The notes under the pieces were generated by a model. The model was given only the letters and a program-made list of their open reading frames with translations. It made no database searches and was not told where the DNA came from. A program made the position numbers and the translations under genes. From Thermogemmatispora carboxidivorans (GTDB lineage: Bacteria > Chloroflexota > Ktedonobacteria > Ktedonobacterales > Ktedonobacteraceae), in contig NZ_JNIM01000001.1 of the NCBI RefSeq assembly GCF_000702505.1, positions 4,686,327 through 4,750,326 of the forward strand: 64,000 bases of DNA, written 5' to 3'. Below are positions 1 through 64,000 of this stretch, one piece after another. How positions within the stretch are numbered: position 1 is the stretch's first letter; every line of letters starts with the position of its first letter.

Positions 1-1984
1 CACTGGTCAAGGAGCGCAGATCATTGACGTAGCCGAACATCTCGGCCAGCGGGACATGGGCTCGCACCACATAGACGGAGCCACGGCTCTCCATGCCGAG
101 GATTACGCCACGGCGACGGTTGAGATCCCCGATGATATCGCCATAGAACTCCTCGGAAGTGGTTACCTCGACCAGCATCACCGGTTCCAGCAAGATGGGG
201 CCGGCCTTGCGCGTCGCCTCTTTAATGGCCAGAGACCCGGCGGTCTTAAAGGCCATCTCACTCGAATCGACCTCATGATAGGAGCCGTCGAAGAGCGTGA
301 CCTTGACATCGATCATGGGGTAGCCGGCGATAATGCCATTCTCCAGCGTCTCCCGGATACCGATCTCGACCGGCTTGATATACTCCTTGGGGATGACGCC
401 ACCGACAATGGCGTTGACAAACTCGAAGCCCTTGCCGGCATTGGGTTCGACGCGAATCCAGACATCGCCGTACTGGCCGCGCCCACCGGTCTGGCGGACA
501 TAGCGACCCTGGGCGGTCGCTTCGCGTGTGATGGTTTCGCGATAGGCCACCTGGGGGCGTCCGATATTGGCCTCAACCTTAAACTCGCGGAAGAGGCGGT
601 CGACGATCACCTCCAGATGCAGCTCACCCATGCCGCGGATAATCGTCTGACCACTTTCGGGATCGGTGCGCACCTGGAAGGTGGGATCTTCCTCAGCGAG
701 CTTACTGAGGGCGATCGTCATCTTATCCTGATCCCCGCGCGTCTTCGGCTCGATGGCAATCTCGATCACCGGCTCCGGGAAGGAGATCGATTCCAGGATC
801 ACCGGGTGCTGCGGATCGCAGAGGGTGTCGCCGGTGAAGGTATTGCGCAGCCCGACGGCAGCACAAATATCGCCGGCGCGGATCTCGTCGATATCTTCGC
901 GATGGTTGGCATGCATGCGCAGCAAGCGACCGATGCGCTCTGCCTTGCCCTTGGCCGTATTTTCGACCGATGAGCCTTTGGTCAGCGTACCGGAATAGAC
1001 GCGCAGATAGGCCAGGCGGCCCACGAAGGGATCGGAGACGATCTTGAAAGCCAGGGCGCTGAACGGGGCATCGTCGGCAACCGTTAGCGTGACCTGTTCA
1101 CCAGTATCGGGATTAACGCCGACGGGAGGAGGAATATCGAGAGGGGAAGGAAGGTAGGCAACCACCGCATCCAGCAAAGCTTGAACACCCTTATTGCGCA
1201 GGGAGGAACCACAAAGTACCGGCACCAGAGTGCCGGCAATTGTTGCTTTGCGGAGGGCAGCCCGGATCTCGTCCTTGGTAATCTCCTCGCCCTCAAGATA
1301 TTTCAGGGTCAACTCCTCGTCGGTCTCGGCGACACGCTCAATGAGCGCATCCCGATGACGCTTTGCCTCTTCTTCCAGACCGGCAGGAATGGGAGTCGGC
1401 TCGGGCCGCGTGCCCAACTCGTCGAGGAAAATGACAGCATGCTGCTCGATAAGATCGATGAAGCCCTTGAAGTCGCTCTCCGCCCCGATCGGCAGTTGGA
1501 TCGGAAGAGGGTTGGCCCCCAGACGGTCACGGATCATCTGAACGGTGCGCCAGAAATCAGCTCCGACGCGATCCATCTTGTTGACAAAGCAGATGCGCGG
1601 GACATTGTACTTGTTGGCCTGGCGCCAGACGGTCTCAGACTGAGGCTCGACGCCGGCGACAGCGTCGAAGATCACAATGCCCCCATCGAGGACGCGCAGC
1701 GAGCGCTCGACCTCGGCAGTAAAGTCGACGTGACCAGGCGTATCGATGATGTTGATGCGATGGTCGAGCCAGAAGCAGGTAGTAGCCGCAGCGGTGATAG
1801 TGATCCCGCGCTCCTGCTCCTGTACCATCCAGTCCATCGTCGCAGCCCCTTCGTGCACCTCACCCATGCGGTGAATCTTCTTTGTGTAGAAGAGGATGCG
1901 CTCGGTCGTTGTCGTTTTTCCCGCGTCAATATGGGCGATGATACCGATATTCCGCGTTCTTTCGAGTGAGTATTCTCTAGACAT
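1..1984 (-). CDS. fusA: Elongation factor G (partial; gene runs off the window start, C-terminus missing)
   Basis: Minus-strand reading from ATG (cat at 1982-1984) gives [34 protein letters not shown]...DTPGHVDF...NKMD..., the EF-G GTPase motifs. It is absent from the ORF track only because it is truncated by the window edge. The listed + ORF 56..973 is its antisense artefact. Confidence 0.93.
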
Positions 1985-1993
1985 GATTAAGTA

Positions 1994-2527
1994 TTACCAG
2001 CGATAATGGATGAAAGCCTTGTTGGACTCTGCCATCCTGTGGGTTTCCTCCCGTTTCTTGATGGTCGCACCCTGTCCAGAGGCAGCGTCCATGATCTCGT
2101 TGGCCAGCTTCTCCACCATGCTCTTGCCGGTGCGAGCGCGAGCAGAGCGGATGAGCCAGCGCATGGCGAGGGAGAGGCCGCGCTCTTTGCGAACATCGAC
2201 GGGCACCTGATAGGTCGAGCCTCCGACACGGCGGGGCTTGACCTCGACCGTCGGCGTGGCGTTTCTGATGGCCTGCTCGAAGACCTCCAGGGCTGGACGC
2301 TTCTGTCGCTGCTCGATTACGGCGAAAGCCTGATAGAGGATGCGCTCGGCCAGGCTCTTCTTGCCATCGACCATCAGCTTCCCGATGAAGCTCGCGACGT
2401 TGCGGTTCTGATACTTGGGGTCCACAACTTCGAGCCGGCGCACTCCACGCCGATACTCGTACTTCTTGGTTTCCTTGCTATGCTTGTCCGACTCTGACCG
2501 ACGGCTAACACGTTTGCGTCTTGGCAA
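1994..2527 (-). CDS. rpsG: 30S ribosomal protein S7
   Basis: ORF 1994..2641 contains ...[33 protein letters not shown]...[21 protein letters not shown]...[13 protein letters not shown], the S7 hallmark C-terminus. The likely TTG start (revcomp of caa 2525-2527) is preceded by AGGGAGG. The N-terminus carries a ~20-aa lineage-specific insertion after PRRK. Confidence 0.9.
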
Positions 2528-4000
2528 GGTCTCTTTTCCTCCCTTTCGCTTCGCGGTCAACACACATGCTCGCCGCCGCTCCTGCTGCCGGCCTGGGCCG
2601 ACAAGCGTGGCCGCAGTCCGCTTACGCGCGCAGACGAGCATCTACGCTACGCTACGTACGTACGTATGATACCTGCCTTGTGCAAAGCACCAGAAAAGGC
2701 GTCGCTTCGATTGTAGCTGACACCTGGGTCTACAACAAACAATACTGGTTGTCCTACCTGGCCGCGCTCCCTCTCGCCAGACCTGCTGGTCGCAGCGGAC
2801 AGAAGGGTCAACGCGAGCTTCTGGGAGGCTGCCGAGGCCGCCATCCCGGAGGTAGGGCACCCACCTATCGCGTTAGAGGAATGCGCTTCTGCTTCTGCTG
2901 CTCGTCGATGAGAACGGAAGCTACAATCGGATACGAACGCCTACAGCATCAGCAACGACGGTCGCCGCACCAGATCGCTGGCCACCTCACGCGCTCACGG
3001 CATCGCCTCATCCCGACCTCAATCAACTGAGCGCGGCGCAGGTCCTTTTCCACCTGTTCAGGTAGGGCCGCAGATCTGCTGCCACGAACGTCGCTTGTTT
3101 TCCTCGCTGGCCGCTCTGCTCTTCCGTTGCTCTCCTCCCTGGTACCAGCCAGACGAGTGGTCCGCTTAGACCTCTCTACCGCTCTCTTGTTCGCTCGCTC
3201 TCGTCAGCCAGCGCTCTTGCAGGGTACGGTAAGCGTTTTCATCCTCGCTCGCCACCGCGGCTGGCCAGACGTCAGCGCAAGGCGAGCTAGCTAGCCCGGT
3301 GCTGCAGAGAGAGCGCCTCTCGCTTTTCCCTTCCAGCTCCAGCGGCTCCACTTGCCAGGGCAGAGGCAGGCAAGCAACGCAACGGACTGGAGCCACCGGT
3401 GCGCTCTGCCTCTCCATGCGCTTGCGCGTCTTCGTGCAGGTATTGTACTGTTCGACTCGACGCTCTGGCCCAGCCCCATCCGCCGACCCGCCCGGGGTTA
3501 GGCGCTAGCAGTTTTCTTTTCCAACCTTCACTTCACCACAGGCTGCAGCGAGGATTGCCTTGCATGTTTGCCTTGTTGGCTGGCTTGAGAGATGAAACCA
3601 GGCCAGGAGTGGTAGCCAGCCAGTCAAGCCAGTCAGTGATCAGTCACACGACGGCGACCACGGCATCGCCGTCTTCGCGCTGGCCCGCTTCTCCTGCGGC
3701 GACGCGAGTGCGTGGCGCAGGCGAGCGAGCAGACAAACAAACGAGCGTCTCTTTCCACGTGACACGCCAGAGCGAGCGCACATTTTTTTGTTGCCTGCCT
3801 GGCAGAGGGACAGACGTGGAGGACACTCGACACGCATCGACCGTGAAGAACGCCGATGTGTGTGATCGAAAGTGATGCACGACCTGTAAACCGACCTACC
3901 TGAACGCTCTCAGGCGGTATCGGGCAGGGAAGCGGGGAATGTGGCGGGTCGGATGGCTATGCTTCTGGCATGCTTCTGCGCTTCAGCAGCCGCCCACGCG

Positions 4001-4459
4001 CTACTTCTTACCACCCCTGGCGGCTGAAGTGGCCGCCGCCTGCCCAGGCTTGGGCCGTTTGGCTCCATACTTTGAGCGACCGCGGCGACGCTTAGCAACT
4101 CCATCGCTATCGAGCGTACCGCGGATGATATGGTAGCGCACACTGGGCAGATCCTTAACGCGCCCACCGCGGATCAAGACCACCGAGTGCTCCTGGAGGT
4201 TATGGCCCTCGCCGGGGATATAGGCCGTGACCTCCATCAAGTTACTCAAGCGCACGCGCGCGATCTTGCGCATGGCTGAGTTGGGCTTCTTGGGCGTCAT
4301 GGTACGGATCTGCGTACACACGCCGCGCTTCTGCGGCGCGCCCTGCATGCGCATGACACGGTTCTTCAGCGCGTTGTAGGAATACAACAGCGCTGGAGCC
4401 TTCGAGCGTCTGACCTTCTTGGAACGGCCCTTTCGGACCAGCTGATTGATCGTTGGCAA
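4001..4459 (-). CDS. rpsL: 30S ribosomal protein S12 (with ~15-aa C-terminal extension)
   Basis: [12 protein letters not shown]...[18 protein letters not shown]...[31 protein letters not shown] matches S12 throughout. The extra [15 protein letters not shown] tail is atypical. Confidence 0.95.
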
Positions 4460-4541
4460 CGAGCAATCCTCCCCTAACTGTCCTCTAAAGGGGCGCGCTG
4501 ATGCGCGCCCCTTCTCAATCTATGCGCGGTTGTATATGGTA

Positions 4542-7500
4542 TCACTCATCACTCAGGCTGTCAAGAGCCATGCCGGGGGTACCGCTGCTGTGGCCGTTGC
4601 TGCCAGAGCTTCCACCCAGGCCAGCCCCCACGCCGGCCACGCTGGGCGCGCCCGTCAGGCGTTGCTGGACCTGTTGCTGGCGCGCTAGCTGTTCGCGGCG
4701 TCGCTGCAAGAAGCCGGAGCCAGCCGGAATGAGCTTGCCGATGATGACGTTCTCCTTGAGACCCACCAGGTGATCGGTCTGGCCCTGAATGGCCGCCTCG
4801 GTCAGGACGCGCGTGGTCTCCTGGAACGAGGCTGCTGCCAGGAAGCTGTCGGTGTTGAGCGAGGCCTTGGTGACGCCCAGGAGGACGGTCTGGGCGCGGG
4901 CCGGCTCGCCGCCCTCGGCCAGGACGCGCGCGTTGGTCTCAGCAAAGGCGAAGCGGTCGATCAGGTCGTTGGGCAGCATGTCGGTATCGCCTGGTTCCTC
5001 GACGCGCACGCGGCGCAACATCTGCCGGATGATGATCTCGATGTGCTTATCGTTGATGCGCACACCGGTGTTGCGGTAGATGCGCTGGACCTCTTTGACA
5101 AGGTACATCTGGACCGCTTCGCGCCCGAGGATGCGCAGGACATCCTGCGGGTCGAGATGGCCGCTGGTGATGGGCGTCCCGGCTTTGATGTACTGCCCCT
5201 GAGCGACGGCCAGGCTGCGGGCCGCTGGTACCGGATAGCTGCGCTCGTCGCGCTCCTCGGAGCGGATGGTCAGCACCCCGTTCGCGTTGAAGAGGACTTC
5301 GCCGCTGGTACGGGCACGCACTTCGCGCGGCTCGCTGCCGTTCTGCGGCGGCTCCAGGGCCAGCAGCTGATCCTTCTGGACCCGCTCGTGCTCGCTGACG
5401 AGGATCTCGGCCCCCGGCGGCAGGCGGTACTCGTCGAAGATGGTGTTGGTCGAGACGACGCGCACGGTGCGGCTGCCCGTGTTTTCGTCTTTGATGATCT
5501 CGACGACGCCATCGATCTCACTGATCTCCGCCTTATCTTTGGGGACGCGCGCCTCGAACAGCTCTTCGATGCGCGGTAGACCCTGGGTGATGTCGCCCTG
5601 GGCACCAGCGATACCGCCAGTGTGGAAGGTACGCATGGTCAGCTGCGTGCCCGGCTCGCCGATGGACTGGGCGGCGATGATGCCAACGGCCTGGCCCAGG
5701 CGCACCAGGCTGTTCTCCGCCAGGTCGCGGCCATAGCACTTGCGGCAGACGCCGCGGCGGGTCTGGCAGCCTAGCACGGAGCGGACGCGCACCTGCTTGA
5801 CGCCCGCCGCCACCAGGGCATCGGCAATGTCCTCGGTGATTTCGTCGCCGACCTCGATGAGGTGCTCGAAGCCAGGGATGGGCTCCAGCAGGATGCGCCC
5901 GGTGATGCGCTGGCGGATGTCGGGCAGCATCATCTCCTTGCTGTCCTCATCGGTGATGAGGATGCCTTCGGTGGTCTGACAATCCTCTTCGGTGACGATG
6001 ACGTCCTGGGCCACGTCGATCAGGCGCCGCGTCAGATAGCCCGACTCGGCGGTACGCAGTGCGGTGTCGGCCAGTCCTTTGCGCGCTCCGTGGCTGCTGA
6101 TAAAGTACTCGAGCACGCTCAGCCCTTCGCGGAAGTTGCCCCGAATGGGCACGTCGATGATCTTACCGGATGGGCTGGCCATCAGACCACGCATACCGGA
6201 GAGCTGACGGATCTGCTGGAAGCGGGCCTTGGTGGCGCCAGACTTGGCGATGGTGAAGATGGCACCGTAGGGGTCTAGCGTCTGCTCGACCATCTTGGTG
6301 ATGTTCTCGGTGACTTCGTTCCAGATGTCGATGGTCTGCTGGTATTTCTCGAAGTCGGTGATGAGACCCTCACGGTACTGCTCATCCAAAGCGGCGATCT
6401 TGGCGTCGGCTTTGGCCAGCTCCTCGGCTTTGCCTTCCGGTACCTTGATGTCACTGACGGCAATGGTAGCGCCAGCCTTGGTGGCGTAGGAGAAGCCGAG
6501 ACGCTTGATCTCGTCCGCCAGCTCGCAGGTCTTGACGCGCCCATACTCCTTGTAGCACTCGGAGATCAGCGCGCGCAGGTCATCCTTCCTCATCGGGTAG
6601 TTCTTGAAGCGCATGCGCTCGGGCAGCGATTCGTTGAAGATGATGCGCCCGACGGTGGTGGTAATGAGCTGGCGCTGCGCATACATGGTCGGCCCCGCCG
6701 GCGGCGGCTCATCGAAGATTTGCACACCATCCATGCGCACTTTGATGAGAGCCTGCAGGTCGATGACGCCGTGATGGTAGGCCAGCAGGGCCTCGGTCGG
6801 GTCGGTGAAGACGCGCCCCTCGCCCTTCTTGCCCGGACGATCCTGCGTCAGGTAGAAGCAGCCAAGAACCATGTCACCGGTGGCCCCAATGGATGGCTCG
6901 CCAGTGGCTGGCAGCAGCAGGTTGCGCGTGGACATCATGTACTGCCGCGCTTCGTCCTGGGCTTTCTCGGACAGCGGGACGTGGACGGCCATCTGGTCAC
7001 CATCGAAGTCGGCGTTGAAGGCCGAGCAGACCAGCGGATGCAATTGGATGGCGCTGCCTTCGACGAGCACGGCCTCGAAGGCTTGCAAGCCCAAACGGTG
7101 CAGGGTCGGCGCACGGTTGAGCAGGACGGGATGGTCCTTGATGACTTCCTCTAGAACATCCCAGACTTCGGGCCGGACACGCTCGACGAAACGCTTGGCG
7201 CTCTTGATGTTGTGCGCATCTCCACGCTCGACGAGCTTGCGCATGACGAAGGGCTTGAATAGCTCGAGCGCCATGCGCTTGGGCAGGCCACACTGGTGCA
7301 GCTTCAGCTCAGGGCCGACAACGATCACCGAGCGGCCAGAGTAGTCGACGCGCTTACCGAGCAGGTTCTGACGGAAACGGCCCTGCTTCCCCTTGAGCAT
7401 GTCAGAGAGGCTCTTGAGCTTGTGGTTACCCGAGCCAGCGACCGCTCGACCGCGGCGCCCGTTGTCGATGAGGGCATCGCAGGCCTCCTGCAGCATGCGC

Positions 7501-8888
7501 TTTTCGTTGCGAATGATGATCTCCGGCGCGCTCAGCTCCAGCAGCCTCTTGAGACGATTGTTGCGGTTGATGACGCGGCGATAGAGGTCGTTGAGGTCCG
7601 AGGTGGCGAAGCGCCCGCCGTCAAGCTGGACCATTGGACGCAGCTCGGGCGGCAGCACTGGCAGCACCGTCAGGATCATCCACTCGGGACGGTTGCCCGA
7701 CTTGCGGAAGGCTTCTACGACCTTGAGGCGCTTGGTGGCCTTCTTGCGCCGCTGGCCAATGGTCGAGCTGATTTCCTGACGCAGCTCCATCGCCAGTTTG
7801 TCGAGATCAATATCGGCGATTAGTTCGCGCACAGCCTCGGCACCCATGCCGGCGCGGAAGACGCTGCCGAAGGCCTCCTTCAGCTCGCGATAGCGATTCT
7901 CCTGGAGCAGGTCCATCTTTTTGAGGTTGACCAGGTCGCGGCGCAGCTGCTCCAGGCGATGGCGGCGGTCGGTGCGCTGCGATTCGAGCTGCGACTGCAA
8001 GAGGTCGATCTGGCCCTGGTAGTCAAGGTTGAGGCGCTCGGCCTCGCGCTCGCTCTCGGCGCGTACGGCCTCCAGGGCATGGCGGGCCTGCTCAGCAATA
8101 TCGTTGCGGCAGGTCTCGGCTACTTGCTCCAGCAGCTCGATATGCTTGAGGGTGACGACCTCGCCACGCGAGACGATGATCTGACCGGTCGGCTCGTAGA
8201 CGATATCGTCTTCCGCCGGCTTGCCACGCTGGGTGCGCAGCTCAGCCAGGGTCTCGCTCTCGGCCTGGCGAGCCCGTTCTAGATCACGCTCGCGCTCCTC
8301 TTGAATCTGGCGGATGCGGGCCGCCAGGCGGGCGCGCTCGTCCTGAATCTCGCTGTCGCGCTGCTCTTTGAGACTGTCGACGCGCTCGACAACCTCTTCC
8401 TCGGTCGTCTGCTGAAGATTGGCTAGCTCGCGATCCAGCTCCATCAGGGCCTTCTGGCGCGCTTCTTCGTCGATGTGGGTGACCACGTAGAGCGCAAAGT
8501 AGAGGATGCGCTCCAGGTTGCGCGGCGACAGATCGAGCAAGAGGCCAATGCGGCTGGGAATGCCCTTAAAGTACCAGATATGGCTGACCGGCGAAGCCAG
8601 CTCGATATGGCCCATGCGCTCGCGGCGCACCTTTGAGCGCGCGACCTCGACGCCACATTTATCGCAGACGATGCCCTTGAAACGGACGCGCTTGTATTTG
8701 CCACAATAGCACTCCCAGTCCTTGGTGGGGCCGAAGATACGCTCACAGAAGAGACCGTCCTTCTCTGGCCTGAGAGTGCGGTAATTGATGGTCTCCGGTT
8801 TCGTGACCTCGCCGTAGCTCCAGCTGCGAATCTGCTCGGGACTGGCGAGACTGATACGAATTGCGTTGAAATCGTTGACTTCGAGCAT
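4542..8888 (-). CDS. rpoC: DNA-directed RNA polymerase subunit beta-prime
   Basis: 1448 aa with N-terminal Zn-finger [23 protein letters not shown], the catalytic [12 protein letters not shown] motif, bridge helix and trigger-loop regions. A ~190-aa coiled-coil insertion follows the Zn finger, and the C-terminus has a Gly/Ser-rich tail. Confidence 0.97.
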
Positions 8889-9292
8889 GCTGCCTCCTGA
8901 TGGGAAAGGGGAAGGCCCCGGCCATCTCCTCGACGCGCTCTTGTTGTCTCTTCTCCTACCACTATTTTGCCGGCCTTGCCTTAGTGCGGGCTGCTCCGTC
9001 CGTCTTCTGCCGCTCTGGTTACTCCGCTCATCTCACTCACTTCACCCCGGTAGTTGACTCAGCCAGCTCTCTGGCCTGGAATGGAACCTGCCTTGTCTGA
9101 CCTGGACGTGGGCGCTGATGACAGGCAGGCACCAGCCAACTGGCAAGCAGCACTGAATATGCTGGTTCAGGCTTGCCGGCCAGAGAGCGAGCCGACAACG
9201 GCACAGCCCAAGACGGCAGGGGAACCGGAGGGAGTACTGCGACCGCTCGCCGTGCCGGTTGATTGATGGCACGGGCACCTTCTCCGGTTCCC

Positions 9293-12790
<3,498 letters not shown>

Positions 12791-13122
12791 GTGTGATATT
12801 CTCCTCTCACTAGAGCTTCACGGAGGAAAACCTTCCTTGCGCGACAGACGGCCTCTCCTTACGTAGCCCAGCTTCCTGTCTTGCCCATGCAGACAGACCA
12901 AAGCAAGCCAGGCGGTTGCTGCTGTTGGTTCGTCAGGCTACAATGGGAAAGGCAGTTACCAGGGAGGGCCTATCTGCCCGCCAGGTCACATCTGCGTCTG
13001 CTGTCGTGAAGGGAAAGTTGTCCCGAGAGGCGCCTCGGCGCACCTCTCCGGAGGATCGTGAAATCGATGATTGCTGCTGTTGTTTACGGTTGCTGATAAT
13101 TCCTGTGCCGGGAGCATTGCAT

Positions 13123-13165
13123 GACAAGAAAAGTAACCGCTTCGTGCTCCCACAAGCGGTTACTC
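13123..13165 (-). terminator. Hairpin (11-bp stem AGTAACCGCTT/AAGCGGTTACT, 12-nt loop) followed on the minus strand by TTTCTTGTC; candidate intrinsic terminator/attenuator in the rpoB upstream region
   Basis: Perfect inverted repeat read directly at 13132-13142 / 13155-13165. A T-rich tract follows on the minus strand. It lies between the upstream membrane-protein gene and rpoB. Confidence 0.35.
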
Positions 13166-13480
13166 GGAATTGCGTTGTCGTCTTCGTCGTCGTTCAGTTG
13201 GTTGCTGAATCACCCACATGCACGGCCCTACACACTGACTCAGAGAAAAAAACATGCTGTGTGCCGACCCTTTCCGGCCAGGGTTGCACCCAGTCACTCC
13301 TTGTCAATTGGCAATTTGAAAGTATATCCCCTACCGACGACTTTGTCAAGTCCCCCAAAGGGGGAATTTTTTGACGACCCCAATTTTCCCCTCCCCCCTC
13401 CAGCTCCCAAGCTCCGCCTGATCCAGGCACCAGCTCAGCGAGTGGCGAGCCAGGACGCTCGGGCCGGGCGGAGCTGAAGC

Positions 13481-14452
13481 TCAGGCGGAAAGGGCCAGCT
13501 GCTTTTGATGCTGGACCTCGGCGAGGGCCGCCTCGATCTCCTCGCCCAGAGCTGGATTCCAGGGCCGATCGGCGTCGATCCAGCGTTTGCGCAACAAGGC
13601 CAGCAGGCGCTGCTGGTCGGCACTGGAGAGCAGCTGTAGCTCTAGCAGGGACTCCGGCTCGCCAGGTGAGAGAATAGAGAGCATGAAGTCATGAATCCAG
13701 AGTGATGTATGGCTATCGAGCCGGTAGGTCCGCGGCGCCGCCATCTGCCGGCCCAGCGAGCAGCAACTGACCAGAATGCAAGCCAGCAGCCCTAGCATGC
13801 CGACACTCAGCGCCAGCCCGGGCAGGCTAAGCAGCAGGAGCAGACCAGTGCCAAGGGTTGCCAGGACGGGATCAGCCCAGCTCTGCACCCAACCCAACAG
13901 GACTAGCGGGATCAGGCCCCCCAGCACTGCCAGAAAGCAGAGCAAGGTGGTGCCAATCATCCAGAAGATACTGCCCAGATTCTTATGCGACAGATCGCGC
14001 ACTGTCAGGCTCTGGTCCTCAATGAGCAGCATTTCTCGGCGGTAGCCCATTTGTAGAGCATAGAGATAGCGCAGACTCATGAGGCAGCCAGCCAAAGCGC
14101 TCAGGACGAGATAGGCCAGCAGGGCCAGGAGGACATCCTGCCACTTCAGATAGGGCGTGAAGGCATGTCCGTAGCTTCCCCAGAGCCAGCGTCCCACTCC
14201 TAGCAGTCCCACTGCCGTCAGCAGGAAGGCTGTCGCTGTCAAGAGGGCCAGCAGGCTGTTGCGCACATAGGCGGAGCGCTTCAGATGAAAGCGTTGGACC
14301 TCTGTCCCGCTTTGGTGCTGTGTGATTGTGGACATCGCGCGTACCATCCCTCCCCATGTGCAGCAAAAAACATCTCGGCTGGCCAGCGTCATCAGGTCTG
14401 CTGCCAGGCCGGCGCGCCTTGCTTGGATTGGGAGAAGAGAAAGGCAAGGCAC
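13481..14452 (-). CDS. Hypothetical polytopic membrane protein (true start probably internal to the ORF)
   Basis: 323-aa ORF with several hydrophobic segments (LLALLTATAFLLTAVGLLGV, LLALLAYLVLSALAGCL, LLCFLAVLGGLIPLVLLGW, LLLLLSLPGLALSVGMLGLLACILV). No recognisable catalytic motif. Confidence 0.5.
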   Translation of the reverse strand: MPCLSLLPIQARRAGLAADLMTLASRDVFCCTWGGMVRAMSTITQHQSGTEVQRFHLKRSAYVRNSLLALLTATAFLLTAVGLLGVGRWLWGSYGHAFTPYLKWQDVLLALLAYLVLSALAGCLMSLRYLYALQMGYRREMLLIEDQSLTVRDLSHKNLGSIFWMIGTTLLCFLAVLGGLIPLVLLGWVQSWADPVLATLGTGLLLLLSLPGLALSVGMLGLLACILVSCCSLGRQMAAPRTYRLDSHTSLWIHDFMLSILSPGEPESLLELQLLSSADQQRLLALLRKRWIDADRPWNPALGEEIEAALAEVQHQKQLALSA

Positions 14453-14714
14453 CGCGACCGGCTACGGCTTGTTCGTTGAGTGACGTTGAGTCGCGCTGGT
14501 ACTCCCTGGCATTTGCCCTGGAGGCTGGTCACAGCCGCTATGATTTAAGACGAATCAGGGGGGACTTCGGTCTCATGAGCAGGCAGCGGACAGAGCTGAT
14601 CGCCAGCGATCTTGTTGCATCCGCTTTGCTGAGACTGACTCACTCTGTGTCATACCCAACCAGTACCGCTCACAGGCCAGTCAGGGTGTACCACGAGGTC
14701 GGAGGGCGGTGATC

Positions 14715-15656
14715 TCAGACGCGCAGGTCGTCGAACAGGATCGTGTGCAGGTAGCGCTCGGCGGCGCTGGGAAAGATAGTCACGATGATTTTGCCCTCGT
14801 TCTCTTGCTTGCGAGCTTCCTGGAGAGCAGCCCAGGCTACAGCACCGCTACTGATGCCAACCGAGAGGCCCTCTTGCTCCATGATGGCACGCGCGGTGGC
14901 GACAGCATCGTGATCGCTGACGGGAATGACGCGATCGATGAGATCGACACGCAGGGTGTCGGGGATGAAGCCGGCCCCAAGGCCCTCAATGCGATGAGGC
15001 CCGGGACGCCCGCCTGAGAGAATGGCACAGGCCGCAGGCTCGACTGCTACCACCTCCACCGTTGGCTTGCGGGCACGCAAACCTTCGGCGACTCCGGTCA
15101 GGGTTCCACCAGTGCCGACGCCGATCACTACCATATCGACAGCCCCGCCGGTGTCTTCCCAGATCTCAACGGCGGTGCCCTCGCGGTGAGCGCGAGGGTT
15201 GGCCTGATTATAAAATTGCTGGGGATACCAGGAGTTTGAGAGCGAGGTGCGCAGCTCAATCACTTTATTGATGGCGCCGCGCATCCCCTGGTTGCCCGGG
15301 GTCAGAATCACCTGGGCTCCCAGACGGCGCAGGAGCAGACGACGCTCCAGGCTGATAGTGTCGGGCATGGTGAGAATGCAGCGATAGCCACGGGCGGCGG
15401 CGATCCAGGCCAGCGAGATGCCCATATTCCCGCTCGTTGGCTCGGTGATGACTCCCCCCGGGCGCAGGAGGCCCTGCGTCTCCGCCTCGCAGACCATCTT
15501 GAGGGCTGGACGATCCTTCAGACTACCTCCGGGGCTGAACATCTCTAGCTTGGCCAGCACGCTGGCTCCGCAGGAAGCGGCAAAACGCTTCAGCTCAACC
15601 AGCGGGGTACGACCGATCAGCTCTGTTGCATCCTTGGGCCAGCGCGCCATGTTCAC
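14715..15656 (-). CDS. cysK: Cysteine synthase / O-acetylserine sulfhydrylase (PLP-dependent)
   Basis: PLP-lysine motif ...MFSPGGSLKDRPAL..., ...TSGNMGISLA..., and the glycine-rich GVGTGGTLTG loop typical of the CysK/CysM fold. Confidence 0.9.
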   Translation of the reverse strand: MNMARWPKDATELIGRTPLVELKRFAASCGASVLAKLEMFSPGGSLKDRPALKMVCEAETQGLLRPGGVITEPTSGNMGISLAWIAAARGYRCILTMPDTISLERRLLLRRLGAQVILTPGNQGMRGAINKVIELRTSLSNSWYPQQFYNQANPRAHREGTAVEIWEDTGGAVDMVVIGVGTGGTLTGVAEGLRARKPTVEVVAVEPAACAILSGGRPGPHRIEGLGAGFIPDTLRVDLIDRVIPVSDHDAVATARAIMEQEGLSVGISSGAVAWAALQEARKQENEGKIIVTIFPSAAERYLHTILFDDLRV

Positions 15657-15677
15657 CTACCTGCCTGCCTGTGTGAT

Positions 15678-16100
15678 CTAGCCTTGGGCTGGCTCGGCTT
15701 GCTCCGGCTCCTCGGCGAGCAGGGCGCGCATGAGAAAGAGGAGTTCTTGCACGCTGAAGGGTTTACGCAGCATCAAACCCGTATGCAAGCCCATGCGATG
15801 CAGCTCCCACTCGTAGCTACCGGTGATGACAATAATTGGAATATGTCTGGTTTGACTATGGCCGCGCAAGATCCTGTAGAGGGAGACACCGTCGAGGTTG
15901 GGCAAACCTACATCGAGTAGGATCAAATCAGCCCCAATACCGGGCAATTGCTCACGGGCTTCCTGCCCATCAGGAAAGACGTGCAGCTGCCAGGAACTGA
16001 TGGTCGCGATGACCGCCTGAACCATCTCGATGAGGCGCGGATCGTCCTCTACTAAAGCGATTACCTTCGTCTTCTTGGCTTTTTGCACAGGAACAGCCAC
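15678..16100 (-). CDS. Stand-alone response-regulator receiver (CheY-like) protein
   Basis: VIALVEDDPRLIEMV...DLILLDVGLPNLDGVSLYRIL...PIIVITG...RKPF covers the phospho-acceptor Asp and receiver-fold signatures. There is no output domain. Confidence 0.8.
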   Translation of the reverse strand: MAVPVQKAKKTKVIALVEDDPRLIEMVQAVIATISSWQLHVFPDGQEAREQLPGIGADLILLDVGLPNLDGVSLYRILRGHSQTRHIPIIVITGSYEWELHRMGLHTGLMLRKPFSVQELLFLMRALLAEEPEQAEPAQG

Positions 16101-16252
16101 GTCTTACTACCCTTCCCCTTCAGGCCAACGGACAACTGCCGCTTGCCTGCTGCTGGACATCTCTAGTCCAGGCCACCAATCGGCTCCTACCCACCAACCA
16201 GTCTGCCGCTGCCACGAGCGACAGCTTGCTTTGCCAGGACTAGCCAGAGCTA

Positions 16253-16693
16253 CTAGATATAGTACATGGTCTCTGCAGCAGCGCCCGTGCGATGGCGCTG
16301 CGCCAGCTCCTCGATGGTGGTCGAGAGCAGAATCTGCCAGGTCATCTCGTCGATTTTCTGCCAGACCTCGCGCAAAGCACAGCCTGGTGACAGCTCACAA
16401 ACACCAGGCGAAGGTAAACATTTCATCGGTGGTACGTAGCCTTCCAGGGCTCGTACCACTTCAGCCATCGTAATCTGAGAGGGCGGCCTTGCCAGCATAT
16501 GCCCACCTTTGGGACCGCGCACGCTCTTGACCAGCCCCTCCTTGCGCAACGCCATGAGGATCTGATCAAGGTAATGCTCAGGAATATACTGCCGACTGGC
16601 AATATCCGCACTTTCAACCGGTCCCTGTCCATAGTAGGCCGCCATGTCAAGCATGGCCCGTAGTCCGTAGTCACCTTTCATAGTAAGCTTCAT
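16253..16693 (-). CDS. Rrf2-family transcriptional regulator (IscR/CymR-like, three-Cys cluster motif)
   Basis: N-terminal wHTH (MKLTMKGDYGLRAMLDMA...IASRQYIPEHYLDQILMALRKEGLV) and CLPSPGVCELSPGC Cys triad. It sits upstream of a receiver gene and cysK in the same orientation. Confidence 0.85.
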   Translation of the reverse strand: MKLTMKGDYGLRAMLDMAAYYGQGPVESADIASRQYIPEHYLDQILMALRKEGLVKSVRGPKGGHMLARPPSQITMAEVVRALEGYVPPMKCLPSPGVCELSPGCALREVWQKIDEMTWQILLSTTIEELAQRHRTGAAAETMYYI

Positions 16694-16711
16694 AGGCCTA
16701 TTCCTTTCTTG

Positions 16712-16741
16712 AGTATCCTCTCGCTTGCAGTATCCTCTCGC
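16712..16741. promoter_or_regulatory. Tandem 13-bp direct repeat AGTATCCTCTCGC-ttgc-AGTATCCTCTCGC, 19-48 bp upstream of the Rrf2 regulator start; candidate operator
   Basis: Two exact copies read directly from the sequence, separated by 4 nt. They lie in the promoter region of the Rrf2-receiver-cysK unit. Confidence 0.4.
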
Positions 16742-16906
16742 AGATGGACAGGGCTACGAACCTTTTGACCCCTGCTGCTTGCTCTTGCCTCTGTGCTACA
16801 GGACAAGGACGTGCTTCTAGCGCTAGGATATATCAATTGTGAATCACTGTCAATGGCCGCTTCTATGACCGCTGCCCCCCCGAACGCCGTCCTCAAGCCC
16901 CCTCAT

Positions 16907-18577
16907 TTACTGCTTGCTTGGAGGGCCAGGTGAGGCGCTGGCCGCCTCGGCCACTCCCTCACTCCGCTCCTGGCAGTCTGCCGAGGCCCGGGCCTCGCGG
17001 GCGATGCTCAGGAGATCAGTGCGGATGTTGATGAAGTGTTCACGCAGGGCCGCCATTTCAACCTGGTCGCCGCGGATGCGCAGCCAGATGCGCCGCTGGG
17101 GGAAGTAGAAGGTGATACATAGGCTGAGCACCAGGACGACGGCAATCGGCCAGATGAGCGGAGCCCCGGCGTCGCGCGTGACCAGCAAGACGGTGGCGTC
17201 GCTGGCGGCATCCAGCTTGATGGTCCACTGACCGTCGACGCTCTTGCCGCTCTGGCCAGGCGAGAGACGCAGCAGGGCCTTGTCTTCGTTGTTGCTGGTG
17301 CCCGGTGTGCCAATGGCGATGAGCAGCACAGGATGGGCAATCTGCGAGAGATGCTGTCCTTCAGCATGGATGAAGAAGACGCCCATCGTGTAGTTGGTGC
17401 CACCGATAGGGACGCCCCGCGCATAGTCGACGACGCCATTACCCGAGGGGAGAGTGCTGCTGCTATCGAGAATGACGGCATCGTGATAGAGGACGTTGCC
17501 CTGGGCATCAGTAATGGTGACGACCGCCGAGGCGACCAGTGAGGATTGATGGAAGGTGATGCCATCGTAGGTCAGTGGGTCGTTGACGCGCAGGTGGTCG
17601 CTATGGGCCACAAGTTCACCGTCACGGTAGACGCTGAGGTCGGTGACGTAATCGACAGGCTGGCCAGTCCGCGGATCAAAGCGCGCGGTGAAGTGGTTGA
17701 CACGAAAGCTGATGTTGTGAGGCGTGCCGCGCGGGTAGACGACGGCGCTCTCGCCGGTCGGGAGAGCCTGGTCGAAGCTGAAGCCGGCCAGGGCGTCGCT
17801 GAGGCTGATAATAGGGGCCGGCAGGATGCGCCGCGCCGGGCTGTTGAGCGGGAAGCCATGCCATTGGCTGATCATGCCCGCCAGTAAGAGGGCCACGAGC
17901 GAGGCGTGGAAGACGAAGGTGGAGAGGGTGGCCCAGGTGTTCTTGTTGGCGTAGAGATAGGTGACTTCGCTGTTGCTTACGGTGTCGCTTTCGCTGCGGA
18001 CGCGGTAGCCACGACGCCGCAGGGCCGCCCCGGTCCAGGCAACGGCCTCAGGATGGCTGAAACTGGCTCGCTCCAGGGCATTCTGATAAAAGCGCTCGCT
18101 GCGTCGGATGAGCGGATGGGCAAAGTTTTGCCAGATGGCCGGCGCCCGATTGAGGGTGCAGACAACAATGCTGAGCGCCAGTATGCCTAGGAGGAGCATA
18201 AAGTACCAGCTTGAGAAGATGGTGAAGAAGTGCAGCCAGTCGTAAATGGGCGTCAGCGAGCCGTACTGCGGCAGGGCGTTCTGCTGCAGCCAGGCCTGAT
18301 AGGCTGTCGGGTCGTTGAGGACTTCGCCCGGCGCCTGCGGGAAGTAGATGCCCAGGATGCAGACGATGATGATGCTGACAATCAAAAAAATAGCTGTGCG
18401 CACCGAGCTGAGCCAGCCCCAGAGGGCATCAAGCGGGTGCCGTATCACGTAGGCCAGACGCTTCTTGAGGCGCTGGCCAGGGCTGAGCCGGGGTGCGACA
18501 GGCCGTTTCTTGCTTGCCGCGGGCCGCGATCGCCGCGCCGCGGGGCCGCGCCGCGGTTGCTTGAGCAGTGTCGCCAT
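16907..18577 (-). CDS. Cytochrome c biogenesis protein ResB/Ccs1-like (system II)
   Basis: 556 aa with an N-terminal basic region, TM helices (IFLIVSIIIVCILGIYF, FMLLLGILALSIVVCTL), a large extracytoplasmic domain and a C-terminal TM (IAVVLVLSLCITFYFPQRR). This is ResB-like topology. No ccsA/resC partner is in the window. Confidence 0.65.
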   Translation of the reverse strand: MATLLKQPRRGPAARRSRPAASKKRPVAPRLSPGQRLKKRLAYVIRHPLDALWGWLSSVRTAIFLIVSIIIVCILGIYFPQAPGEVLNDPTAYQAWLQQNALPQYGSLTPIYDWLHFFTIFSSWYFMLLLGILALSIVVCTLNRAPAIWQNFAHPLIRRSERFYQNALERASFSHPEAVAWTGAALRRRGYRVRSESDTVSNSEVTYLYANKNTWATLSTFVFHASLVALLLAGMISQWHGFPLNSPARRILPAPIISLSDALAGFSFDQALPTGESAVVYPRGTPHNISFRVNHFTARFDPRTGQPVDYVTDLSVYRDGELVAHSDHLRVNDPLTYDGITFHQSSLVASAVVTITDAQGNVLYHDAVILDSSSTLPSGNGVVDYARGVPIGGTNYTMGVFFIHAEGQHLSQIAHPVLLIAIGTPGTSNNEDKALLRLSPGQSGKSVDGQWTIKLDAASDATVLLVTRDAGAPLIWPIAVVLVLSLCITFYFPQRRIWLRIRGDQVEMAALREHFINIRTDLLSIAREARASADCQERSEGVAEAASASPGPPSKQ

Positions 18578-19027
18578 GAGAATCTATGGTCTTTCCTTCC
18601 TGCCTGCTGGCTGAAATGGAACGGTCCTTGCCTGCTTGCTTGTATGTGTCAAGTGCCACCGGTTGCGTCTCGGGTTCTTGTAGTATGATAGAGCAAGGGT
18701 GGTATTCTGGCAAGCGTCCGCCCACTGTATCGCTCCTAAAGAGAGCATCCTCGCACGGCCCTGCAGCACTCCGTCCCCATAAGTAGGAACCTCAACGGAC
18801 GCCGCGCTGGTGCAGAAATTCTATACTACTTGTTGTTGAGCAGATGAGACAGGACAAGCTGGCAACCGCATCTACACGACCCCTCGCTGCGCGCAGAGGG
18901 GCATACACGTCATCGTATCTTGGGGAGAGCTATGCTTGAGCACTGCTGCGCCCGCCCCTCACCGTTGCCAGTTTTCCGGCTTGAGGCATGCTGATTCTTG
19001 CTTATAGAACAAAGAGGAGTTCTTTTC

Positions 19028-20131
19028 ATGGCCGACGAACGTCATCAGAAGTTGGCTCAGGTGCTTGTCCACTACTCGCTGGAGCTGAAACCTGGCGATC
19101 GATTGCTGATCCAGGCTCCTACCGCAGCTTTTCCACTGACCCGCGAGGTTTTTCGCGAGGCGATCCGCACTGGCGCCTATGTGGTGGCAGTGGAAACTCT
19201 GCAGCCGGAGTTGACCGAGCTGCTGCTACGCGAGGGCAGCGACGAGCAGCTGACCTATGTCTCCGAGCTGGATCGCTTGCGCGTCGAGCAATATACGGCC
19301 CGCCTCTACGTTTGGGGCGAAGAGAATACGCGCGCATTGTCTTCGGTTGATCCCAAGCGCCTGGCCCTCTACCAGCGAGCGCGTCAGGCCCTGGTGAGCC
19401 GCAGACTAGAGCGTGAGGCCAGTGGCGAGGCTCGCTGGTGCGGGACGCTTTTTCCGACACACGCTTATGCCCAGGATGCCGGAATGTCTTTGAGCGCCTA
19501 TGAGGAGTTTGTCTTTACGGCTGGCATGCTGGATGCTCCTGATCCGATTGCGGCCTGGCGCCGCGTTTATGAGGAGCAGGAGCGCATCGCGGCTTTTCTG
19601 GAGCAGCATGATGAGCTGCATATTGTGGCCCCCGGAACCGATCTACGGCTGCGCGTGGGAGGTCGCCGCTGGATTAATTGCGCCGGCAAGGAGAATTTCC
19701 CAGACGGCGAGGTCTTTACCGGCCCTATCGAGGATTCGGTCTCGGGTACCATTCGTTTTAGCTATCCAGCCTTCTATGAAGGCCACGTGGTTGAGGACCT
19801 AAGCCTGACCTTCGAAGAGGGGCGAGTGGTGAAGGCCACGGCCCGCTCCGACCAGGCTTTTCTGGAGGCCATGCTGGATGTTGATCCCGGCGCCCGTACA
19901 GTCGGCGAGATAGCTTTCGGCTTGAATTATAATATTCAGCGCTTTACCTGTCATACGCTCTTTGATGAGAAGATTGGGGGGACGATGCACCTGGCCCTTG
20001 GGGCCTCGCTGCCGGAGAGCGGCGGACGCAATCAGTCGACGATCCATTGGGACATGGTGAACGATCTGCACGAGGGCCGTGTCTATGCCGATGGCCAGCT
20101 TTGCTATGAAGATGGGCGCTTTTTGATCTGA
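19028..20131 (+). CDS. Aminopeptidase, M29 family (AmpS/PepS-like)
   Basis: ATG at 19028 (MADERHQKLAQVLVHYSLELKPGDRLLI...). Conserved M29 blocks include ...HIVAPGTDLRL..., ...NFPDGEVFTGP..., ...IAFGLNYN... and ...GGTMHLALG... Confidence 0.8.
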   Translation: MADERHQKLAQVLVHYSLELKPGDRLLIQAPTAAFPLTREVFREAIRTGAYVVAVETLQPELTELLLREGSDEQLTYVSELDRLRVEQYTARLYVWGEENTRALSSVDPKRLALYQRARQALVSRRLEREASGEARWCGTLFPTHAYAQDAGMSLSAYEEFVFTAGMLDAPDPIAAWRRVYEEQERIAAFLEQHDELHIVAPGTDLRLRVGGRRWINCAGKENFPDGEVFTGPIEDSVSGTIRFSYPAFYEGHVVEDLSLTFEEGRVVKATARSDQAFLEAMLDVDPGARTVGEIAFGLNYNIQRFTCHTLFDEKIGGTMHLALGASLPESGGRNQSTIHWDMVNDLHEGRVYADGQLCYEDGRFLI

Positions 20132-20137
20132 GCAAGG

Positions 20138-20190
20138 GAGCCAGATCCGCGGCTCTCCAGAGGCGAGCCACGGATCTGGCTTTTGTTTGT
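20138..20190. terminator. Bidirectional intrinsic terminator between convergent aminopeptidase and methyltransferase genes
   Basis: GAGCCAGATCCGCGGCTC...GAGCCACGGATCTGGC inverted repeat followed by TTTTGTTTGT on the + strand; A-rich on the other side. Confidence 0.55.
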
Positions 20191-20213
20191 TCTCTTTCTT
20201 TCTTCCTCTCTTA

Positions 20214-21017
20214 TCACGCTTTGCGTCCGTGCCAGAGGGTCCAGCACTCCTGAGCGATAATCTCGCCTCCGCTCTGCTCGTGCTGGGCCAGATGCTCTTC
20301 AAGAAAGGCGATGTAGGCGAGCAATTCGTTGACCTCCTCTTCGCTCATTTCGTAGAGGGGGGCGTTCAGTACGTAGCTCACCAGTTCTTCGGCCAGGGCG
20401 CTACTGTTGGGATAGGCGCCGCGCGTCTCCCAGAGCGTGCGCTGTTGAACGTCGCGAAAGCCAACGTCTTGCATGATCTGGCGTACCTCTTCGCGCTTGA
20501 AACGCGCCAGGACGTACTGGTCGACAAGATGCGGGTAGCGGGCAAAGAGGTAGCCCCAGATATGGGTTTTGCTGCCTGGTTCCAGGAGATCTTCGGGGGT
20601 CTGGTCCTGGACAAGCAGGTAGCCACCGGGTTTGAGCAGGCGATAGGCTTCGATGAAGCAGGGGCGCAGCTCTGTCGGACGCAGGTCGCGCAGCAGGGCG
20701 CGCATGAGGACGATGTCGTAGCGCTCGGCCAGCAGGCCCGTGGCCAGGGCGTTGGCACGCAGAAATTCGATGTTGCGATGGCTTGCGCAGCGCTGGCGCG
20801 CCTGCTCTAGCTGCTCTTCAGCGCTGTCGAGGCCGATGACATAGGCGGCCCCTAGCTCGGCCAGGGCCTGGGAGTAGAGACCATCGCCGCAGCCAAGATC
20901 GAGGATAAGCTTGCCGCTGGGCGGGATGAGGGTGGTGACCGCCTCCAGCCAGGCGGGATCAGGGCGGTCGCTGATCTGTAGCAGCCCTCTTTTTTCTGGG
21001 TAGACTCGGGTCGCCAT
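20214..21017 (-). CDS. Class I SAM-dependent methyltransferase
   Basis: ATG at 21017 (MATRVYPEKRG...). SAM-binding motif I is ILDLGCGDGLYS, and LLKPGGYLLVQD is the post-I/motif II-like block. Confidence 0.8.
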   Translation of the reverse strand: MATRVYPEKRGLLQISDRPDPAWLEAVTTLIPPSGKLILDLGCGDGLYSQALAELGAAYVIGLDSAEEQLEQARQRCASHRNIEFLRANALATGLLAERYDIVLMRALLRDLRPTELRPCFIEAYRLLKPGGYLLVQDQTPEDLLEPGSKTHIWGYLFARYPHLVDQYVLARFKREEVRQIMQDVGFRDVQQRTLWETRGAYPNSSALAEELVSYVLNAPLYEMSEEEVNELLAYIAFLEEHLAQHEQSGGEIIAQECWTLWHGRKA

Positions 21018-21072
21018 TGTTCCCGCTCCTTCCTGTGTGACGCACACCAGCTCGGCGCGCACCGCTCGAGGC

Positions 21073-21399
21073 TCAGGTGAGGTGCCGGGGAGCGCTCAGC
21101 CCGCCCTTGATGTAGGCTTTGACTCCCTCCGGTCCGCGAATGCGCAGCCAGAGCGGACCGCGCTGCGGTGCAAACTGCAATTCAAAGGTGAGCAGGGGAG
21201 CACACTCGCGCTCGATGCTGATGAGCGCAAGAATGGCCGCGAGCTGTTCTTGTCTGTCTCTGAAGCGAAAGGCGTAGCCGTCGCTGAGTTCTTTGACCTC
21301 CTCGGCCTCCCGGAAGAGGTCGAGGGTGCTTTCGCGGCGCCGCATGATCCGCCCCCGCTCTCCGCTGCTCTCTTCGCTAGACATCGCTGATTCTCGCAC
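21073..21399 (-). CDS. Hypothetical small protein
   Basis: 108-aa ORF with plausible codon structure and no recognisable motif. Start uncertain. Confidence 0.4.
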   Translation of the reverse strand: MRESAMSSEESSGERGRIMRRRESTLDLFREAEEVKELSDGYAFRFRDRQEQLAAILALISIERECAPLLTFELQFAPQRGPLWLRIRGPEGVKAYIKGGLSAPRHLT

Positions 21400-21450
21400 G
21401 CTCGTGTTAGGGCTGACTGTGACTCAGGTCCCTTTGTTGCTACTGTTGAG

Positions 21451-22383
21451 CTAATCTACATCTATCTCTATGATATGTATCAGTGTATCACTGGCAGAAG
21501 CAATTTGCCTACCCTGGGGGGACCAGGCCAGACAGCGAATCCAACGCTGGTGCCCGTTGTAGCTGAGGAGGGTTGTGCCAGTGGTGGCTTGCCAGAGCAG
21601 GAGAGCGCAGTCGTCTCCTGCGGAGGCGAGGAGCTGGCCGTCCGGCGACCAGGCCAGGGCTTTCAGGGGACGGCTATGACCAAGGTAGGTGGTGATGAGC
21701 TGTGGCTGAGGAGCTTGCGGTCGCCAGACCAGGACCCGCCTGTCGGCTCCGCCCGAGGCGATGAGCCGGCCATCTGGCGACCAGACGGCACAGTAGACAG
21801 GCCGACCATGCTCGCTGAAGCGTAGATAACGCTTAGCCTGGAGTGCAGCATTGGGGCCGCTGTTGACGGTCCAGATATCTACGTAGCCGTCAAAGCTGGC
21901 GCTGAGCAGCTGCTCCGCGCTGGGTGACCAGTCGACGGCGAAGAGCCGGTACTGTTGCTGGTCGCTGAAGAGGCAGCGTCCGCTACGACTTTCCCAAAGC
22001 TGGAGGCTGCTATCGCCGTAGTCGCCGCCCGAGATGAGATAGTCGCCGTTCGGGGACCAGGCCAGGGAGCGCACGAAGCGCCGATGTCCACGATAGATGA
22101 GCAGGCAGCGCTGAGGCGAGGCGACTTCCCACAGGTGGACGGTACCCGCGGTGTCGCCCGAAGCGAGCAGACGGCCATCGGGGGACCAGGCCAGGGAGAG
22201 AATACACTGCCTGTGACCTGTGTAGACGGCGAGGGGTTCAAGGGCGCCTTCCGCGGAAGACTGCCAGAGGCGCACGGTTCCGTCGCGTCCGCCAGAGGCG
22301 AGGAGCTGGCCATCCGGCGACCAGACCAGGGCAAAGATCGCGTCGCTGTGGCCGGGGTAGTGTCTGGCTCTTCTTGCGCGCAT
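21451..22383 (-). CDS. WD40-repeat protein (7 blades)
   Basis: Repeated ...WSPDG(Q/R)LLASGG(R/D)DGTVRLWQ... units x7. Start chosen at the ATG at 22383; the ORF extends to 22476. Confidence 0.7.
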   Translation of the reverse strand: MRARRARHYPGHSDAIFALVWSPDGQLLASGGRDGTVRLWQSSAEGALEPLAVYTGHRQCILSLAWSPDGRLLASGDTAGTVHLWEVASPQRCLLIYRGHRRFVRSLAWSPNGDYLISGGDYGDSSLQLWESRSGRCLFSDQQQYRLFAVDWSPSAEQLLSASFDGYVDIWTVNSGPNAALQAKRYLRFSEHGRPVYCAVWSPDGRLIASGGADRRVLVWRPQAPQPQLITTYLGHSRPLKALAWSPDGQLLASAGDDCALLLWQATTGTTLLSYNGHQRWIRCLAWSPQGRQIASASDTLIHIIEIDVD

Positions 22384-22661
22384 GACTGACTGCCGTCTCT
22401 CTTTTTTTCCTGGGGTAGCAGGGCTGCCGTTTTCTTCCATCCTGCCTGCATGTGCAGGCTCTCCGAGGGCGAGCACTCAGGAGGCTGCCCATCACGCTGG
22501 CCAGCGCCTCCTCTTGGTCCGGTCGCCAGCGATGGGCAGCGCTTCGATCTCTGGCCGGGACACGCCACCCATCCAGGATAGCAGGGACGAGCGCGCAACC
22601 GCAACGCAGTCCACAAAAGGGTCAGCCAGCGGCTGCGCTCTGTTGGTAGGCTCCGCTGCGG

Positions 22662-23147
22662 CTAGTGTTCACTGGGGCCACCGGTCAGGAGGTTGATCGC
22701 GTGCGGCAGCACGGGCAGGATCGTCTCCAGGCACTCCTTGACGGCTTTGGGACTGCCCGGCAGGTTCACAATGAGCGTCTGGCCGCGCGTGCCAGCGATT
22801 CCGCGCGAGAGCATGCCGAAGGGCGTATGTTGCAGGCTGGCGGCACGCATGGCCTCGGCCAGGCCAGGGGCCTCGCGCTCGATGACGGCCTTTGTTGCCT
22901 CGGGCGTGACATCGCGAGGGGCCAGGCCGGTGCCGCCGGTCGTCAAGATCAGGTTCAGCCGTTGCTCATCGCACCAGGAGCGCAGCACGGCCTCAATCTG
23001 ATCCCGCTCATCGGGAACAATAGCGGTGGCGCTCACCACTGCCTGTGGTAGCTGGGCCACGAGAGAGCGAATGGTCTCGCCACTCGTATCCTGGCGTGTC
23101 CCACGGGCGGCGCCGTCACTGATGGTCAGCACGCCAACCGTAATCAT
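22662..23147 (-). CDS. Molybdenum cofactor biosynthesis protein, MogA/MoaB family
   Basis: [24 protein letters not shown]...[20 protein letters not shown]...GLAEAM...[15 protein letters not shown] matches MoCF_biosynth domain signatures (GGTG, PGSP). Confidence 0.85.
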
Positions 23148-23156
23148 CGTAGCTCT

Positions 23157-23975
23157 TCACCCCCTGGGGGCCAACGCGCGCATAATGGCTCCGATCTGCC
23201 GACGTGGCCCATAGAGCCAAACCGTGTAGGTTTCTCCCTGCTCTTCTTCTTCAACAATGCACTGCATCTCACGTGCCAGACGCCGGGCGATGTCGAACAT
23301 CTGGCCGCGCTGAGCGACGCTGCGACTTTGCGTGCGCAGGGCAATCTTGCCGAGCCGCTCATCTTGACTCAGGCTGGCATTGATCAGGAGGGCTAGCTGA
23401 TCCAGGCCAAAGATCACCTGCAAGGGAGGGATCTCCTCGCCCACGCCTCGGACAGCAGCAGCTGCTGCGAGAGAAGCAGCCATCTCCTCCTCGCCTGGCG
23501 CTTCAGACGCTTCGACTTCATCCGCTTTCTCCCTGATCTCCGCTTCCTGTCCTGCCAGTGAGGCCGGGGCCTCTTCCAGCTCCTTCTGCCGCTGGGCGAC
23601 GCGCCCGTAGACCTCGTGCAATTTGGCCTCGATCAGCTCGCGCCCTTCTGGCGGCACGTTGTCGCGAGGATGGACATAGGCCAGCAGATGGTTGGGCGGA
23701 TCGGAGTAGATGAACGGTCGCCGCGCTAAAGCTCGTCGCCCACAAGAAGGGCAGGTGACTACGTTGAGGCGACCCGCCAGGACGGCATAGCGCAGCTGCG
23801 GGTCACGCGCGGCGTTGACATATTCATAGACCTGGCATTCAAAGCCATGTCCACAGCGACAGGTCAGCTTGTAGCTGGCTGTCCGCGATGCTAATTGCGA
23901 CATAGATGATAGCGCTTCGAAAATGACATCCTCTCCAACGAAATGAACCACACGAGCACGAAACATCTCTATCAT
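23157..23975 (-). CDS. CpXC-domain zinc-ribbon protein with acidic coiled-coil C-terminal region
   Basis: ATG at 23975 (MIEMFRARVVHF...). CRCGHGFEC and TCPSCGRRA Cys pairs give the C-x-C ... CPxCG pattern. The C-terminal half is Glu/Ala-rich. It lies 112 bp downstream of the NurA-like gene on the same strand. Confidence 0.55.
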   Translation of the reverse strand: MIEMFRARVVHFVGEDVIFEALSSMSQLASRTASYKLTCRCGHGFECQVYEYVNAARDPQLRYAVLAGRLNVVTCPSCGRRALARRPFIYSDPPNHLLAYVHPRDNVPPEGRELIEAKLHEVYGRVAQRQKELEEAPASLAGQEAEIREKADEVEASEAPGEEEMAASLAAAAAVRGVGEEIPPLQVIFGLDQLALLINASLSQDERLGKIALRTQSRSVAQRGQMFDIARRLAREMQCIVEEEEQGETYTVWLYGPRRQIGAIMRALAPRG

Positions 23976-24087
23976 ATCACATCGAGGCCGGCCCCCAGGG
24001 CCAGGGCAAGCCCACAAGAGACCCGTCACAAGCCCTATCTTCTCCTCTGGCGCCCTGTCGCCAGCGCCCACTCGGCCCCGCGCCACC

Positions 24088-25359
24088 TCAGCGCCGACGG
24101 CTTTTACTGAGGGCCTTGGAGGAGAAGGTGAAGTTCAAGCCCTGACTCTCGATGAATTGTTGGAAGTGCGCATAGAACTCGCTGCGATCCTGGAGGGTGA
24201 TGACGGCAACAGCGTCGGCAGTCTCGATGGCATAGGGATAGCCCTGACCTCCGGCGATGATCTCGGCTCGCACGACATCAGTAACAGGATCAAGCAGTCC
24301 CTCGTCAACGATCCAGCGCGGGAACTCCAGGCGGGCTGGTGGGCGCTGACTGACGGTCTGTAGATAGCAAAAGGCGATCCGCTCGCGGTAGGGACCGTAG
24401 TGATCGAGGACGTCACCGCGGGCACAGATCATGGCCGGGGTGCGATCGCCCCAACGCAGGCGCCCCTGCCACAGTAGGGCGTCGTGAATGCGCTTGGTCT
24501 CGCGCAGCAAGGGCTGAGGCTGCATGGTATCCAGGCGTAAGAGCATGGTGATGATATCGCGCGCATAGCTGGTGTCGATGTAGCCGATGAGGGGCACGCG
24601 GAAACGCTCCGAAGCCTGCAGCAGGGAAACGGCCCCGGCGATGTAGCGCTCGCGGTAGGGACTGGGCATTGTCAGGGCAAAGGAGACGACCAGGGAGCCA
24701 TCGAAGAAGACCACGGGACTGTGGGCCGGTTCGTCGGGCCGGCGTTGACGGGCCAGCTGTTCCATCTGACTACAGAGGGTCTCGACTTCGAGCTGGAAGC
24801 GGCGCAGCGAGACCTGCAGTTCGGAGTAGGGGTAGCCGCTGGGATCGACGCTTTCGCCGGAAGCCTCTTCCAGGATTTCATCGGGTGCCAGCACTTCGAG
24901 GCGTACGTCTTTGACGTAGGGACGCCCGCGCTGGTGAGGATTGACAAAGAGACCAACCTGGACCAGAGCCACGGGAATCGAGGCGTCGCGCCAGGGCTGA
25001 AGCTGGCTGCCATCCACGGCCAGAGTCGTAATCCCCTCGATACACTCCGCCCACTGCCGCGCCTGCTCGTGATTGGCAAAGCGCTCGGCAAAGCGAAAGA
25101 CGGGGCCGTGATAGTCCTCCTGAGTGGCCGTGACAAGCCAGCGATCGAACTCGATCGTTGGGCGTGCTCCCGCCGGCGGCAAACCCTCCCCGCCAGGCGG
25201 TAGGTGCTGTTCTAGCTGGGCGCTTGAGCGGTAGCGACGATAGAGGGTCTCGAGAGCATGGCGATAGGCGCCCAGCTGATCGCTGTAGGTCCCACCATAG
25301 AGCGTGAACTGGTCCCGTTTGCTGGCCAGGGCGGCTAGTAGCTTCCCTCTATGGAGCAT
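24088..25359 (-). CDS. Putative NurA-like nuclease-domain protein (family assignment tentative)
   Basis: ATG at 25359 preceded by GGGAGGAGG, overlapping the upstream Rad50-like stop by 11 nt. It contains AVDGSQLQPW and VFFDGSLVVSF, (I/V)DGS motifs of the kind reported for NurA catalytic Asp. It lacks the calcineurin-like phosphoesterase motifs (GDxxD, GNH[DE]) of Mre11/SbcD. Confidence 0.45.
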   Translation of the reverse strand: MLHRGKLLAALASKRDQFTLYGGTYSDQLGAYRHALETLYRRYRSSAQLEQHLPPGGEGLPPAGARPTIEFDRWLVTATQEDYHGPVFRFAERFANHEQARQWAECIEGITTLAVDGSQLQPWRDASIPVALVQVGLFVNPHQRGRPYVKDVRLEVLAPDEILEEASGESVDPSGYPYSELQVSLRRFQLEVETLCSQMEQLARQRRPDEPAHSPVVFFDGSLVVSFALTMPSPYRERYIAGAVSLLQASERFRVPLIGYIDTSYARDIITMLLRLDTMQPQPLLRETKRIHDALLWQGRLRWGDRTPAMICARGDVLDHYGPYRERIAFCYLQTVSQRPPARLEFPRWIVDEGLLDPVTDVVRAEIIAGGQGYPYAIETADAVAVITLQDRSEFYAHFQQFIESQGLNFTFSSKALSKSRRR

Positions 25360-28300
25360 GGGCGTGTTCCTCCTCCCGCTCAAAGGCAGCCTGCCATTCC
25401 TCGTCACTGACCAGGAGCGTCTCACCGTTTTCTTTACGCAGGCGGATCAGGCTGTCCAGTCCCTGCTCAAAGGTATCGTCATGGCTGATGACGATGAGCT
25501 GATCAAAACCGCGGACACGCCGAATCTGCTCGGCGAGATTGGTGCGCCGGGTACTGTCCATGTTCTGTGTTGGTTCATCGAAGAAGGCAATGGTCAGGTT
25601 GGAGAGCTTCTTGAGCAGCGCCAGGCGTACAGCCAGGGCAGCGCTCATCTGCTCGCCACCGCTGAGCTGGGCAAAGGTGCGCGTGGCGCTGCGGCTGCGG
25701 ACGACAATCTCGTAGTCATCCTGCCAGCTCAGTTGCGCGCTGCGATCGCCCATGATCTCCCCAAAGATGCGATTGGCCTCGGCGGAGATCTCAGCCAGGC
25801 GGGCACGCAGGATCTGCGGAGCGGCTTCTTTGAGCAGTTGGCGGAAGAGATCGATCGTGCCGCTCAAGTCTTCAAGGGTGCGATATTCCTGCTGTGCGGC
25901 CTCCAGGGCGAGCAGCAGGGCTTCCGCCTGGCCAATGCGCGCCTCCAGTTCCGCAATGCGACCGCGCGTATGCTGGAGAGCAGTGGTGTAGCCCTTGAGG
26001 TCGGCACGCAGCTTCTTGATCTCTTCGTCGGTCCGTTGGAAGGCGGCTTCATCAAAAGCGATCTGGGCCTGGCGATAGCTGCGCTCGGCCTGCTGCAATT
26101 CCTGCTCTGCACCCTGATAGTCGGCAGTTGCCCGTTCGTATGATTGCTGACGCTGAGGCAACTGAAGCGCTCCTTGTTCGTGAGCCAGATAGGTCTGATA
26201 GCCGACCTGAGCCTGCTGGCGCCGGTGCTCTTGCTCGGCCAGGCGCCCATCAAGGTCCTGATAGGCCGCCAGGCGCTCGGCCAGCGCCTGTAGCTCTTGC
26301 TCCAGCCCGGCTTCTTGCCGGAGCAACGCAGCGAGTTGCTCGCGCAGGCCAGGCTCTCGCTCAATGGTAGTCAAAAGGCCGCGAATCTGGCCCGCCGGGT
26401 CATCCAGCTCTCTCAGCTGGGCCTCGACCTCCTTGAGGCGCTCACGGACCCCTTGCAGCTGCTGGACCTGCTGCCGACGCTCTACAAGCTGTTCTTCTAG
26501 TTGCTTGAGCAGCTCCTCAAGCTGTTCCACCTTCGCTCGGAGAACCGGCAAGGCCCGCACGCGCTGATCTGCCAGCTCGCTGGCGCGCCGTGCCTGCTCT
26601 GCCTGAGCGATCTCTTGACCGAGGTTCTGTAGCTCATCCAGGTCCTGGCGGAGGTCATTGACATCGCGCTGTAAGCGCAACAGTTCACCAGCCAGTTGGC
26701 GCAGGCGCTCCGCACACTCGCTCTGCTGGGCTCGATAGTGGCCCAGGCGCTCGTATTCCTGCGCATAGACGCTGAGTCTGGCGATCTGCTCCTCCAGCTC
26801 CTGCTGTTGCTGGCGCAGGTCGGCCAGCTGGGCCTCGTCACTGGCAATGAGCTGCTCGAAATAGGATTCAAGGCTGGCCAGACCTTTCTGGCGAATATTG
26901 AGGCATGGCTCATGGAGCAGAGGGCAGAGGCCGCCGCGCGAACGGCTGTAGGACTCGCGATAGCCATCGATGTTGCCTTCCAGACGATAGCGCCGGGCCG
27001 TCAGCTGGGCTTGCTCTTCGCGCAAAGTGGGCAGGCTTTCCACCTCCTGGCGGTGGGATTCGACCGCGGCTATGGTCTCCTCCAGGTTCCGCAGGCGCTC
27101 AGCGGTTCTGGCACGCTCCTCTTCCTTCTGACGCAGGGTCTCTAGCTTCTCTTGCAGCTGAAGCTGCTTCTGACTGCGCTCCGAGAGGCGAGCCTGCAGC
27201 TGGGTCAGGAGGGCAATGCGTTCAGGAAGCTGGCCAGCCAGCTCCTGCAGTGGCTCGATCTCACGGGCCTGATGCTGCAGTTCTTGTAATCGCTTCAGTT
27301 GCTGTTCTTGTTGACGGCGCAGGCTCCGCCCCTCCTCGACCAGCTCATCATAGCGCTGGACTTGCTGGCGCAGCTCTTCGCGCCGGCGTTCCAGCTCGCG
27401 CTGACGGTCGGCCAGCGGCGATAGCTCAATCACACGCTGGCGAGCCTGCTCGATCTCCTTGAGGGCGGCCTCTACATGGGCTTTGTTGGCGCTCAGGCCG
27501 GCCTGGCGACGCTGAAGAGCAGCCTGTTGCTGGCGCAGGGCGTTCCGCTGGCGCTCGGCCTGGCGCAGCTCCTGCAGAGTGGCCTCCGCCTCCTGATAGG
27601 CCAGATAGGCGGCGCGATTGGCCTCGACCTGGGCCTGGGCCTGGCGCGCCAGCGCCAGCTCCTGCTCGCACTGGCGCAGCCGCTGGCGGGCAGCCTCGCG
27701 TCTCAGCTGGGCCTGCTCGAAGCGGTGGCGCAAATTCAGCAGCTCGTCGCGCTGGCGCTGCAAGAGGGCATAGTGGTTCTCCAGCTCCTCTAATCGGCGC
27801 GTGCCATTGGCGATCAGCTCGGTCTGGCGCTGCTCCTCCTGGCGGGCCTGCTCCCGCTCCTGTCGCCACTGGCCCAGGTCGCGTGTCTCAAAGCTGAGGC
27901 GCTGAATCTCCTGCTGTTGCTGCTGCATCTGATCCTTATAGTAATTCTGGACCTCGCGCAAATAATCGGAGGCGAGGCGGTAGTCCTCGATCTGCAGCAG
28001 CTCATCGAAGGTCTTCTTGCGCTTGGCCGGAGCCTCCAGAAAGATCGCCGTGAAGGTGCCCTGCGGCACGCCGAGGGCGTCCTGAAAGAGCGTCGGCAGG
28101 GGGCGCTCGCGCTCAATGCCGAACAGCTCATGTAGCTTATCGAGCACATCGGTGCGCTGCTCCAGGTGATAGTCGGCTTCGCAATCGTAGAGCTGCCAGT
28201 AAGCGCCGGCGCCACAGCGGCGCTCGACCATATAGCGTCGCTCGTCGTTGCCCAGCAGGTGGACGCGAATCAGGCCATATTTTTCGCCCTCGCGCACAAA

Positions 28301-28471
28301 CTGGCTATGCTTATAGGGCAAGGCATCGAAGAGGGCAAAGCCAATGGCCTCGACCAGGGTGGTCTTACCAGCCCCATTGGCTCCCTGAATAGCTGTCGTC
28401 CCCCGTCGGAACTCGACGGCCAGATGACGATAGCTCTTGATATTCTCCAGCTCAAGACGAGTAATCAACAT
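25349..28471 (-). CDS. Rad50/SbcC-like SMC-type ABC ATPase
   Basis: N-terminal Walker A (IQGANGAGKTTL). A ~700-aa Q/E/R/L-rich coiled coil has a central CPLLHEPC Cys pair (hook-like). The C-terminal signature is SGGEQ, with Walker B IAFFDEPT and H-loop VISHD. Confidence 0.85.
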   Translation of the reverse strand: MLITRLELENIKSYRHLAVEFRRGTTAIQGANGAGKTTLVEAIGFALFDALPYKHSQFVREGEKYGLIRVHLLGNDERRYMVERRCGAGAYWQLYDCEADYHLEQRTDVLDKLHELFGIERERPLPTLFQDALGVPQGTFTAIFLEAPAKRKKTFDELLQIEDYRLASDYLREVQNYYKDQMQQQQQEIQRLSFETRDLGQWRQEREQARQEEQRQTELIANGTRRLEELENHYALLQRQRDELLNLRHRFEQAQLRREAARQRLRQCEQELALARQAQAQVEANRAAYLAYQEAEATLQELRQAERQRNALRQQQAALQRRQAGLSANKAHVEAALKEIEQARQRVIELSPLADRQRELERRREELRQQVQRYDELVEEGRSLRRQQEQQLKRLQELQHQAREIEPLQELAGQLPERIALLTQLQARLSERSQKQLQLQEKLETLRQKEEERARTAERLRNLEETIAAVESHRQEVESLPTLREEQAQLTARRYRLEGNIDGYRESYSRSRGGLCPLLHEPCLNIRQKGLASLESYFEQLIASDEAQLADLRQQQQELEEQIARLSVYAQEYERLGHYRAQQSECAERLRQLAGELLRLQRDVNDLRQDLDELQNLGQEIAQAEQARRASELADQRVRALPVLRAKVEQLEELLKQLEEQLVERRQQVQQLQGVRERLKEVEAQLRELDDPAGQIRGLLTTIEREPGLREQLAALLRQEAGLEQELQALAERLAAYQDLDGRLAEQEHRRQQAQVGYQTYLAHEQGALQLPQRQQSYERATADYQGAEQELQQAERSYRQAQIAFDEAAFQRTDEEIKKLRADLKGYTTALQHTRGRIAELEARIGQAEALLLALEAAQQEYRTLEDLSGTIDLFRQLLKEAAPQILRARLAEISAEANRIFGEIMGDRSAQLSWQDDYEIVVRSRSATRTFAQLSGGEQMSAALAVRLALLKKLSNLTIAFFDEPTQNMDSTRRTNLAEQIRRVRGFDQLIVISHDDTFEQGLDSLIRLRKENGETLLVSDEEWQAAFEREEEHAHAP

Positions 28472-28806
28472 GCCACACTAGCCTTCTGCACTGCACTACA
28501 CTGCCCTGCTCCCTGCGGGGAGTCTGCAGCGATCTTTCCTCTGGCTCCCCTCTGTGGACGAGGCGCACCATTCACCCTCCTGCACTGGTGGGCAGCGGCG
28601 AGAGGCGAAGGCAGCCCAAAGAGGACGCAAAAACCCTGCTCAGGAACAAGGCTATGCTTGTTGTTTCTTCTCTGCGAGGCCGAAAGCGGTAGCTCCCAGG
28701 CGCATTATACCATGCCCGCGCCTGAAACACAGCATCGCCTTACCGCGTGTCAGGGGAAGGAAGACGAGAGAAGAGAAACAGGACAGCACAGACAGAGGAG
28801 TCTTTC

Positions 28807-29811
28807 ATGCAGCACCTTCCATCTCTTTTCAAGACGAGCAAACGAACTCGCAGAGGAATAGCGAGTCTCCTGCTTCTGGGAATGAGCCTGGCCCTGGTTC
28901 TCAGCGCCTGCCAGGTAAGCCTGACGCCGGTGCAGCAGGGCAGCGGCCAGCTGCCTGTCGGTCAGGTCTTGCAGAAGAGCAGCCAGACCATGCAGAAGCT
29001 GAAGAGCTTCGCCTTTAACCTCACCGCCAGCGGCACGCTGCAGGGCACCGCTCAGGGAACGGCCACCGCCGTCAGCGGCGCAACCCCAGCGCCAGCGTCC
29101 GCCACGCCTTCAGCCACGGCCAGCGCCACCCCCACGGTCAGCCTGAGCTTCAATCTCACTGGCAACGGACAGCAATCGCTGCCCGATGGCAAGCAGGCCC
29201 TGAATCTAACGCTCAACCAGAGCACCAGGCTGGCAGAGATCATCATCGGCCAGCAGGTCTACCTGCAGAATCCGCGTGGCCAGTGGTACGTCATCGACGC
29301 CTCTCGACTGGAGACAGCCAGCGGCAACCTCCTGGCTGGCTGGAAGCTAGACACCAATACTCTCCTGGCGCTGGCACTACACAGTAGCATCGCGGACCAC
29401 GGGGACGAGACCCTCAATGGCCAGAGCCTGCGCCATATCAGCGCCACCCTCGACAGAGAGGGCCTGCGTCAACTGCTCACGAGCAATACCCAGCTCAGCA
29501 ACCTGCTGGGAAGCCAAAATCTCAATAGCCTGGTCGATCATACGCGCAGCTTCCAGGCTACGCTCGATCTCTGGATCGACGAAACGCAGTTCTACCTGCA
29601 CCGCGTGCAGCTCAAGCTCGCCATGAATGCCGACACCAGCGGCCTGCTGACCCCAGTCGCCGGCGTAGCAACCACGCTGCTGCCTCCGACCTTGCTGGTG
29701 AATCTCAGCAGCAGCGCCGACCTTAGCCAGTTCAACCAGCCTGTGAACATCAACGCCCCGGCGAACGCTATCCCGACCGACGACCCTCGCACCGTCTTCG
29801 AGATGAGCTAA
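28807..29811 (+). CDS. Secreted lipoprotein, paralog 1 (lipobox LSAC)
   Basis: ATG at 28807. Signal peptide + lipobox LVLSAC; Thr/Ala/Ser-rich linker. C-terminal motif ...FNQPVNINAPANAIPTDDP... is shared with the downstream paralog. Confidence 0.65.
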   Translation: MQHLPSLFKTSKRTRRGIASLLLLGMSLALVLSACQVSLTPVQQGSGQLPVGQVLQKSSQTMQKLKSFAFNLTASGTLQGTAQGTATAVSGATPAPASATPSATASATPTVSLSFNLTGNGQQSLPDGKQALNLTLNQSTRLAEIIIGQQVYLQNPRGQWYVIDASRLETASGNLLAGWKLDTNTLLALALHSSIADHGDETLNGQSLRHISATLDREGLRQLLTSNTQLSNLLGSQNLNSLVDHTRSFQATLDLWIDETQFYLHRVQLKLAMNADTSGLLTPVAGVATTLLPPTLLVNLSSSADLSQFNQPVNINAPANAIPTDDPRTVFEMS

Positions 29812-30089
29812 GGCGAGCTGTGCCTTCACCAGAGGCGGAAGAGAAAAACGGCCACGCGCAGCCGCGATGCGGCCCATGCAGATGGCTTGCTCGCAGGCCG
29901 CGCGTGGCTTTGTCTGATTGCAGCCTCACTCACTACAGCCCACGGTGGTACGGCGGCAGCATGGCAAGGCTCACTGCCCGGGCACCAGATCACCGGGTGC
30001 CACTTGTGATAAAGAAGATTTGATAAGGAAGAAGGCAGTGCGTCTATCTTTCCACAGAGAAAAAGAACACCGTACGAAAGGAGCTTGCC

Positions 30090-31034
30090 ATGCTTATCCG
30101 CCGGCTACCGATCAGTTCGCTTCTTGCCGTTCTGCTCGGTCTGACGCTTCTGCTCAGTGCCTGCGGAACCGCCAGCAGCAGCAACAGCGGCGTTACCAAG
30201 AGCACACTCACTGCAGGGCAGGTACTGCAAAAAGCGGTTACGAGCATGCAGCATCTAAAGACAGCGCATTTCGACTTTTCCCTAACGGAAAACTTCCAGA
30301 TGCAAAGTCAGGGAACAGCTACGCCAACCAGCCAGAGCAGTGCCATGCCCAACAACCTGACCCTGTCAATGCAAGGCAGCAGCGATGAGGCTTTTCCAGG
30401 GGAGGCTTCGGCCCAGATCAAAGTGAGTGTGCCCGGCCTTGGCACGAACCAGCAGCTGAACGAGATCATCAAAGATGGCAAGGTTTACATCCAGAACAAG
30501 CAAGGACAGTGGTACGTTCTCGAGCAAAGCAGCCTGACCGGCACGAGCAGCTTCCTGGGAGCGATTAACAGCGACCAGTACAGCCGCCTGCTCGCCCTGG
30601 CGCAGAAGGCCCAGCTTACGGACCACGGTGATCAGAGCCTCCACGGCCAGAACCTGCGCCACATCAGCGTCACCTTTGGCAAGGATGCCCTCAAAGACCT
30701 GCTCAACTCCTTTGAACAGCTGCCCAGCGGCCTCAGCCAGAGCGATCTACAGCAGATTGAGCAGGCCACGACCCTGCAACAGGCCAACCTGGAACTCTGG
30801 ATCGATGAACAGAGCTTCTACGTCCACGAACTGGGGCTTAACATGAAGATGGACCTCGATCTGAACAAGCTGGTGCAGGCCACGCCGACAACCAGCAGCT
30901 CCGGCCTCAGCGGCGTTTTCGCCATTCAGACCAATGCCACCGTGGACTACAGCAAGTTCAACCAGCCCGTCAGCATTAACGCGCCGGCCAACGCCACACC
31001 CACCGATAACCCCTTGACCATCTTCCAGCAGTAA
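30090..31034 (+). CDS. Secreted lipoprotein, paralog 2 (lipobox LSAC)
   Basis: MLIRRLPISSLLAVLLGLTLLLSACG. Collinear similarity to paralog 1 (GQVLQK..MQ.LK, ...HGD.SL.GQ.LRHIS.T..., LELWIDE.SFY.H, FNQPV.INAPANA.PTD.P). Confidence 0.65.
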   Translation: MLIRRLPISSLLAVLLGLTLLLSACGTASSSNSGVTKSTLTAGQVLQKAVTSMQHLKTAHFDFSLTENFQMQSQGTATPTSQSSAMPNNLTLSMQGSSDEAFPGEASAQIKVSVPGLGTNQQLNEIIKDGKVYIQNKQGQWYVLEQSSLTGTSSFLGAINSDQYSRLLALAQKAQLTDHGDQSLHGQNLRHISVTFGKDALKDLLNSFEQLPSGLSQSDLQQIEQATTLQQANLELWIDEQSFYVHELGLNMKMDLDLNKLVQATPTTSSSGLSGVFAIQTNATVDYSKFNQPVSINAPANATPTDNPLTIFQQ

Positions 31035-31226
31035 GCGTCAAAGCAGGATGGGTAGCCGTCATCCTCCGTCCGCTGAGGAGCCCAGCGAGACAAGACAGCC
31101 TGCCCCCTGCCCCAAAAAAAGCGAGGGCAGAGCCGACCGGGCAGCGGTCGGTCATGTCCTCGCCCTACCTTCCTTAGAAGGCGTTTCTCTCCGAAACCTG
31201 AAGGCAGCCGGAGTCAGCCAGGCAGG

Positions 31227-32798
31227 CTAGTCGCGGCCTGGGCGCTCCAGCTCAGTCTGATCGGCATACTGCGGGGCATAGGCGCGCATCCGCTGCTGCT
31301 GCTCACGAATCAGCTCGGCCCGCTGACGCAGCGCGCGGGCGGCTCGTGCGGCATCGAAGCTGACCAGACGACTCAGCTCAGGATCGTTGGCCACCGCCTC
31401 AAAGCGCGCCGCGAACGAGGCAATCGTCTCCGGATCAGTAATACGTCCCTCCCGGACCGCATTATACGTGCTGACCAGGATTTCCTCTTTCAAGGTCCTG
31501 GGAGAGGACGGAGCAGCGGCAGCCTTACCTGACTCAGAGGGTCCGGCGGAGGCTTTCCCCAGGACAGGGCCAGGGGCGAGATCAGCCGCGCGAGCTGTAG
31601 CCGCCAGGCTCTGGCCAGCGCCGGCTCCAGCCGGTGAACTCGCTCCCCCCACGCCCTCAGCGCCGTTGCCCGTCCTGGCGCCGCTGGCCTTGACCGTCTC
31701 CATCGCATCCGTATCGGGCGGCAGCGAGCCACGCGGTACCACCGCCACATCATGAATATGTACCCAGTGGACCTGGACACCCCAGATCGCCACCTGATCC
31801 TGCATACGCTCCGTCAGCTCGCTGTTGATCACCTCCCAGCTCGTAGCCCCTTCCTCATAAGGGGAGACCTCGTAGACCGGAGAGCGACGCGCCAGGAAAT
31901 ACCCCACGCTGAAGGTCGAGGCCACTGCCTGGATCGTTGTCAGCAAGAGCTGCTGAAGGCTGACCTCCCAATCGTTGACCTCGGTCACCGCCAGATGGGC
32001 ATCTTCTGGCAACAGCTGATAGCAAACTGTCGCCGAGAGATAGACATCCTCCTCGGGGGTCAGATGCACTACCTGGGGCGGGCAGGTCCACTGCGTGCGC
32101 CGCGTATTCAGGCGCTGAGCCACCCGCTCCCAGGGGAGGAGCACATTCGGCCCCGGGAAAAGCGTGCGTCGATATTGCCCAAAAGCGAAAACCAGATCGA
32201 CATAGCCCTCGGGGACAGGATGGAGCAGATAGCGCAGCAGGAGAACCCCAGCCACGACCATCAGCAGCAAGAGGATCAGACTGACCAGAGGACCGAAGAG
32301 CGCAAAGGAGCCAGCCACAAGAAAGAGCCCTACGCCGCAAGCCAGCGCCAGCGACCACAACACCACGTTATCGGCGGCATAATACAACATGACGCCGTGC
32401 AGGATCGCGATCGCCAGCAGGATCAGAGCCGCCGGCAAGAGGCCAGCATGGGACAAGTAAGCCTTGCCATGCAAAGCAGCTGGCACCAGGAGCAAGAAGG
32501 TCACAGCACCAAATAGCAGCGGAAGGAACAGCGGAGAAAACTGCTTGAACGTCAGCCACAGCGTTTCAATGCGTGAGGAAGGATAGCCATCATCGGCCAG
32601 TCCTTCGGTATCTGCCTCTGTCTCAGGCAGAGGGGAAACGGATGGTGAGGCATCAGGGGTATATGGACCCTGGCGGGCGGCGAAAGCCGCCTGCGATTCC
32701 TGGGCCGGGGCTGCCCAAACCGCGCTGGTCACGGGATCATCAGCCTGGCCCGGGTCCATCCATTGTGAAGACATAGACGCGCCTCCCTCTCTCAGCAC
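31227..32798 (-). CDS. SPFH/band-7 (stomatin-like) membrane protein with Ala/Gly-rich linker and helical C-terminal domain
   Basis: Two TM segments precede an SPFH-like core (...DLVFAFGQYRRTLFPGPNVLLPWERV...). A low-complexity linker and a C-terminal helical region follow. Confidence 0.65.
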   Translation of the reverse strand: MLREGGASMSSQWMDPGQADDPVTSAVWAAPAQESQAAFAARQGPYTPDASPSVSPLPETEADTEGLADDGYPSSRIETLWLTFKQFSPLFLPLLFGAVTFLLLVPAALHGKAYLSHAGLLPAALILLAIAILHGVMLYYAADNVVLWSLALACGVGLFLVAGSFALFGPLVSLILLLLMVVAGVLLLRYLLHPVPEGYVDLVFAFGQYRRTLFPGPNVLLPWERVAQRLNTRRTQWTCPPQVVHLTPEEDVYLSATVCYQLLPEDAHLAVTEVNDWEVSLQQLLLTTIQAVASTFSVGYFLARRSPVYEVSPYEEGATSWEVINSELTERMQDQVAIWGVQVHWVHIHDVAVVPRGSLPPDTDAMETVKASGARTGNGAEGVGGASSPAGAGAGQSLAATARAADLAPGPVLGKASAGPSESGKAAAAPSSPRTLKEEILVSTYNAVREGRITDPETIASFAARFEAVANDPELSRLVSFDAARAARALRQRAELIREQQQRMRAYAPQYADQTELERPGRD

Positions 32799-32807
32799 CT
32801 GAAGAAG

Positions 32808-33860
32808 TTAATCGGCCCGTTGCTGATTGCTAGTTATATTGCCGGCGCTGCAACCCGACCTGCAGCCGCCCTGGGAGCCGCAGCGCGGACAAGGGCCAGC
32901 GCCCGAGCTACCGCAACTACAACTGCCACTCGCGCTGGAAGTGGCAGGCTCCTCCTGGCGATGAGGATTCAGTCGGCAGGTCTGGCAACAACCGCCCCCC
33001 CCGGATGAGGCACGCCCTGAACCTGGGCCAGGGCCTTGCTCTTGTCGCTGGGGAGCAGGGATCTGGATGGTCGCCCCGCTCTCCAGCATGACCTCGACCG
33101 TTTCCTTGGGCACATTGATCGAAACCACCTTGCCAGGTCCACTCGGCGTCTCCAGGACCGTTCCGATCTGCGGCATACGCTTCTTGGCCTGAATATAGTT
33201 CTCATTCTCGTATGACAGGCAACAGAGCAAACGGCCACAGACTCCCGAAATCTTGGCAGGATTGAGGGGGAGTCCCTGCTCCTTAGCCATCTTGATTGAG
33301 ATGATGCCGAAATCACTGATCCAGGAGCTGCAGCAGAGCGTCTTGCCACAGGGACCAACACCGCCCTGAAGCTTGGCCTGATCGCGAGCCCCGATCTGAC
33401 GCAGCTCGATGCGCGTGCGAAAGGTCGCTGCCAGGTCGCGCACCAGGGCCCGAAAGTCGACGCGCTCATCCGAGGTGAAATAGAACGTCAAACGGCTCCC
33501 ATCAAAAGTATACTCCGCCTCCACCAATTTCATAGGAAGCTTGTGCTGAGCAATACGCTGCGCACAGCGGACCAGCGCCTCCTTCTCCTTACTTTTATAG
33601 GAGAGCATCATGCGCAGCTCTTCCTCGGTTGCCAGGCGGAGCACAGGTTTCAGGGGGTCACTCAGCTCGCTTTCTGCCACCTTTTTCGCGGGGATCACTA
33701 CGCGGCCCGCCTCCACCCCACGCACCGTCTCGACGATCACATACTGGCCTGTGCGATAGGTTTGTCCCTGGGGATCAAAATAATAAATGCGCCCGGCGGG
33801 ACGGAACCGGATACCGACAACCGTCACAACGTTCTCAGTAGCAGAAACTGTCGGCTGCAT
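32808..33860 (-). CDS. PSP1 C-terminal domain protein (RicT/YaaT-like) with Cys-rich C-terminal tail
   Basis: GPCGKTLCCSSWI...GVCGRLLCCLSYE is the PSP1/RicT core Cys motif. An additional GGGGCCQTCR...SCSCGSSGAGPCPRCGSQGGCRSGCS tail is present. Confidence 0.8.
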   Translation of the reverse strand: MQPTVSATENVVTVVGIRFRPAGRIYYFDPQGQTYRTGQYVIVETVRGVEAGRVVIPAKKVAESELSDPLKPVLRLATEEELRMMLSYKSKEKEALVRCAQRIAQHKLPMKLVEAEYTFDGSRLTFYFTSDERVDFRALVRDLAATFRTRIELRQIGARDQAKLQGGVGPCGKTLCCSSWISDFGIISIKMAKEQGLPLNPAKISGVCGRLLCCLSYENENYIQAKKRMPQIGTVLETPSGPGKVVSINVPKETVEVMLESGATIQIPAPQRQEQGPGPGSGRASSGGGGCCQTCRLNPHRQEEPATSSASGSCSCGSSGAGPCPRCGSQGGCRSGCSAGNITSNQQRAD

Positions 33861-34258
33861 CGCTCCCGTCTGCTGCCCTTCTTCTTTTTCCTTCGTCTCG
33901 GCTGCTTCTGCTTCTCTCGCTCTCGCCTTGCTGACGCGCCACGCCCGGCGCCCTGGCTCCCGAGGGGAGGAGGTGGACGGGACAGACAGCTGGCTCCCCC
34001 TAAGCCGATGCGACCTTACAGGACGCCCAACGAGGACAACCCAGAGGGAATGGGGACGGCGGCAGTGCCGCCCCCGACTAGAGCCTTCTCTGCTCGCTCT
34101 GCTCTCATGCTTCTCCTGCCAGCTCGCTCGCTTACTGCCGCCTGGAGAGAGCGTAGAACTCAGCTCCGGCTGCCGCCGCCAGCGCGAGCGGCGCGGTGCG
34201 GCGCGGTGCCAACTTACGAATCAGGTCAGCCAGCAAGCAGCTCGATCGGCAGGTCAGG

Positions 34259-34840
34259 CTACATCTCGTTGATCTCGTTCGTCAGCAGGATAGCCTCCGC
34301 CACCTCGCGCATCGACTTGCGATTGTTCATACTGGCCTTCTGGATCTTACGGAAAGCCTCCTGCTCACTCAGGCCATAGCGCTGCATCAGCAGCCCCTTT
34401 GCCCGCTCCACCACCTTGCGCGTCTCCAGCTGCTCGCTCAGCTCCTTTGCCTTCCCCTCCATCGCGCGGAACTCGTTGTAGCGGGCAAGTGCCACCTCGA
34501 TGGCCGGGGTCACCTCGCTCTCGCGCAGTGGCTTCACAATATAATTCACGACACCAGCCTGCTTCGCACGCTCGACCAGCGGTTGATCGCCAAAGGCGGT
34601 CAGCAGCAGCACCGGCGCGATGCGTTCCTGCGTCAGAATCTCGGCGGCAGCAATGCCGTCCATATCGGGCATGCGAATATCCATGATCACCAGGTCCGGG
34701 CGCAATTCGCGAGCCAGGTTCACAGCGCTCTGCCCGTCACCGGCCTCACCAATGACCAGGTAGCCCTGCTTGGTGAGGACATCCTTCAGGTCCATGCGTT
34801 GAATGGGTTCATCATCGGCAATGATCACACGTGTTGGCAT
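34259..34840 (-). CDS. ANTAR-domain response regulator (AmiR/NasT-type RNA-binding antiterminator)
   Basis: ATG at 34840 (MPTRVIIADDEPIQRMDLKDVL...). Receiver domain (DLVIMDIRMPDMDG) plus C-terminal ANTAR (...LETRKVVERAKGLLMQRYGLSEQEAFRKIQKASMNNRKSMREVAEAIL). Confidence 0.85.
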   Translation of the reverse strand: MPTRVIIADDEPIQRMDLKDVLTKQGYLVIGEAGDGQSAVNLARELRPDLVIMDIRMPDMDGIAAAEILTQERIAPVLLLTAFGDQPLVERAKQAGVVNYIVKPLRESEVTPAIEVALARYNEFRAMEGKAKELSEQLETRKVVERAKGLLMQRYGLSEQEAFRKIQKASMNNRKSMREVAEAILLTNEINEM

Positions 34841-35150
34841 GCTCGTATCCTGTCCGTATGACTTCAAACAAACCAGACTTGCAACTTCACAAACGACATA
34901 TTCGACCTGGCCGCTAGCACAGACACAAGACCGTCCCCCGGTCGTTGCTCTGTGCTCTCTGGCTTGTATCAAGAGTATACCACAGGTGTTTGATGAGAGT
35001 CGAGATAGAGTTTTCTGCCAGTTGTTTGCACTCACGGTCTTGCCGAGAGCCATTCCCACTCGCTCGCTCCTTCGCCCGAATCTCGCTCTTCCCCAGCATC
35101 TATCTGCCACCCGCCGCCCCTGTCAGCCCAGACACTGGCTCAGGCCCACC

Positions 35151-35176
35151 AAAAAAAAGGGCGCTCCATCGCACCC
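35151..35176 (-). terminator. Intrinsic terminator downstream of the DAHP synthase gene
   Basis: Minus-strand GGGTGC-GATGGA-GCGCCC hairpin followed by T8 (plus-strand A8 at 35151-35158). Confidence 0.55.
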
Positions 35177-35284
35177 TCTCCTTCTCTCTCCTGCCGCAGG
35201 CCGCCCTGCAAGACGGCGCCGCTCCTTCTGTCCTCCTTGCTTACGCCGGCGACGTCGCCAGCGGAGGTGGTGGCAGGCTGTCTG

Positions 35285-36358
35285 TCAGGCTACCTGTGAC
35301 AGTCTGTCGGCCTCCTGCATGATCTGGACCATCAGACGCGCCTCGTGGACGATGGTGCGCAGCTCAGCCGGCGTGATGGACTGGCGGCCATCGCAAAGGG
35401 CACTGTTCGGATCGGGATGGACCTCCAGAATCAGACCCTCGGCCCCAGCAGCGATGCCGGCACGGGCCATAGTGGGAACCAGTTCACGCCGTCCCGTGGC
35501 ATGACTGGGATCAACGATCACAGGCAGATGGGTCAGCTCATGCAGCAGTGGAACACAGGCCAGGTCGAGCAGGTTGCGGGTCTGCGGGTCAAAGCTACGC
35601 ACGCCGCGCTCGCAAAGGATGACGTTGGGGTTACCGGCGGCGACGATGTATTCGGCAGCAAGCAGCCACTCGTCAATGGTGGCGGAGAGACCTCGCTTGA
35701 GCATCACCGGTTTGCCCCGCCCTCGGCGGCCCACAGCCTGCAACAAGGGGAAGTTCTGCATGTTGCGCGCCCCGATTTGCAGGATGTCAGCATAGTCCGC
35801 TACGATCTCTACCATTTCCGGCTCCATGACCTCTGTAATCACGGGCAGACCTGTCTCTTGACGCGCCTCCGCCAGCAGACGCAGACCCTCGATGCCCAGT
35901 CCCTGGAACTGGTAAGGCGAGGTGCGCGGCTTGAAGGCCCCACCACGCAGGACCATCGCCCCTGCTTCCTTAACAGCCCGTGCAGTTTCTAGCAGCTGCT
36001 CGCGGCTCTCGATGGCACAGGGTCCGGCCATGATGACAGGCCTGACCTGCTCTCCACCGATGACGACGGGATCACAGTGACGGGCATCCCCTACAACGAT
36101 GCGGCTGGGACTGGTCTTGAAGTGACGGCTGACGAGCTGGTAGGGAGTGGTGGGGGTAAGGATCTGGGCGACAGCGGGCTGGCAACGGATGGTCTCCAAA
36201 GCCTGGGTATCGAGGACGGCGTGGTCGATGGCGATGACTTCGCTCTCCCCAATACAGGTGATGGCCAGAGGTCGCCGTTGACCGGCAACCTGCTCTACAA
36301 GCGACAACAAGGCAGCGCGTTCATCCTGGGTGGCCTGTGCTTCAATGACGATGATCAT
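35285..36358 (-). CDS. 3-deoxy-7-phosphoheptulonate (DAHP) synthase, type I-beta with N-terminal regulatory domain
   Basis: ATG at 36358 ([18 protein letters not shown]...). KDO8P/DAHP synthase core ...[14 protein letters not shown]...[19 protein letters not shown]...[12 protein letters not shown]... Confidence 0.85.
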
Positions 36359-36423
36359 ACGGCTGTCAGTTCCTTTCTCCTGAACTCCTGACTGCATGCT
36401 CCCAGACAGGGCAAGATTCCAGG

Positions 36424-36534
36424 GAAATAAAAAAGCAGAGGTTTTTCGCCTCTGCTTACTCCAGCATGCTGGGGATCTGCACGGATTAGGTGGTTCTGCT
36501 CAGCTCAACCTGAAGCGGCCCACCAGCATGCTGG
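36424..36534 (-). promoter_or_regulatory. DAHP synthase leader/promoter elements: terminator-like hairpin (AAGCAGAGG-7nt-CCTCTGCTT + T-run on minus strand, 36424-36457) and two identical 12-bp palindromes CCAGCATGCTGG (36461-36472, 36523-36534)
   Basis: All elements read directly. The hairpin sits ~66 nt upstream of the DAHP synthase start. The palindromes are 62 bp apart. Confidence 0.35.
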
Positions 36535-36914
36535 AGGGCTAAAGTAAAAGTAGTAATAAAAAGCGCAGGCAACCACCGCGCGCTGACTCTGCCAGAAACG
36601 CGCCTCTACTGGCTGCTGAAGTTGCAGTTGTGGTTGCCAGGGCTTGCTGAGCATCAGATCGTCTATCCTGCTTCCTGTTTGTCTCGGTGCCACGCTGCGC
36701 GCCTCTCGACGCGCCCACGTGCCGTGCAGAGCTGCTCTTAGTGGCGCACTCTCTCGCCACTTCCTGAGAATCAGGCTGAGGGCGGATTTCCGCCGCCACT
36801 CGCATAGTCTTCTGTAGGAGAAGTATAGGCCCAATTAGCCCGGCTGTCAAGGCCAGTGCCTAAAGGTCCGACCCGGCCAGCGCTCAATGGCCTCTCCCCA
36901 CAACGAGTCGAAGA

Positions 36915-37820
36915 CTAGCGCTTGCGCGCTCGTCGCCGCAGATAGCGCCGCAGATCACGGTAGTCCTCGTAGAGGTGATCGTGCTCGCCCTTGCTGGCCT
37001 CCTTCCTCCCCGCGCTGGCCTTGCTACGGCTGCTGCTCCCCTGGGACGCGCCCCTTCGACGCTCCTCCGCTGGCCGGCCAAAGGAGGGGAAGAGGTCGAA
37101 GCGGTTCAAAACAAGCAGCAGAGCAACGAGCAAGACCAGATAAATGACAAGTGCATGAGTGATGGTTACTGGGAAGTTGAAGATCGAAAACTGGATCAAT
37201 ACCTGGTTAAGATGCAAGATTGGTGAGAGATAAGCCAGCGGTATCTGCAGCAGAGTAGCAGCGAAGATGTAGATGAACAGGCCCACAAAGTGACGCGATT
37301 TCAGGAGGGGACGGCTTGCCTGATCAGTCGAGCTGCCTGCTGCCTGCCCGCTGCTTCTGGCCGCCGTCGAGGAAGCCTGTGTCTTTGTCATGTTCCGAAC
37401 GACCTTTTGCTGCTGCCCCTTGGTTGCTGCCTCGCTAATCTTCTTGTTGGCACGCTCTGCGCCGCCAGACTCGCCTTCGGGACTCGCCCCCCGGTACAGA
37501 CGCAAAGCCCGCCAGAGGCGCATTTTGCCCGCATCGGCTGGCGATCGCTGACGCTCCGTCTGCCCTTGCTCGGCAGCGGTTTGCGTGACCGAGGCGAAAA
37601 AGCCGGGCTGGCGGCGGGCGCTGGTCGCTTTAGCCGCGCTTGCTGCTTTGGCCGCGGCAGAAGAAGCCCGCTCCTCCGCCCGGGCCGAGGCCTGCTGTGT
37701 CCCTCCTTCGGCTCGTTGGTTAGATTGTTGCTCAGCGGCAGGACTGGAGCTACTGGAGATCACCAGTAGCGGACGCTGCCGCCGCGGATTAGCCGGGCGC
37801 TGGTCGGCATCACGGGTCAT
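36915..37820 (-). CDS. Hypothetical membrane protein with low-complexity (Ala/Ser/Gln/Lys-rich) N-terminal region
   Basis: 301-aa ORF with a low-complexity N-terminus and hydrophobic helices (FVGLFIYIFAATLLQIPLAYL, ALVIYLVLLVALLLVL). It overlaps the upstream GlcG-like gene by 4 nt. Confidence 0.5.
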   Translation of the reverse strand: MTRDADQRPANPRRQRPLLVISSSSSPAAEQQSNQRAEGGTQQASARAEERASSAAAKAASAAKATSARRQPGFFASVTQTAAEQGQTERQRSPADAGKMRLWRALRLYRGASPEGESGGAERANKKISEAATKGQQQKVVRNMTKTQASSTAARSSGQAAGSSTDQASRPLLKSRHFVGLFIYIFAATLLQIPLAYLSPILHLNQVLIQFSIFNFPVTITHALVIYLVLLVALLLVLNRFDLFPSFGRPAEERRRGASQGSSSRSKASAGRKEASKGEHDHLYEDYRDLRRYLRRRARKR

Positions 37821-38533
37821 GAGGGACCTCCCGCAAGGTGTTTCCGCAAAGTTGCATTTCCATCATCGCTCTGGGGAATCTGCTCGCTGCGCTGTCCGCT
37901 CGACTCGCTCTCGCCGGCTGTCTGCTTGACAGCAGGTTGCTCCTGGAGAGCATAGTCGGCAGCGTTAGCCGCCCCCGCCAGCTCTTGCAGGGCATTGGTC
38001 GCGCTGGGCGCGCTAGCTGGATAGGCCAGGGAAGGCTGCAGGAATGCTTGAGCTGGGGAAGGGGCTCCAGCAGGCTGAAACTGAGGCTGCGGCTGCGACT
38101 GGGGGGCGAAGGCAGGAGCCAGAGCCTCCAGGACCGCCAGACCGGCACGCGCAATTTCATCATCGCGCCCTGGCGCATTGCCCCCGCTGATTCCTATGCC
38201 CCCTATGGTAGCCCCGCCAAGACGAATCGGCCAGCCACCCGCTGCCATGATGAAGCGCCCCTGAGTCATCTCCGCCAGGCTGGAGGCAAAACCCGGAATG
38301 GCTGATCCCCACTGCGCTACAGCATCCGTCGGCTGGTTGAACATCACTGCCGTGGTGGCCTTGGCAATGCTGATGTTGGCCGTGGCCCAGCCATATGGAG
38401 CCATCATACGCTCAAACAGAACGAGATGCCCACCAGCATCAACAATGGCGATGCTGACAGGACTGCGCAATTCTCTAGCGCGCTGCTTGCATGCTTCTGC
38501 GATTCGGCGCGCAATCTCAACTGACATGCTCAC
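37817..38533 (-). CDS. GlcG/HbpS-like (DUF336) heme-binding family protein with Pro/Ala/Gln-rich C-terminal extension
   Basis: MSMSVEIARRIAEA...SIAIVDAGGHLVLFERM...SIAKATTAV...IGGIGISGG matches the DUF336 core. Confidence 0.65.
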   Translation of the reverse strand: MSMSVEIARRIAEACKQRARELRSPVSIAIVDAGGHLVLFERMMAPYGWATANISIAKATTAVMFNQPTDAVAQWGSAIPGFASSLAEMTQGRFIMAAGGWPIRLGGATIGGIGISGGNAPGRDDEIARAGLAVLEALAPAFAPQSQPQPQFQPAGAPSPAQAFLQPSLAYPASAPSATNALQELAGAANAADYALQEQPAVKQTAGESESSGQRSEQIPQSDDGNATLRKHLAGGPS

Positions 38534-38855
38534 GCGGTTTGCTCCTCCTTGACACCAGCAGGCCGGCTCTCTTCGCTCGCCAGCAGCCTCCGCTTCCAGT
38601 ATATCCTCTGGTGCCTATTCTGCTGCTTCAGCCGGGACCATCCCCAGTGTCCATTGCATTGCGTTCATTGTATCGCACTCGTTTAGACGGTGCAATAGAT
38701 AGAAATTTACGGCTCCTTTGCCGCGCCACATACTTTCTCCGGCGTCGCTCTCTGGCTCGAGGCGCCGGGCAGCGCCTCGACCAGTCTTGCTATACTTGCT
38801 ATACTAAAGTAAGTTTGTCCCTTAGTTTTATCTGCCTACGGAGATAGCAGCTGGC

Positions 38856-39764
38856 ATGCGTTTGGGCCTTCAGGTAAGTAATTTCACATGGCCCATTGAA
38901 CAGGGTGCTCTTGGCGATACGTTTGCCCTGATTGCAGAACGAGCCGAGCGCGCCGGCCTCTCCAGTCTCTGGGTCATGGACCACTTCTTTCAGATTCCGG
39001 TGATGGGGCCAGCCGAGCATGAGATGCTGGAAGGCTGGTCGGCTCTGGCTTTCGCCGCCGGTCGGACAAACCGCATTCGCCTGGGGACGTTGGTCACCGG
39101 CGTAACCTACCGCCATCCCGGCCTTTTGGTGAAGACGGCTACGACGCTGGATGTGCTTTCGCACGGGCGCAGCTACTTCGGGATTGGCGCCGCCTGGAAT
39201 GAGGAGGAGCATCGCGGCCTGGGGGTGCCTTTCCCACCACTGGCCGAGCGCTTCGAGCGCCTGGAAGAGACGCTGCAGATCGCGCTCCAGATGTGGGCCG
39301 GCGATGAGCGTCCTTTTCAGGGCAAGCACTACCAGCTCGAACGCCCCTTGAATTCGCCGCTCCCAGTCCAGCAGCCTCATCCGCCAATCTTGATCGGCGG
39401 CAGCGGCGAGCGCAAGACGCTGCGCCTGGTAGCTCGCTACGCCGATGCTTGCAATCTGTTCACGCATGGCGGCAGGGAGCAGCTGCAGCATAAGCTGGAG
39501 GTGCTGCGCGAGCACTGCGAGGCCATTGGCCGCCCTTATGAGCAGATCGAGAAGACGACGCTGAGCAGCCTGCGCCTGTCCCGTGATGGGCGCGCCGGCT
39601 CGCTGTCTCCCGCCGCTGCCGTGGACTTCTTCGGCGGCCTGGCCGAGCTGGGCATCGATCAGGCCATCTTTATGCTGCCCAATGACTACGAGCTGGAGCC
39701 TTTTGAGCTGCTGGCCACCGAGATTGTGCCCCAGGTAGAGAAAATTGCGGTGGCTGGTCGCTGA
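38856..39764 (+). CDS. LLM-class (luciferase-like) F420-dependent oxidoreductase
   Basis: ...LWVMDHFFQIP...RIRLGTLVTGVTYRHPGLL...GIGAAWNEEEH...PILIGGSGERKTLRLVARYADACN... is typical of TIGR03560-type LLM proteins. Confidence 0.8.
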   Translation: MRLGLQVSNFTWPIEQGALGDTFALIAERAERAGLSSLWVMDHFFQIPVMGPAEHEMLEGWSALAFAAGRTNRIRLGTLVTGVTYRHPGLLVKTATTLDVLSHGRSYFGIGAAWNEEEHRGLGVPFPPLAERFERLEETLQIALQMWAGDERPFQGKHYQLERPLNSPLPVQQPHPPILIGGSGERKTLRLVARYADACNLFTHGGREQLQHKLEVLREHCEAIGRPYEQIEKTTLSSLRLSRDGRAGSLSPAAAVDFFGGLAELGIDQAIFMLPNDYELEPFELLATEIVPQVEKIAVAGR

Positions 39765-39862
39765 CGGCAGGTCGGCGTGAGCTGGGGCAGATGGACCCGC
39801 TGTCGATGCTGAGCGAATAATAGAGGAGATTGCAAACGGCCAGAGGAGAGAGGGAGCGCTCT

Positions 39863-40339
39863 ATGAGCAAGCGCACCGTGCTGACTGAAGAGGAACAGCG
39901 CTTTGTGCTCGGGCAGCGGGTGGCGCGCCTGGCTACAGCAGATGTGGAGGGCCATCCCCACCTCGTGCCGGTCTGCTACGCCTTCGATGGACGATGCTTC
40001 TATACGCCGCTCGATGAGAAGCCGAAGCGGGTGGCCGTGACGGAGCTGCGTCGGGTGCGCAATATCGAGGCGCGGCACGAGGCAGCTCTCTTAATCGATC
40101 ACTACGAGGAGGACTGGTCACGCCTTGGGTACGTGCTGGTAGAGGGGGAGGCTCAGCTGTTGCCGCCGGGTGACGAGCGGCAGCAACAGGCTGTGGCCCT
40201 GTTGCGCGCGCGCTATCCCCAGTATCAGCGCATGGCGCTAGAGCGGTTGCCGCTGATTATGCTGACGCCACGGGCGGTGACTTCCTGGGGGCCGGCGCTG
40301 GCCCTGGCCCGCAGCTCTCCCAAGTCAGAGCAATCCTGA
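39863..40339 (+). CDS. PPOX-class (pyridoxamine 5'-phosphate oxidase-like) F420/FMN-binding split-barrel protein
   Basis: ATG at 39863 preceded by AGAGGAGAGAGGGAG. ...RVARLATADVEGHPHLVPVCYAFDGRCFYTPLDEKPKR... Confidence 0.7.
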   Translation: MSKRTVLTEEEQRFVLGQRVARLATADVEGHPHLVPVCYAFDGRCFYTPLDEKPKRVAVTELRRVRNIEARHEAALLIDHYEEDWSRLGYVLVEGEAQLLPPGDERQQQAVALLRARYPQYQRMALERLPLIMLTPRAVTSWGPALALARSSPKSEQS

Positions 40340-40365
40340 GCTGGTGATAGGCTACCCGCCCGCGC

Positions 40366-41529
40366 TCAGGAAGTGCGACGGTCGGCATGAGCAACCGGCA
40401 GCGTGAAAAAGAAGGTGCTGCCCTGGCCGACCGTGCTCTCGGCAAAGATGCGTCCGCCGTGGGCCTCGACGATGTGGCGAGCAATAGCCAGACCCAGGCC
40501 GCTCCCTCCCCCACCGGCTCCAATATGGTCGAATTTAGAGCGTGAGCGATCGACTTTGTAGAAGCGCTCAAAGATGCGCGGCAGGTCTTCGGGGCGGATG
40601 CCAACCCCTGTATCGCGCACAAAGAAGCGCTGGCTATGCCCGTCCGGCTCGGCAAAGGTTCCGACCACGACCTCGCCTCCGGAGGGCGTGAATTTGATGG
40701 CGTTGTGAATGAGGTTAACGAGCACACGCCCAATCTGCTTACTGTCGGCAGCGACCAACACCTGCCCATCGCGAATCTCGGTCCTCAGTCTGACCCGATG
40801 GCGCTGGGCTTGAGGCAGCAGACGGGCCATGCCTTCGCGTACCAGCTGCTGGGCCTCGACCGGCTCGATGACCATTGGCAGCTGACCCGACTCGATGCGC
40901 GATAGCTCCAGGAGCTCGGAGACGAGCGAGGTCAAATACTGGACCTCTTTCTCGATGCGCTCGACAAAGACCTGCGCCTGCTCGGGGTCCGTTTCAATAG
41001 TGTCCTCCAGGGTCTCGGCCAGCAGCCGCACGGAAGCAAGCGGGGTGCGCAGCTCGTGCGAGATGTTGGCGACGAAGTCGCGGCGGACGCGCTCCAGGCG
41101 CCGCAGCTCGGTGAGGTCCTCGATGGCCACGGCAAAGTAGTGGTACTCAGGCTGCCGCTCCAGACTCGCCGACGGCTTGTGATGCTCCAGGGGCGTGACC
41201 GAGACTCTCCAACAGGGACCAGAGGGACCTTCGTTGAATTCCGCGCTCTGAGGCCGCTGGTTGGCTATGCTCTCGCGCACCAGCTGGATCATGGCGACAC
41301 TGCCGATGAGCTGATCAAGCTTGACCTTCTGCAGCGGCCCCGTGACTCCAAAGAGGCTGCCGACATGGCGGTTGTAATAGCGGATGGTCAGCGCGCGATC
41401 GATGACGAGCACCGGCCAGGGTGCCGCCTCTAGCAGCTGCAGGAAGAAGTGACGATAGTTGATGCTTGTTGTCTTCTCGGCTGTTGTGCGCTCTGTCAAG
41501 GCTGTTTCCTCGCTTCGCAGCATCACCAA
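40366..41529 (-). CDS. Cytoplasmic PAS sensor histidine kinase
   Basis: The H-box is FVANISHELRTPL. The HATPase_c motifs are N (NLIHNAIKF), G1 (DTGVGI) and G2 (GSGLGLAI). No TM segments. Confidence 0.85.
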   Translation of the reverse strand: MVMLRSEETALTERTTAEKTTSINYRHFFLQLLEAAPWPVLVIDRALTIRYYNRHVGSLFGVTGPLQKVKLDQLIGSVAMIQLVRESIANQRPQSAEFNEGPSGPCWRVSVTPLEHHKPSASLERQPEYHYFAVAIEDLTELRRLERVRRDFVANISHELRTPLASVRLLAETLEDTIETDPEQAQVFVERIEKEVQYLTSLVSELLELSRIESGQLPMVIEPVEAQQLVREGMARLLPQAQRHRVRLRTEIRDGQVLVAADSKQIGRVLVNLIHNAIKFTPSGGEVVVGTFAEPDGHSQRFFVRDTGVGIRPEDLPRIFERFYKVDRSRSKFDHIGAGGGGSGLGLAIARHIVEAHGGRIFAESTVGQGSTFFFTLPVAHADRRTS

Positions 41530-41633
41530 ACCAATCAGCCACCAGGGATGACTGGGCTGTGGGCCTTGTCGCTCTTGCCCTTCTCGTCCGCCTGCCCGTC
41601 TCTACTCCGGGTCCCCTGGCGCCCCAGCCCGTC

Positions 41634-42443
41634 TTACACGGAAGGCTGATCGGCTCCGTCCGCGCCCGTCCCGTTCTCGCTCGCAGGGGCCGGCTTGGTG
41701 GCAACGTGCACGGCTACAATGCCGCCGTTCAGGCGATGAAAGCGCACCTCGCTCCAGCCCACCTCTTCCATAATGGCCTTGAGCGTCGGCGCGTCGGGGA
41801 AGTGCGTCAGCGAGCGCGGCAGATAGCGATACTCTTCGGCAGCTTTGCCAATGATAGCGCCGAAGAGGGGCGCGATACGATAAAAGTACAGGTGAAAGAG
41901 CAAGCCAAGCAGCCTGCCAGGTGGATGGCTGATCTCCAGGCAGACCATGTGCCCACCAGGTCGCACGACGCGCAGCATCTCGCGCAGCGCCTGGCGTAGA
42001 TCGGTGACGTTACGCATCATGAAGGCCGAGCAGCAGCCATCGACGCTGTTGTCCGGCAGATCGATATGCTCGGCATCGCCCACGCGCAGCTCGATGCGAT
42101 CCTGTAATCCCAGGCGCTCCAGCTTACGCCGTCCCAGGTCGAGCATTTCGGGCGTGATATCCATGCCGATCATGCGCGCCCCCGGCCCGGCCTGCCGGAT
42201 GACGGCAATGGCGAGATCTGCTGTGCCCGCCCCCAGGTCTAGCCCAATCTCGCCCGGTCCCAACGCCAAACAGCGAGCAGCAAAGGCTCGCCAGCGGCGG
42301 TCGAGTCCCAGGCTCATAAGGCGGTTGAGAAGATCGTAGACGCGGGCAATGCGCGCAAAGAGGCGCTGGACATAGGTGCGTTTTCCTCCAGCGCGCCTGA
42401 AGGACTCTTCCAGAACAGTATCCCCCGTGATAGGTTTTTCCAT
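41634..42443 (-). CDS. ubiE: Demethylmenaquinone/ubiquinone C-methyltransferase (UbiE/MenG family)
   Basis: ...YDLLNRLMSLGLDRRWR...LDLGAGTADL...LREMLRVVRPGGHMVCLE... are UbiE/MenG family signatures. Confidence 0.85.
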   Translation of the reverse strand: MEKPITGDTVLEESFRRAGGKRTYVQRLFARIARVYDLLNRLMSLGLDRRWRAFAARCLALGPGEIGLDLGAGTADLAIAVIRQAGPGARMIGMDITPEMLDLGRRKLERLGLQDRIELRVGDAEHIDLPDNSVDGCCSAFMMRNVTDLRQALREMLRVVRPGGHMVCLEISHPPGRLLGLLFHLYFYRIAPLFGAIIGKAAEEYRYLPRSLTHFPDAPTLKAIMEEVGWSEVRFHRLNGGIVAVHVATKPAPASENGTGADGADQPSV

Positions 42444-42507
42444 GCCTTCCTCATCTCCAATCCAGGGCGGCAGCAGCTACCCCGTCTTCCTTCGCTCCGA
42501 CCTCAAC

Positions 42508-43542
42508 TTAGAGACCAAGCGGGCGCAGCAACGCTGCGGCGGCAATCCCCAGGGCCAGCAGCAGGCCAAACTGCAGATGCAAAGCGGCGGTGCGCTTGAA
42601 ACCAACAATAAAGGCGGCGCGTTCGCGCGCGCTGAGTACGGAGCGGACGTTGATAAAGGCCAGCGGGAAGCTGATCCAGACGATCAGCGTGTGTAGCGGC
42701 AGCAGGCCGGCCAGCGCGAAGAGGCTCACGGCCAGATAGCTGCCAATAACGAGCGCGGCATGATAGCGGCGGGCAAAGGTCTGGCCCAGACGCACGGGCA
42801 GAGTCAGCTTGCGCACGGCTCGATCTTCTTCGTAATCACGAATGTTGTTCATGTTGAGAATGGCCGTGACCAGAAAGCCCACCGGCACGCTGGCGGCAAA
42901 AGCCACCCACGACCAGCGCGGGATTTGTACATAGTAGGCGCCCCAGGTCATCAGCAAGCCCATCGCGATGTAGACCAGCGGATCACCCAGGCCACGCGCC
43001 GCCAGCTGGAACGGTCTGGCGCTGTAAAAATAGGCGATGACCATGCCAATGAGACCAAAGAGCAAGATAGCCGGCCCACAGAGCACAACCAGCACCAGAC
43101 CGAGCAGCGCGGCCAGCACAAAGCAGGCAATCGCTCCACCCAAGACCTGGCCCGCTGTCATCTCGCCGCGAAAGATGACGGTACTGGCCCCGAGCGATTG
43201 CGGACTATCGAGGCCATAGCGATAATCGAAATACTCGTTAAAGTAGTTCGTACCGATCTGGAGAAAAAGGCTCGCCAGCAGGGCCAGGGCGAACGGCCCA
43301 GGGCGAAAGGTTCCCTCATAAGCGGCCACCGCCGTGCCGACGAACAGCGGACTGACAGTAGCCGTCAGCGAAAAAGGGCGGGCGTTCTTCACCCAGATCT
43401 TCCAGTCTTTCCAGGAGGCTGGCACGTCGTCTTTTCCCCCCTCGTAGCACGCTCTGCCTGGCTGCCTCCGTACTTCCTCTTCACCCTCCTCACCTCTCCT
43501 TCGTTCCTTCCTTTCCGCTCCCCCCGGTTCCAGCTCGGCCAA
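42508..43542 (-). CDS. menA: 1,4-dihydroxy-2-naphthoate polyprenyltransferase (UbiA superfamily)
   Basis: NYFNEYFDYRYG aspartate-rich motif analogue and multi-TM UbiA fold, adjacent to ubiE/menG. Start uncertain: the N-terminal ~40 aa of the ORF are likely not translated. Confidence 0.75.
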   Translation of the reverse strand: MAELEPGGAERKERRRGEEGEEEVRRQPGRACYEGGKDDVPASWKDWKIWVKNARPFSLTATVSPLFVGTAVAAYEGTFRPGPFALALLASLFLQIGTNYFNEYFDYRYGLDSPQSLGASTVIFRGEMTAGQVLGGAIACFVLAALLGLVLVVLCGPAILLFGLIGMVIAYFYSARPFQLAARGLGDPLVYIAMGLLMTWGAYYVQIPRWSWVAFAASVPVGFLVTAILNMNNIRDYEEDRAVRKLTLPVRLGQTFARRYHAALVIGSYLAVSLFALAGLLPLHTLIVWISFPLAFINVRSVLSARERAAFIVGFKRTAALHLQFGLLLALGIAAAALLRPLGL

Positions 43543-43842
43543 GGAAGCGAGAGCGGTGGTGGTGTGGCCAGGCCAGCCACCAGCAGCTAGACCTGGAGAG
43601 GCGCTGAGAGAGCGAGGCAGAGGCAGGCTGCTTTCTTCATCTCATTATCGTCATACATAAGGATAGTGCGCCAGCGGGAAAACGTCAAACAGATTCCAGC
43701 CGAGATGAAGCAGGATAGGGCGAGGTCGCCAAGAAGGCGCTGCCGAGGGCCGAGGGAGAAGAGCAGGTCAAAGCCGGTCAGGGGCAGGTCAGGCAGCATT
43801 GTGGTCGCGGGGAAGCTGTCACCAGCATGACCCCGCGACCTA

Positions 43843-45546
43843 TCAAGCACTCAGGCGCGTCTCTTCGGCGGCGAGCTGGCGCTCGACCTCCTGGCGATAG
43901 GCCGCTTTCAGGCGCTGCAGCTGGTCGGGAGACCAGCCATGCTCGCGGGCCATCAGCGAGGCAACCGCCTCAAGGGCCTGCAGGCCACGCTGTCGATCCT
44001 CCAGGAGGAGCGAAGTACGGCGGGCCAGCACATCGGCGGGCGTCATCGCCATCTCATAGCGGCAGGCGTAGACAACTTCAGCCTGAATATAGGGCAGATC
44101 AGCCACCAGGCGCTGGGCGAGTGTCGGCTCGTTGGCAATCAGCTCTAATATCTTGCCTGTCTCGGTGCCATAGCTCTGCAACAGGTGAGCCGTAACATCA
44201 CCCGCCAGACCGGCAGCTGCCGCCCGCTGCACAAGCTCAGGTCGCGCCAGCGACCACTCCTCGCCGCCAGCCAGGCGTAGCCGCAGCGTCGGATGACGAG
44301 GCTGGCGCCCCTCGCGCTCGTCGAGGCGATCCACCGTATCTTGAGCCATACGACGATAGGTCGTCAGCTTCCCGCCCACAATCGTCACCAGACCAGCCTC
44401 GTTCTCCAGCACGGCATGTGTCCGCGAGAGGCGGGCCGTGTCGCCCCCGCTCTGCTCGCGCGGCTTGAAGAGCGGACGATAGCCAGCGTAGCTGCTGATG
44501 ATCTGCTCGCGCGTCACCTGCAGCGACAGGTAGCGGTTGAGATGCTTCAGCAGGTAGGAGATATCCGCGGCATCAGGCAAAGGATGATCGAGATCACCAG
44601 AGCCCGTGTCAGTCGTCCCCACAATGACGCGCGACTGCCAGGGAACAACGAAGAGAATACGGCGATCTTCGGTCTCGGGGAGCACAATGGCGGCCTCGCC
44701 AACATGCAGATCGTCGCGCGAAAAGACCAGGTGGACGCCCTTACTTGGCTCGATGCCCACTTGCGGTCTCAAGCCACAGAGAGCCTCGACCCGTTCAGCG
44801 AAGACACCGGCGGCATTAACCACATGCCGGGCCTGGACCGCAATTTCAGCCCCATCGAGCATGTCACGTACACAGGCCCCACAGACGCGCCCCTGCTCAA
44901 GCTGAAGGCTCACCACTTCAGAGTAGTTGGCGATGACTGCGCCATAGCGGGCCGCCGTGCGGATGAGGGTCATCGTCAGACGGGCATCATTGGTCTGGGC
45001 ATCATAGTACAAGAAACCGCCTTTGAGACTGGTACTCACCAGGTCAGGGGCATAGCCTAGCACCTCCTGGCGGCTCAGGCGTCGATGACGCTCGATCCCG
45101 TAGCGACCCGCCATCAGGTCATAGAGCGTCAAGCCAACATCGAGGACGGCGCTCAAGCCCACCCCTCCAGGCGTGGTGAAGGGAATACCTACCGGATGAC
45201 GGTCTCCGCGATAGAGCGGCAACACAAAGGCCAGCGGCTGCACCAGAAAAGGGGCATTGTGCAGCAGCAGGCCACGCTCAACCAGGCTTTCGTGCACCAG
45301 CGGAAAATCAAAGTTGGGCAGATAGCGTATCCCGCCATGAACCAGTTTGGTCGACTTACTGCTGGTGCCGCCGGCAAAGTCGGCCTTCTCGACCAACGCA
45401 ACGCGGTAGCCACGCACGGCTGCCTCCAGAGCGACACCGGCACCGGTCACTCCGCCCCCAATGACCAGGACGTCGAAACGCTCCTGCTGCAGTGCGTTGA
45501 GGTTTTGACGGCGTGTGGTTGCTGATAGCAATTGCATGGCTCCCAT
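43843..45546 (-). CDS. glpD: FAD-dependent glycerol-3-phosphate dehydrogenase
   Basis: FDVLVIGGGVTGAGVALEAAVRGYRVALVEKADFAGGTSSKSTKLVHGGIRYL is the dinucleotide-binding fold. The C-terminal GlpD-specific helical domain is present. Confidence 0.9.
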   Translation of the reverse strand: MGAMQLLSATTRRQNLNALQQERFDVLVIGGGVTGAGVALEAAVRGYRVALVEKADFAGGTSSKSTKLVHGGIRYLPNFDFPLVHESLVERGLLLHNAPFLVQPLAFVLPLYRGDRHPVGIPFTTPGGVGLSAVLDVGLTLYDLMAGRYGIERHRRLSRQEVLGYAPDLVSTSLKGGFLYYDAQTNDARLTMTLIRTAARYGAVIANYSEVVSLQLEQGRVCGACVRDMLDGAEIAVQARHVVNAAGVFAERVEALCGLRPQVGIEPSKGVHLVFSRDDLHVGEAAIVLPETEDRRILFVVPWQSRVIVGTTDTGSGDLDHPLPDAADISYLLKHLNRYLSLQVTREQIISSYAGYRPLFKPREQSGGDTARLSRTHAVLENEAGLVTIVGGKLTTYRRMAQDTVDRLDEREGRQPRHPTLRLRLAGGEEWSLARPELVQRAAAAGLAGDVTAHLLQSYGTETGKILELIANEPTLAQRLVADLPYIQAEVVYACRYEMAMTPADVLARRTSLLLEDRQRGLQALEAVASLMAREHGWSPDQLQRLKAAYRQEVERQLAAEETRLSA

Positions 45547-46219
45547 CTGTAGAGATCTGGCCAGCGCCGGCCTGGGGCCGAACCACGTCCGCTGCTGGCG
45601 GCGCTTGCTCAGATGGCCACCACGCCACCTGAACAGGATCAGCCCCCAGCGCCCAGCCAGCGTACGCCCATTGCCCCACCAGCCCGCCCATCGGCGAACC
45701 AGTGGGGGCCGTCAAAGATGGATCGACCGACCGCTGGCGACTCTACGCTGCCCCCCACCGTCACCTCCACCGCTACGAGGCAGACATGCCACCCTGAATC
45801 AGGCCCCAACGACTCACTCGCCGCCAGAGGAGAGAGAGACCTGCCGGTCTCGCCCAGCGGACGAGTGAGCCGCTCAGCTACCCGAGCAGCCTGCAGCTGG
45901 CGGAACCTTGAGGATGTAGAGTAGACCGCTCATCATGATGCCATTCCAGGCCCACACAGCGGGATAGCCTTCGAGAGCGAAGGCCGTGCTGCTCTCCTCC
46001 CTGGCTGGACGATGCCAGCCCAGCGGAGCGGCGTGGAACAAGTGCACTTCCCGCCCCGACTGGCTCCAGCGACAGCGACGAGCACCCTTCAACGCTGCGT
46101 CGATCGATCCGATCTATGTCTCGGATCAGGTATCCTGCCAGCAGGTGGCGCAAGCGAATCAGCGAGCAAGGAGGAAGAGATGGGCCGAACAAGCGTATCT
46201 CTCGCTCGACCAACCCACC

Positions 46220-46840
46220 TCAGTGCGTCTCTGCCGACGAGCTACAGGCGCTGAGTATGGGCAGCCATTGATCAAGGCGAGTCACAGCCACCGCGCGGAC
46301 CCCGCTGGCCAGCACGGCGCGCAACTGATTGGCCCCATAGAGCAGGCCCGACGCCATATACGGCAGATCAAGGGTTGGTCTGAGCGCAGGCATAATGTAA
46401 GGCACCACATGCGCCGGCGTGAAGTCCAGCATATCGACCACGTCACGGTCCACCGACTCCAGAGCCATCTCCAGCCCAGTCGAATCGACCGCGAAGATAC
46501 GCTGGATGGCCTCCAGTCCCAGCTCATGAGCCAGCACCATCACTCTGGGGTGACTGGAAATGACGCCCCGGATGTGAAAGTGGCTCGCAAGATGGCGCAG
46601 ACCCGCATAATCGGCATTGACGCCATCGATGTGATCCATATTCACATAGAGGGCATAGCCGCTGCGATGGGCGCGCTCAACCAGTGCCTTGAATTCAAAC
46701 AGATTGCAGTGTCTGAGCAGAATAGCCCGCACCGCCGGCGTCTCCAGCGCCTGTACAAAGCGCGGGCGGGTTTCCACAACGGGCACCAGCACGCTGGAGG
46801 CCGGTAGGTTGAGCAGTGATACACCGGACTGCATACGCAT
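46220..46840 (-). CDS. glpP: Glycerol-3-phosphate responsive antiterminator, GlpP family
   Basis: ...AIQRIFAVDSTGLEMALESV...LDFTPAHVVPYIMPAL... resembles the B. subtilis GlpP blocks (AIQRLFMLDS...). It is directly upstream of glpD with a ~670-nt gap. Confidence 0.7.
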   Translation of the reverse strand: MRMQSGVSLLNLPASSVLVPVVETRPRFVQALETPAVRAILLRHCNLFEFKALVERAHRSGYALYVNMDHIDGVNADYAGLRHLASHFHIRGVISSHPRVMVLAHELGLEAIQRIFAVDSTGLEMALESVDRDVVDMLDFTPAHVVPYIMPALRPTLDLPYMASGLLYGANQLRAVLASGVRAVAVTRLDQWLPILSACSSSAETH

Positions 46841-47116
46841 CACCCATCTCGCACGTGCCTGGGACAAACGCCTGAAAAACAATAAAGTCCTGAGCCTGCC
46901 ACACTCGTGGCAGCGCCAGGACTTCTCAAGTCTCTGTCCGGACGATATTCGCAATGATCAATCACACCGGGGAGAAGGACCCTCCTCCCCGCTGCGCTGT
47001 ACCTGCTGGTTAGGACAGCCTTTACGCAAGTAATCATACCTGTCCCAGGTACTTTCTGTCAAGTGGCAGCCGTACCCTGGTAGGCGCCACGCTTTCTTTG
47101 CTACAATGAGAGCGGA

Positions 47117-47692
47117 ATGACCAGAGAGGAGTTTCTCAGGCTGGCCCGCGTCCATCCTGTGGCCGCGGCCATCAAGGCAGAGGAGGACTGGACTCCGGCC
47201 CTGGAGAGCCGGGCCTGCCTGCTCTTTGCCCGGCACGGAGATGCCTTCGCACTGGAGCCACTGGTTGAGCAGGCCCATGCCCGGGGGAAGGGCGTTGTTG
47301 CGCATCTCGACCTGCTGGCCGGCATCGGCAAGGACCGCGCCGGTCTCGCCTATTTGCGCCACATCGGCCTTGATGCCGTGATTACCAGCCGCCCCTCCCT
47401 GGTAGGCATTGCCAGAGCCGAGGGCCTGCTGACCATCCAACCCCTGCTGTTGACCGAAGAGCTGGCCCTGACCAGCTGTATCCACCAGATTGCGCAGGCT
47501 CAGCCCGACCTGATCGAGGTCCTCCCGGGGATCATCTTCCCCGACTTCGCCCGCACTGTGCGCGCCCTCCTCCCCGGCCCTTTCATCGCCGGCGGCTTCA
47601 TCCGCACCCCCCAGGAGGTCGCCCGCCTGCTGGCGACCGGCTGCGTGTTGATCAGCAGCAGCGCTCGCCAGCTCTGGCAAGCGGCAGCCTAG
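47117..47692 (+). CDS. GlpP-family antiterminator paralog
   Basis: ...TIQPLLLTEELALTSCIHQIAQAQPDLIEVLPGIIFPDFARTV...FIAGGFIRTPQEVARLLATGCVLISSS matches the G3P_antiterm fold. It converges on ptsH with a 4-nt overlap. Confidence 0.7.
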   Translation: MTREEFLRLARVHPVAAAIKAEEDWTPALESRACLLFARHGDAFALEPLVEQAHARGKGVVAHLDLLAGIGKDRAGLAYLRHIGLDAVITSRPSLVGIARAEGLLTIQPLLLTEELALTSCIHQIAQAQPDLIEVLPGIIFPDFARTVRALLPGPFIAGGFIRTPQEVARLLATGCVLISSSARQLWQAAA

Positions 47693-48021
47693 GCAGGGGC
47701 CTCGCTGGAGACTCCTGTAGTGCTCTCTCCCTGCCGCCTATCAGCTTCTTCTGCCTCGTCGAAGTTGCGCTGGACCAGCTCGGCAATGGAACGTACCGCC
47801 TCCTCGGCGTCCTCTCCCTCCGCGCGTACATGAATGGTGCTTCCACAGCGCGCTCCCAGTCGGAGTACGCCCACGATGCTCTTGGCATTGACCGTCTGCG
47901 TTCCATACTGGAGCAGGATCTGCGACTGAAAGAGGGCCGCAGTCTGCACCAGCAGGCGGGCTGGACGGGCATGCAGACCCACTTTGTTGGTGATAAGCAG
48001 ATTGCGTTCTACAACGGGCAT
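47689..48021 (-). CDS. ptsH: Phosphocarrier protein HPr
   Basis: MPVVERNLLITNKVGLHARPARLL... with the active-site His in GLHARPA and a Ser-46-like region (NAKSIVGVLRLG). Confidence 0.85.
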   Translation of the reverse strand: MPVVERNLLITNKVGLHARPARLLVQTAALFQSQILLQYGTQTVNAKSIVGVLRLGARCGSTIHVRAEGEDAEEAVRSIAELVQRNFDEAEEADRRQGESTTGVSSEAPA

Positions 48022-48151
48022 GATCGGTCTCTTTCTCCCTTCCTCTCACCTCTGCCCAGTGAGTGCTTTGCTCAGCGGGGCTCTCTCGGGGAAACCCGGC
48101 TGTTCTTCTCGTCCTGTTGTGAAACCTTCTGCCAGCAGGCTGGCCGGCCTT

Positions 48152-48613
48152 TTATGTCCTGTCCCCGGCGGGCTTATCGTCGGGGGCTGTCTCCTCGGTT
48201 GCCTGGCCTTCCGCCACAGGCAACTTTGGCAGGGTGGTGGCTGCCATCGCTGCCTCGGCTACCGCCGGCAGTGGACTGCCGATCGAGGCCTCCACAGCGG
48301 CCACCACTGCCCCTTCAACCAGGGGGGCGCTACTAATCATCACTGGGCAGTCATGATCTTGCTTGAAGAGTTCCAGCGCCATCTCGGCGGCAAGGCCAGC
48401 GCTGCCGAGATCGAGTAAGACCAGGACTCCCTCGGGACTGGCCGCCTGCCGCAGGGCCTGGAGGATTTTGTCGACCGAGGTGCCGAGTCCTCCTTCGGCA
48501 GTGCCTCCCGCCGGCGCAATCACGACCTTGCCCTGCGCCATCTGGCCCGCTAGCTCCACGACGCCCTCGGCCAGACGCGCACTATGCGAGACAATCACTA
48601 AGCCAACCGTCAT
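48152..48613 (-). CDS. dhaM: Dihydroxyacetone kinase phosphotransfer subunit (mannose-type EIIA domain)
   Basis: ATG at 48613 with GAGGAG RBS. MTVGLVIVSHSARLAEGVVELAGQM, with the EIIA-Man His in VSHS. Confidence 0.75.
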   Translation of the reverse strand: MTVGLVIVSHSARLAEGVVELAGQMAQGKVVIAPAGGTAEGGLGTSVDKILQALRQAASPEGVLVLLDLGSAGLAAEMALELFKQDHDCPVMISSAPLVEGAVVAAVEASIGSPLPAVAEAAMAATTLPKLPVAEGQATEETAPDDKPAGDRT

Positions 48614-48960
48614 TGGAATATTCTCCTCGCCATGAGCAACAGAGGAGGGCCAGCTCTGGGCCACCTGCCACGGTTTCGAAGCGCCGTCAGCTTAGCCTGC
48701 CTGTCTGCCTGATCTGACCTGGTCACAGCGACTCGCCCTTGCTCTACCCTCAAGGCCGATAGAAACCATTCCCCGCTTGCCTTGTGGAAGCGAGGCTCTC
48801 TCAGGTAGTCGTTCGATCGTTGCCACCTGTCCTGCGTCAACCTATCCCAGTGGGTCCCTCAAACCAGGTAGCGGGCCACATGGCTGGTAGCCAGGTGGCG
48901 CGATAGATAGAGAGGCAGGTAGGCTGACAGCAATGCTCAAGCCGACGGGGAGGCACCGGC

Positions 48961-49587
48961 TCAGTCAGCAACTTCGGCGAGCGTCTTCAGCAGCAGCCAG
49001 CTGGAGGTCGCGCCCGGGTCCTGGTGACCGATGCTGCGCTCGCCCAAATAGCTAGCCCGGCCCTTGGTGGCCTGCATGGGGATCGTCGCCTTCATGCCTT
49101 CCTCAGCGGCCTCAGCGGCGCGGCGCAGCAGCACGGCCAGGCCCTCATGCTGCTCCTGGGCCTTGCGGGCTGCTGCCAGAGCTGGCTCCAGGGCGTCGAC
49201 CATTGTCTTCTCCCCCGTATGAGCCTTGCCGCGGGCTTTGATCCCATCCAGGGCCGCCTGCAGCATCTCGATGACGTCCGCCTCGTCCAGCTCATGCTTA
49301 CCAGCGGTTACCATCCCAGCGCGCAGAAAGGCCGTTCCGTAGAGCGGGCCACTGGCGCCGCCCACCGTCGAAACCAGAGTTGTCCCGACGGTCTTCAGGA
49401 TGGAACCGATATCCATGCCGCTCAGTGAAGGCAGCTTGTCGAGAACAGCGCGAAAACCGCGATCCATGTTGACGCCATGATCAGCATCGCCGATCGGAGC
49501 GTCAAGCTGGGTGAGATAATCACGCTGCTCGTGAAAAACCTGGGCCGTTTGCGTTATCCAGCGTAAGACATCCTCTGTTGTGATTGG
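48961..49587 (-). CDS. dhaL: Dihydroxyacetone kinase ADP-binding subunit
   Basis: MPITTEDVLRWI...LTQLDAPIGDADHGVNM... is the Dak2 domain signature (DADHG). Confidence 0.88.
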   Translation of the reverse strand, partial: PITTEDVLRWITQTAQVFHEQRDYLTQLDAPIGDADHGVNMDRGFRAVLDKLPSLSGMDIGSILKTVGTTLVSTVGGASGPLYGTAFLRAGMVTAGKHELDEADVIEMLQAALDGIKARGKAHTGEKTMVDALEPALAAARKAQEQHEGLAVLLRRAAEAAEEGMKATIPMQATKGRASYLGERSIGHQDPGATSSWLLLKTLAEVAD

Positions 49588-49885
49588 CATAGCCTGCTCT
49601 CCTCCGTAGTGTTGGGGTGCGGGTGCGGGTCGCTCTGACAGCGCGAGCGTCATTGTCGTCGGAGCGGGTAATAGCGAGTGTGACGGGAGTGGCTTGCTGG
49701 CGCTCTTCTTGACGGAAGGCCAGGCCGCTGGCAGCAGCGACCGGCTGAGGCATAGAGCAAGGCAAGGGGTGGGCGCTAGCAGGTAGACCCTTGCCCCGCT
49801 CCTGCCCGGTTGGCCCTGTCAAGCCAGCCTGGACACGAGGGCAAGCCAGCCAACAAGCACAGCTCGACCGTCAGCCCGGTCCGGC

Positions 49886-50887
49886 TCAGATCCCCCAGCG
49901 CAGGGCTGGAGTCAGCACAGGGGCATCCCAGTAGCGCAGCATCTCGTCATCGACGCGCAGCAGCGTAATAGAGCAGCCAGCCATCTCTAACGAGGTGATA
50001 TAGCTGCCTACCAGGGAACGGGCGATTGTAATGTTGCGCCCCTTGAGAATACGCGCCAGCTCGCGCGCGACAATGTAGAGTTCGATTAAAGGTGTGCCCC
50101 CCATGCCATTGACAAAGGCCAGGACGCGCTCGCCGGCCTTCAGGCCGAGGTCCTCGATAATGGGATTGGCCAGCATCTCGACGATGTCGGCTGCTGGGGC
50201 CAGTTTGACGCGCCGGCGCCCGGGTTCGCCGTGGATGCCAATACCGATCTCCATCTCGTCCTCGCCCAGCTCAAAGGTGGGCGAACCCTTGGCGGGAACG
50301 GTGCAGGAGGTCAGGGCCATGCCCATGCTGCGCCCCTGCTCGTTGACGCGCTTGGCCAGGGCCGCCACCTGCTCCAACGAGGCCCCGCTCTCAGCGAGAC
50401 CCCCGACGATCTTCTCCAGGAGAACGGTGACACCGACTCCGCGCCGACCGGCGGTGTAGAGGCTGTCCTCAACAGCTACGTCATCATTGGTGATGACACT
50501 GGCGACTTCGATGCCTTCGGCCTGGGCTAGCTCCGCCGCCATTTCAAAGTTGAGGACGTCACCCGTGTAGTTCTTGATAATCTGGAAGACGCCAGCCCCG
50601 CCATTGACGGCCCGCATGGCTGCGAGAATCTGGTCGGGAACTGGTGAAGTGAAGATCGCGCCAGGACAGGCGGCATCAAGCATGCCTCTCCCCACAAATC
50701 CCCCATGCATTGGCTCATGACCGCTGCCCCCTCCCGAGACAACGCCTACTTTGCCCCGCACCGGTGCGTCTGCCCGCACAACGATCTGATTCTCCAGATC
50801 GACGCGGATCAGCTCGGGATGCATGGCAGCCATGCCTTCTAGCGCTTCTTTGACGACCGTCTCTGGACTGTTGATGAGCTTCTTCAT
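49886..50887 (-). CDS. dhaK: Dihydroxyacetone kinase DHA-binding subunit
   Basis: ATG near 50887 preceded by [19 protein letters not shown]...[38 protein letters not shown]... is the Dak1 signature with the active-site His. Confidence 0.92.
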
Positions 50888-51158
50888 GCTGCCTCCTTTT
50901 CCCAGAAGTCGAGGGCCGCTTCGTTGCCCTCCTCTGACCTCGACAGCGACTCCGCTGCTCCCTCCTTCCCCACGTCGCCCACCGCTCTCCGCTCCGCTTG
51001 AGAGCCGCTCACCGGTCTGCCATTGCCTGCGGAGACCTTCCTCCGCCGCCAATGGCCTTCTTCAGCACATCTGCTCGGCCAGGCAGGCGCCCACGCCCGC
51101 CTGCCCCCCACTCGCTAGAGATGAGAGCCTCTGGCTTTGCCTGTCTACTCTTTAGACA

Positions 51159-51174
51159 TGCAAGATTCGTGCCA
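51159..51174 (-). promoter_or_regulatory. Sigma-54 (-24/-12) promoter for the dhaK-dhaL-dhaM-ptsH operon
   Basis: Plus strand TGCAAGATTCGTGCCA reads on the minus strand as TGGCAC-GAATC-TTGCA, an exact match to the TGGCAC-N5-TTGCW consensus. It lies ~270 bp upstream of dhaK, with a sigma-54 activator gene adjacent. Confidence 0.65.
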
Positions 51175-51252
51175 GCTTTCCCCGGCGCGTGGGAAGAGGC
51201 TCCCGACAGGTCACCGCACACCCACCCCACGCTCTGCCATCGCTTCAGGAGC

Positions 51253-51321
51253 GTTGCATCATTGCAACAGCTCGCTGGTTCAGTTTCATTATTGAAACAT
51301 GCGTTGTTTCACTATGGCAAC
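51253..51321. promoter_or_regulatory. Three related inverted-repeat sites (GTTGCA-tcat-TGCAAC; GTTTCA-ttat-TGAAAC; GTTTCA-ctat-GGCAAC), candidate upstream activating sequences for the adjacent enhancer-binding protein
   Basis: Read directly: 51253-51268, 51283-51298, 51306-51321. Consensus GTT(G/T)CA-N4-TG(C/A)AAC, 80-160 bp upstream of the sigma-54 promoter. Confidence 0.45.
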
Positions 51322-53480
51322 ACCTCACCCGGGCCAGAGGCCGGGAAGGAGGAGGCGCCGGGAATGGGGCGCAAGCCGTAGCGCACCATCTTGCGCCACA
51401 GGGTCGTCCGGCTAATGCCGAGCAGGCGCGCTGCTTCGCCTGGGTGGCCATGACAGTGCTCCAGCGCTTGCAGAATGGCATTGGCTTCTGTTGAGCGACT
51501 GCGTTCTTTGAGTGGCTGGCGCCCTGGTAGAGCTGGCTGGGGTTGCCACTCCTTTGCGCCTGGCTGATCCTGGCCCATCTGCCGGACAAGAGACGGGACC
51601 TCGGGCGAGGCTGGGGCTGAAGATGTACTCGCCAGCTCAGTCTCGGCAGCCTGGCGGATCTCCGGCGGTAGATCCTGCACGGTAATAGTATCGGAGCGCG
51701 CCAGGTAGGTGAGGCGCTCCAGGAGGTTTTCCAGCTCGCGCACGTTGCCCGGCCAGCTATAGCGCTCCATCAGGGCCAGAGCCTCTGGTGTGATGCCAAA
51801 GGAGCGGCCCAGGGTCCGGCTCTGTCGCTGCAGAAAGTGCTCAACCAGCAGGGGCAGATCTTCCAGGCGCTGGCGTAACGATGGGATATGAATAGAGAGG
51901 ACATTGAGGCGATAATAGAGATCGGAGCGAAAGGTTCCGCGCCGCACCTCTTCACGGAGATCCTTATGGGTGGCGGCGATGATGCGCACGTCGACGGGTA
52001 TGACGCGCTGTCCTCCAATGCGCACAATGGTGCGCGTTTCAATGGCCCGCAGCAGGGTGGTCTGCAGGTCCAGGGGCATGTCGCCGATCTCATCGAGGAA
52101 GAGGGTGCCACCGTGGGCCTGCTCGAACTTGCCCGAGCGCCCCTGGCGGTCTGCGCCGGTGAAGGAGCCGCCTTCGTAGCCAAAGAGTTCAGTGTTGATC
52201 AGCTCGCGCGGAATGGCGGCGCAGTTGATGGCCACGAAAGGGCCGTCGGCTCGGGGGCTGTTGTTATGGATGCTCTGGGCAAAGATCTCTTTGCCAACGC
52301 CGGTCTCACCGTGCAAGAGAACCGTGGAGTTGCTATGCGAGGCCAGGCGTGCCAGACGCAGGGCTTCTTGCAGCGGGGCGCTGCTCCCTACAACGTTGGC
52401 AAAGGTCAGACGCGCCCGCGCGCCGGTCATTCTGTTGACGAGCTTTTGCACGCGCTCGATGCTGCGCAGGATCAGCACGAAGCCATCGGAGATCAGTGGG
52501 CCCCCCGATGTACTGCTACCGCCCACCGTCAGGCGCCCCAGGACCGGCTCGGGTTCGCCCGCAGTGAGGGCGATGGGCTTGAGCGAGCAGAGGCAGGTGA
52601 CACGGCCCCGCGCTGTTTCAAAGACGACCTCTTCCTCGTTCAGGGGCTGCTGACAGGCGAGCGCTTGCTGGAGTAGTGGGGGCAGCGGCAGGACGTCGCG
52701 CAGGCGCCGCCCCATCACGCGCGCTGGCACCAGTCCAAGCAGGGTGCCGGCAGGCCCGTTCATCTGGGAGATGACGCCATCGCGCCGCAGCAGGAGAATG
52801 CCCTCTGGCAAGCTCTGGAGAATAATTTTGAGCTCCGCGAGCAGCTCGTTGGCGTTGCCGAGCCAGACCTGCATCTGAAGCTGACCGCTGATGACCTGGG
52901 CTGCGGCGGCCACCATCCCGAGGGTGTGAGGATGGCTGCGCTCACAGGGACCCGCTACCGCCAGAACTCCAATCGCTTGCCCGAGGGGATCGTGCACCGG
53001 TGCGGCAGCGGTGTAGAGAGCATGCAGGGCGGAGCGGTAATGCATGGCTCCCTCTAGCTGCATGGGGAATGACTCTTGTAGGGCCAGGGCCAGGGCATTC
53101 GCCCCTTGTTGCTCTTCATCCCACAGTGTTCCCACACGCATCCCCAATGGTTCCAACCGGGCGCGCACTTCAGGATCACCGATCAGCTCGATGATGCGCG
53201 CCTCGGCGTTGGCAAAGAGGACCAGCGAGTCCGATCCTTCGATGAATTGATAGAGGTCCTCCATCGCCGGACGAATGAGGGCCAGCAGGCGGCGTGAGAG
53301 CGGTTGCGGGGCCGCGGGGCCGGAGTCTGGCGCTGGTGGCTGGCCACAGGGATCAAGGCCCAGCGCCGCGCAACGCCGCCAGGACTGCGCCAGAGCCGGC
53401 GGCAGCAGCTCCTCGCGTAGACGCCCCTGCAGAACAAATTGTTCCCAGATCGCGCGATAATCCTGGACGCTGCTGAGCAT
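51312..53480 (-). CDS. Sigma-54-dependent transcriptional activator (sensory N-terminal domains + AAA+ sigma-54 interaction domain + Fis-type HTH); DhaR/AcoR-like
   Basis: AAA+ Walker A VLLHGETGVGKE. GAFTGA-type motif in ELFGYEGGSFTGA. Walker B/arginine finger region GTLFLDEIGDMPLDLQTTLLRAIE. C-terminal HTH AARLLGISRTTLWRKM. Confidence 0.88.
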   Translation of the reverse strand: MLSSVQDYRAIWEQFVLQGRLREELLPPALAQSWRRCAALGLDPCGQPPAPDSGPAAPQPLSRRLLALIRPAMEDLYQFIEGSDSLVLFANAEARIIELIGDPEVRARLEPLGMRVGTLWDEEQQGANALALALQESFPMQLEGAMHYRSALHALYTAAAPVHDPLGQAIGVLAVAGPCERSHPHTLGMVAAAAQVISGQLQMQVWLGNANELLAELKIILQSLPEGILLLRRDGVISQMNGPAGTLLGLVPARVMGRRLRDVLPLPPLLQQALACQQPLNEEEVVFETARGRVTCLCSLKPIALTAGEPEPVLGRLTVGGSSTSGGPLISDGFVLILRSIERVQKLVNRMTGARARLTFANVVGSSAPLQEALRLARLASHSNSTVLLHGETGVGKEIFAQSIHNNSPRADGPFVAINCAAIPRELINTELFGYEGGSFTGADRQGRSGKFEQAHGGTLFLDEIGDMPLDLQTTLLRAIETRTIVRIGGQRVIPVDVRIIAATHKDLREEVRRGTFRSDLYYRLNVLSIHIPSLRQRLEDLPLLVEHFLQRQSRTLGRSFGITPEALALMERYSWPGNVRELENLLERLTYLARSDTITVQDLPPEIRQAAETELASTSSAPASPEVPSLVRQMGQDQPGAKEWQPQPALPGRQPLKERSRSTEANAILQALEHCHGHPGEAARLLGISRTTLWRKMVRYGLRPIPGASSFPASGPGEVLP

Positions 53481-53741
53481 GTTCCCTCCCTCCCTCTCCG
53501 GGCCGTTGGCGCGGCTGCGGTATCGCTCGCCTCCACTGGCCTCTGATCAGACAGCGGTCACGGAGGAAGCGACAGCTGGGACAGTCCGCGGCTTTGGCTG
53601 GTCTGGATAGTACAGTATAGCACAGCGCTGGCCCCACCAGAGTTCTTCCCTGGCAGAGCCAGCGCCTTCTTCCTTCATCGGCTCACAGGTCAACCAATCA
53701 GCCGCCTGGCTGATCTGCCCCGCGTGGCCTGGTGGTCAGGC

Positions 53742-54788
53742 TCAGTAGCCGCTATATTCGCCTTTGGCCGTCACCTTGCCCCAGAAGAGCCGGTAGGTAA
53801 AGACAAAGTAGATCACGGCCAGGACAATGCCGATCATCCACCAGATCAGGCCGACCGTCAGTCCGTAAGGGCTGCCGGAAGCATTATAAATGGTCAGGCT
53901 ATGGGCCGGATCAACGGCGGGCAGTACGTCAGGATAAAGACCGAAGGCCGAGCTGGCCAGCATTCCAGCAATGAAAGCGCAAGAGGAGAAGAAGGCCGCC
54001 AGATCGCGATTGCGGAAGGCAAAATGGCCTATGCCCAACAAGCCCACAAAGGCGATCAGGGGGAAGATGGCCCCCCAGGGGCGGGCGTTGAAGCTGGCGT
54101 AGATCTGCGGCTGTACCGCGAAAGTGGCGATTGTGCTCACGATGGTCAGGACAATCGTCACCGGCCAGCTGATGCGCAGGATGCGTCGCGCACGCGCGTT
54201 GAGAGTGCCGTCGGTCTTGCGCGCGATGTAGGCCGATCCGTGCATGGTCAGGGTACTGGCGGCCATCAGGCCGATCAGGATGGTGTACCAGTCCAGGATG
54301 CCGGGGGTCTTGCTAAAGGGGTTGAAATCGGTCCACAGTGGCTCAAAGAAGACACCATGTGCATCCAGGGGCACGCCGCGGATCACATTGGCCAGGGCAG
54401 CGCCGTAGAAGATGGCCAGCAAGGTGCTGCCGAGAAAGAACATGCCGTCCCAGAAAGAGGCCCAGACAGGGCTGGGGACGCGCGAGCGCAGCTCAATGGA
54501 GACACCGCGCCACATCAGCAGCCAGAGTACAATACAGAGCGGCAGATAGAAGCCGCTGAAGCTAGAGGCATAGAGCACCGGGAAGGTGAAGAAGAGGGTA
54601 CCGCCGGCGGCGATAATCCAGACCTCGTTTCCGTCCCAGACTGGACCTATGGCGCGCAGAATCAGGCGCCGTTCCTGGTCGCTGCGGGCAGCGATCAGGT
54701 GAATGATGCCGGCGCCCAGGTCGAAGCCGTCCAGCAGGACGTACATCGTCAACATAAAGGCGACAAGAATGAACCAGAGTGTTGCCAT
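53742..54788 (-). CDS. cydB: Cytochrome bd ubiquinol oxidase subunit II
   Basis: MATLWFILVAFMLTMYVLLDGFDLGAGII... is the CydB N-terminus (DGFDLG). Multi-TM. Confidence 0.85.
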   Translation of the reverse strand: MATLWFILVAFMLTMYVLLDGFDLGAGIIHLIAARSDQERRLILRAIGPVWDGNEVWIIAAGGTLFFTFPVLYASSFSGFYLPLCIVLWLLMWRGVSIELRSRVPSPVWASFWDGMFFLGSTLLAIFYGAALANVIRGVPLDAHGVFFEPLWTDFNPFSKTPGILDWYTILIGLMAASTLTMHGSAYIARKTDGTLNARARRILRISWPVTIVLTIVSTIATFAVQPQIYASFNARPWGAIFPLIAFVGLLGIGHFAFRNRDLAAFFSSCAFIAGMLASSAFGLYPDVLPAVDPAHSLTIYNASGSPYGLTVGLIWWMIGIVLAVIYFVFTYRLFWGKVTAKGEYSGY

Positions 54789-54812
54789 CAGCCTTGACCT
54801 CCCTCGCTCAGC

Positions 54813-56207
54813 TCAACCTTCTGCCACCGTACCGGTGGCCAGGCCGGGCAGACCGCCCTCTTCCGCGACCTCGGTCTCCTCTCCCTCGCCGCTCTCCGGC
54901 CCCTTGAGGGCCTCGGTAACTGAGAGAACCACGTAGAGCAGACCGAGCAACAGGTACATACCGGCAAAGCCGATCAGGGTAAAAAGCACGTTGCCCGCCG
55001 AAAGGTTGGCCGACGAGCCTTGCGCCGTCGGTAAGAGGCCGTAGATGATCCACGGCTGGCGGCCCAGCTCGGTGGTGAACCATCCGGCAGTATTGGCAAT
55101 CACCGGGAACGGCATCGCCAGCATTAAGATCCACAGCATCCAGCGCGTCGTGAAGAGGCGCCGTTTCCAGAGCCAGAGCAGGCAGGCTACCCCCATGATC
55201 GGTATAAAGAAGGTGCCCAGGCCAACCATGATGTGATAGCTGTAGTAGAGCAGCTCGATCGAATCAGGTCGCTGACTCGGCGGAAACGCATCCAGACCTG
55301 TGACTACCGCCTCCCAACGGCGATAGGTCAGGAAGCTCAGCACCTTGGGCACAATCAGCGGGTTGTCAAGCTGGCCAGTCGCTGTATTGGGCTGACCGAG
55401 AATGACGATGCCGGCCCCCTGCTCGGTATGAAAGAGACCCTCAAAGGCCGCCAGCTTGGCCGGTTGATATTTAGCTACCTGCTGGCCCTCCAGGTCGCCG
55501 CTGGGATAGAGCTGGATGATGCTGGCGATCAGGCCGACAATGACTCCCAGCGTCACAAAGATGCGCCCGTAGTCAACGTGGCTCTTGGAGAGCAGATAGT
55601 AGGCCCCCAGGCCGGCCATGATGAAGGCCCCCGTGATCACAGCCCCACTCATGGTGTGCAGATACTGGGGAAAGATCCACGGATTGAACAAGACTTCCCA
55701 GTAGTTGGAGATGTGCAGGCGGTTGCCGACGATGGTGTAGCCTACGGGGTGCTGCATCCAGGCATTGGAGGCCACAATGAAGGCACCAGAGGCCCAGGTA
55801 CCCAACCAGACCATGACGGAGGCAAACCAGTGCACCTTTTGCCCAAAGACCTTCTCGCCGAAGAGAAAGACGCCGAGAAAGGCTGACTCCAGGAAGAAGG
55901 CAAAGGCTCCTTCCATCGCCAGAGTCTGGGCGATGATGTCTCCAGCATAGGCCGAGAAGCGCGCCCAGTTAGTGCCAAACTGGAACTCCATCGGGATGCC
56001 GGTGACAACGCCCAGCACAAAGCTGGTGGCAAAGATCTTGGCCCAGAAACGGGCGCTGATGTTGTAGCGCTCTTCCTTCTTGATCAGGTAGAGTGTCTTT
56101 AAGAGCACGATCAAGAAGGCTAACCCCATTGTGATCTGGGGGAAGATATAGTGATAGCCTACGGTGAAGGCGAATTGTACGCGCGATAAGATGGTCGATA
56201 GGTCCAT
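54813..56207 (-). CDS. cydA: Cytochrome bd ubiquinol oxidase subunit I
   Basis: ATG at 56207. MDLSTILSRVQFAFTVGYHYIFPQITMGLAFL... is the CydA N-terminus with heme-ligand His. Q-loop region present. Confidence 0.9.
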   Translation of the reverse strand: MDLSTILSRVQFAFTVGYHYIFPQITMGLAFLIVLLKTLYLIKKEERYNISARFWAKIFATSFVLGVVTGIPMEFQFGTNWARFSAYAGDIIAQTLAMEGAFAFFLESAFLGVFLFGEKVFGQKVHWFASVMVWLGTWASGAFIVASNAWMQHPVGYTIVGNRLHISNYWEVLFNPWIFPQYLHTMSGAVITGAFIMAGLGAYYLLSKSHVDYGRIFVTLGVIVGLIASIIQLYPSGDLEGQQVAKYQPAKLAAFEGLFHTEQGAGIVILGQPNTATGQLDNPLIVPKVLSFLTYRRWEAVVTGLDAFPPSQRPDSIELLYYSYHIMVGLGTFFIPIMGVACLLWLWKRRLFTTRWMLWILMLAMPFPVIANTAGWFTTELGRQPWIIYGLLPTAQGSSANLSAGNVLFTLIGFAGMYLLLGLLYVVLSVTEALKGPESGEGEETEVAEEGGLPGLATGTVAEG

Positions 56208-56294
56208 ATGCAGACCAAACCTCCCACGAACTAACCGAAACGCCACTGCTACGACGCTGGAACCCACAGCCAGCCAGGATGGCGTACGGCTCAC

Positions 56295-58061
56295 TCAGGC
56301 CACAGGCAACAGGGCGTTTTGCACTTCCCACAAACGTCGATAGAGGCCGCCTTGCGCCAGCAGTTGCTCGTGTCTGCCCCGCTCGACAATGCGCCCTCCA
56401 TCCAGGACGAGAATTTCATCCATGCGCTCCATGTGCAGGAGACGATGGGTTACGAGCAGCGTTGTGCGACCTTGCATCAATCTATCCAGCGCCTCAAACA
56501 GGGCCTGCTCGGTAAGACGGTCCAGGTTTGCGGTAACTTCATCGAGCAAGAGCAGCGGCGCATCCTTGAGCAGGGCGCGAGCAATGGCCAGGCGCTGGCG
56601 TTCGCCGCCCGACAGCTTGAGGCCCTGCTCGCCGACCCAGGTGTCGAGGCCGGCGGGCAACTGGCGCACGAAATCGTCAAGCTGAGCCACCTCCAGGACG
56701 CGCCAGAGCTGCTCTTCGGTAGCGGAGGGCGCAGCCAGACGGAGATTGCCACGAATGGTGTCGTTGAAAAGGTAGGTCTCCTGCGTCACGACGCCCATCA
56801 GGCGGCGCAGATCAGCCAGCCCAAAACCCCGAATGTCCTGGCCCGCGAGCAGGATGCGCCCCTCTTGCGGGTCCCAGAAGCGCAAGGCCAGGCGGAGCAG
56901 GGTACTTTTGCCGGCGCCGCTGGGACCAACGATCGCCACGCGCGCGCCAGCCGGGACACAGAAGGAGATGTGCGCCAGGGTGAGCTGATGCCCTGCCTCT
57001 TCGTAGCGAAAGGTGACGTTCTCAAAGGCTAGCTCCAGCGATCTGCTGGTCGGGACAGGCAGCGGCTGCCCAGGATCGCTGACGGCGGGCGGGGTATCGA
57101 TGATCCGAAAGAGGCGCTCGCCGGCGGCCAGCGAGTGGCCAAGCTGCCCGAAGGCTTGAGCCAGCGGCGTGATGGCTTCAAAAGCTGCCAGCACCAGCAT
57201 GGCCAGAAAGCCCAGGTAGACGCTATTGATCTGGCTGGTCGCCGCCAGAGGAATGGCGAGCAGCAAGACTGACCAGACCGCCAGGCCCGTGAGCAGCTCC
57301 TGCAGCCCTTCTTGCAGGCCACCAGCCACGGCCAGCCGCTGCTGAAGCCGGTCGAGCCGCCTCTCCCAGGCGGCCAGCTGCTCGCGCCGCTGCTCTGCCT
57401 GACCATAGGCCAGCAGGTCGCTCATCCCTTGCAGGCTTTCCACGAGGTGGACGTTCACCCGACCACGCAGCGCCAACTGCTCACGTCCCAGGCCACGCGT
57501 CAGACGGAGGGCCAGCAATGGCAACCCCAGGCCGCTGATGAGCAGGAAGAAGAGGGCCGCCAGGGCCAGGACCGTATTGAAAATCGCCAGGAGCCAGCAG
57601 GTAATGACCGTGACCAGTGCCGCCACCAGCACCGGCGCCACTACGCGCAGGTAGAGATTCTGGAGTTCGTCAACGTCGGAGACCAGACGCGCCAGCACAT
57701 CGCCGCTGCGCCACTGCCAGAGGCGCGCCGGTGCCAGCGGGGCCAGTCGGCGATAAACAGTCACCCGCAGATGCGCCAGCAGGCGGAAGGTGACGTTATG
57801 CGAGAGCAAACGCTCGCCATAGCGAGCGGCAGCCCGCACCAGGCCCATCAAGCGCACGATCGCAATTGGGATGCTCAGCAGGACGATCATGGCCACGATG
57901 GCTGCCCCGGCGATCAGGTAGGCGGCCATGCTCAACAAGAGCATACTGGCCACGACCATGACTCCGCCCAAGAGGACTGTCACAACGATCTGCAGCGTAA
58001 AGGGACGGAGAAAGGCCAACAGGCGCCAGGCCGTTCTCGTTGTTGATCGTTTGCTGGTCAT
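56295..58061 (-). CDS. cydC: ABC transporter permease/ATPase, CydC-type (thiol/glutathione-cysteine exporter needed for bd oxidase assembly)
   Basis: 6-TM domain + NBD with Walker A GPSGAGKST, signature LSGGERQR and Walker B LLLLDE. It overlaps the upstream paralog by 4 nt. Confidence 0.78.
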   Translation of the reverse strand: MTSKRSTTRTAWRLLAFLRPFTLQIVVTVLLGGVMVVASMLLLSMAAYLIAGAAIVAMIVLLSIPIAIVRLMGLVRAAARYGERLLSHNVTFRLLAHLRVTVYRRLAPLAPARLWQWRSGDVLARLVSDVDELQNLYLRVVAPVLVAALVTVITCWLLAIFNTVLALAALFFLLISGLGLPLLALRLTRGLGREQLALRGRVNVHLVESLQGMSDLLAYGQAEQRREQLAAWERRLDRLQQRLAVAGGLQEGLQELLTGLAVWSVLLLAIPLAATSQINSVYLGFLAMLVLAAFEAITPLAQAFGQLGHSLAAGERLFRIIDTPPAVSDPGQPLPVPTSRSLELAFENVTFRYEEAGHQLTLAHISFCVPAGARVAIVGPSGAGKSTLLRLALRFWDPQEGRILLAGQDIRGFGLADLRRLMGVVTQETYLFNDTIRGNLRLAAPSATEEQLWRVLEVAQLDDFVRQLPAGLDTWVGEQGLKLSGGERQRLAIARALLKDAPLLLLDEVTANLDRLTEQALFEALDRLMQGRTTLLVTHRLLHMERMDEILVLDGGRIVERGRHEQLLAQGGLYRRLWEVQNALLPVA

Positions 58062-59824
58062 AGGGCCTCGGCCTCCTTCTCGGGCACGGCTCCGGCTTCC
58101 TGCAGCCGGGCCGTCATCAATTGCGCATAGGCGCTCGTGGACTGCTGCAGCAGGGCCGCAGGCTGGCCAGATTCGACTAGGTGTCCACTGTCAAGGACAA
58201 GGACCTGATCGGCAGCGGCCACCGTGTTGATGCGATGGGCAATGACTAGAACCGTGCACTGACGGCGCAGGCGAGCCAGAGCCGCACTCAACAGGGCCTC
58301 ACTCTCAGGATCAAGGCTAGAGCTTGGCTCATCCAGGATCAGGAGCGGCGCCTGCTTTAAGAAAGCCCGCGCCAGGGCGAGACGCTGAAGCTGACCGGCA
58401 CTCAGCCGCAGACCTTGCTCGCCCACCTCGGTGTCATAGCCCGCCGGCAGCTCACGAATGAAGTCCGCCGCGCCCGCCAGTTCGGCAGCACGCTCCACCT
58501 CCGCGTCGCTGGCCCCAGGTCGCGCCAGACGAATGTTGTCGCGCACGCTGCCACTAAAGAGGTAGGGACGCTGCGGCACCAGCGCTACGTACTCCCGCCA
58601 GAGATCCGCCGGCAGGCGATCCAGAGATAAGCCATTAACCAGGATGGCCCCACTCTCGATCTCCATGAAGCGCAGTAACAGATTGACCAGCGTGCTCTTG
58701 CCCGCGCCGCTGCGGCCAACCAGAGCCGTGCAGGCACCCGCAGGCAGGGTAAAGCTCACATTTTGCAGGGCCGGGCGCTCGCTCCCAGCATAGCGACAGG
58801 TCACGTGCTCACAGGTGATCGTCAAGGGAGCAGCAGACCACGACGGCGCAATGGCTTCGCCCGGTTCGCTGACCGGCGGCATAGCAGCCAGGATCTCTCG
58901 CATGCGTCTGGCCGCAACTCGCCCCTCCATGCCGGCATGATATTGCGTGCCCAATTCACGTAGCGGTCGATAGAATTCAGGAATGAGTAATAAGACAAGA
59001 AAAGCTTGTTCAAAGGGTATCTCGCGATTGATCAGACGCACACCCAGAAAGACAGCAATCAGACCAATAGCCAGCATGGTCATGAATTCCAGGACTGCGC
59101 CCGAGAGAAAGGCGTAGCGCAGTACTTTGAGAGTGCGACGACGATATTCATCACTCAGTCGGGCCACGTGCGCTTCCTGGGCGCCGCTGCGACCAAAGAG
59201 ATGAAGGGTCAGCAGTCCCTGGATGGTATCGAGAAAGTGCGCGCTCAGCCGCGCCAGGGTCGTCCATTGGCGCTGAATATGTTTCTGGGAATAGCTCCCC
59301 ACCGCAATCATCAGGATGGGGATGACAGGGCCAGTGATCAGCAAGAGCATGGCGCTGAGATGATCCAGCGGCCAGATAATGACCAACAAGAGGAGCGGGA
59401 TAACCAGGCTCCAGACGGTCTGCGGCAGGTAGCGAGCCACATAGGTCTCCAGGCGCTCGCAGCCCTCATTGAGGATGGCAACCAGCTCTCCACTGCGCTC
59501 GCCGCGTACGAAGAGAGGACCTAGACGCAGCAGATGCGCAAAGAGACGGCGCCGCATCTCGCTTTTGACCCGACTGCCAGCCCGACGCGCGCTGAATTCG
59601 CGCAGCCAGACGAGAGCAGCCCGCAAGCCGATGATCACGAGCAGGGCTATGAGGGCTGGCCCGACCTGCTGCAGATCAGCATGGCCAAGAAAGACACGCG
59701 CGATAACCCAGCTGAGCAAGGCCATCTGCCCCACAGTGGCCAGGAGCGCCAGCAGGCCCGCCAGGACACTCAGCGCTAACGGCCAGCGCGCCGCAGTACA
59801 GTAGCGCAATATCTGCTTCTCCAT
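58058..59824 (-). CDS. cydD: ABC transporter permease/ATPase, CydD-type
   Basis: ATG at 59824 (MEKQILRYCTAARW...). NBD Walker A GRSGAGKST, signature LSAGQLQR and Walker B LLILDE. Confidence 0.78.
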   Translation of the reverse strand: MEKQILRYCTAARWPLALSVLAGLLALLATVGQMALLSWVIARVFLGHADLQQVGPALIALLVIIGLRAALVWLREFSARRAGSRVKSEMRRRLFAHLLRLGPLFVRGERSGELVAILNEGCERLETYVARYLPQTVWSLVIPLLLLVIIWPLDHLSAMLLLITGPVIPILMIAVGSYSQKHIQRQWTTLARLSAHFLDTIQGLLTLHLFGRSGAQEAHVARLSDEYRRRTLKVLRYAFLSGAVLEFMTMLAIGLIAVFLGVRLINREIPFEQAFLVLLLIPEFYRPLRELGTQYHAGMEGRVAARRMREILAAMPPVSEPGEAIAPSWSAAPLTITCEHVTCRYAGSERPALQNVSFTLPAGACTALVGRSGAGKSTLVNLLLRFMEIESGAILVNGLSLDRLPADLWREYVALVPQRPYLFSGSVRDNIRLARPGASDAEVERAAELAGAADFIRELPAGYDTEVGEQGLRLSAGQLQRLALARAFLKQAPLLILDEPSSSLDPESEALLSAALARLRRQCTVLVIAHRINTVAAADQVLVLDSGHLVESGQPAALLQQSTSAYAQLMTARLQEAGAVPEKEAEAL

Positions 59825-60291
59825 CGCACTCCTCTTGGCAAAATCAGCTATCCGATCTCTCAGGTCTCTCAGATGTGCTCTCAACACCCTATACTCTAGC
59901 GCAATCCCAGGCCCCTGCAATCGGGGGAGAACCTGAACTTTTTTGCGGAGAATACCGTATCCGCTCTGTCCTGAGAAATAGTAGAACACCTGAGAGGCAA
60001 AGTTGCAACGCCGCCGGGCAATCGAGAAAAGGCTCAGGCTCTTTTGTGAGGGGACCGTAAGGCCTCTCACCAGAGGCGGGCGAGCAGGAGAATAGACAAG
60101 CCCCTTGAGCAGCTATCAAAACTCTCACGTTTCAGCAGTGTTAAGAAAGCAATAAAAGATCTGTGAAATTGTGCCTGGCCACAGGAGCCATCTCTCGGTA
60201 GAATGGCTGGCACAGAGACCAGGAAAGGCCAGTAACTCTGACTGATCTGAAATCACTAGAAGTGGAGTAGTCAAGAAAGAGAGACTTTCAC

Positions 60292-60906
60292 ATGATCGAC
60301 TGGTACCATCTCGTACTCTTCTTGCATATTCTGGGCACCCTCGGCCTCTTCATGGGGATAGCCGTACAGTTGATTGGCATGCTGAGAGCACGCCAGGCCC
60401 AGAGCGTAGAGGCTGTCCGTCTCTGGAGCAGCATGCTCCGGCCCCTAGGGAGATTTATGCCGCTGGCGTCCTTGCTCATCTTTTTCGCTGGCCTGGCCTT
60501 GTTGCTGGGGTCCTGGGGCTGGAGCCACGCCTGGCTCGATGTCTCGCTGGTTCTCTTTCTGCTCGCTGGCCTGGCGACCGCTCACGTCAATAGCACTCAT
60601 GGGCACCGCCTCGGCGCTCTGCTGGCAGGCTCCGGAGCAGGACCGGTTAGCCCAGAGCTGCGCCAGATCCTGACGCATCCGCTACCCTGGACTACGACGA
60701 TCACAAACTCGATCCTGGCCATCGGCATCCTCTTCCTGATGGTCATAAAGCCAGGTTGGCTCGGCTCGCTCCTGACAGTTGCCGCGGCCTTCGTCATCGG
60801 CGCGATCATCTCGGGTCTGGTGATCCGCCAGGGGAGAAACGATCCAGCCATGACTCCCCAGGATCAGGGACCGCTTCCGGCTTCACAGACCGCCAACCAG
60901 CGCTGA
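60292..60906 (+). CDS. Hypothetical integral membrane protein (4-5 TM helices)
   Basis: MIDWYHLVLFLHILGTLGLFMGIAVQLI..., with hydrophobic helices throughout. Confidence 0.5.
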   Translation: MIDWYHLVLFLHILGTLGLFMGIAVQLIGMLRARQAQSVEAVRLWSSMLRPLGRFMPLASLLIFFAGLALLLGSWGWSHAWLDVSLVLFLLAGLATAHVNSTHGHRLGALLAGSGAGPVSPELRQILTHPLPWTTTITNSILAIGILFLMVIKPGWLGSLLTVAAAFVIGAIISGLVIRQGRNDPAMTPQDQGPLPASQTANQR

Positions 60907-61111
60907 GGCAGGAGATCTGCCAGCCAGCCCTTTGGTTGTCTACGTAACCACGCTCATAGGGCAGATCTTGCTCAGGAGCCTGCCGCCAGGCTGACACCAG
61001 CCAGCAGGCTCAGGCAGCTCTGGCCAGGTTCTCTCGCTCCCGAAAAAAGGGTGTTGACTAATTGAGCCACCCGCGTTATAATAGTGTCGCAAGCCGTTGT
61101 GAGAGCCACAT

Positions 61112-61183
61112 TCCTCGATAGCTCAACGGTAGAGCAACCGGCTGTTAACCGGTGGGTTGCAGGTTCGAATCCTGCTCGAGGAG
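61112..61183 (+). tRNA. tRNA-Asn (anticodon GTT)
   Basis: Cloverleaf read manually: acceptor TCCTCGA/TCGAGGA, D-arm GCTC-AACGGTA-GAGC, anticodon arm ACCGG-CTGTTAA-CCGGT (GTT), T-arm GCAGG-TTCGAAT-CCTGC, discriminator G. No encoded CCA. Confidence 0.85.
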
Positions 61184-61196
61184 CCTCACAAGAAGT

Positions 61197-61235
61197 GAGC
61201 CACAGAAGTCAGTGCTTCTGTGGCTCTTCTTTTTG
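61197..61235 (+). terminator. Intrinsic terminator after tRNA-Asn
   Basis: GAGCCACAGAAG-tcagtg-CTTCTGTGGCTC hairpin followed by TTCTTTTTG. Confidence 0.55.
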
Positions 61236-61293
61236 CCGGCGCTGGCCTGCCTGTTTTTTTGGGGGCCATCGCTTCTCTCCAGAAGCGAGCCGC

Positions 61294-62187
61294 TCACCCC
61301 TCTGCTGGCCCAGCGCGGTGCTGGTCCTCGCCGCGCTCGACCGAGCCTGCGGCCAGATTGCCTTCTTCAGCCTCGGTCGGCGGGCTACCGGTCTCGGCGA
61401 AAATCGGGCGCAGCTCGCTGATAGTCGGCGGGCGACTTCCTGCTCCCCCGCGCCGCAGCAGGCAGAGCCGATAGCTGACACGATCAGGCCGATAGTAGCG
61501 CTCCTGTATGTAAATAGGGGCATTCCCCCCCGTGCAAGAGAGGCGACGGATCAGTAACAGCGCGGCACCCACCGGCACCTCCAGCAGGCGGGCCTGCTCG
61601 GGCGTAGCATTGGCCGCCGTGATCTCAAAGGTCCCTGCCTCAATGGGGATGCCATAGCGCGACTCTAGCAGGTGATAGATCGTCTCGCGGCCCAGCTCCT
61701 CCTCGGGCAAGAGTACGCCAAAACGCATCGGTAGCCAGGTCACATCGAAAGCCATAGGCCGGCCATTGGCCAGGCGCAGACGATCGAGGCGCATCACCTC
61801 CTCGCCCTCGCGCAGGCCCAAGGCGCTGGCCACCGCCCGGCTGGCCGCCTCGCGCTGGAAGGCCAGAACACGCGAGGATGGCTCAAGGCCAGCTAGCTCC
61901 ATGTCCTCGACAAAATCGGTCAGACGGACAAGGCTCTGCTCGACGCGCTGCTCGGCTACATAGGTACCTTTCCCATGACGCCGCACGACCAGGCCCTCGT
62001 CTTCCAATTCGTTGAGGGCCTGACGCACGGTAATGCGGCTGACTCCGTACGTTTGCATCAGCTCCTGCTCGGTCGGTAGGCGATCACCAGGACGATAAAC
62101 GCCGCGCTCAATCCCGCCACGCAGAATCTGCTTGAGCTGGTGATAAAGCGGCGTCGGCCCCGGCATCAATTGCTGTGGTGTTGGCAT
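61294..62187 (-). CDS. GntR/HutC-family transcriptional regulator with UTRA effector domain
   Basis: ATG at 62187 (MPTPQQLMPGPTPLYHQLKQIL...). wHTH ...LPTEQELMQTYGVSRITVRQALNELEDEGLVVRRHGKGTYV, then a UTRA-like C-terminal domain. Confidence 0.78.
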   Translation of the reverse strand: MPTPQQLMPGPTPLYHQLKQILRGGIERGVYRPGDRLPTEQELMQTYGVSRITVRQALNELEDEGLVVRRHGKGTYVAEQRVEQSLVRLTDFVEDMELAGLEPSSRVLAFQREAASRAVASALGLREGEEVMRLDRLRLANGRPMAFDVTWLPMRFGVLLPEEELGRETIYHLLESRYGIPIEAGTFEITAANATPEQARLLEVPVGAALLLIRRLSCTGGNAPIYIQERYYRPDRVSYRLCLLRRGGAGSRPPTISELRPIFAETGSPPTEAEEGNLAAGSVERGEDQHRAGPAEG

Positions 62188-62296
62188 ACTTCTCCTCAGC
62201 CTGGCCCAGTTCGCTTCCGTGGCAATGGTTATGACGATATGCTCACTGCGGAACACTCCCCTCATTATAGGATATCAGAGCACGTGCGGCAAGCCA

Positions 62297-62707
62297 TTAT
62301 GCGGAAGGAGCGCTGAGTGGAGCAAGTGCAGCGAGGGCACGCTGTAGCCGCCCTCTCGCCTCCTGCGCGATCTGTGCGAGCTGCGCGTTGCCGCTCACCG
62401 CCAGCATGGCCTGGGGATCGGCGATCTCGACCCGACTGCCGTCAGCAACGGCGCGCACGACGACATTGCAGGGCAGCAGGAGGCCGATCTCCGGTTCGAT
62501 CTCCAGGGCCCGCTGAGCCAGGTGGGGATTGCAGGCCCCCAGAATGACGTAGGGGACAGTCTCCAGCCCGAGCTTGTCGCGCAGCGTGCGCCGCACGTCA
62601 ATCTCAGTCAGGACCCCAAAGCCCTCCGCCTTGAGGGCCTCCTTGACACGCTCAATAGCCTGCTCATACGGTACAGAGAGCGTAGTACCAAAACCATAGG
62701 TCGCCAT
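62297..62707 (-). CDS. DUF302-domain protein
   Basis: ATG at 62707 (MATYGFGTTLSVPYEQAIERVKEALKAEGFGVLTEIDV...). The ORF track's N-terminal 73 aa are likely untranslated. Confidence 0.6.
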   Translation of the reverse strand: MATYGFGTTLSVPYEQAIERVKEALKAEGFGVLTEIDVRRTLRDKLGLETVPYVILGACNPHLAQRALEIEPEIGLLLPCNVVVRAVADGSRVEIADPQAMLAVSGNAQLAQIAQEARGRLQRALAALAPLSAPSA

Positions 62708-62958
62708 CGCTTTTCTCCCTCCTTTTCTGTTTACACTATTATCGCAGCAGCGATTGACACATTTGTCGACCTGCTGCTCGTCGGTCCGCTCCGCTTGACC
62801 GCTGTAGACACAGCTACCAGATGGACGTTTTTCTGCTCTCTCGCGCACACGCGCAGGCAGCAAGCCAGCGAACGGAAGCGCAGACCGGGCAGCAGGCGAG
62901 AGGAGAAGGCAAGGGCCGCATAGCAACGGCGGACTGGGCTGGCTGCGAGCGCCCGGCT

Positions 62959-63450
62959 CTACTGACGCAGACGGAGGTCCGGGCCGGCGGCCTCGCCCTC
63001 CTCTATCGGCTGCTCCTCCAGGGTCAACCCTGACCCAAGCTGGAGAGTTTGGGCCAGCGTCGTAAAACGCTCCTGGACGCCAGCACAGACAATGTCACAC
63101 AGGGTCAGGACACTAGGGTCGGCCAGGGCATAGTAAATGCTGGTGCCAACCTTGCGCCGCTTGACTAGTCCTCCCTGCATGAGGGCTGCCAGATGCTTCG
63201 AAACATTCGGCTGGCTGGCCCCCGTCAGGGCAACCAGCTCGCCAACACTGCGCTCACCCCCCGTGAGGGCCGCCAGGAGCTTGAGACGCAGTGGCTCCCC
63301 CAGGAGACGGAAGCGCGCCGCAATAAGCTCAAGCAGCGGATCGGGAAAGCCTCCTTCGCTGCTGATCTGCTTCCAGCGCGTTGCGCTCTCGGGGTCAAGC
63401 GGCTGCCGCTCCTCCCTTCCTTGAACCGGCTGCAGTCTCTCCTTTGTCAA
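62959..63450 (-). CDS. ArsR/SmtB-family metalloregulator-type transcriptional repressor
   Basis: ...LGEPLRLKLLAALTGGERSVGELVALTGASQPNVSKHLAALMQGGLVKRRKVGTSIYYAL... is an ArsR wHTH. The Cys pair LCDIVC lies in the C-terminal region. Confidence 0.78.
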   Translation of the reverse strand: MTKERLQPVQGREERQPLDPESATRWKQISSEGGFPDPLLELIAARFRLLGEPLRLKLLAALTGGERSVGELVALTGASQPNVSKHLAALMQGGLVKRRKVGTSIYYALADPSVLTLCDIVCAGVQERFTTLAQTLQLGSGLTLEEQPIEEGEAAGPDLRLRQ

Positions 63451-63620
63451 GATGCTCTCCTTTCTCGCTGCGAGTACTGGTCAACGGGTGAAAATCCATC
63501 GCCAACCACTTGACTTAATGACTATATAGTAATATAATTAGAAAGGAAAGTCAAGGAGAGCGAAGGCCACGAAAGACAGACCGCCTTCCCTGAAAGCGAG
63601 CGAAAGAGAGAGCAAAGCCA

Positions 63621-63974
63621 ATGTTTGAACGCTTCCTACGACGCGCTGAAGAAGCGCAGACCGTGCCGACGATTGCTGTCCGCGAAGCCTGGGAGCGCCT
63701 GGCGCGCGCGGATGGCGAGACTGTCTTGATAGATGTGCGCGAGCCGTGGGAATATCGCAGCGGCCATGCGCCGCGCGCTGTCAATATTCCCCTCGGACAA
63801 CTGGCTGCCCGCGTCAACGAGGTACCGCGCGATCGCGAGGTGCTGCTGATCTGCCTGAGTGGTCACCGCAGCGCTCAGGCAGCCAGGCTGCTTCAACGTT
63901 TGGGCCTCTCGCGCGTCGTCAATATCAAAGGCGGGATCACGAGCTGGCGCCTGCATGGGCTACCTATCGAATAG
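63621..63974 (+). CDS. Single-domain rhodanese (sulfurtransferase)
   Basis: ...LIDVREPWEYRSGHAPRAVNIPL...VLLICLSGHRSAQAARLL... has the active-site Cys in the CLSGHRS loop. It is divergent from the ArsR gene. Confidence 0.82.
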   Translation: MFERFLRRAEEAQTVPTIAVREAWERLARADGETVLIDVREPWEYRSGHAPRAVNIPLGQLAARVNEVPRDREVLLICLSGHRSAQAARLLQRLGLSRVVNIKGGITSWRLHGLPIE

Positions 63975-64000
63975 TGGGTCAACCGTCGGACCTACCAGGG

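Follow-up and report, generated by a model that had tools for sequence, protein, structure and literature searches.

The spacer between rpsL and rpsG (the genes of ribosomal proteins S12 and S7) in the Thermogemmatispora sequence examined here contains, in two halves, a conserved and folded RNA element of about 230 nt, which lies between the same two genes throughout the sampled Ktedonobacteria. In Thermogemmatispora the halves are separated by an insertion specific to this genus. We consider it the best reading of the spacer, with a probability of roughly 0.6, that it is untranslated intercistronic mRNA with a cis-acting structured RNA, most likely a ribosomal protein leader. The coordinates of all features are collected in Table 1, where "the window" is the whole 64-kb stretch of DNA that was analyzed; positions on the mRNA strand are denoted p and are obtained as 4001 minus the window coordinate.

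All genes at the rpoC–rpsL–rpsG locus are located on the minus strand. The product of rpsL is identical to the protein of the orthologous locus L081, which matches the Pfam family Ribosom_S12_S23, and the S7 protein of the window is 97% and 92% identical to two clusters of Thermogemmatispora S7 sequences. The open frame of rpsG (1994–2641) is longer than the gene. The true start is the TTG at 2527. It is preceded by a GGGAGGA Shine–Dalgarno sequence at 2537–2543 and yields an N-terminus (PRRKRV) that aligns with those of relatives, and the spacer therefore extends from 2528 to 4000. This agrees exactly with the gap of 1,473 bp reported in an earlier note on this sequence, and a tandem-repeat scan also recovered both low-complexity tracts described there (2642–2666 and 3618–3635). 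The spacer is the largest non-coding gap of the window, the runners-up measuring about 400–430 nt, and its G+C content (~0.61) is similar to that of its flanks. The expectation that the S12 and S7 genes are normally tens of base pairs apart was only partly right, as the spacers of 77 other bacterial str loci among the matches listed have a median of 127 nt and a maximum of 396 nt; extended S12–S7 spacers are common (PMC3616713). The 1.47 kb found here is 3.7 times the largest spacer of those 77 loci among the matches listed and 2.7 times the largest one in other Ktedonobacteria (543 nt).

Table 1. Features of the rpoC–rpsL–rpsG locus in window coordinates.
Feature	Window coordinates	Strand	Basis or remark
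rpoC	4542–8888	-	
rpsL (S12, 152 aa, TTG start)	4001–4459	-	ORF and translation; upstream of spacer
rpsL–rpsG spacer, 1,473 nt	2528–4000	-	ORF calls and orthologous spacers
Segment from stop codon to H1 (p1–79)	3922–4000	-	Conserved in genus; within island p1–266, four-way identity 0.89
CCAUCCGACCCGCC in pre-H1 segment	3943–3956	-	
Pyrimidine tract UUCCCCGCUUCCCU in pre-H1 segment	3926–3939	-	
H1: GAUACCGCCUGA, loop, UCAGGUAGGUCGG	3891–3921	-	Hairpin with family-wide invariant sequence
PJ junction helix 5' strand (AUCACACA) and hairpin H2 (CAUCG...CGAUG)	3832–3866	-	Aligned to model R2
H3: 5' strand GUCGAGUGUCCUCCACGU, 3' strand ACGUGGAAAGAGACGCUCG, 53-nt loop insert	3742–3831	-	MFE fold, model alignment
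Invariant CCUCC in H3	3818–3822	-	Complementary to a Shine–Dalgarno sequence
Thermogemmatispora-specific insertion (p260–1058), 799 nt	2943–3741	-	H3/H4 junction; mostly fast-evolving
Insertion island p372–402	3599–3629	-	Four-way identity 0.87; overlaps AGCCAGTCA repeat tract and local hairpin
Insertion island p500–538	3463–3501	-	Four-way identity 0.88; inverted repeat I16
H4, whole	2697–2942	-	MFE fold, covariance-model alignment
H4 outer helix (AGGCGUU with GACGCCU)	2936–2942 with 2697–2703	-	
H4 inner helix (CGAUUGUAGCU with AGCUACAAUCG)	2919–2929 with 2708–2718	-	Inverted repeat I8, 11/11 nt
H4 enlarged apex, ~200 nt	2719–2918	-	
Family-wide UUUUCUGGUG tract, then genus-specific block p1305–1380	2621–2696	-	Island p1276–1380, four-way identity 0.93
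(ACGU)n/(AGCGU)n tract of the earlier note	2639–2668	-	Within the p1305–1380 block
Block before start codon, with Shine–Dalgarno GGGAGGA	2528–2580	-	Four-way identity 0.88
rpsG (S7, 177 aa, TTG start)	1994–2527	-	Downstream gene; presumed target of regulation

The element is present in every sampled Ktedonobacteria str operon, and outside Thermogemmatispora the spacers that contain it are 227–543 nt long. The 410-nt spacer of locus L086 shares five blocks with that of the window. The pattern of the first block (H1) was found at 69 metagenome loci, and the match always lies in the rpsL–rpsG spacer where both genes are visible. Covariance models of the element match all 73 Ktedonobacteria-type loci with scores of 93–288 bits, match the spacer alone within the 64 kb of the window (minus strand, 2663–3926), and have no match in 783 kb comprising the 80 listed str loci of other bacteria.

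The secondary structure is supported by covariation in 57 distinct family sequences. In these sequences 95.3% of cells pair compared with 32–42% when the partners are slid, the paired fraction being inflated by an alignment that was fitted to the model. Compensatory changes occur at 22 of 50 pairs, and the 161 compensatory cells observed exceed the 44 ± 5 found in shuffled data, none of 500 shuffles being as high. Exchanges between G-U and either G-C or A-U pairs are frequent, which assigns the structure to the mRNA-sense strand. The nine pairs of H1 are formed in all 57 sequences, compensatory changes are found at five of the seven pairs of H2 and three of the four pairs of PJ, and in H3 98.8% of cells pair, with three compensatory pairs. 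The inner helix of H4 is compensatory at all 11 pairs and is built from many different complementary sequences across the family. The element combines two helices of invariant sequence, H1 and outer H4, with two or three helices that covary (H2, H3, and inner H4), the short junction helix, the invariant CCUCC, and the UUUUCUGGUG tract shortly 5' of the S7 Shine–Dalgarno sequence.

The suggestion of the earlier note that the spacer could be a very long structured intercistronic RNA or hold an unannotated ncRNA comes close to the covariation-supported structure on the mRNA-sense strand. The Rfam search proposed there, run with both gathering and permissive cut-offs, matched no family: spacers of the window, two short-spacer relatives, and three orthologues had no Rfam 15 match with E up to 5–10. 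An STnc320 match between rpoC and rpsL was attributed to a chance hairpin, and a weak miRNA match was discarded. The folding energies of three parts of the spacer are unremarkable (z-scores of -0.55, -1.53, and -1.90). In thermodynamic z-scores the antisense strand of the spacer fares slightly better than the sense strand.

Within Thermogemmatispora, spacers of 1473–1760 nt are kept in five lineages, the orthologues of the window spacer measuring 1570 nt (L081), 1589 nt (L082), 1602 nt (L165), and 1760 nt (L085). About 630 nt of the spacer belong to islands with four-way identities of 0.81–0.93, above the identity of 0.68–0.86 at 4-fold sites, and the Shine–Dalgarno sequence is kept in all relatives. 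As judged from these alignments, both halves of the core are under purifying selection in the genus, so the element presumably still works there.

The H3/H4 junction consists of 7–8 nt in all 54 other family members and of 802–990 nt in the five Thermogemmatispora sequences, where the insert is 799–987 nt long. The apex of H4 and the stretch from H4 to the Shine–Dalgarno sequence are likewise enlarged in Thermogemmatispora, with 216–322 nt between the outer H4 strands compared to 34–144 nt elsewhere in the family, and the element as a whole is enlarged about five-fold. The earlier note had named a short spacer in relatives, with the insertion being unique repetitive junk, as an outcome that would refute it. 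The first part was found, in that spacers outside the genus do not exceed 543 nt; the second was not, since the extra DNA is kept at one site in five lineages and contains conserved islands. One of these, p372–402, coincides with inverted repeat I11 and a tandem repeat. Another, p500–538, is 92–95% identical in L085 although its flanks are unalignable there, and its segment GGGCGGGUCGGCGGAUGG is complementary to the block CCAUCCGACCCGCC before H1. This island is the top duplex partner of that block in four of the five lineages, against a high background. The inverted-repeat, alifold, and duplex analyses give candidate long-range partners of the pre-H1 segment, and the particular helix with the island was set aside, its duplex energy not being clearly above the GC-rich background. 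No helix closing the insertion and rejoining H3 with H4 could be demonstrated in the five lineages. Global RNAalifold on the five full-length spacers did not recover H4, and we distrust the long-range helices it proposes because it missed a helix established by covariation. Inverted repeat I9 (p96–106 with p935–945) is not conserved in L081, L082, and L085 and was therefore judged a chance occurrence.

The autoregulation of the str operon by S7 is a textbook case, and its mechanism is known from E. coli only. In E. coli the operon is repressed by S7 via binding to the S12–S7 intercistronic RNA (PMC10931766, PMC3616713), the translational operator for which these reviews cite Saito and Nomura (1994). 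We infer that the Thermogemmatispora spacer is co-transcribed with its flanking genes as the intercistronic stretch of an rpsL–rpsG–fusA mRNA; no terminator-like or promoter-like site was found on the sense strand of the spacer. By analogy with E. coli, S7 would be the ligand of the element, and excess S7 would lower the translation of rpsG and, via coupling, of fusA by binding to the folded element. The predicted binding site probably comprises the invariant surfaces of H1 and outer H4, and binding may alter the accessibility of the Shine–Dalgarno sequence. Direct coupling by termination and reinitiation is unlikely because the spacers of Ktedonobacteria are 227–1760 nt long. In Thermogemmatispora the two halves of the core would meet across the insertion, or once the insertion has been processed out.

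The Ktedonobacteria element shares with the S7-interacting RNA of E. coli its location between rpsL and rpsG on the mRNA strand, immediately 5' of the S7 start, and its organization into multiple helices with variable peripheral ones. The two differ in size (about 230 nt for the core compared to about 100 nt in E. coli) and have no detectable homology; the absence of an Rfam 15 match has to be read with the possibility that the E. coli element lacks an Rfam model. While the E. coli-type element is restricted to Gammaproteobacteria (PMC3616713), the present element was found in Ktedonobacteria-type loci only, as compared with the 80 other str loci listed. Long S12–S7 spacers that lack the E. 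coli structure are frequent, and those of other phyla are still unexplained according to reviews (PMC3616713, PMC10931766). The locus provides a covariation-supported candidate for the S7 operator of an entire class within the Chloroflexota, and its compact version of ~230 nt is suited to binding and structural work. A literature search found no paper on an RNA motif at the rpsL–rpsG locus of Thermogemmatispora or Ktedonobacteria in general.

The element resembles the leaders of L10, L20, S15, and S4 in being restricted to a lineage, untranslated, and supported by covariation. As in these leaders, it lies directly 5' of a ribosomal protein gene on the same strand, and its invariant parts suggest a protein-binding site, here a predicted one. 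The difference lies in the Thermogemmatispora version, which is interrupted at an internal junction by a kilobase-scale insertion and is, to our knowledge, far longer than any described leader of this type. A survey by Eckert and Weinberg (2020) reported 20 candidate ribosomal protein leaders, with no S7 or rpsG leader among them (PMC7247131).

Resemblance to the rRNA site of the protein is frequent among such leaders, without being obligatory. Local alignment of the core with E. coli 16S rRNA revealed no primary-sequence similarity above that of shuffled controls, and mimicry of the S7 site in rRNA is therefore unsupported. A likeness of GCUACAAUCG to 16S nucleotides 1233–1241 was dropped, as the helix covaries freely and the 16S alignment is at shuffle level. 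An extended rpsL–rpsG spacer has also been proposed as an S7 operator in a cyanobacterium, where it is similar to 16S rRNA according to the account of Meng et al. (1989) given in PMC3616713; in contrast, no such similarity was detected in the Ktedonobacteria core with E. coli 16S rRNA as a stand-in. The one cyanobacterial locus sampled (L057) has no covariance-model match.

The strongest alternative, to which we assign an appreciable but clearly smaller likelihood than to the leader reading, is that the additional ~1.1 kb is selectively neutral, the remains of a decayed insertion (for instance a pseudogene or a defunct mobile element) which entered the leader in an ancestor of Thermogemmatispora and was tolerated. 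The ancestral core alone would then matter, and the core may possibly no longer be one working unit; as the junction is otherwise invariant, its interruption could mean that the function of the element was lost or changed in this genus. Most of the insertion is only 75–78% identical to L081, L082, and L165, with many indels, and is largely unalignable with L085. Its length is variable, its folding energy is ordinary, and the invariance of the site in all other family members makes it look accidental rather than a product of gradual expansion. However, 0.8–1.0 kb have been retained in all five lineages, undeleted despite the frequent indels, and the islands p372–402, p444–462, p500–538, and p886–901 are more conserved than synonymous sites. 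There is also no protein similarity or coding remnant, no intron or other RNA-family match, and no second copy of the spacer within the 64-kb window. The inverted-repeat scan gave no convincing terminal pair at the insertion ends p260 and p1058.

The converse proposal, that the insertion of 0.8–1.0 kb is itself a functional RNA domain, specific to this genus of thermophiles and grafted onto an S7 leader of which we found no earlier description, seems to us slightly less probable still and is offered as a speculation. Such a domain might be an intervening sequence that is processed, or it might act as a long-range switch. In the latter version, the part of the insertion island at p508–525 would pair with the block before H1 (p45–58), and the pyrimidine tract before H1 (p62–72) would pair with the Shine–Dalgarno region (p1449–1462) 1.4 kb away. 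If the insertion is functional, no larger ribosomal protein operator would be known from bacteria, and the element would be the mRNA equivalent of rRNA expansion segments. Like the latter and like intervening sequences of rRNA, the inserts of the element are lineage-specific, fast-evolving, and variable in length, and they occupy fixed sites in a conserved architecture, namely the loops of H2 and H3, the H4 apex, and the H3/H4 junction. The Thermogemmatispora case differs in being located in an mRNA leader and in having its largest insert at a junction, not at a helix tip. With both halves under selection, the element split by ~0.8 kb at an otherwise invariant junction represents a natural experiment, which makes it possible to test directly whether an operator in a bacterial mRNA can function across a kilobase-scale insertion or once the latter has been removed. 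A separate observation concerns the S7 protein, whose N-terminal RNA-binding tail carries a 21-residue insertion specific to Thermogemmatispora. The two insertions may have co-evolved.

Removal of the insertion from the RNA, by RNase III-type excision at a closing helix or as an unrecognized intron, appears improbable. The core halves would then rejoin or act in trans, or the site would mark the processing of the mRNA into rpoBC–rpsL and rpsG–fusA–tuf parts. The insertion falls precisely into the otherwise invariant junction of 7–8 nt, the domains on either side of it remain conserved, and near its ends there is a perfect 9-bp helix (I6) within p298–311/p1027–1040, where 14 nt are complementary at 86%. 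This helix ranks well in two of the five lineages; in the other three it is not clearly above background, and we rejected it as its energy does not clearly exceed that of GC-rich sequence. An intron in the spacer had been suggested in the earlier note. The search of the window and its orthologues L082, L085, and L165 returned no group I or II intron and no other Rfam match with E up to 5, and the islands of the insertion total about 105 nt, too short for a recognizable ribozyme core.

It is very unlikely that the spacer is an independent transcription unit or a DNA control region, such as an internal promoter or operator of rpsG–fusA–tuf or a small RNA gene. One example would be the perfectly conserved block p1305–1380 with its palindromic ACGUACGUACGU tract. 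The island p1276–1380 is the same in the window, L081, and L082, while the flanking genes differ at ~14% of 4-fold sites, and the block is specific to the genus, missing from the 410-nt spacer of L086. However, the palindrome is broken in L085, the sense strand of the spacer lacks a sigma-70-like promoter, the spacer has no Rfam match, and the surrounding core covaries at the RNA level on the sense strand.

The impression that the spacer is non-coding was borne out by comparison. Spacer ORFs do not exceed 169 aa, in agreement with the earlier limit of ~170 codons, and the small-protein genes also suggested earlier were not found. Pfam searches with the 10 longest spacer ORFs returned sub-threshold noise alone, and a tRNA/tmRNA scan detected nothing within the spacer. 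Substitutions lack 3-periodicity in all 150-nt segments of the spacer, whereas in rpsG and rpsL, the positive control for coding, they fall mainly at third codon positions. None of the open frames persists across the Thermogemmatispora lineages, the sole recurrent one being broken by a 2-nt indel. An unannotated protein gene or small ORF, for which one could cite the open frames of 60–194 codons on both strands and the 66-aa hypothetical protein called in L165 (the T. tikiterensis record), can thus be practically dismissed, as no frame is common to the lineages, the indel lengths are not multiples of three, substitutions show no codon pattern, there are zero Pfam matches, and the translations are rich in Arg, Ser, Ala, and Cys, which is typical of out-of-frame GC-rich DNA. 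The insertion taken by itself likewise has no conserved ORF, no periodicity, and no Pfam or Rfam match. In RefSeq records, S7 of this genus is annotated 28 residues short, and both this short call and the hypothetical gene in the spacer are probably annotation errors.

The TTG codon at 2527 is the true start of rpsG: a GGGAGGA Shine–Dalgarno lies upstream of it at 2537–2543, and the S7 N-terminus read from this codon (PRRKRV) aligns with those of relatives, whose genes begin at the same codon. With rpsG starting there, the S12–S7 spacer spans 2528–4000, or 1,473 nt, the length given in the earlier note. No other non-coding gap of the 64-kb window is as long, the remaining ones reaching ~430 nt at most, and the G+C content of the spacer is the same as that of its flanks. 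The two low-complexity tracts that had been listed for it were both found. One of them, CAUACGUACGUACGUAGCGUAGCGUAGAUG (2639–2668, minus strand), is identical in the window and in the Thermogemmatispora loci L081 and L082, and includes a 14-nt perfect palindrome, UACGUACGUACGUA, that two substitutions disrupt in a third such locus, L085. The left edge of the window (1–1984, minus strand) lies inside fusA, and the long plus-strand ORFs at 56–973 and 1181–1969 were rejected as genes, being antisense shadows of fusA.

The window S7 shares 97% and 92% identity with clusters that bear the name Thermogemmatispora (Ktedonobacteria, Chloroflexota), and the orthologous spacers measure 1,570 nt in L081 (GCA_019683635.1), 1,589 nt in L082 (JGI metagenome), 1,602 nt in L165 (T. 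tikiterensis) and 1,760 nt in L085. The spacer is 276–473 nt long in more distant Ktedonobacteria, 227–543 nt in a wider metagenome sample of Ktedonobacteria-type loci, and has a median of 127 nt and a maximum of 396 nt in 77 str loci of other bacteria. These last lengths show that long S12–S7 spacers are common, in agreement with the extended distance reported for nearly one-third of bacterial genomes (PMC3616713). The 1.5-kb spacer is an extreme outlier and a genus-level trait of Thermogemmatispora. Other intercistronic regions of the cluster are also about two-fold larger in this genus, as judged from the rpoB–rpoC spacer (~400 nt at window 8889–9292 and L081 3174–3571, compared with 165 nt in the short-spacer relative L086) and the fusA–tuf spacer (~575–580 nt in L081 and L082, compared with ~230–290 nt in L086, L089 and L092).

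The 410-nt spacer of L086 shares five blocks with that of the window, arranged in the same order; two of the five are mutual reverse complements. When metagenome contigs were searched for the exact block 1 pattern, 69 loci were found, and at every locus showing both flanking genes the matching site was in the rpsL–rpsG spacer. A consensus structure was derived from a 30-sequence MAFFT alignment, A1 (see table). Covariance models built from this alignment matched 73 of 73 Ktedonobacteria-type loci (93–288 bits), matched only the spacer in the 64-kb window, as two separate halves, and gave no match in 783 kb from 80 str loci of Anaerolineae, Dehalococcoidia, Chloroflexia, Firmicutes and others; the models are specific. 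In A3, an alignment of 57 distinct sequences whose fitting to the model favours pairing, 95.3% of cells pair compared with 32–42% when the partners are slid, and compensatory changes occur at 22 of 50 pairs; the MAFFT-only A1 already has 95.8% pairing and 11 compensatory pairs. Compensatory cells number 161 compared with 44 ± 5 in shuffles, none of 500 shuffles reaching the observed value. All 11 inner-H4 pairs covary in A3, and independent H4 folds keep the invariant base with many different complementary stems on top. The structure is assigned to the mRNA-sense strand because exchanges of G-U with G-C or A-U are frequent.

Genes and parts of the conserved RNA element, with window positions and consensus features
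Feature	Position	Strand	A1 consensus	Form in the window
rpoC	4542–8888	minus		
rpsL (S12)	4001–4459	minus		152 aa
H1	3891–3921	minus	hairpin, ACCRCCUGA...UCAGGUAGGU	
Junction helix			4 bp	
Junction strand and H2	3832–3866	minus	H2: hairpin with variable loop	
H3	3742–3831	minus	includes invariant GUGUYCUCC	53-nt loop insert
Insertion	2943–3741	minus		799 nt
H4	2697–2942	minus	outer helix invariant (AGGCGUC/GRCGCCU), inner helix variable	inner arms 2919–2929 and 2708–2718, apex ~200 nt
UUUUCUGGUG			after H4, then Shine–Dalgarno	
U-tract and genus-specific conserved block	2621–2696	minus		
Variable stretch	2581–2620	minus		
Shine–Dalgarno block	2528–2580	minus		
S7 ORF	1994–2641	minus		

Between the H3 3' strand and H4 lie 7–8 nt in 54 of 54 other distinct members and 802–990 nt in the five Thermogemmatispora sequences. 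The remaining size-variable sites of this genus are likewise at or past the top of the family range: outside it, the H3 loop is 8–173 nt, the H4 interior 34–144 nt (216–322 nt in Thermogemmatispora) and the distance from H4 to the start codon 26–257 nt. In the closest outgroups, L086–L088, H4 is already enlarged (132–144 nt) and the junction is normal.

In E. coli, S7 bound to the S12–S7 intercistronic RNA represses synthesis of S7 and EF-G; this type of RNA is limited to Gammaproteobacteria, and the spacers of other phyla are unexplained (PMC10931766, PMC3616713). The present element, in contrast, belongs to Ktedonobacteria-type loci. It is a sense-strand element located immediately before the S7 start and found nowhere else; invariant helices combined with freely covarying ones, as it has, usually mark a protein-binding leader, and no terminator-like or promoter-like site was found on the sense strand within the spacer. 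On these grounds and the E. coli precedent, we propose that the element is probably a Ktedonobacteria-specific, S7-responsive leader. Both S7 as the ligand and the mode of repression are what we infer; two candidate sequestering elements are the CCUCC that is invariant in H3 and the U-rich tract beside the Shine–Dalgarno, and no sequence mimicry of 16S rRNA by the element was found in alignment with the E. coli 16S. The 20 leader candidates of PMC7247131 do not include an S7 leader. We regard the core as a newly recognised candidate for the ribosomal-leader class; its kilobase-scale form in Thermogemmatispora, split at the junction, is a novel variation within that class and not something categorically new, although unusual enough to merit experiments.

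In a four-way alignment, islands of identity 0.81–0.93 cover 630 of the 1,473 nt; the window's identity to L081 or L082 at the 4-fold degenerate positions in rpsG and rpsL is 0.83–0.86, and that to L085 is 0.68–0.80. Most islands belong to the core and its flanks, and ~105 nt of them fall inside the insertion (p372–402, p444–462, p500–538 and p886–901, where p is 4001 minus the window coordinate). Elsewhere the insertion shares 75–78% identity, interrupted by many indels, with the group of L081, L082 and L165 and is essentially unalignable with L085; folding energies are ordinary. With this divergence on one side and the islands on the other, it is conceivable but rather unlikely that the insertion is neutral baggage left by an old insertion event. 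Three putative long-range pairings join p45–58 with the island p508–525, p298–311 with p1027–1040 near both insertion ends, and the pre-H1 pyrimidine tract p62–72 with GAAGCG...GGGAG at the Shine–Dalgarno. They offer no covariation because their sequences are conserved in all five lineages; perfect 10–11-nt complements are expected by chance about once in 1.5 kb of GC-rich sequence, and the duplex energies do not clearly exceed background, so that the pairings are leads only. Removal of the insertion by cutting or processing, in the manner of an intervening sequence, is improbable.

Still less probable is an internal promoter, operator or small RNA hidden in the spacer; an Rfam 15 search of the window, two short spacer versions and three orthologues gave nothing relevant, and no tRNA or tmRNA was found in the spacer. 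A hidden gene is hardly credible: a single open frame recurs in the spacers of all Thermogemmatispora lineages, but a 2-nt indel disrupts it when the window is compared with its relatives, and further indels break it in short-spacer relatives; ten spacer ORFs gave no Pfam family, and 3-periodicity of substitutions is absent from every 150-nt window of the spacer, compared with rpsG and rpsL, where third positions account for nearly all differences. No second copy of the spacer occurs within the 64-kb window. The spacer is not coding, not an RNA known to Rfam 15 and, within the window, not a repeat. The 66-aa hypothetical protein annotated inside the T. tikiterensis spacer (L165 2344–2544, MCIF01000002.1), at a place where the insertion evolves fast, has no Pfam match and no conserved frame and is therefore probably a spurious gene call.

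Thermogemmatispora S7 carries a 21-residue insertion in its N-terminal tail (rpsG codons 8–28; 2444–2506, minus strand), and between-lineage indels preserve the reading frame; S7 of other Ktedonobacteria is 156 aa long and lacks it. RefSeq records give an S7 of 149 aa starting downstream of this segment, and GenBank records of T. aurantia and T. argillosa one of 177 aa. This S7 insertion and the putative giant leader both occur in this genus. The C-terminus of S12 (4001–4060, minus strand) is a basic, Ala-rich extension; S12 has 147–151 aa in family relatives, and alignments with most other sampled bacteria end at about query residue 137. In L086, a MAG, fusA is present as two ORFs (589 and 89 aa; 6481–8559), probably through a frameshift or assembly error. 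The rpoC–rpsL gap holds a perfect 11-bp GC-rich hairpin, AAGGGGCGCGC-AUCA-GCGCGCCCCUU (4488–4513, minus strand), whose sole, weak Rfam match, STnc320, was rejected as chance. A good sigma-70-like site (TTGACA, 17 nt, TACCAT, upstream TG; 4536–4564, minus strand) overlaps the rpoC end; hairpin and site might represent, respectively, a terminator or stabiliser of rpoC and a str promoter.

Follow-up and report, generated by a model that had tools for sequence, protein, structure and literature searches.

The rad50-nurA locus of Thermogemmatispora carboxidivorans as a probable core of the Mre11-Rad50-NurA-HerA DNA-end processing system

The window, a 64-kb stretch of Thermogemmatispora carboxidivorans DNA that was analysed as a whole, is core chromosome with housekeeping neighbours (rpoB/rpoC, ResB, cytochrome bd and DAHP synthase). 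Positions 23157-28471 hold three co-directional open reading frames, all on the minus strand, coding for a Rad50-type ATPase, a NurA nuclease and a CpXC zinc-ribbon protein (Table 1). The start of nurA lies within the 3' end of the ATPase gene, giving an 11-nt overlap with the stop codon counted, and is preceded by the Shine-Dalgarno site GGGAGGAGG, confirming the translational coupling that had been claimed in the original prediction; such a strong site together with the overlap would ensure co-expression of Rad50 and NurA. Twenty-three related loci share this 11-nt overlap and three (L073, L074, L079), all with complete operons, have a 1-nt overlap, while most of the others have no more than 155 nt between the genes. 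Upstream of rad50, the sequence TGGTATAAT may be a promoter element, but is a candidate only, passed over by the promoter scan because it has no -35 element.

Table 1. Genes and sequence features at the rad50-nurA locus (window positions; aa, protein residues)
Feature	Position	Strand	Basis or remark
Candidate extended -10 TGGTATAAT	28704..28712	-	by eye; ~233 nt upstream of rad50 ATG
rad50-type SMC-like ABC ATPase, 1040 aa	25349..28471	-	ORF list, Pfam
Walker A GANGAGKTT, aa 30-38	28358..28384	-	
Q-loop GVPQG, aa 134-138			
Apex Cys pair CPLLHEPC, aa 516-523	26903..26926	-	C-x6-C variant of Rad50 CxxC zinc hook
C-terminal head motifs, three together	25478..25663	-	
Signature SGGEQ, aa 937-941	25649-25663	-	
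Walker B and D-loop IAFFDEPT, aa 961-968	25568-25591	-	
H-loop VISHD, aa 994-998	25478-25492	-	
rad50/nurA junction	25349..25377	-	read from sequence
Shine-Dalgarno GGGAGGAGG of nurA	25369-25377	-	9 nt ahead of ATG
nurA ATG	25359-25357	-	
rad50 stop TAG	25351-25349	-	
nurA, RNase H/PIWI-fold nuclease, 423 aa	24088..25359	-	Pfam, AF2 model, Foldseek
NurA catalytic core	24691..25020	-	AVD116GSQ 25003-25020, E191, FFD220GSL 24691-24708
Conserved NurA C-terminal elements	24091..24243	-	GYPYAIETAD 24214-24243, basic tail SSKALSKSRRR 24091-24123
nurA-CpXC intergenic gap, 184 nt	23904..24087	-	
CpXC zinc-ribbon protein, 248 aa	23157..23903	-	Pfam; start set by alignment
MogA-like MoCF_biosynth gene	22662..23147	-	9 nt past CpXC stop
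Terminator-like hairpin beyond mogA	22623-22635		

The ATPase had been assigned to the Rad50/SbcC type, which its Pfam matches confirm (SMC_N, 8.9e-24; AAA_23; SbcC_Walker_B). Its best NCBIfam models are those of archaeal Rad50 (5.4e-57) and its best PDB sequence matches the Rad50 heads of M. jannaschii and P. furiosus (2e-27). Residues 190-860 consist to 72% of L/Q/E/R/A, with Pro and Gly scarce, a composition that fits a long coiled coil. The hook motif CP[LF]Lx[EQ]xC is kept in all Ktedonobacterial orthologues, the His of CPLLHEPC not being conserved; the Thermobaculum and Rubrobacter orthologues also carry C-x6-C, and those of Anaerolineae have a canonical CPVC at the hook position.

The second protein matches the NurA family (Pfam PF09376, 4.6e-34, model positions 2-254 of 254) and gave no Pfam match to Metallophos. 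With its AF2 model (pLDDT 92.9) as the query, the top three Foldseek matches in the PDB were the NurAs of T. kodakarensis, D. radiodurans and P. furiosus, and a protein 95% identical to it (P0001) bears the NCBI name 'DNA double-strand break repair nuclease NurA'. These results uphold the earlier assignment to NurA rather than Mre11/SbcD, the predicted length of 424 aa being corrected to 423 (24088-25359). At the sequence level, neither the window NurA nor a profile of 27 diverse homologues (A1, whose alignment numbering is that of the NurA residues plus one) matched the solved NurAs. Within A1, D116 and E191 are invariant and D220 nearly so, and in the model they lie, in that order, on strand 113-121, helix 181-206 and strand 217-221. 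This layout matches that of the active-site residues Asp51/Glu105/Asp126 of P. furiosus NurA (PMC3300031), which suggests a putative residue-by-residue correspondence. The basic tail includes the invariant K415 and K419 (A1), and the C-terminus may resemble that of P. furiosus NurA, in which a subunit directs its conserved C-terminus into the active site of the other (PMC3300031). NurA identity is 69-96% across Ktedonobacteria and 69-72% between genera, the latter indicating purifying selection, and Rad50 identity between genera is lower (48-49%).

Our survey comprised 79 related loci from genome contigs, 66 of them Ktedonobacterial (L002-L067). In 65 of the 79, a Rad50 ORF precedes NurA in the same orientation, and tblastn recovered one more behind a run of N (L071); the upstream flank is mostly too short in the other 13 (e.g. 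L015, L024, L030, L039, L043, L060), although in L072 and L076 it is long enough and Rad50 is absent. A five-gene operon, mre11-rad50-nurA-DUF8166-herA, was found in Thermobaculum terrenum, Rubrobacter, Anaerolineae, Caldilineae and a haloarchaeal megaplasmid. Its genes make up the classical set for break resection in archaea, with rad50 and nurA next to each other. In T. terrenum it adjoins dnaA and reads Metallophos-SMC_N-NurA-DUF8166-DUF87; Pfam and the survey revealed the same gene set in a Rubrobacter MAG (L073) and an Anaerolineae MAG (L079), and the gene order is kept on the Natrinema zhouii megaplasmid. We found no experimental study of this operon, which is known from genome annotation. 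The window Rad50 shares 32-37% identity over its full length with the Rad50 of complete mre11-rad50-nurA-herA operons, and the window NurA 44-52% with NurA of the five-gene operons, the Ktedonobacterial NurA being about 25 aa longer. The pairing was originally thought to be undescribed, which does not hold, as orthologues of both genes (32-52% identity) sit inside these operons; the pair largely corresponds to the widespread rad50-mre11 locus of relatives. Of the five-gene operon, Ktedonobacteria retain rad50-nurA as the only linkage, with a TPR protein between the two genes in deep branches.

Neither Mre11 nor HerA homologues were detected in the 64-kb window (phmmer, seven queries against the six-frame translation, only E > 0.2), consistent with the predicted lack of both at the locus. 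For Mre11 the prediction fails at the level of the lineage, since orthologues are common as stand-alone genes in Ktedonobacterales and, in three deep-branching loci (L050, L051, L053), are separated from rad50-nurA by a few kb. Extrapolating from these other Ktedonobacterales, Mre11 could act in trans in Thermogemmatispora.

The third protein had been predicted as CpXC and matches that Pfam family (PF14353, 3.4e-17), with CxC...CxxC at the N-terminus, then an acidic linker and a C-terminal domain that is conserved. An alignment of 34 homologues, which share the N-terminus MS(R/Q)..., sets its start at the ATG at 23903, ruling out a 309-aa ORF from GTG; the gene therefore begins 184 nt past the nurA stop and is uncoupled from nurA. 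No PDB match was obtained for CpXC, and its single-sequence structure model was poor (pLDDT 51). The mogA gene that follows is probably the last of the transcription unit holding CpXC; the hairpin beyond it is weak evidence, because the terminator count is not above shuffle expectation. Both genes are probably on the rad50-nurA transcript, and a part for either in Rad50/NurA action would be speculative.

Taken together, we favour, with a probability of about 0.75, the explanation that this locus is the rad50-nurA core of Mre11-Rad50-NurA-HerA dsDNA-end processing, vertically inherited within Chloroflexota; on this view the Ktedonobacterial pair is a lineage-specific rearrangement and neither a new machine nor a defence system. 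Of the two functions originally suggested, end resection was the better. Two features of Rad50 count against this explanation, namely that every Rad50 NCBIfam score is far under the equivalog cut-off and that the hook is C-x6-C in place of the defining CxxC. The ancestor would have possessed the mre11-rad50-nurA-DUF8166-herA operon, its rad50 and nurA being translationally coupled even then. Break-up of this operon in Ktedonobacteria would have left mre11 on its own at another site, herA and DUF8166 unlinked and perhaps lost, and rad50-nurA alone still fused. The data establish family membership, orthology, synteny and coupling. By analogy with characterised archaeal and Deinococcus proteins, from which the proposed biochemical roles and part in repair are drawn, a Rad50 dimer would tether and bind DNA ends by means of its ATP-driven heads and of a long coiled coil that the C-x6-C hook closes. 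Mre11 would make the first cuts, and a NurA dimer, with its RNase H fold and two-metal D-E-D site, would degrade the 5' strand to leave a 3' tail for recombination.

NurA may work here without HerA, its canonical motor, which would be a departure from the classical mechanism. It is possible, though unlikely, that HerA and DUF8166 are truly lost in Ktedonobacteria and that Rad50 itself is the partner of NurA, whether or not the stand-alone Mre11 takes part; the Rad50 ATPase would then stand in for HerA by feeding or positioning DNA for NurA, which would explain why this pair alone stayed translationally coupled. In favour of this reading, neither HerA nor DUF8166 occurs within ±8 kb in the 66 Ktedonobacterial loci, where rad50-nurA is the sole linkage kept (23 with the identical overlap), and NurA is more strongly constrained than Rad50. 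There is also no Ktedonobacterial name among the best 120 HerA matches, but these end at 54% identity, a floor beneath which orthologues from Ktedonobacteria could lie. The coupling, moreover, is already present in herA-bearing operons and so is by itself no sign of a new complex. Immunoprecipitation of Sulfolobus Rad50 brought down Mre11 and HerA without NurA (PMC2288612), and NurA activity depends on HerA in archaea and Deinococcus (PMC3326311, PMC9960219), which also counts against this alternative.

The CpXC protein could be a true third subunit, a zinc-ribbon adaptor for DNA ends or for Rad50/NurA acquired by Ktedonobacteria as the operon lost Mre11 and HerA, an idea that we regard as improbable. 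In 34 Ktedonobacterial loci CpXC follows nurA in the same orientation, at 22 of them within 500 nt. It is 54-57% identical between genera, its Cys quartet being invariant and its C-terminal domain conserved, and in the window is separated from nurA by a gap in which a sequence scan found no terminator-like or promoter-like site. This pattern is equally well explained by inherited gene order, however, and CpXC is uncoupled from nurA and tighter to mogA (9-nt gap) in the window, parted from nurA by other genes over 1.2-6.4 kb in 12 loci, absent within 8 kb at about 14 of the core Ktedonobacterial loci and also at every deep-branching one, and never found in rad50-nurA operons of other phyla. With a linkage limited to Ktedonobacteria and a 184-nt gap, shared function is unproven. 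The original prediction also offered an anti-mobile-element defence module following the logic of Lamassu, Wadjet and Gabija, and CpXC as adaptor or inhibitor; in an anti-phage or anti-plasmid module of this kind the SMC-like ATPase would be the sensor and the nuclease the effector. The ATPase does match PADLOC LmuB (7e-35) and mad3 (2e-33), the clusters of some relatives include defence-type genes (L079 an OLD-family ATPase, L054 a SLATT protein), and the five-gene cassette also occurs on the haloarchaeal megaplasmid. Those PADLOC matches are confined to the generic SMC head, and the Rad50 models score better (5.4e-57). NurA, CpXC, Mre11 and DUF8166 had no match in the PADLOC search and no LmuA, JetA/B/D or GajB partner is present. 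Lamassu likewise pairs an SMC-like ATPase (LmuB) with a nuclease gene (LmuA), but LmuA and LmuC are missing here and NurA is no known Lamassu effector. Relatives were absent from the viral contigs and bacterial plasmids searched, and rad50-nurA is syntenic and highly identical throughout Ktedonobacteria, whereas defence genes are patchy. We rejected a defence role, which is very improbable, because of the housekeeping surroundings without a defence island, the vertical inheritance (NurA 69-96% identical) and the lack of a PADLOC match for NurA.

Several known systems resemble the rad50-nurA core proposed here. Constantinesco and colleagues are said to have noted in 2004 that rad50 adjoins nurA in the archaeal cluster. 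The herA-mre11-rad50-nurA cluster of Sulfolobus, Pyrococcus and Thermococcus draws on the same four protein families; the window Rad50 heads are most like archaeal Rad50 and NurA shares the RNase H/PIWI fold and D-E-D catalytic residues. The genes are clustered and co-transcribed in thermophilic archaea (PMC2288612), whereas here rad50-nurA are alone together with mre11 and herA outside the 64 kb, the hook is C-x6-C instead of CxxC and the genes belong to a mesophilic to thermophilic bacterium. The five-gene operon is closer, with an equally tight rad50-nurA junction and, in Thermobaculum and Rubrobacter, the same hook; all Ktedonobacteria differ from it in missing the flanking mre11, DUF8166 and herA and in adding the downstream CpXC or, in deep branches, the TPR protein. 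The Deinococcus-Thermus nurA-herA systems (drNurA-HerA, Thermus HepA) share the NurA fold, D. radiodurans NurA being the second-best fold match, but their NurA belongs to another subfamily with no sequence-level match. The role of NurA-HerA in bacteria is disputed, Deinococcus and Thermus deletion mutants showing modest or even improved resistance (PMC9960219), which counts against the explanation favoured here. Oceanithermus is reported to have a nurA-herA (hepA)-sbcD-sbcC cluster (PMC5448004), in which a bacterial nurA is likewise grouped with SbcCD-type genes; in this cluster and in Deinococcus-Thermus the gene order differs and the coupling partner of NurA is HerA, not Rad50. SbcCD of the E. 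coli type also processes DNA ends with an SMC-like ATPase that has a coiled coil and Cys hook, but its partner gene encodes the SbcD phosphoesterase instead of NurA, and the window ATPase scores 53.5 bits against TIGR00618 sbcc (cut-off 478.5).

What this locus holds is a known repair cluster in a fragmented, lineage-specific form, and we consider it probable (about 0.75) that it represents the Rad50-NurA part of an Mre11-Rad50-NurA(-HerA) end-resection system. Its three ORFs all read in the minus direction and span 23157-28471. The larger protein has a split ABC ATPase head, with Walker A (GANGAGKTT, aa 30-38) and the Q-loop (GVPQG, 134-138) in its N-terminal half and the signature (SGGEQ, 937-941), Walker B/D-loop (IAFFDEPT, 961-968) and H-loop (VISHD, 994-998) in its C-terminal half. 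Every head motif listed in the original prediction is therefore present, and the assignment to the Rad50/SbcC family is borne out by Pfam (SMC_N, 8.9e-24; AAA_23; SbcC_Walker_B), by NCBIfam, whose top models are archaeal Rad50 (5.4e-57), and by a PDB sequence search in which the Rad50 heads of M. jannaschii and P. furiosus rank best (2e-27). The best NCBIfam Rad50 equivalog reaches 193 bits where its cut-off asks for 700, and TIGR00618 (sbcc) 53.5 where 478.5 are asked for; judged by these sequence scores, the ATPase is of a clade that is divergent relative to the curated Rad50/SbcC family cut-offs. Residues 190-860 (approximately 670, between the head halves) span the same length as in orthologues; their composition, 72% L/Q/E/R/A with Pro and Gly scarce, would suit a long antiparallel coiled coil. 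At the apex the protein has C-x6-C in place of the CxxC zinc hook of Rad50/SbcC. Such an apex occurs in every Ktedonobacterial Rad50 (CP[LF]Lx[EQ]xC) and in the Thermobaculum and Rubrobacter orthologues (CPLNRDDC and CPLERSDC), and the Anaerolineae orthologues (902 aa) have the canonical CPVC there; from its sequence, the C-x6-C apex looks like a variant zinc hook. The His in the apex motif of the window protein is not conserved among orthologues.

Features of the rad50-nurA locus in the window and of its related loci (L numbers denote related genome loci)
Feature	Position	Strand	Details
rad50-type ATPase	25349-28471	minus	ORF, 1040 aa
Apex Cys pair CPLLHEPC	26903-26926	minus	aa 516-523, midpoint of the inter-head region
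nurA	start ATG 25359	minus	ORF, 423 aa, Pfam NurA
CpXC gene	start ATG 23903	minus	248 aa, MSQLASR..., start from alignment of 34 homologues
DUF8166 protein (~200 aa) between nurA and herA	L085 9394-9999; L073 9195-9815; L079 11246-11848; L086 9103-9768		T. terrenum operon; Rubrobacter MAG; Anaerolineae MAG; Natrinema zhouii megaplasmid
TPR insertion between rad50 and nurA	L054 4818-6821; L056-L061, L067 (e.g. L057 6320-7819)		deep-branching Ktedonobacterales

NurA nucleases are Mn2+-dependent 5'-3' exonucleases and ssDNA endonucleases, and NurA and HerA (DUF87) form a dimer-hexamer complex. The second protein, which had been called NurA-like and not Mre11/SbcD, matches the Pfam NurA model (PF09376) with 118.5 bits (cut-off 21; E = 4.6e-34) over model positions 2-254 of 254 and has no Metallophos match in Pfam, and only its length had to be corrected, from 424 to 423 aa. 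Its closest relatives are the proteins of T. tikiterensis and T. aurantia (95-96% identity), and the NCBI name on the closest Thermogemmatispora NurA is 'DNA double-strand break repair nuclease NurA'. PDB sequence searches with the protein or with a 27-sequence profile returned noise and no match to the solved NurAs; what ties the protein to NurA is the Pfam profile together with the fold. The AF2 model from 27 diverse homologues (pLDDT 92.9) has a predicted RNase H/PIWI-like fold, and its top three PDB matches in Foldseek (9x1n_G, 7f6d_G and 3tal_A) are all NurA structures, of T. kodakarensis, D. radiodurans and P. furiosus; next come EndoV and the PIWI domains of Argonautes, and the TM-scores are modest (0.33-0.45). 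D116, S118, E191 and D293 are invariant in the 27 homologues and D220 nearly so. In the model D116 lies on strand 113-121, E191 on helix 181-206 and D220 on strand 217-221, a predicted placement like that of Asp51, Glu105 and Asp126 in the catalytic layout of P. furiosus NurA (PMC3300031), and conservation and model together point to the catalytic Asp (strand 1)/Glu (helix)/Asp (strand 4) arrangement of the family. Since this placement matches the P. furiosus site, the (I/V)DGS-type motifs that the original prediction took to fit NurA correspond, by alignment and model, to the catalytic strands. Candidates for the fourth ligand of the site are E379 or D382 (ETAD motif), or D293. At the C-terminus (24091-24123) stands a basic SRKxxSKxxRR tail in which two Lys are invariant; the tail is kept throughout the clade, in operons with herA and without it, and by analogy it may be the counterpart of the conserved C-terminus of P. 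furiosus NurA that reaches the partner's active site.

The two genes are translationally coupled, as had been proposed: the rad50 stop (TAG, 25351-25349) lies within nurA, whose ATG is at 25359 (minus), giving an 11-nt overlap with the stop included, and GGGAGGAGG stands 9 nt upstream of the nurA ATG. An identical 11-nt overlap is found in 23 loci and a 1-nt overlap in three, and most of the others have the two genes at most 155 nt apart.

Clustered at 50%, the NurA family comprises 880 representatives. Scanning one genome per species with 11 closer NurA sequences as query gave at least 591 loci, of which 79 were fetched and surveyed with phmmer. In 65 of these 79 loci NurA is preceded by a Rad50 ORF on its own strand, and tblastn added L071, where the Rad50 ORF stands behind a run of N; for the remaining 13 the upstream flank is mostly too short (e.g. 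L015, L024, L030, L039, L043 and L060). Two MAGs labelled Heliobacteriaceae and Heliomicrobium (L072, 8004-9209; L076, 3178-4386) have an orthologous NurA (44-46% identity), and no Rad50 was found upstream of it by phmmer and tblastn despite sufficient flank. In Thermobaculum terrenum (L085) the pair is the core of a five-gene operon adjoining dnaA, in the order Metallophos (Mre11, 435 aa), SMC_N (Rad50, 1021 aa), NurA (396 aa), DUF8166 (201 aa) and DUF87 (HerA, 560 aa), and the same gene set, confirmed by Pfam, surrounds the pair in L073 (a Rubrobacter MAG), L077 (a Chloroflexi-bacterium assembly) and L079 (an Anaerolineae MAG). Operon genes are partly present in L074, L075 and L080 (Anaerolineae MAGs), in L068 (a Chloroflexia MAG) and in L070 (a Thermobaculum MAG). 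The 224-kb megaplasmid of Natrinema zhouii (L086; NZ_CP084885.1, 183086-190958) carries the whole cassette in this order, namely mre11, an SMC ATPase gene, nurA (34% identity to the window NurA), a hypothetical gene and an ATP-binding (HerA-like) gene; upstream of mre11 are genes for a DEAD/DEAH helicase and for a further ATP-binding protein. Mre11 adjoins the orthologous Rad50 in L073, L077, L079, L085 and L086, and HerA is present in the orthologous operons (T. terrenum, the Pfam-checked loci and the Natrinema megaplasmid). Compared with the operon orthologues, the window proteins share 32-37% (Rad50, full length) and 44-52% (NurA) identity. The placement of DUF8166 is constant, always between nurA and herA in bacterial and haloarchaeal cassettes; this middle protein is assigned to DUF8166/PF26500 by precomputed Pfam and gave no match in the Pfam search run here. 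In L079 an OLD-family ATPase (AAA_15 plus OLD-like TOPRIM, 606 aa; 9202-11022), a defence-type gene inside a repair operon, lies between nurA and DUF8166-herA.

The gene set of these bacterial operons is the same as that of the classical archaeal herA-mre11-rad50-nurA cluster, whose clustering and co-transcription are established (PMC2288612), and a nurA-herA-sbcD-sbcC cluster has been noted in the bacterium Oceanithermus (PMC5448004). The rad50-nurA pairing, originally put forward as a novelty, is thus not new, since orthologues of both genes sit in operons with the classical archaeal set. The archaeal-type mre11-rad50-nurA-DUF8166-herA cassette is widespread in Chloroflexota and also occurs in the Rubrobacter MAG and the haloarchaeal megaplasmid; bacterial NurA-HerA has been described as confined to few bacteria, e.g. 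Deinococcus-Thermus (PMC9960219). No representative of the five-gene cassette with DUF8166 and a C-x6-C hook is known to have been studied, and its NurA has no sequence match among the solved structures.

Across all 66 Ktedonobacterial loci (L002-L067) only rad50 and nurA are still together. The original prediction had noted the lack of Mre11 and HerA, and this stands for the whole 64-kb window, where phmmer against the six-frame translation found no homologue of either; as regards Mre11 it does not stand for the order, since Ktedonobacterales keep a stand-alone mre11. In three deep-branching Ktedonobacterales MAGs (L050, L051 and L053) an orthologous mre11 follows after a few kb, read from the other strand, and a search with the deep-branch Mre11 found many Ktedonobacterales orthologues (57-92% identity) annotated SbcD. 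Two Ktedonobacterales contexts have mre11 standing alone, with neither rad50 nor herA adjoining. In L083 the stand-alone mre11 (8001-9326) has rpoB on one side and a Dak1/Dak2/PTS/sigma-54 activator cluster on the other; these landmark genes (window 9293-12790 and 49886-53480) also enclose rad50-nurA in the window, which is without mre11. The Ktedonobacteria are a natural experiment in which rad50-nurA stays coupled and mre11 and herA disperse or disappear. Members of a deep-branching Ktedonobacterales group have a TPR protein of 500-670 aa between rad50 and nurA, and in L054 (4818-6821 plus a 7011-7970 insert) a SLATT_3/SLATT_1 two-transmembrane effector-type protein is also encoded there.

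If the locus is part of an end-resection system of the archaeal type, then, by analogy with archaeal and Deinococcus work, Rad50 would recognize and tether DNA ends in an ATP-dependent manner, Mre11, supplied in trans, would open the DNA end, and a NurA dimer would remove the 5' strand via a two-metal RNase H-type site. What the analysis itself shows is orthology, synteny, translational coupling and membership of the families; each of the activities and the repair role are drawn from that earlier work by analogy, and the repair role of bacterial NurA-HerA is itself debated (PMC9960219). The main alternative, which we consider rather unlikely, is that Ktedonobacteria have truly lost HerA and DUF8166 and that NurA is now Rad50-dependent, so that Rad50 with its C-x6-C hook and NurA, together with stand-alone Mre11 and perhaps CpXC, would resect ends without a hexameric translocase. 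Neither HerA nor DUF8166 was found within ±8 kb of the 66 Ktedonobacterial loci, and a Thermobaculum-type HerA query (L070) returned no Ktedonobacterial names among its best 120 matches, the named ones being Thermobaculum, Anaerolineae, Caldilineaceae and unclassified Chloroflexota; as these are the best 120 matches, at 54% identity or more, they leave absence from Ktedonobacteria unproven. A literature search on HerA in Ktedonobacter and NurA in Chloroflexi found nothing relevant. Tight rad50/nurA junctions already exist inside complete operons, so the coupling is ancestral and no mark of a new Rad50-NurA complex. On that reading, this would be the first known case of a NurA that acts independently of HerA; were HerA truly gone, the lineage would offer a direct test of NurA without a motor and of NurA-Rad50 contact.

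The other reading originally offered, a defence module with the logic of Lamassu, Wadjet or Gabija, we reject as highly improbable, given the lack of partners, the housekeeping setting and vertical inheritance. PADLOC matches the ATPase to LmuB (7e-35) and mad3 (2e-33) through the generic SMC head alone and more weakly than the Rad50 models do, to JetC with just 8e-6, and to GajA within aa 1-51 only; none of the system-specific partners (LmuA/LmuC, JetA/JetB/JetD or GajB) lies next to the ATPase. NurA, CpXC, Mre11 and DUF8166 had zero PADLOC matches, and the T. terrenum operon proteins gave generic SMC-head and HerA matches only. The window is ordinary core chromosome (rpoB/rpoC, ResB, M29 aminopeptidase, PSP1, Band_7, cytochrome bd, DAHP synthase, a Dak/sigma-54 cluster and one tRNA) with no defence island, and Rfam and tRNA scans of it found only tRNA-Asn (61112-61185), unrelated to the locus. 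The pair is vertically inherited; no relatives were found on viral contigs, and the four matches on plasmids are all on haloarchaeal megaplasmids. The main outcome is a settled annotation, in which rad50 and nurA belong to a known repair system and do not form a novel defence module.

The third protein belongs, as predicted, to the CpXC family (PF14353, 3.4e-17, 63 bits, cut-off 25.4) and is well conserved, with its Cys pairs C15-x-C17 and C51-xx-C54 invariant in the CpXC alignment and a conserved C-terminal domain; a profile search of the PDB found no relatives, and a single-sequence structure model reached pLDDT 51. The longest ORF overstates the gene, which starts 184 nt past the nurA stop and is therefore uncoupled from nurA. 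In 34 Ktedonobacterial loci nurA is followed by a CpXC gene on its own strand, at a distance of up to 500 nt in 22 loci and of 1.2-6.4 kb in 12. Approximately 14 other core Ktedonobacterial loci and all deep-branching ones have no CpXC gene within 8 kb, and none was found in the surveyed rad50-nurA operons of other phyla. Inherited gene order fits this linkage at least as well as shared function does, and the suggestion that CpXC acts as an adaptor or inhibitor is speculation. In the window a MogA-like gene follows 9 nt after CpXC, and then comes the sole terminator-like hairpin nearby, which we take as a weak hint, as the counts in the promoter/terminator scan were at shuffle expectation.

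Upstream of rad50, 275 nt (28472-28746) contain no convincing gene, and a candidate extended -10, perfect in sequence (TGGTATAAT, 28704-28712, minus) and approximately 233 nt before the rad50 ATG, would imply a long leader. Elsewhere in the neighbourhood, the ResB and M29 peptidase genes of a closely related Thermogemmatispora MAG are separated by an RRXRR-domain gene (PF14239; L001, 16257-17135), and those of the window by just a 420-nt gap (18578-18997).

Follow-up and report, generated by a model that had tools for sequence, protein, structure and literature searches.

Twin palindromes upstream of a Chloroflexota DAHP synthase gene form one RNA helix that abuts a terminator in a probable leader-peptide attenuator

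The 64,000-nucleotide stretch of Thermogemmatispora carboxidivorans DNA analyzed here (the window) carries on its minus strand a gene for DAHP synthase, the enzyme whose reaction commits carbon to the synthesis of Phe, Tyr and Trp. In E. coli, the DAHP synthase genes are repressed by TyrR and TrpR. The window enzyme is 91% identical to its Thermogemmatispora argillosa counterpart. The relatives with which it was compared show 83% and 80% identity, and exact-sequence look-ups with the window enzyme and with a T. aurantia fragment yielded no match. The first-pass annotation had named this gene correctly, as judged by its protein family match (Table 1), and had placed an ANTAR regulator next to it; the following gene indeed encodes a receiver domain joined to an ANTAR domain (PF00072 and PF03861). 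Upstream of the DAHP synthase gene lies a gap of about 557 bp, because the preceding ORF ends at 36915. Within this gap we recover two exact copies of the palindrome CCAGCATGCTGG at positions 36461-36472 and 36523-36534, with 62 bp between their centers, and a terminator-like hairpin at 36457-36424 on the minus strand, which is also called by a terminator scan and ends about 66 nucleotides before the ATG at 36358. All of these features had been described from the letters alone, and all of them hold.

The same annotation had read the palindromes and hairpin as an operator pair, an attenuation device, or both. The attenuation part of this proposal survives, whereas the operator part does not. 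The copies lie about 280 and 345 nucleotides downstream of the sole good promoter, and copy 1 is located within an ORF. Moreover, relatives keep the two copies complementary rather than identical, and U·G pairs are frequent. Three features had been overlooked: the promoter at 36850-36822, a leader ORF that reads through the first palindrome, and the mutual complementarity of the two palindromes as RNA.

Table 1. Features of the DAHP synthase leader region, in window coordinates
Feature	Position	Strand	Sequence, content or evidence
Sigma-70-type promoter	36822..36850	-	TTGACA-17 nt-TATACT; 11/12 consensus positions
Leader ORF, 49 codons	36505..36654	-	MLSKPWQPQLQLQQPVEARFWQSQRAVVACAFYYYFYFSPPACWWAASG; ATG 36654, TGA 36507-36505
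Segment S	36646..36654	-	AUGCUCAGC; leader start-codon region, pairs with S'
Upstream Trp/Phe codons	36592..36639	-	W6 36639-36637, F20 36597-36595, W21 36594-36592
Hairpin T1	36563..36581	-	GCGCGGUGGUUGCCUGCGC; inside leader ORF; terminator scan
Phe/Tyr run F32 Y Y Y F Y F38	36541..36561	-	UUU UAU UAC UAC UUU UAC UUU
Region 1 (helix 5' strand)	36523..36536	-	CUCCAGCAUGCUGG; MFE fold, RNAalifold, covariation
Apical part within helix	36473..36522	-	Leader ORF remainder and stop, small hairpin, S'
Segment S'	36504-36497	-	GCUGAGCA; in apical part, pairs with S
Region 2 (helix 3' strand)	36459..36472	-	CCAGCAUGCUGGAG; MFE fold, RNAalifold, covariation
Intrinsic terminator	36424..36457	-	AAGCAGAGG, CGAAAAA, CCUCUGCUU, UUUUAUUUC; terminator scan
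Match to family covariance model R1	36421..36571	-	87.2 bits, E 5e-22
DAHP synthase, type I-beta, 357 aa (proposed regulated gene)	35285..36358	-	PF00793, E 5e-81

Both promoter boxes and their spacer length are identical in the close relatives L081 and L083, and boxes resembling TTGACA and TATAAT are present in L001-L012. Transcription probably starts near position 36815, and the leader measures about 455 nucleotides. It carries an ORF whose product begins MLSKPWQ and ends AFYYYFYFSPPACWWAASG before the stop codon. Homologous ORFs are found in Ktedonobacteria, where they share an M-L-S start and, at the end, a run of F, Y or W residues plus S-P-P-A. The reading frame is kept among relatives, while the N-terminal parts and lengths diverge. 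Inspection of the sequences reveals purine-rich stretches resembling Shine-Dalgarno sites 8-16 nucleotides upstream of the leader starts.

Phe, Tyr or Trp accounts for 12 of the 49 leader codons, including seven consecutive Phe/Tyr codons that we propose are the regulatory ('hungry') codons. A run of this kind (FYYWF, FYF, FWY, WFY and similar) occupies the same place relative to region 1 in at least about 95 family members. Leaders of the Thermogemmatispora type also conserve W6 and a Trp at codon 20 or 21, as judged from the peptides of the window, L081 and L083, and these residues are the more likely Trp sensors. We had considered whether the C-W-W extension of the window ORF compensates for its Trp-less Phe/Tyr run, and dropped the idea upon finding that L081 has the same run, a normal stop and no extension. 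A second mini-ORF that would begin at the AUG in the center of the palindrome (MLVGRFRLS, 36529-36500) was also set aside; its stop is kept in Ktedonobacteria, which is explained by the conserved S' segment. The hairpin T1 is conserved only in part in L081 and L083, and its apparent 'U tail' is the start of the Phe/Tyr codon run. It is possibly a pause or coupling hairpin.

The palindrome is far more frequent than expected by chance: dinucleotide-preserving shuffles of the window contain a mean of 0.03 exact matches, none of 100 shuffles carries two, and an exact-match count finds no third copy anywhere in the 64 kb. In the RNA, the twin palindromes are the two strands of one helix rather than repressor sites. 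Region 1 holds copy 1 (36534-36523), which encodes P41-A42-C43-W44, and region 2 holds copy 2 (36472-36461), for which a weak self-fold, CCAG-CAUG-CUGG, is possible. The helix spans 14-17 bp, and its small apical hairpin is the counterpart of the family's M hairpin. Close relatives already show how the pairing is maintained: in L081, CCAGCATGATGG is paired with CCAGCATGCTGG, and in L083, CCAGCATGCTGG is paired with CCGGCATGCTGG to give a G·U pair. Distant relatives pair GCCCGGCAUGA with UCGUGCCGGGC, or a strand beginning CUCCGACA with a strand ending UGUCGGAG.

Evidence for covariation in this helix is strong. In a MAFFT alignment of 28 sequences, 11 of its 17 pairs show double-sided changes and 83.5% of the cells are paired, a value equaled by none of 500 shuffles; slid controls, scored for the whole structure, reach at most 57%. 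When 98 sequences are aligned to the model, 15 of 17 pairs include, in some sequences, pair-keeping changes on both sides. One pair is U·G in 52 of the 98 sequences and U-A in 36, and frequent U·G pairs function only in RNA of the gene's sense strand. RNAalifold alone recovers the same helix and the terminator, and the window sequence folds with a z-score of -3.3. An additional long-range interaction joins segments S and S'. Compensatory variants of this pairing are found in L008 (UGCACAGC with GCUGUGCA) and L127 (UGUUCAGC with GCUGAACA), and L160, L011 and L012 carry other sequences at these positions that are still complementary.

The terminator arms AAGCAGAGG (36457-36449) and CCTCTGCTT (36441-36433) form a 9-bp, G+C-rich stem with a 7-nucleotide loop, followed by the U-rich tail TTTTATTTCC (36432-36423). 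The hairpin, with a stability of about -13 kcal/mol, is conserved family-wide, and 94 of 98 aligned members have its core stem, GCAGAGG/CCUCUGC, unchanged. This invariance across classes is not explained by the attenuator model we propose below. No nucleotide is common to the helix and the terminator, which are separated in the window by a single nucleotide (U36458). Among 99 aligned hits, the spacer is 0 nt in 34, 1 nt in 30, 2 nt in 8, 3 nt in 4, 4 nt in 10 and 5 nt in 11. Thus, 72 of the 99 have a spacer of 0-2 nt, and it exceeds 5 nt in just two.

We searched for an antiterminator overlapping the terminator by using arm duplex searches, folds with the 3' arm blocked, ribosome-constrained folds and shuffles, and none of these uncovered one that is both conserved and significant. 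When a ribosome footprint is placed at every codon in turn, thermodynamic folding still forms the terminator hairpin with a probability of about 1. Since the terminator persists in all ribosome-constrained folds, a classical, mutually exclusive antiterminator cannot explain regulation. With both terminator arms blocked, the 100 nucleotides upstream of the terminator in the window fold with about -38 kcal/mol, versus about -13 kcal/mol for the terminator hairpin. Path-finding that starts at the alternative fold and ends at the terminator fold gives barriers of just 3-12 kcal/mol or so, and thus provides no strong kinetic argument.

Upstream of DAHP synthase genes in Ktedonobacteria, Limnocylindria and other Chloroflexota, at least about 95 sequences show the same order of elements: a mini-ORF rich in F, Y and W codons comes first, followed by region 1, the apical hairpin, region 2 and the terminator. 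The covariance model R1 has one significant sense-strand match in the window, which is the leader itself (Table 1). One other, weak match (16.6 bits, E 0.35) is to the reverse complement of the terminator hairpin. Strong sense-strand matches (at least 73 bits) number 31 among the window and the genome or assembly loci, three weaker ones are found in L046, L071 and L062, which represent clades whose terminator sequence differs, and the family is present in about 70 of 80 metagenome loci among the matches listed. In most members, the ORF ends within region 1 (P-A-UGA), 44-51 nt upstream of the terminator. In the remaining members, the ORF crosses region 1 and stops in the apical hairpin or shortly downstream of it. 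This sequence distribution suggests that the attenuator is widespread in Chloroflexota, where it appears to govern the first enzyme of aromatic amino acid synthesis.

At Rfam gathering scores, the only match in the whole window is a tRNA. With E values of up to 10, positions 36250-37000 yield just chance-level matches to eukaryotic families. No description of a Chloroflexota DAHP synthase leader family was found in the literature searched. A T-box RNA was considered and rejected, as the sequence GGGUGGUACCGCG does not occur at this locus and there is no Rfam match; the T-box sequence is found upstream of the DAHP synthase gene in the Bacillota loci L049 and L075. The 'GFYQFGWYRV peptides' that a screen for aromatic-rich ORFs returned from Bacillota loci are this T-box sequence in translation.

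We propose that the locus is the 3' half of a ribosome-mediated attenuator of DAHP synthase, wherein a helix suppresses termination by abutting the terminator stem in a 'tug-of-war'. To this reading we assign a probability of roughly 0.7. According to the model, the leader ORF would be translated as RNA polymerase proceeds. A shortage of charged tRNA-Phe, -Tyr or -Trp would stall the ribosome at W6, at F20/W21 or early in the F-Y-Y-Y-F-Y-F run. Because a ribosome stalled at any of these codons sits upstream of region 1, this strand would be free to pair with region 2 once the latter has been transcribed. The resulting long, stable helix would abut the terminator stem and suppress termination, such that DAHP synthase is transcribed. 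If charged aromatic tRNAs are abundant, the ribosome would cross region 1 and reach the stop codon in the loop of the would-be helix. The long helix would then be blocked, region 2 might fold weakly on itself because it is self-complementary, and the terminator would form and halt transcription.

As no nucleotide belongs to both structures, suppression is proposed to act through abutment, with helix and terminator competing sterically or mechanically at the RNA exit channel. In some members, weak pairing that continues the helix into the 5' arm of the terminator may contribute. If the ribosome is assumed to cover about 12 nt on the upstream side of the P site and about 14 nt on the downstream side, stalls at aromatic codons would leave region 1 free. 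This geometry suggests that the helix is occupied by a terminating ribosome but not by one halted at the aromatic codons. In the window, where the ORF is extended, a ribosome at the stop codon is positioned within the loop and off the 12-nt palindrome. The extension also has two Trp codons, at which a Trp-starved ribosome would sit on region 1, but W6 and W21 are met earlier. More tentatively, this could be the first natural leader-peptide attenuator in which antiterminator and terminator do not overlap, with a ribosome-gated helix, a possible S:S' pseudoknot lock, a steric block at the exit channel and at least two Chloroflexota classes. We consider this broader claim somewhat doubtful.

A classical attenuator whose overlapping antiterminator escaped our searches is unlikely, although several candidate strands deserve mention. 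The helix might extend outward, pairing the last Phe/Ser codons (C UUU A GC, 36544-36538) with the 5' arm of the terminator (GC AGAG), and this extended helix is the minimum-free-energy fold in L015. Alternatively, GCCUGCGCUU (codons A-C-A-F, the 3' arm of T1) might pair with AAGCAGAGGC, or GAGCAGA, located directly downstream of the leader stop, might pair with the 3' arm of the terminator; in the window, GAGCAGA with UCUGCUU amounts to -8.4 kcal/mol. With the 3' arm blocked in folding, the partners found for the 5' arm contribute -4.4 kcal/mol in the window, -8.3 kcal/mol in L081 and between -4 and -10 kcal/mol in most Limnocylindria. The F-Y-F codons of Limnocylindria, CUUCUACUU, agree with AAGCAGAGG at 8 of 9 positions. 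However, these overlapping pairings, including those between the aromatic codons and the 5' arm, do not surpass those formed with upstream sequence after shuffling (z about 0). In Ktedonobacteraceae they are weak, at -0.5 to -2.8 kcal/mol, the L046-type clade lacks them, and the terminator is retained in all constrained folds. We therefore dropped the F-Y-F codons as an antiterminator strand in the main model, given the failed shuffle test and the fact that a ribosome halted at F-Y-F in Limnocylindria ORFs of 11 codons would cover these very nucleotides. A different role for the peptide would be that of a TnaC-like arrest sequence, wherein free aromatic amino acids slow release at Pro-Ala-UGA, the ribosome remains on region 1 and the terminator forms. 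Our preferred model likewise needs a terminating ribosome that dwells on region 1, and among short-ORF members the spacing of three aromatic residues, two variable residues, P-A and stop is constant, with a stop that is nearly always UGA. Nevertheless, CCG GCA UGA is fixed also by its pairing with region 2, so peptide-level selection is unnecessary. Furthermore, the two positions that separate P-A from the aromatic run are variable (RC, PS, RR, RH, SP), and many clades, including the window, read on to stop 8-10 codons later at UAA, UAG or UGA. We regard peptide arrest as improbable.

The ANTAR regulator encoded downstream might instead bind hairpins formed by each palindrome in the nascent RNA and block the terminator. 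The adjacency of its gene speaks for this idea, as do the order of DAHP synthase, ANTAR regulator and PSP1 that is kept in Ktedonobacteria (L003-L010, L081-L083) and the presence of two hairpin-capable elements, the second of which adjoins a terminator. In the loci examined, though, this synteny is restricted to Ktedonobacteria, and the loci of Limnocylindria and further clades carry the same leader and terminator with no match to ANTAR. ANTAR targets reportedly carry a hexaloop with A1 and G4, and this signature is missing from the loops available here, CAUG (4 nt) or GCAUGC. ANTAR-regulated terminators have two adjacent hexaloop stem-loops, the second overlapping the terminator, whereas in the window 50 nt separate the two elements, and there is no overlap of either one with the terminator. 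Covariation also favors pairing between the elements over two separate hairpins. Binding by the ANTAR protein is thus very improbable, and the distribution of the leader suggests that the attenuator does not require the neighboring gene. Least credible is the view that the palindromes are DNA operators for a dimeric, TyrR/TrpR-like aromatic repressor, spaced by six helical turns for cooperativity or as a roadblock. Two perfect 12-bp palindromes, 62 bp apart and upstream of an aromatic pathway gene, are well above chance expectation and would suit such a repressor. Yet beyond their position so far downstream of the promoter and the coding role of copy 1, the copies diverge between clades while staying complementary, including through strand-specific G·U pairs. 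Copy 1 is imperfect in nearly all relatives because it contains the TGA stop, and the window has no further copy. The TyrR box consensus is TGTAAA-N6-TTTACA, which CCAGCATGCTGG does not resemble by eye.

The Chloroflexota family described here is large, shows strong covariation and has no counterpart in Rfam. The supply of charged tRNA for Phe, Tyr and Trp appears to be monitored by one leader peptide that carries codons for each of them. The abutting architecture might also allow the recently proposed non-overlapping ('tug-of-war') mode of antitermination to be examined in a natural, ribosome-gated system. Programs for finding attenuators that demand an overlapping antiterminator will miss such leaders.

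Among known systems, the proposed attenuator resembles trpL, pheL and hisL (Rfam Trp_leader, Phe_leader and His_leader), in which an intrinsic terminator likewise follows a leader ORF with many codons for the amino acid that the pathway makes. As in these enterobacterial attenuators, the stop codon is placed such that stalled and terminating ribosomes expose different RNA. In trpL, the ribosome binding site is sequestered by pairing, of which S:S' is reminiscent. However, the Chloroflexota leader lacks an Rfam match (E up to 10) and has no 2:3 antiterminator that shares nucleotides with the terminator, and its peptide is predicted to sense three amino acids. A ribosome-free Chloroflexota transcript is also predicted to read through, the opposite of the strong termination ('superattenuation') of E. 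coli trp.

In 'tug-of-war' riboswitches, a stable RNA structure 0-4 nt upstream of the terminator acts without any shared sequence (Bushhouse, Fu and Lucks, bioRxiv 10.64898/2026.06.17.733018). The spacer of 1 nt in the window, and of 0-2 nt in most aligned hits, resembles this arrangement. Those riboswitch structures are stabilized by a small-molecule ligand, whereas the Chloroflexota helix would, by analogy, be gated by the ribosome. The same study reports that a simple upstream hairpin has little effect on strong terminators and that pseudoknots and ligand-bound aptamers perform better (bioRxiv 10.64898/2026.06.17.733018).

The C. glutamicum aroF leader also places a small ORF with F-Y-F upstream of a DAHP synthase gene, and the 11-codon Limnocylindria members (M-x-x-x-F-Y-F-x-x-P-A) carry the same triplet. 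In this system, as cited in PMC11802643 from Neshat et al. 2014 (first noted in PMC4046766), ribosome stalling in the Phe-Tyr-Phe leader ORF of aroR/aroF raises transcription. The organism belongs to another phylum, and our comparison is with the description rather than with the aroR sequence. Unlike the C. glutamicum system, the Chloroflexota leader precedes an enzyme of type I-beta, and its stalled-state helix does not overlap the terminator. Acidobacterial DAHP synthase leaders (L042, L064, L039, L050, L016 and others) combine an F/W/Y-rich peptide (ending SFRFWYWFSA) with a terminator upstream of the same DAHP synthase type. They nevertheless use a different RNA with a classical antiterminator, wherein an upstream GAGUGG competes with the terminator CCCACUC...GAGUGGG. 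The leader-peptide solution appears to recur through different RNAs in Chloroflexota, Acidobacteriota and Corynebacterium.

The region upstream of the type I-beta DAHP synthase gene is part of a leader-peptide attenuator that represents a large family in Chloroflexota. All but one of the marks of such a device are present, including a conserved small ORF, an intrinsic terminator before the gene, and a strong excess of codons for the pathway's three end products. In addition, the stop codon is positioned such that the RNA left exposed differs between terminating and stalled ribosomes. Stalling on the aromatic codons would leave the upstream pairing segment (region 1) free, whereas a ribosome at the stop would cover region 1 or sit within the loop of the helix formed with the downstream segment (region 2). 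No Rfam family matches the Chloroflexota leader. At gathering score, a tRNA gene (72.9 bits) is all that Rfam matches in the window.

The first-pass annotation noted two copies of the palindrome CCAGCATGCTGG, and there are exactly two in the 64 kb window. Regions 1 and 2 each contain one. Dinucleotide-preserving shuffles of the window give a mean of 0.03 exact matches and never two. The hairpin that it called terminator-like, AAGCAGAGG-CGAAAAA-CCTCTGCTT followed by TTTTATTTCC, is recovered by a terminator scan. Its gene assignments, DAHP synthase (PF00793, E 5e-81) with an ANTAR regulator next downstream, are likewise upheld, the latter being a receiver+ANTAR protein. The synthase is 91% identical to the Thermogemmatispora argillosa enzyme, and a T. 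aurantia fragment matches it at 98% identity across 70% of the length, which assigns the window to a Thermogemmatispora-like member of the Ktedonobacteria (phylum Chloroflexota). The 5' UTR (~160 nt) carries several G+C-rich hairpins, such as GGCGGAAAUCCGCC and GUGGCGAGAGAGUGCGCCAC, and is shorter (~85-100 nt) in the relatives L081 and L083.

Features of the attenuator locus and its surroundings (positions within the window)
Feature	Position	Strand	Basis or remark
Promoter TTGACA-17-TATACT, near-consensus	36850-36822	minus	same scan as terminator
5' UTR, inferred start to leader ORF	36655-36815	minus	
Leader start-codon region AUGCUCAGC	36646-36654	minus	complementary to GCUGAGCA
Leader ORF MLSKPWQPQLQLQQPVEARFWQSQRAVVACAFYYYFYFSPPACWWAASG (stop)	ATG 36654 to TGA 36507-36505	minus	translation
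Second terminator-like hairpin GCGCGGUGGUUGCCUGCGC, strong, inside leader ORF	36563-36581	minus	
Seven consecutive Phe/Tyr codons	36561-36541		
Palindrome copy 1 (region 1)	36523-36534		
Start-codon partner GCUGAGCA	36504-36497	minus	
Palindrome copy 2 (region 2)	36461-36472		
Helix-terminator spacer, single U	36458		
Terminator	36457-36423	minus	terminator scan
Covariance model match	36421-36571	minus	87 bits, E 5e-22
DAHP synthase gene	start 36358	minus	PF00793
Receiver+ANTAR regulator	34259-35110	minus	
PSP1-domain gene	32808-33860	minus	
tRNA gene	61112-61183	plus	72.9 bits

The helix between regions 1 and 2 is real and is an RNA structure. A MAFFT alignment of 28 members shows 83.5% of cells paired and changes on both sides in 11 of 17 helix pairs. 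None of 500 shuffles reached this pairing, and controls in which the whole structure was slid had at most 57% paired. RNAalifold, unprompted, returns the same helix and terminator, and the window segment folds into both (z = -3.3). The covariance model built from this alignment (R1) has exactly one significant sense-strand match in the window and one per leader-bearing locus, just upstream of the gene; weak antisense matches coincide with the same sites. When 98 distinct sequences were aligned to the model, compensatory changes appeared in 15 of 17 pairs, although this alignment leans towards the structure because it was fitted to the model. Selection thus works on the complementarity between the two copies. 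Their appearance as twin palindromes results only from the paired sequence happening to be self-complementary around GCAUGC.

The same architecture recurs among 80 genomic loci fetched with the DAHP synthase as probe. Upstream of the gene in Dictyobacter, Ktedonobacter racemifer and related assembled genomes lie a promoter and an ORF beginning with M-L-S and ending with (F)FYYWFSPPA-TGA. The RNA continues with CUCCAGCAUGAUGGUGG, a small hairpin, CCACCAGCAUGCUGGAG, and then AAGCAGAGG-loop-CCUCUGCUUUUUUGUUU. The first palindrome reads CCAGCATGATGG in these relatives because the leader's TGA stop sits there. Limnocylindria and other Chloroflexota share the terminator and architecture, with an 11-codon leader (M-x-x-x-F-Y-F-x-x-P-A-TGA) and pairing segments of wholly different sequence (GCCCGGCAUGA with UCGUGCCGGGC). 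The architecture is also present just upstream of the gene in L046, L062 and L071, a divergent clade in which both the helix and the terminator, ACGCAGGAAGC-GAAA-GCUCCUGCGU, are distinct. The leader of this clade has eight codons (M-T-F/Y-Q-W-F-Y-G-TAG), and region 1 begins at the UAG stop codon. Inside the helix loop, GCGCAGG or GCAGAGG mimics the 5' arm of the terminator.

Scanning metagenomes for the terminator motif yielded at least 80 loci, and about 70 of 80 among the matches listed are such leaders. Wherever downstream sequence sufficed, the following gene encodes DAHP synthase, except at L103, where the 710 nt covered gave no match. Among the matches listed, six loci (L131, L136, L093, L094, L117, L084) carry the motif GCAGAGG-N4-9-CCTCTGCTTTTTTGTTT (24 specified bases) without an upstream leader. 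In four or five of them it lies just past the end of an unrelated gene, the position of an ordinary terminator.

The leader ORF of the window includes four Trp codons as well as the Phe/Tyr run, and its Pro41-Ala42-Cys43-Trp44 codons form palindrome copy 1. A change of TGA to TGC in the window and in L083 makes the palindrome perfect and lengthens the peptide by CWWAASG or CWWAFSG, whereas the closer relative L081 retains TGA. This extended ORF is a common variant and no accident, because ORFs in many clades traverse region 1 and end within the apical hairpin or shortly beyond it. The second hairpin resembles a terminator or pause site and would be melted by a ribosome translating through it. 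The start of the Phe/Tyr run makes up its U-rich tail, and its 3' arm, GCCUGCGCUU, is similar to that of the real terminator. The hairpin is only partially retained in L081 and L083, with the U tract interrupted in L083. In nine Limnocylindria loci (L013, L015, L019, L022, L023, L025, L026, L027, L074), the AUG within GCAUGA begins an ORF of 6-7 codons in a different frame, between the leader stop and region 2. It ends with UGA/UAG in or just before the apical loop despite differing loop sequences, and could be due to chance or offer a place for ribosomes to land after frameshifting or when re-initiating.

The leader start codon also participates in pairing. In Ktedonobacteria, A-UGCUCAGC pairs with GCUGAGCA just past the apical hairpin. 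Independent compensatory variants occur in two loci (UGCACAGC/GCUGUGCA in L008; UGUUCAGC/GCUGAACA in L127), and three others (L160, L011, L012) have unrelated yet complementary sequences at both positions. This helix crosses the one between regions 1 and 2 and therefore creates a pseudoknot topology. It may shut off leader re-initiation or lock the upstream structure.

Classical attenuation requires antiterminator and terminator to have nucleotides in common. Ribosome-constrained folding, a partner search and a shuffle test revealed no such overlapping element. When a ribosome footprint was placed on each codon in turn, the terminator kept a formation probability of ~1. Its 5' arm has weak alternative partners, the best of them giving -4.4 kcal/mol in the window and -0.5 to -2.8 kcal/mol in Ktedonobacteraceae. 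Pairing is stronger (-4 to -10 kcal/mol) in most Limnocylindria, where the F-Y-F codons CUUCUACUU match AAGCAGAGG. Complementarity of the arm to the aromatic codons does not exceed that of shuffled upstream sequence, and those codons would be hidden under a stalled ribosome, so we no longer favor them as an antiterminator strand.

The conserved feature is instead the position of the helix relative to the terminator stem. The spacer is 0 nt in 34 matches, 1 nt in 30 and 2 nt in 8, and at most 5 nt in all but two. For 'tug-of-war' riboswitches, a mode reported for ~10% of natural ZTP riboswitches, a longer spacer is reported to restore termination (bioRxiv 10.64898/2026.06.17.733018). Given this spacer effect, the conserved position and the lack of a detected overlapping antiterminator, we propose that the helix of the two palindromes would be the 'on' structure, acting by abutment. 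In the 'off' state, region 2 would form a weak self-hairpin that leaves a longer, more flexible spacer. A caveat is that simple hairpins had little strength against strong terminators in the same preprint. As a natural system, the abutting helix is a candidate for 'tug-of-war' antitermination gated by the ribosome.

The abutment proposal does not account for the invariance of the stem GCAGAGG/CCUCUGC in 94 of 98 sequences. The most serious rival, which we consider unlikely, is a hidden antiterminator that does overlap the terminator. Members with short ORFs could have a TnaC-like arrest peptide at P-A-UGA. It is not needed, because these codons are fixed by pairing, and it cannot apply to the window, because the ORF there reads on.

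The first-pass annotation had offered an operator pair, attenuation, or both. The ORF, terminator and RNA helix favor attenuation, whereas position and pattern of variation show the operator reading to be wrong. Specifically, the promoter places the palindromes ~280 and ~345 nt inside the transcript, and the U·G pairs common in the helix would be A·C mismatches on the other strand and are without meaning for a DNA operator. Two observations contradict control of the leader by the ANTAR protein: the same RNA is found in clades that have no neighboring ANTAR gene, and its hairpins lack the dual-hexaloop signature. The leader appears not to be an RNA target of this protein. The order DAHP synthase, receiver+ANTAR and PSP1-domain gene is found in all of the Ktedonobacteria loci L003-L010 and L081-L083, with amino acid identities of 78-91% for receiver+ANTAR, 81-92% for the PSP1-domain protein and a lower 65-83% for the synthase.

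Within the fetched loci, other phyla place different RNAs before the same enzyme. Acidobacteriota (Bryobacteraceae and relatives; L042, L064, L039, L050, L016, L057, L059, L038 and L035, upstream of the synthase match) have a clearly classical attenuator. Its F/W/Y leader peptides include those ending in SFRFWYWFSA and YSFRFWRFTPSG, and the strand GAGUGG acts as antiterminator in competition with the terminator CCCACUC-loop-GAGUGGG+U. This leader has no match to model R1 or, as far as checked, to a named family. In Bacillota (L049, L075, L052), the T-box sequence GGGUGGUACCGCG is followed by a terminator. Type I-beta DAHP synthase is therefore controlled across phyla by three RNA solutions: T-box, classical attenuator and abutting-helix attenuator.

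The Chloroflexota device is known in kind, as ribosome-mediated attenuation with an aroF precedent. For Corynebacterium glutamicum aroF, an upstream Phe-Tyr-Phe leader peptide is documented (PMC4046766; PMC11802643 citing Neshat 2014). The architecture is a variant: the regulatory helix of the Chloroflexota leader abuts the terminator without overlap.

Follow-up and report, generated by a model that had tools for sequence, protein, structure and literature searches.

A candidate sigma-54 promoter and DhaR-type enhancer circuit at the PTS-dependent dihydroxyacetone kinase operon of Thermogemmatispora

Introduction

DhaR is cited as a textbook case of an enhancer-binding protein that abandoned sigma-54, and the DhaR/dhaKLM system of Escherichia coli has reportedly been characterised by Bachler and colleagues in 2005 and by Shi and colleagues in 2014, the latter with structures said to be available as PDB 4LRX, 4LRY and 4LRZ. 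Classical systems with multiple dimer sites include those of NorR (three sites, norV), NtrC (glnA) and, in Bacillus subtilis, AcoR together with SigL (acoABCL); AcoR shares COG3284 with DhaR. The E. coli DhaR protein is sigma-70 dependent and is devoid of the GAFTGA motif (PMC10084136; PMC3162934), being activated by DhaL-ADP and antagonised by free DhaK (PMC10084136).

In a survey of 2011, sigma-54 was found in some Chloroflexi only, with RpoN present in Herpetosiphon and missing from Chloroflexus and Roseiflexus. The same census assigned one DhaR-like homologue each to Chloroflexus and Roseiflexus, flagged 'f dhaR-like' in the activator column. A literature search returned no report on sigma-54 in Ktedonobacteria or Thermogemmatispora.

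The present analysis concerns the control region of the PTS-dependent dhaK-dhaL-dhaM-ptsH operon of Thermogemmatispora carboxidivorans, located in a 64-kb stretch of DNA that was analysed as a whole and is referred to below as the window. Judged from comparative sequence evidence, the probability that this region combines a sigma-54 promoter with a DhaR-type enhancer circuit is roughly 0.85.

Results

Gene content of the dha locus

All three kinase subunits encoded in the operon score above the NCBIfam equivalog cut-offs, in keeping with a PTS-dependent DhaKLM enzyme ( Table 1 ). An earlier note on this DNA had described a dhaKLM-ptsH operon beside a sigma-54-type activator gene, and Pfam and NCBIfam agree on these neighbours. 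The maximal ORFs of dhaL and dhaM (Pfam EIIA-man, ATG at 48613) begin at 49653 and 48664, respectively. The unit is preceded by cydAB and a cydDC-like ABC transporter and followed by two glpP-like genes and a glycerol-3-phosphate dehydrogenase/oxidase gene (glpD-like), neighbours that place the operon in a glycerol and triose cluster.

Table 1. Features of the Thermogemmatispora dha locus (positions in the window; dyads are given in the minus-strand reading).
Feature	Position	Strand	Basis or remark
dhaR-like enhancer-binding protein gene, 722 aa	51312..53480	minus	Pfam, NCBIfam, alignment to E. coli DhaR
Distal dyad GTTGCC-ATAG-TGAAAC	51306..51321	.	pattern match, 1 mismatch
Middle dyad GTTTCA-ATAA-TGAAAC	51283..51298	.	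23 bp centre-to-centre from distal dyad
Proximal dyad GTTGCA-ATGA-TGCAAC	51253..51268	.	30 bp from middle dyad
Predicted sigma-54 (-24/-12) promoter TGGCACGAATCTTGCA	51159..51174	minus	unique exact match in window
Predicted transcription start	51148	minus	~12 nt past -12 GC; from sigma-54 promoter geometry
Leader, ~261 nt	50888..51148	minus	first ~45 and last ~50 nt near-invariant in genus; middle variable
dhaK, 333 aa	49886..50887	minus	TIGR02363, 493.6 bits (cut-off 406); Pfam Dak1
dhaK-dhaL spacer, 298 nt	49591-49885		
dhaL, 209 aa from ATG 49590	48961..49590	minus	TIGR02365, 262.6 bits (cut-off 138)
dhaL-dhaM spacer, 351 nt	48614-48960		
dhaM, EIIA-type domain only, 153 aa	48152..48613	minus	TIGR02364, 127.3 bits (cut-off 98)
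dhaM-ptsH spacer, 132 nt	48022-48151		
ptsH-like HPr gene, 110 aa	47689..48021	minus	Pfam PTS-HPr, TIGR01003; last of unit

The leader of the operon folds better than shuffled controls (z = -2.56), and a predicted CUUCU/AGGAG stem could cover the ribosome-binding site. Comparison of the leader with Rfam, at gathering and at relaxed thresholds, gave no credible family match, and its covariation is thin, six close relatives only being at hand. The spacers between the genes of the unit are unusually long; the same-gene spacers measure 100-430 nt in other Ktedonobacteria, against ~10 nt in E. coli, and a terminator scan of those between dhaK, dhaL, dhaM and ptsH predicted none. Given that long untranslated spacers are general in the clade, that covariation is thin and that no Rfam family was matched, no specific leader element is claimed. 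The sole Rfam match at the gathering threshold in the window is a tRNA gene at 61112-61183 (+).

Several other observations concern the glycerol genes at the distal end of the operon. Two GlpP-like genes (PF04309, glycerol-3-phosphate-responsive antiterminator) flank this end, at 47117-47692 (+) and 46220-46826 (-), and the first of them converges on ptsH, the ends of the two genes overlapping by 4 bp. The side-by-side position of these paralogues suggests RNA-level control of glycerol genes beside a sigma-54 switch. In the region 46827-47062, a near-consensus sigma-70 promoter (TTGACA-18-TATGAT, 11/12 positions) occurs on the minus strand at 47062..47033 and is followed by a ~200-nt leader which folds far better than shuffles (z = -5.7); at its end, a long hairpin (GUCCUGGCGCUGCCAC...GUGGCAGGCUCAGGAC) and then UUUAUUGUUUUU immediately precede the second glpP-like gene. 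This leader looks like an attenuator, possibly an autoregulated one. Also, the 670-nt gap that separates the glpD-like gene from the second glpP-like gene (45547-46219, minus strand) contains at ~45915-45950 a block, GGAATGGCATCATGATGAGCRGTCTACTCTACATCCT, that is invariant in four Thermogemmatispora genomes, its surroundings being variable.

Promoter and upstream dyads

The minus strand from 51330 to 50880 opens with the end of a long ORF (...GTG TTG CCA TAG), continues with three dyads and ~78 GC-rich bases, and then reads cTGGCACGAATCTTGCAt, followed after ~270 bases by AAGGAGGcagcATG, which opens dhaK. The exact -24/-12 consensus that the earlier note had placed on the minus strand at 51174..51159 is present there and is unique in the window: all 16 specified positions of TGGCAC-N5-TTGCW are matched with exact spacing, the GG falling at 51173-51172 and the GC at 51161-51160, and the extended consensus YTGGCACG-N4-TTGCW is also satisfied. 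The pattern TGGCACNNNNNTTGCW has this single match in 64 kb, for a chance expectation of 0.04. Sites with one mismatch number 6 in the window compared with 4.8 expected; as they occur at the chance rate, they were dismissed, and the exact site alone stands out.

Transcription from sigma-54 promoters starts ~12 nt downstream of the -12 GC, the geometry from which the start site in Table 1 is predicted. The distance to dhaK, put at about 270 bp in the earlier note, is 273 bp from the -12 GC to the ATG at 50887.

The three dyads upstream of the promoter are likewise where the earlier note had located them, with the same spacing between centres, 30 and 23 bp. The motif GTTKCA-N4-TGMAAC, with one mismatch at most, has 3 matches in 64 kb, all of them within 69 bp (expectation 0.31). 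Measured from the T of TGGCAC, their centres are 86.5, 116.5 and 139.5 bp further upstream, which corresponds roughly to -112, -142 and -165 relative to the predicted start.

This arrangement could be put down to chance, a promoter-like string and palindromes having come together in one intergenic region, and shuffled versions of the window do yield at least one exact match to the promoter pattern in 4 out of 100 cases. Yet three or more dyads were recovered in none of the 100 shuffles.

A second alternative is that the dyads serve another regulator or mark the 3' end of dhaR, for instance as small RNA hairpins. The distal dyad overlaps the activator stop codon (TAG, 51312-51314), and every one of the three could form a 6-bp RNA hairpin, both of which accord with a role at the 3' end of the gene. 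Against such a role, the stems are AT-rich, span 6 bp and are without a U tract, and the terminator scan was negative there.

The scan of the dhaR-dhaK spacer predicted neither a sigma-70-like promoter (hexamer pair) nor a terminator, and this result bears on a third alternative from two sides. According to it, the -24/-12 match would be a relic or unused, and transcription of the operon would depend on a housekeeping sigma factor, beginning either at a promoter in the leader that escaped recognition or further up, in dhaR, and reading through, with the DhaR-like protein acting from the dyads as an ordinary activator or repressor, as in E. coli. Since no terminator is predicted after dhaR, some read-through into the operon is possible, as this explanation supposes; the missing hexamer pair speaks against it. 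A repeat search of the 45.5-51.4 kb interval revealed nothing further of relevance.

The DhaR-like activator

The earlier note had called the product of the upstream gene a DhaR-like activator, and by sequence it is a full-length homologue of E. coli DhaR in which the AAA+ core is intact and the loop reads GSFTGA. The predicted protein consists of an N-terminal DhaR-type sensing region (GAF-like and PAS), an AAA+ sigma-54 interaction domain and a Fis-type helix-turn-helix, Pfam recognising PAS, Sigma54_activat (PF00158, E 9e-69), AAA-lid and HTH_8 (E 5.6e-14). Its best NCBIfam model is DhaR (NF008485), with 477 bits, a score below the equivalog cut-off of 551. The alignment to E. coli DhaR is end-to-end (29% identity over 686 aa, E 8e-89), and residues 26-309 match the DhaR sensing domain of PDB 4LRX chain C (E 1e-26). 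The closest homologues are those of Thermogemmatispora onikobensis (94% identical) and of T. tikiterensis and T. aurantia (both 92%), a genus of the class Ktedonobacteria in Chloroflexota. Look-ups of the exact sequences of the activator and of DhaK gave no recorded entry.

Walker A (GETGVGKE), Walker B (FLDEIG) and the sigma-54 contact loop (GSFTGA) are intact. In 20 Ktedonobacteria sequences (the window and loci L001-L019), Walker A GETGxGKE and the DE of Walker B are invariant; GSFTGA is invariant in the window and L001-L018, and L019 has GAFTGA. That the loop is a variant form counts against sigma-54 use. The strict conservation of both the ATPase and the loop motifs speaks against a relic promoter. 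The A2-to-S variant of GAFTGA is functional in LevR (PMC3162934).

Conservation of the layout in Ktedonobacteria

A scan with the activator alignment, taking one genome per species, returned 37 loci. Nineteen of these (L001-L019) belong to Ktedonobacteria and have activators 60-92% identical to that of the window; L013, which ends 23 bp past the activator gene, was left out. In 18/18 informative loci, three N4 dyads and then a TGGCAY-N5-TTGCW site, co-oriented with the gene after it, lie downstream of the activator gene, a count that overstates the number of independent events, the loci being related by descent. The target in these loci and in the window is dhaK, or a glpF-like gene and then dhaK, and in Ktedonobacteraceae the promoter precedes a MIP/GlpF-like channel gene followed by dhaK. 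Positions 4 (C) and 12 (T) of the promoter are invariant across loci, though the search pattern allowed alternatives.

Dyad centres are separated by one short (21-25 bp) and one long (29-32 bp) interval across loci, summing to 50-55 bp, or about five helical turns. Flanking sequence is unalignable between genera. Between genera the half-sites are kept, and the bases of the N4 spacers, the flanking DNA and the interval from enhancer to promoter vary, the dyads lying 50-215 bp from the promoter and the proximal one at 50-165 bp; a variable distance with preserved half-sites is expected of an enhancer and not of an activator working from a fixed position. Within Thermogemmatispora, the block CTGGCACGAATCTTGCATGTC is identical in 5/6 sequences, the sixth (HOG45) differing only by the missing leading C, and adjacent bases vary. 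The position of the distal dyad is also kept in the five other loci of the genus, with spacers that vary (ATAA, ATCA, GCCA, ACAA).

These patterns weigh on all three alternatives. Counting N4 dyads with one mismatch at most over the window and the 18 loci, 58 fall in the 3,990 bp of enhancer windows (the 210 bp upstream of each promoter) and 0 in the remaining 287,852 bp. With promoter and dyads recurring together in 18 other loci, chance co-occurrence is effectively refuted by the comparative data. A function of the dyads at the 3' end of dhaR is contradicted by their wholly intergenic position in other genera and by loci L009-L011, in which unrelated genes are inserted after dhaR: there the dyads are more than 1.2 kb from the dhaR stop codon and stay, with the promoter, beside the target operon. 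As for a relic promoter, the preservation of the CTGGCACGAATCTTGCATGTC block while nearby bases vary, and the persistence of the -24/-12 site across genera in DNA that is otherwise unalignable, are both against it. The circuit proposed in the earlier note, from a DhaR-like activator through upstream sites and a sigma-54 promoter to dhaKLM-ptsH, is thus well supported, its promoter and three dyads being conserved as a unit in the 18 other loci.

No RpoN box was detected in six-frame translations of the window and the 37 loci. The retention of the -24/-12 element across diverged genera constitutes strong indirect evidence, short of proof, for the presence of sigma-54.

One further sigma-54-like string was rejected as a candidate. 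TGGCATCGGGCTTGCT, a strict match in three loci (L001:13119, L002:13150, L004:13173), falls inside the coding sequence of a glpP-like gene (PYMASGLLYG) and is not kept in the window, which reads TGGCGTCGGGCCTGCT at ~46350; it was considered a chance match.

A separate element was observed in front of the MIP/GlpF-like gene of Ktedonobacteraceae, a gene that the window lacks. A conserved CGAAAGGAGG stands ~35 nt ahead of the start codon of this gene (L014:8470-8520 and equivalents in L006-L012, L017 and L018); after it come a 7-bp hairpin, whose stem shows compensatory changes (GTCTACC/GGTAGAC, GCCTGCC/GGCAGGC, ATCTGCC/GGCAGAT), and then ACAAnnnT-ATG. This hairpin may bring a Shine-Dalgarno-like sequence near the start codon.

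A sigma-70-type layout in other Chloroflexota

Eight further loci from Anaerolineae, Ardenticatenaceae and Leptofilum (L020, L021, L023-L025, L027, L028, L030) encode DhaR homologues 37-42% identical to that of the window, upstream of a glpF-like gene and then dhaK. Like the window, they have the same half-sites and long leaders. In place of the three N4 dyads of the window, however, each of the eight has exactly two GTTTCA-N3-TGAAAC dyads, 32-33 bp apart, and in all eight the second is centred precisely 24 bp ahead of the -35 hexamer of a good sigma-70-type promoter (TTGAnn-16/18-TAnAnT, typically TTGAnn-18-TATAGT). The control regions of these loci gave no -24/-12 site. Also, no N4 dyads were found in them, nor N3 dyads in the enhancer windows of the sigma-54-type loci.

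The GAFTGA loop is removed by a four-residue deletion and Walker B reads DQ in six of the eight. The two others, L020 and L021, keep GAFSGA and the DE of Walker B and have the sigma-70-type layout nonetheless. Except in L020 and L021, an intact sigma-54 contact loop goes with one class of promoter and a lost loop with the other, and these exceptions imply that loop integrity alone does not prove the use of sigma-54. The N3 layout abutting the sigma-70-type promoter occupies L020:7987-8085 and L021:8064-8160, and the two loci may represent an intermediate state in a sigma-factor switch. A third arrangement is found in a locus of Chloroflexaceae (L026:5443-5520), where the DhaR homologue has a degenerate loop and just one N4 dyad, GTTTCAAAACTGAAAC, stands ~40 bp ahead of a TTGACG-17-TATCAT promoter.

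The same half-site occurs in E. coli, the dhaR-dhaK spacer of which contains two N3 dyads 31 bp apart (GTTTCA-TAG-TGAAAC and GTTCCA-TAT-TGAAAC), by sequence a candidate operator; in the window there are three dyads with 4-bp spacers and a -24/-12 promoter. The window protein, the Chloroflexota DhaR homologues and E. coli DhaR have the recognition helix SRTTLWRKM in common. The half-sites shared near dhaR in E. coli and in the eight Chloroflexota loci tie the dyads to the DhaR helix-turn-helix, and the fact that the half-site travels with DhaR across phyla ties those of the window to its own DhaR-like protein. With the same half-sites accompanying dhaR homologues in another arrangement, it is very improbable that the dyads belong to another regulator or to the 3' end of dhaR.

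The comparison with these loci also bears on a relic promoter with housekeeping transcription. Favouring it are E. coli DhaR, which works with sigma-70, and loci L020 and L021, in which an apparently intact loop is paired with the sigma-70-type layout. Yet an activator of that ordinary kind would be expected at a fixed position, as in the eight sigma-70-type loci, and the dyads of the Ktedonobacteria are not so placed; taken with the conservation described above, this makes a relic promoter unlikely.

Discussion

A sigma-54 promoter served by a DhaR-type enhancer circuit is the preferred reading of the Thermogemmatispora dha control region. The sequences themselves show the anatomy of the region, its conservation, the domains and motifs of the activator and the correlation of loop integrity with promoter type, L020 and L021 excepted. 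From them we infer the use of sigma-54, the stoichiometry of dimers and hexamer, the looping and the signal, which would combine as follows. Sigma-54 RNA polymerase would bind the -24/-12 promoter as a closed complex, and the DhaR-type protein would bind as dimers to the three GTTKCA-N4-TGMAAC dyads, which share approximately one helix face, the intervals of 23 and 30 bp adding up to 53 bp or about five turns. The three dimers would supply the six protomers of an AAA+ ring, which could reach sigma-54 with its GSFTGA loop once the ~85 bp of DNA in between are looped out; ATP hydrolysis would then open the promoter and transcription would start near 51148. The kinase subunits themselves are probably the source of the signal, DhaL-ADP acting as co-activator and substrate-free DhaK as antagonist. 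For the Thermogemmatispora dhaR product this reading of the signal is taken from the family, because its N-terminal sensing domain is homologous to that of E. coli DhaR, and thus from domain homology alone.

Within Chloroflexota, the same regulator, half-site and operon seem to be wired in two ways, an interpretation that we moderately favour: a sigma-54 enhancer mode and a fixed-position sigma-70 mode. In loci of the first kind, a -24/-12 promoter is preceded at variable distance by three N4 dyads, and the GSFTGA loop and the ATPase of the activator are intact. In those of the second, a pair of N3 dyads sits 24 bp ahead of the -35 box, the loop is deleted and Walker B reads DQ, as in E. coli. 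If this is true, these loci form a natural series in which an enhancer-binding protein changes its sigma factor and keeps its DNA specificity and signal.

The prediction of a promoter is as such routine, and the switch is of an ordinary kind. The locus is notable mainly because the well-studied DhaR of E. coli has lost its dependence on sigma-54, and the Ktedonobacteria loci apparently show a sigma-54-competent form of DhaR with the same operator half-sites. The regulation of glycerol and dihydroxyacetone catabolism can also be annotated with confidence in this class of Chloroflexota, which has been little studied, and the use of sigma-54 in the class is implied. The question of which changes are needed when an activator switches sigma factor, be it in the loop, in the ATPase or in the number, spacing and position of sites, is made testable.

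Compared with the system of E. coli, the window protein has the same order of domains (GAF-like, PAS, AAA+, helix-turn-helix) and its gene is likewise next to dhaKLM. It is ~80 aa longer, mostly in two linkers, and its loop and Walker B are intact, in contrast to E. coli DhaR, in which the GAFTGA loop region is deleted and Walker B reads LFLEKI (EK, not DE). In addition, dhaR and the dha operon are divergent in E. coli and in tandem in the window, and DhaM of the window comprises just an EIIA domain, HPr being encoded by a gene of its own, unlike in E. coli.

With respect to the classical systems of NorR, NtrC and AcoR, both the recognition sequence and the sensing domain are different, and the GC-rich spacer between promoter and dyads in the window has no evident IHF-like site, unlike those systems. 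Like the window, they have a -24/-12 promoter with palindromes ~80-200 bp upstream of it and an AAA+ activator encoded beside its target, and in them, too, three dimer sites match one hexamer.
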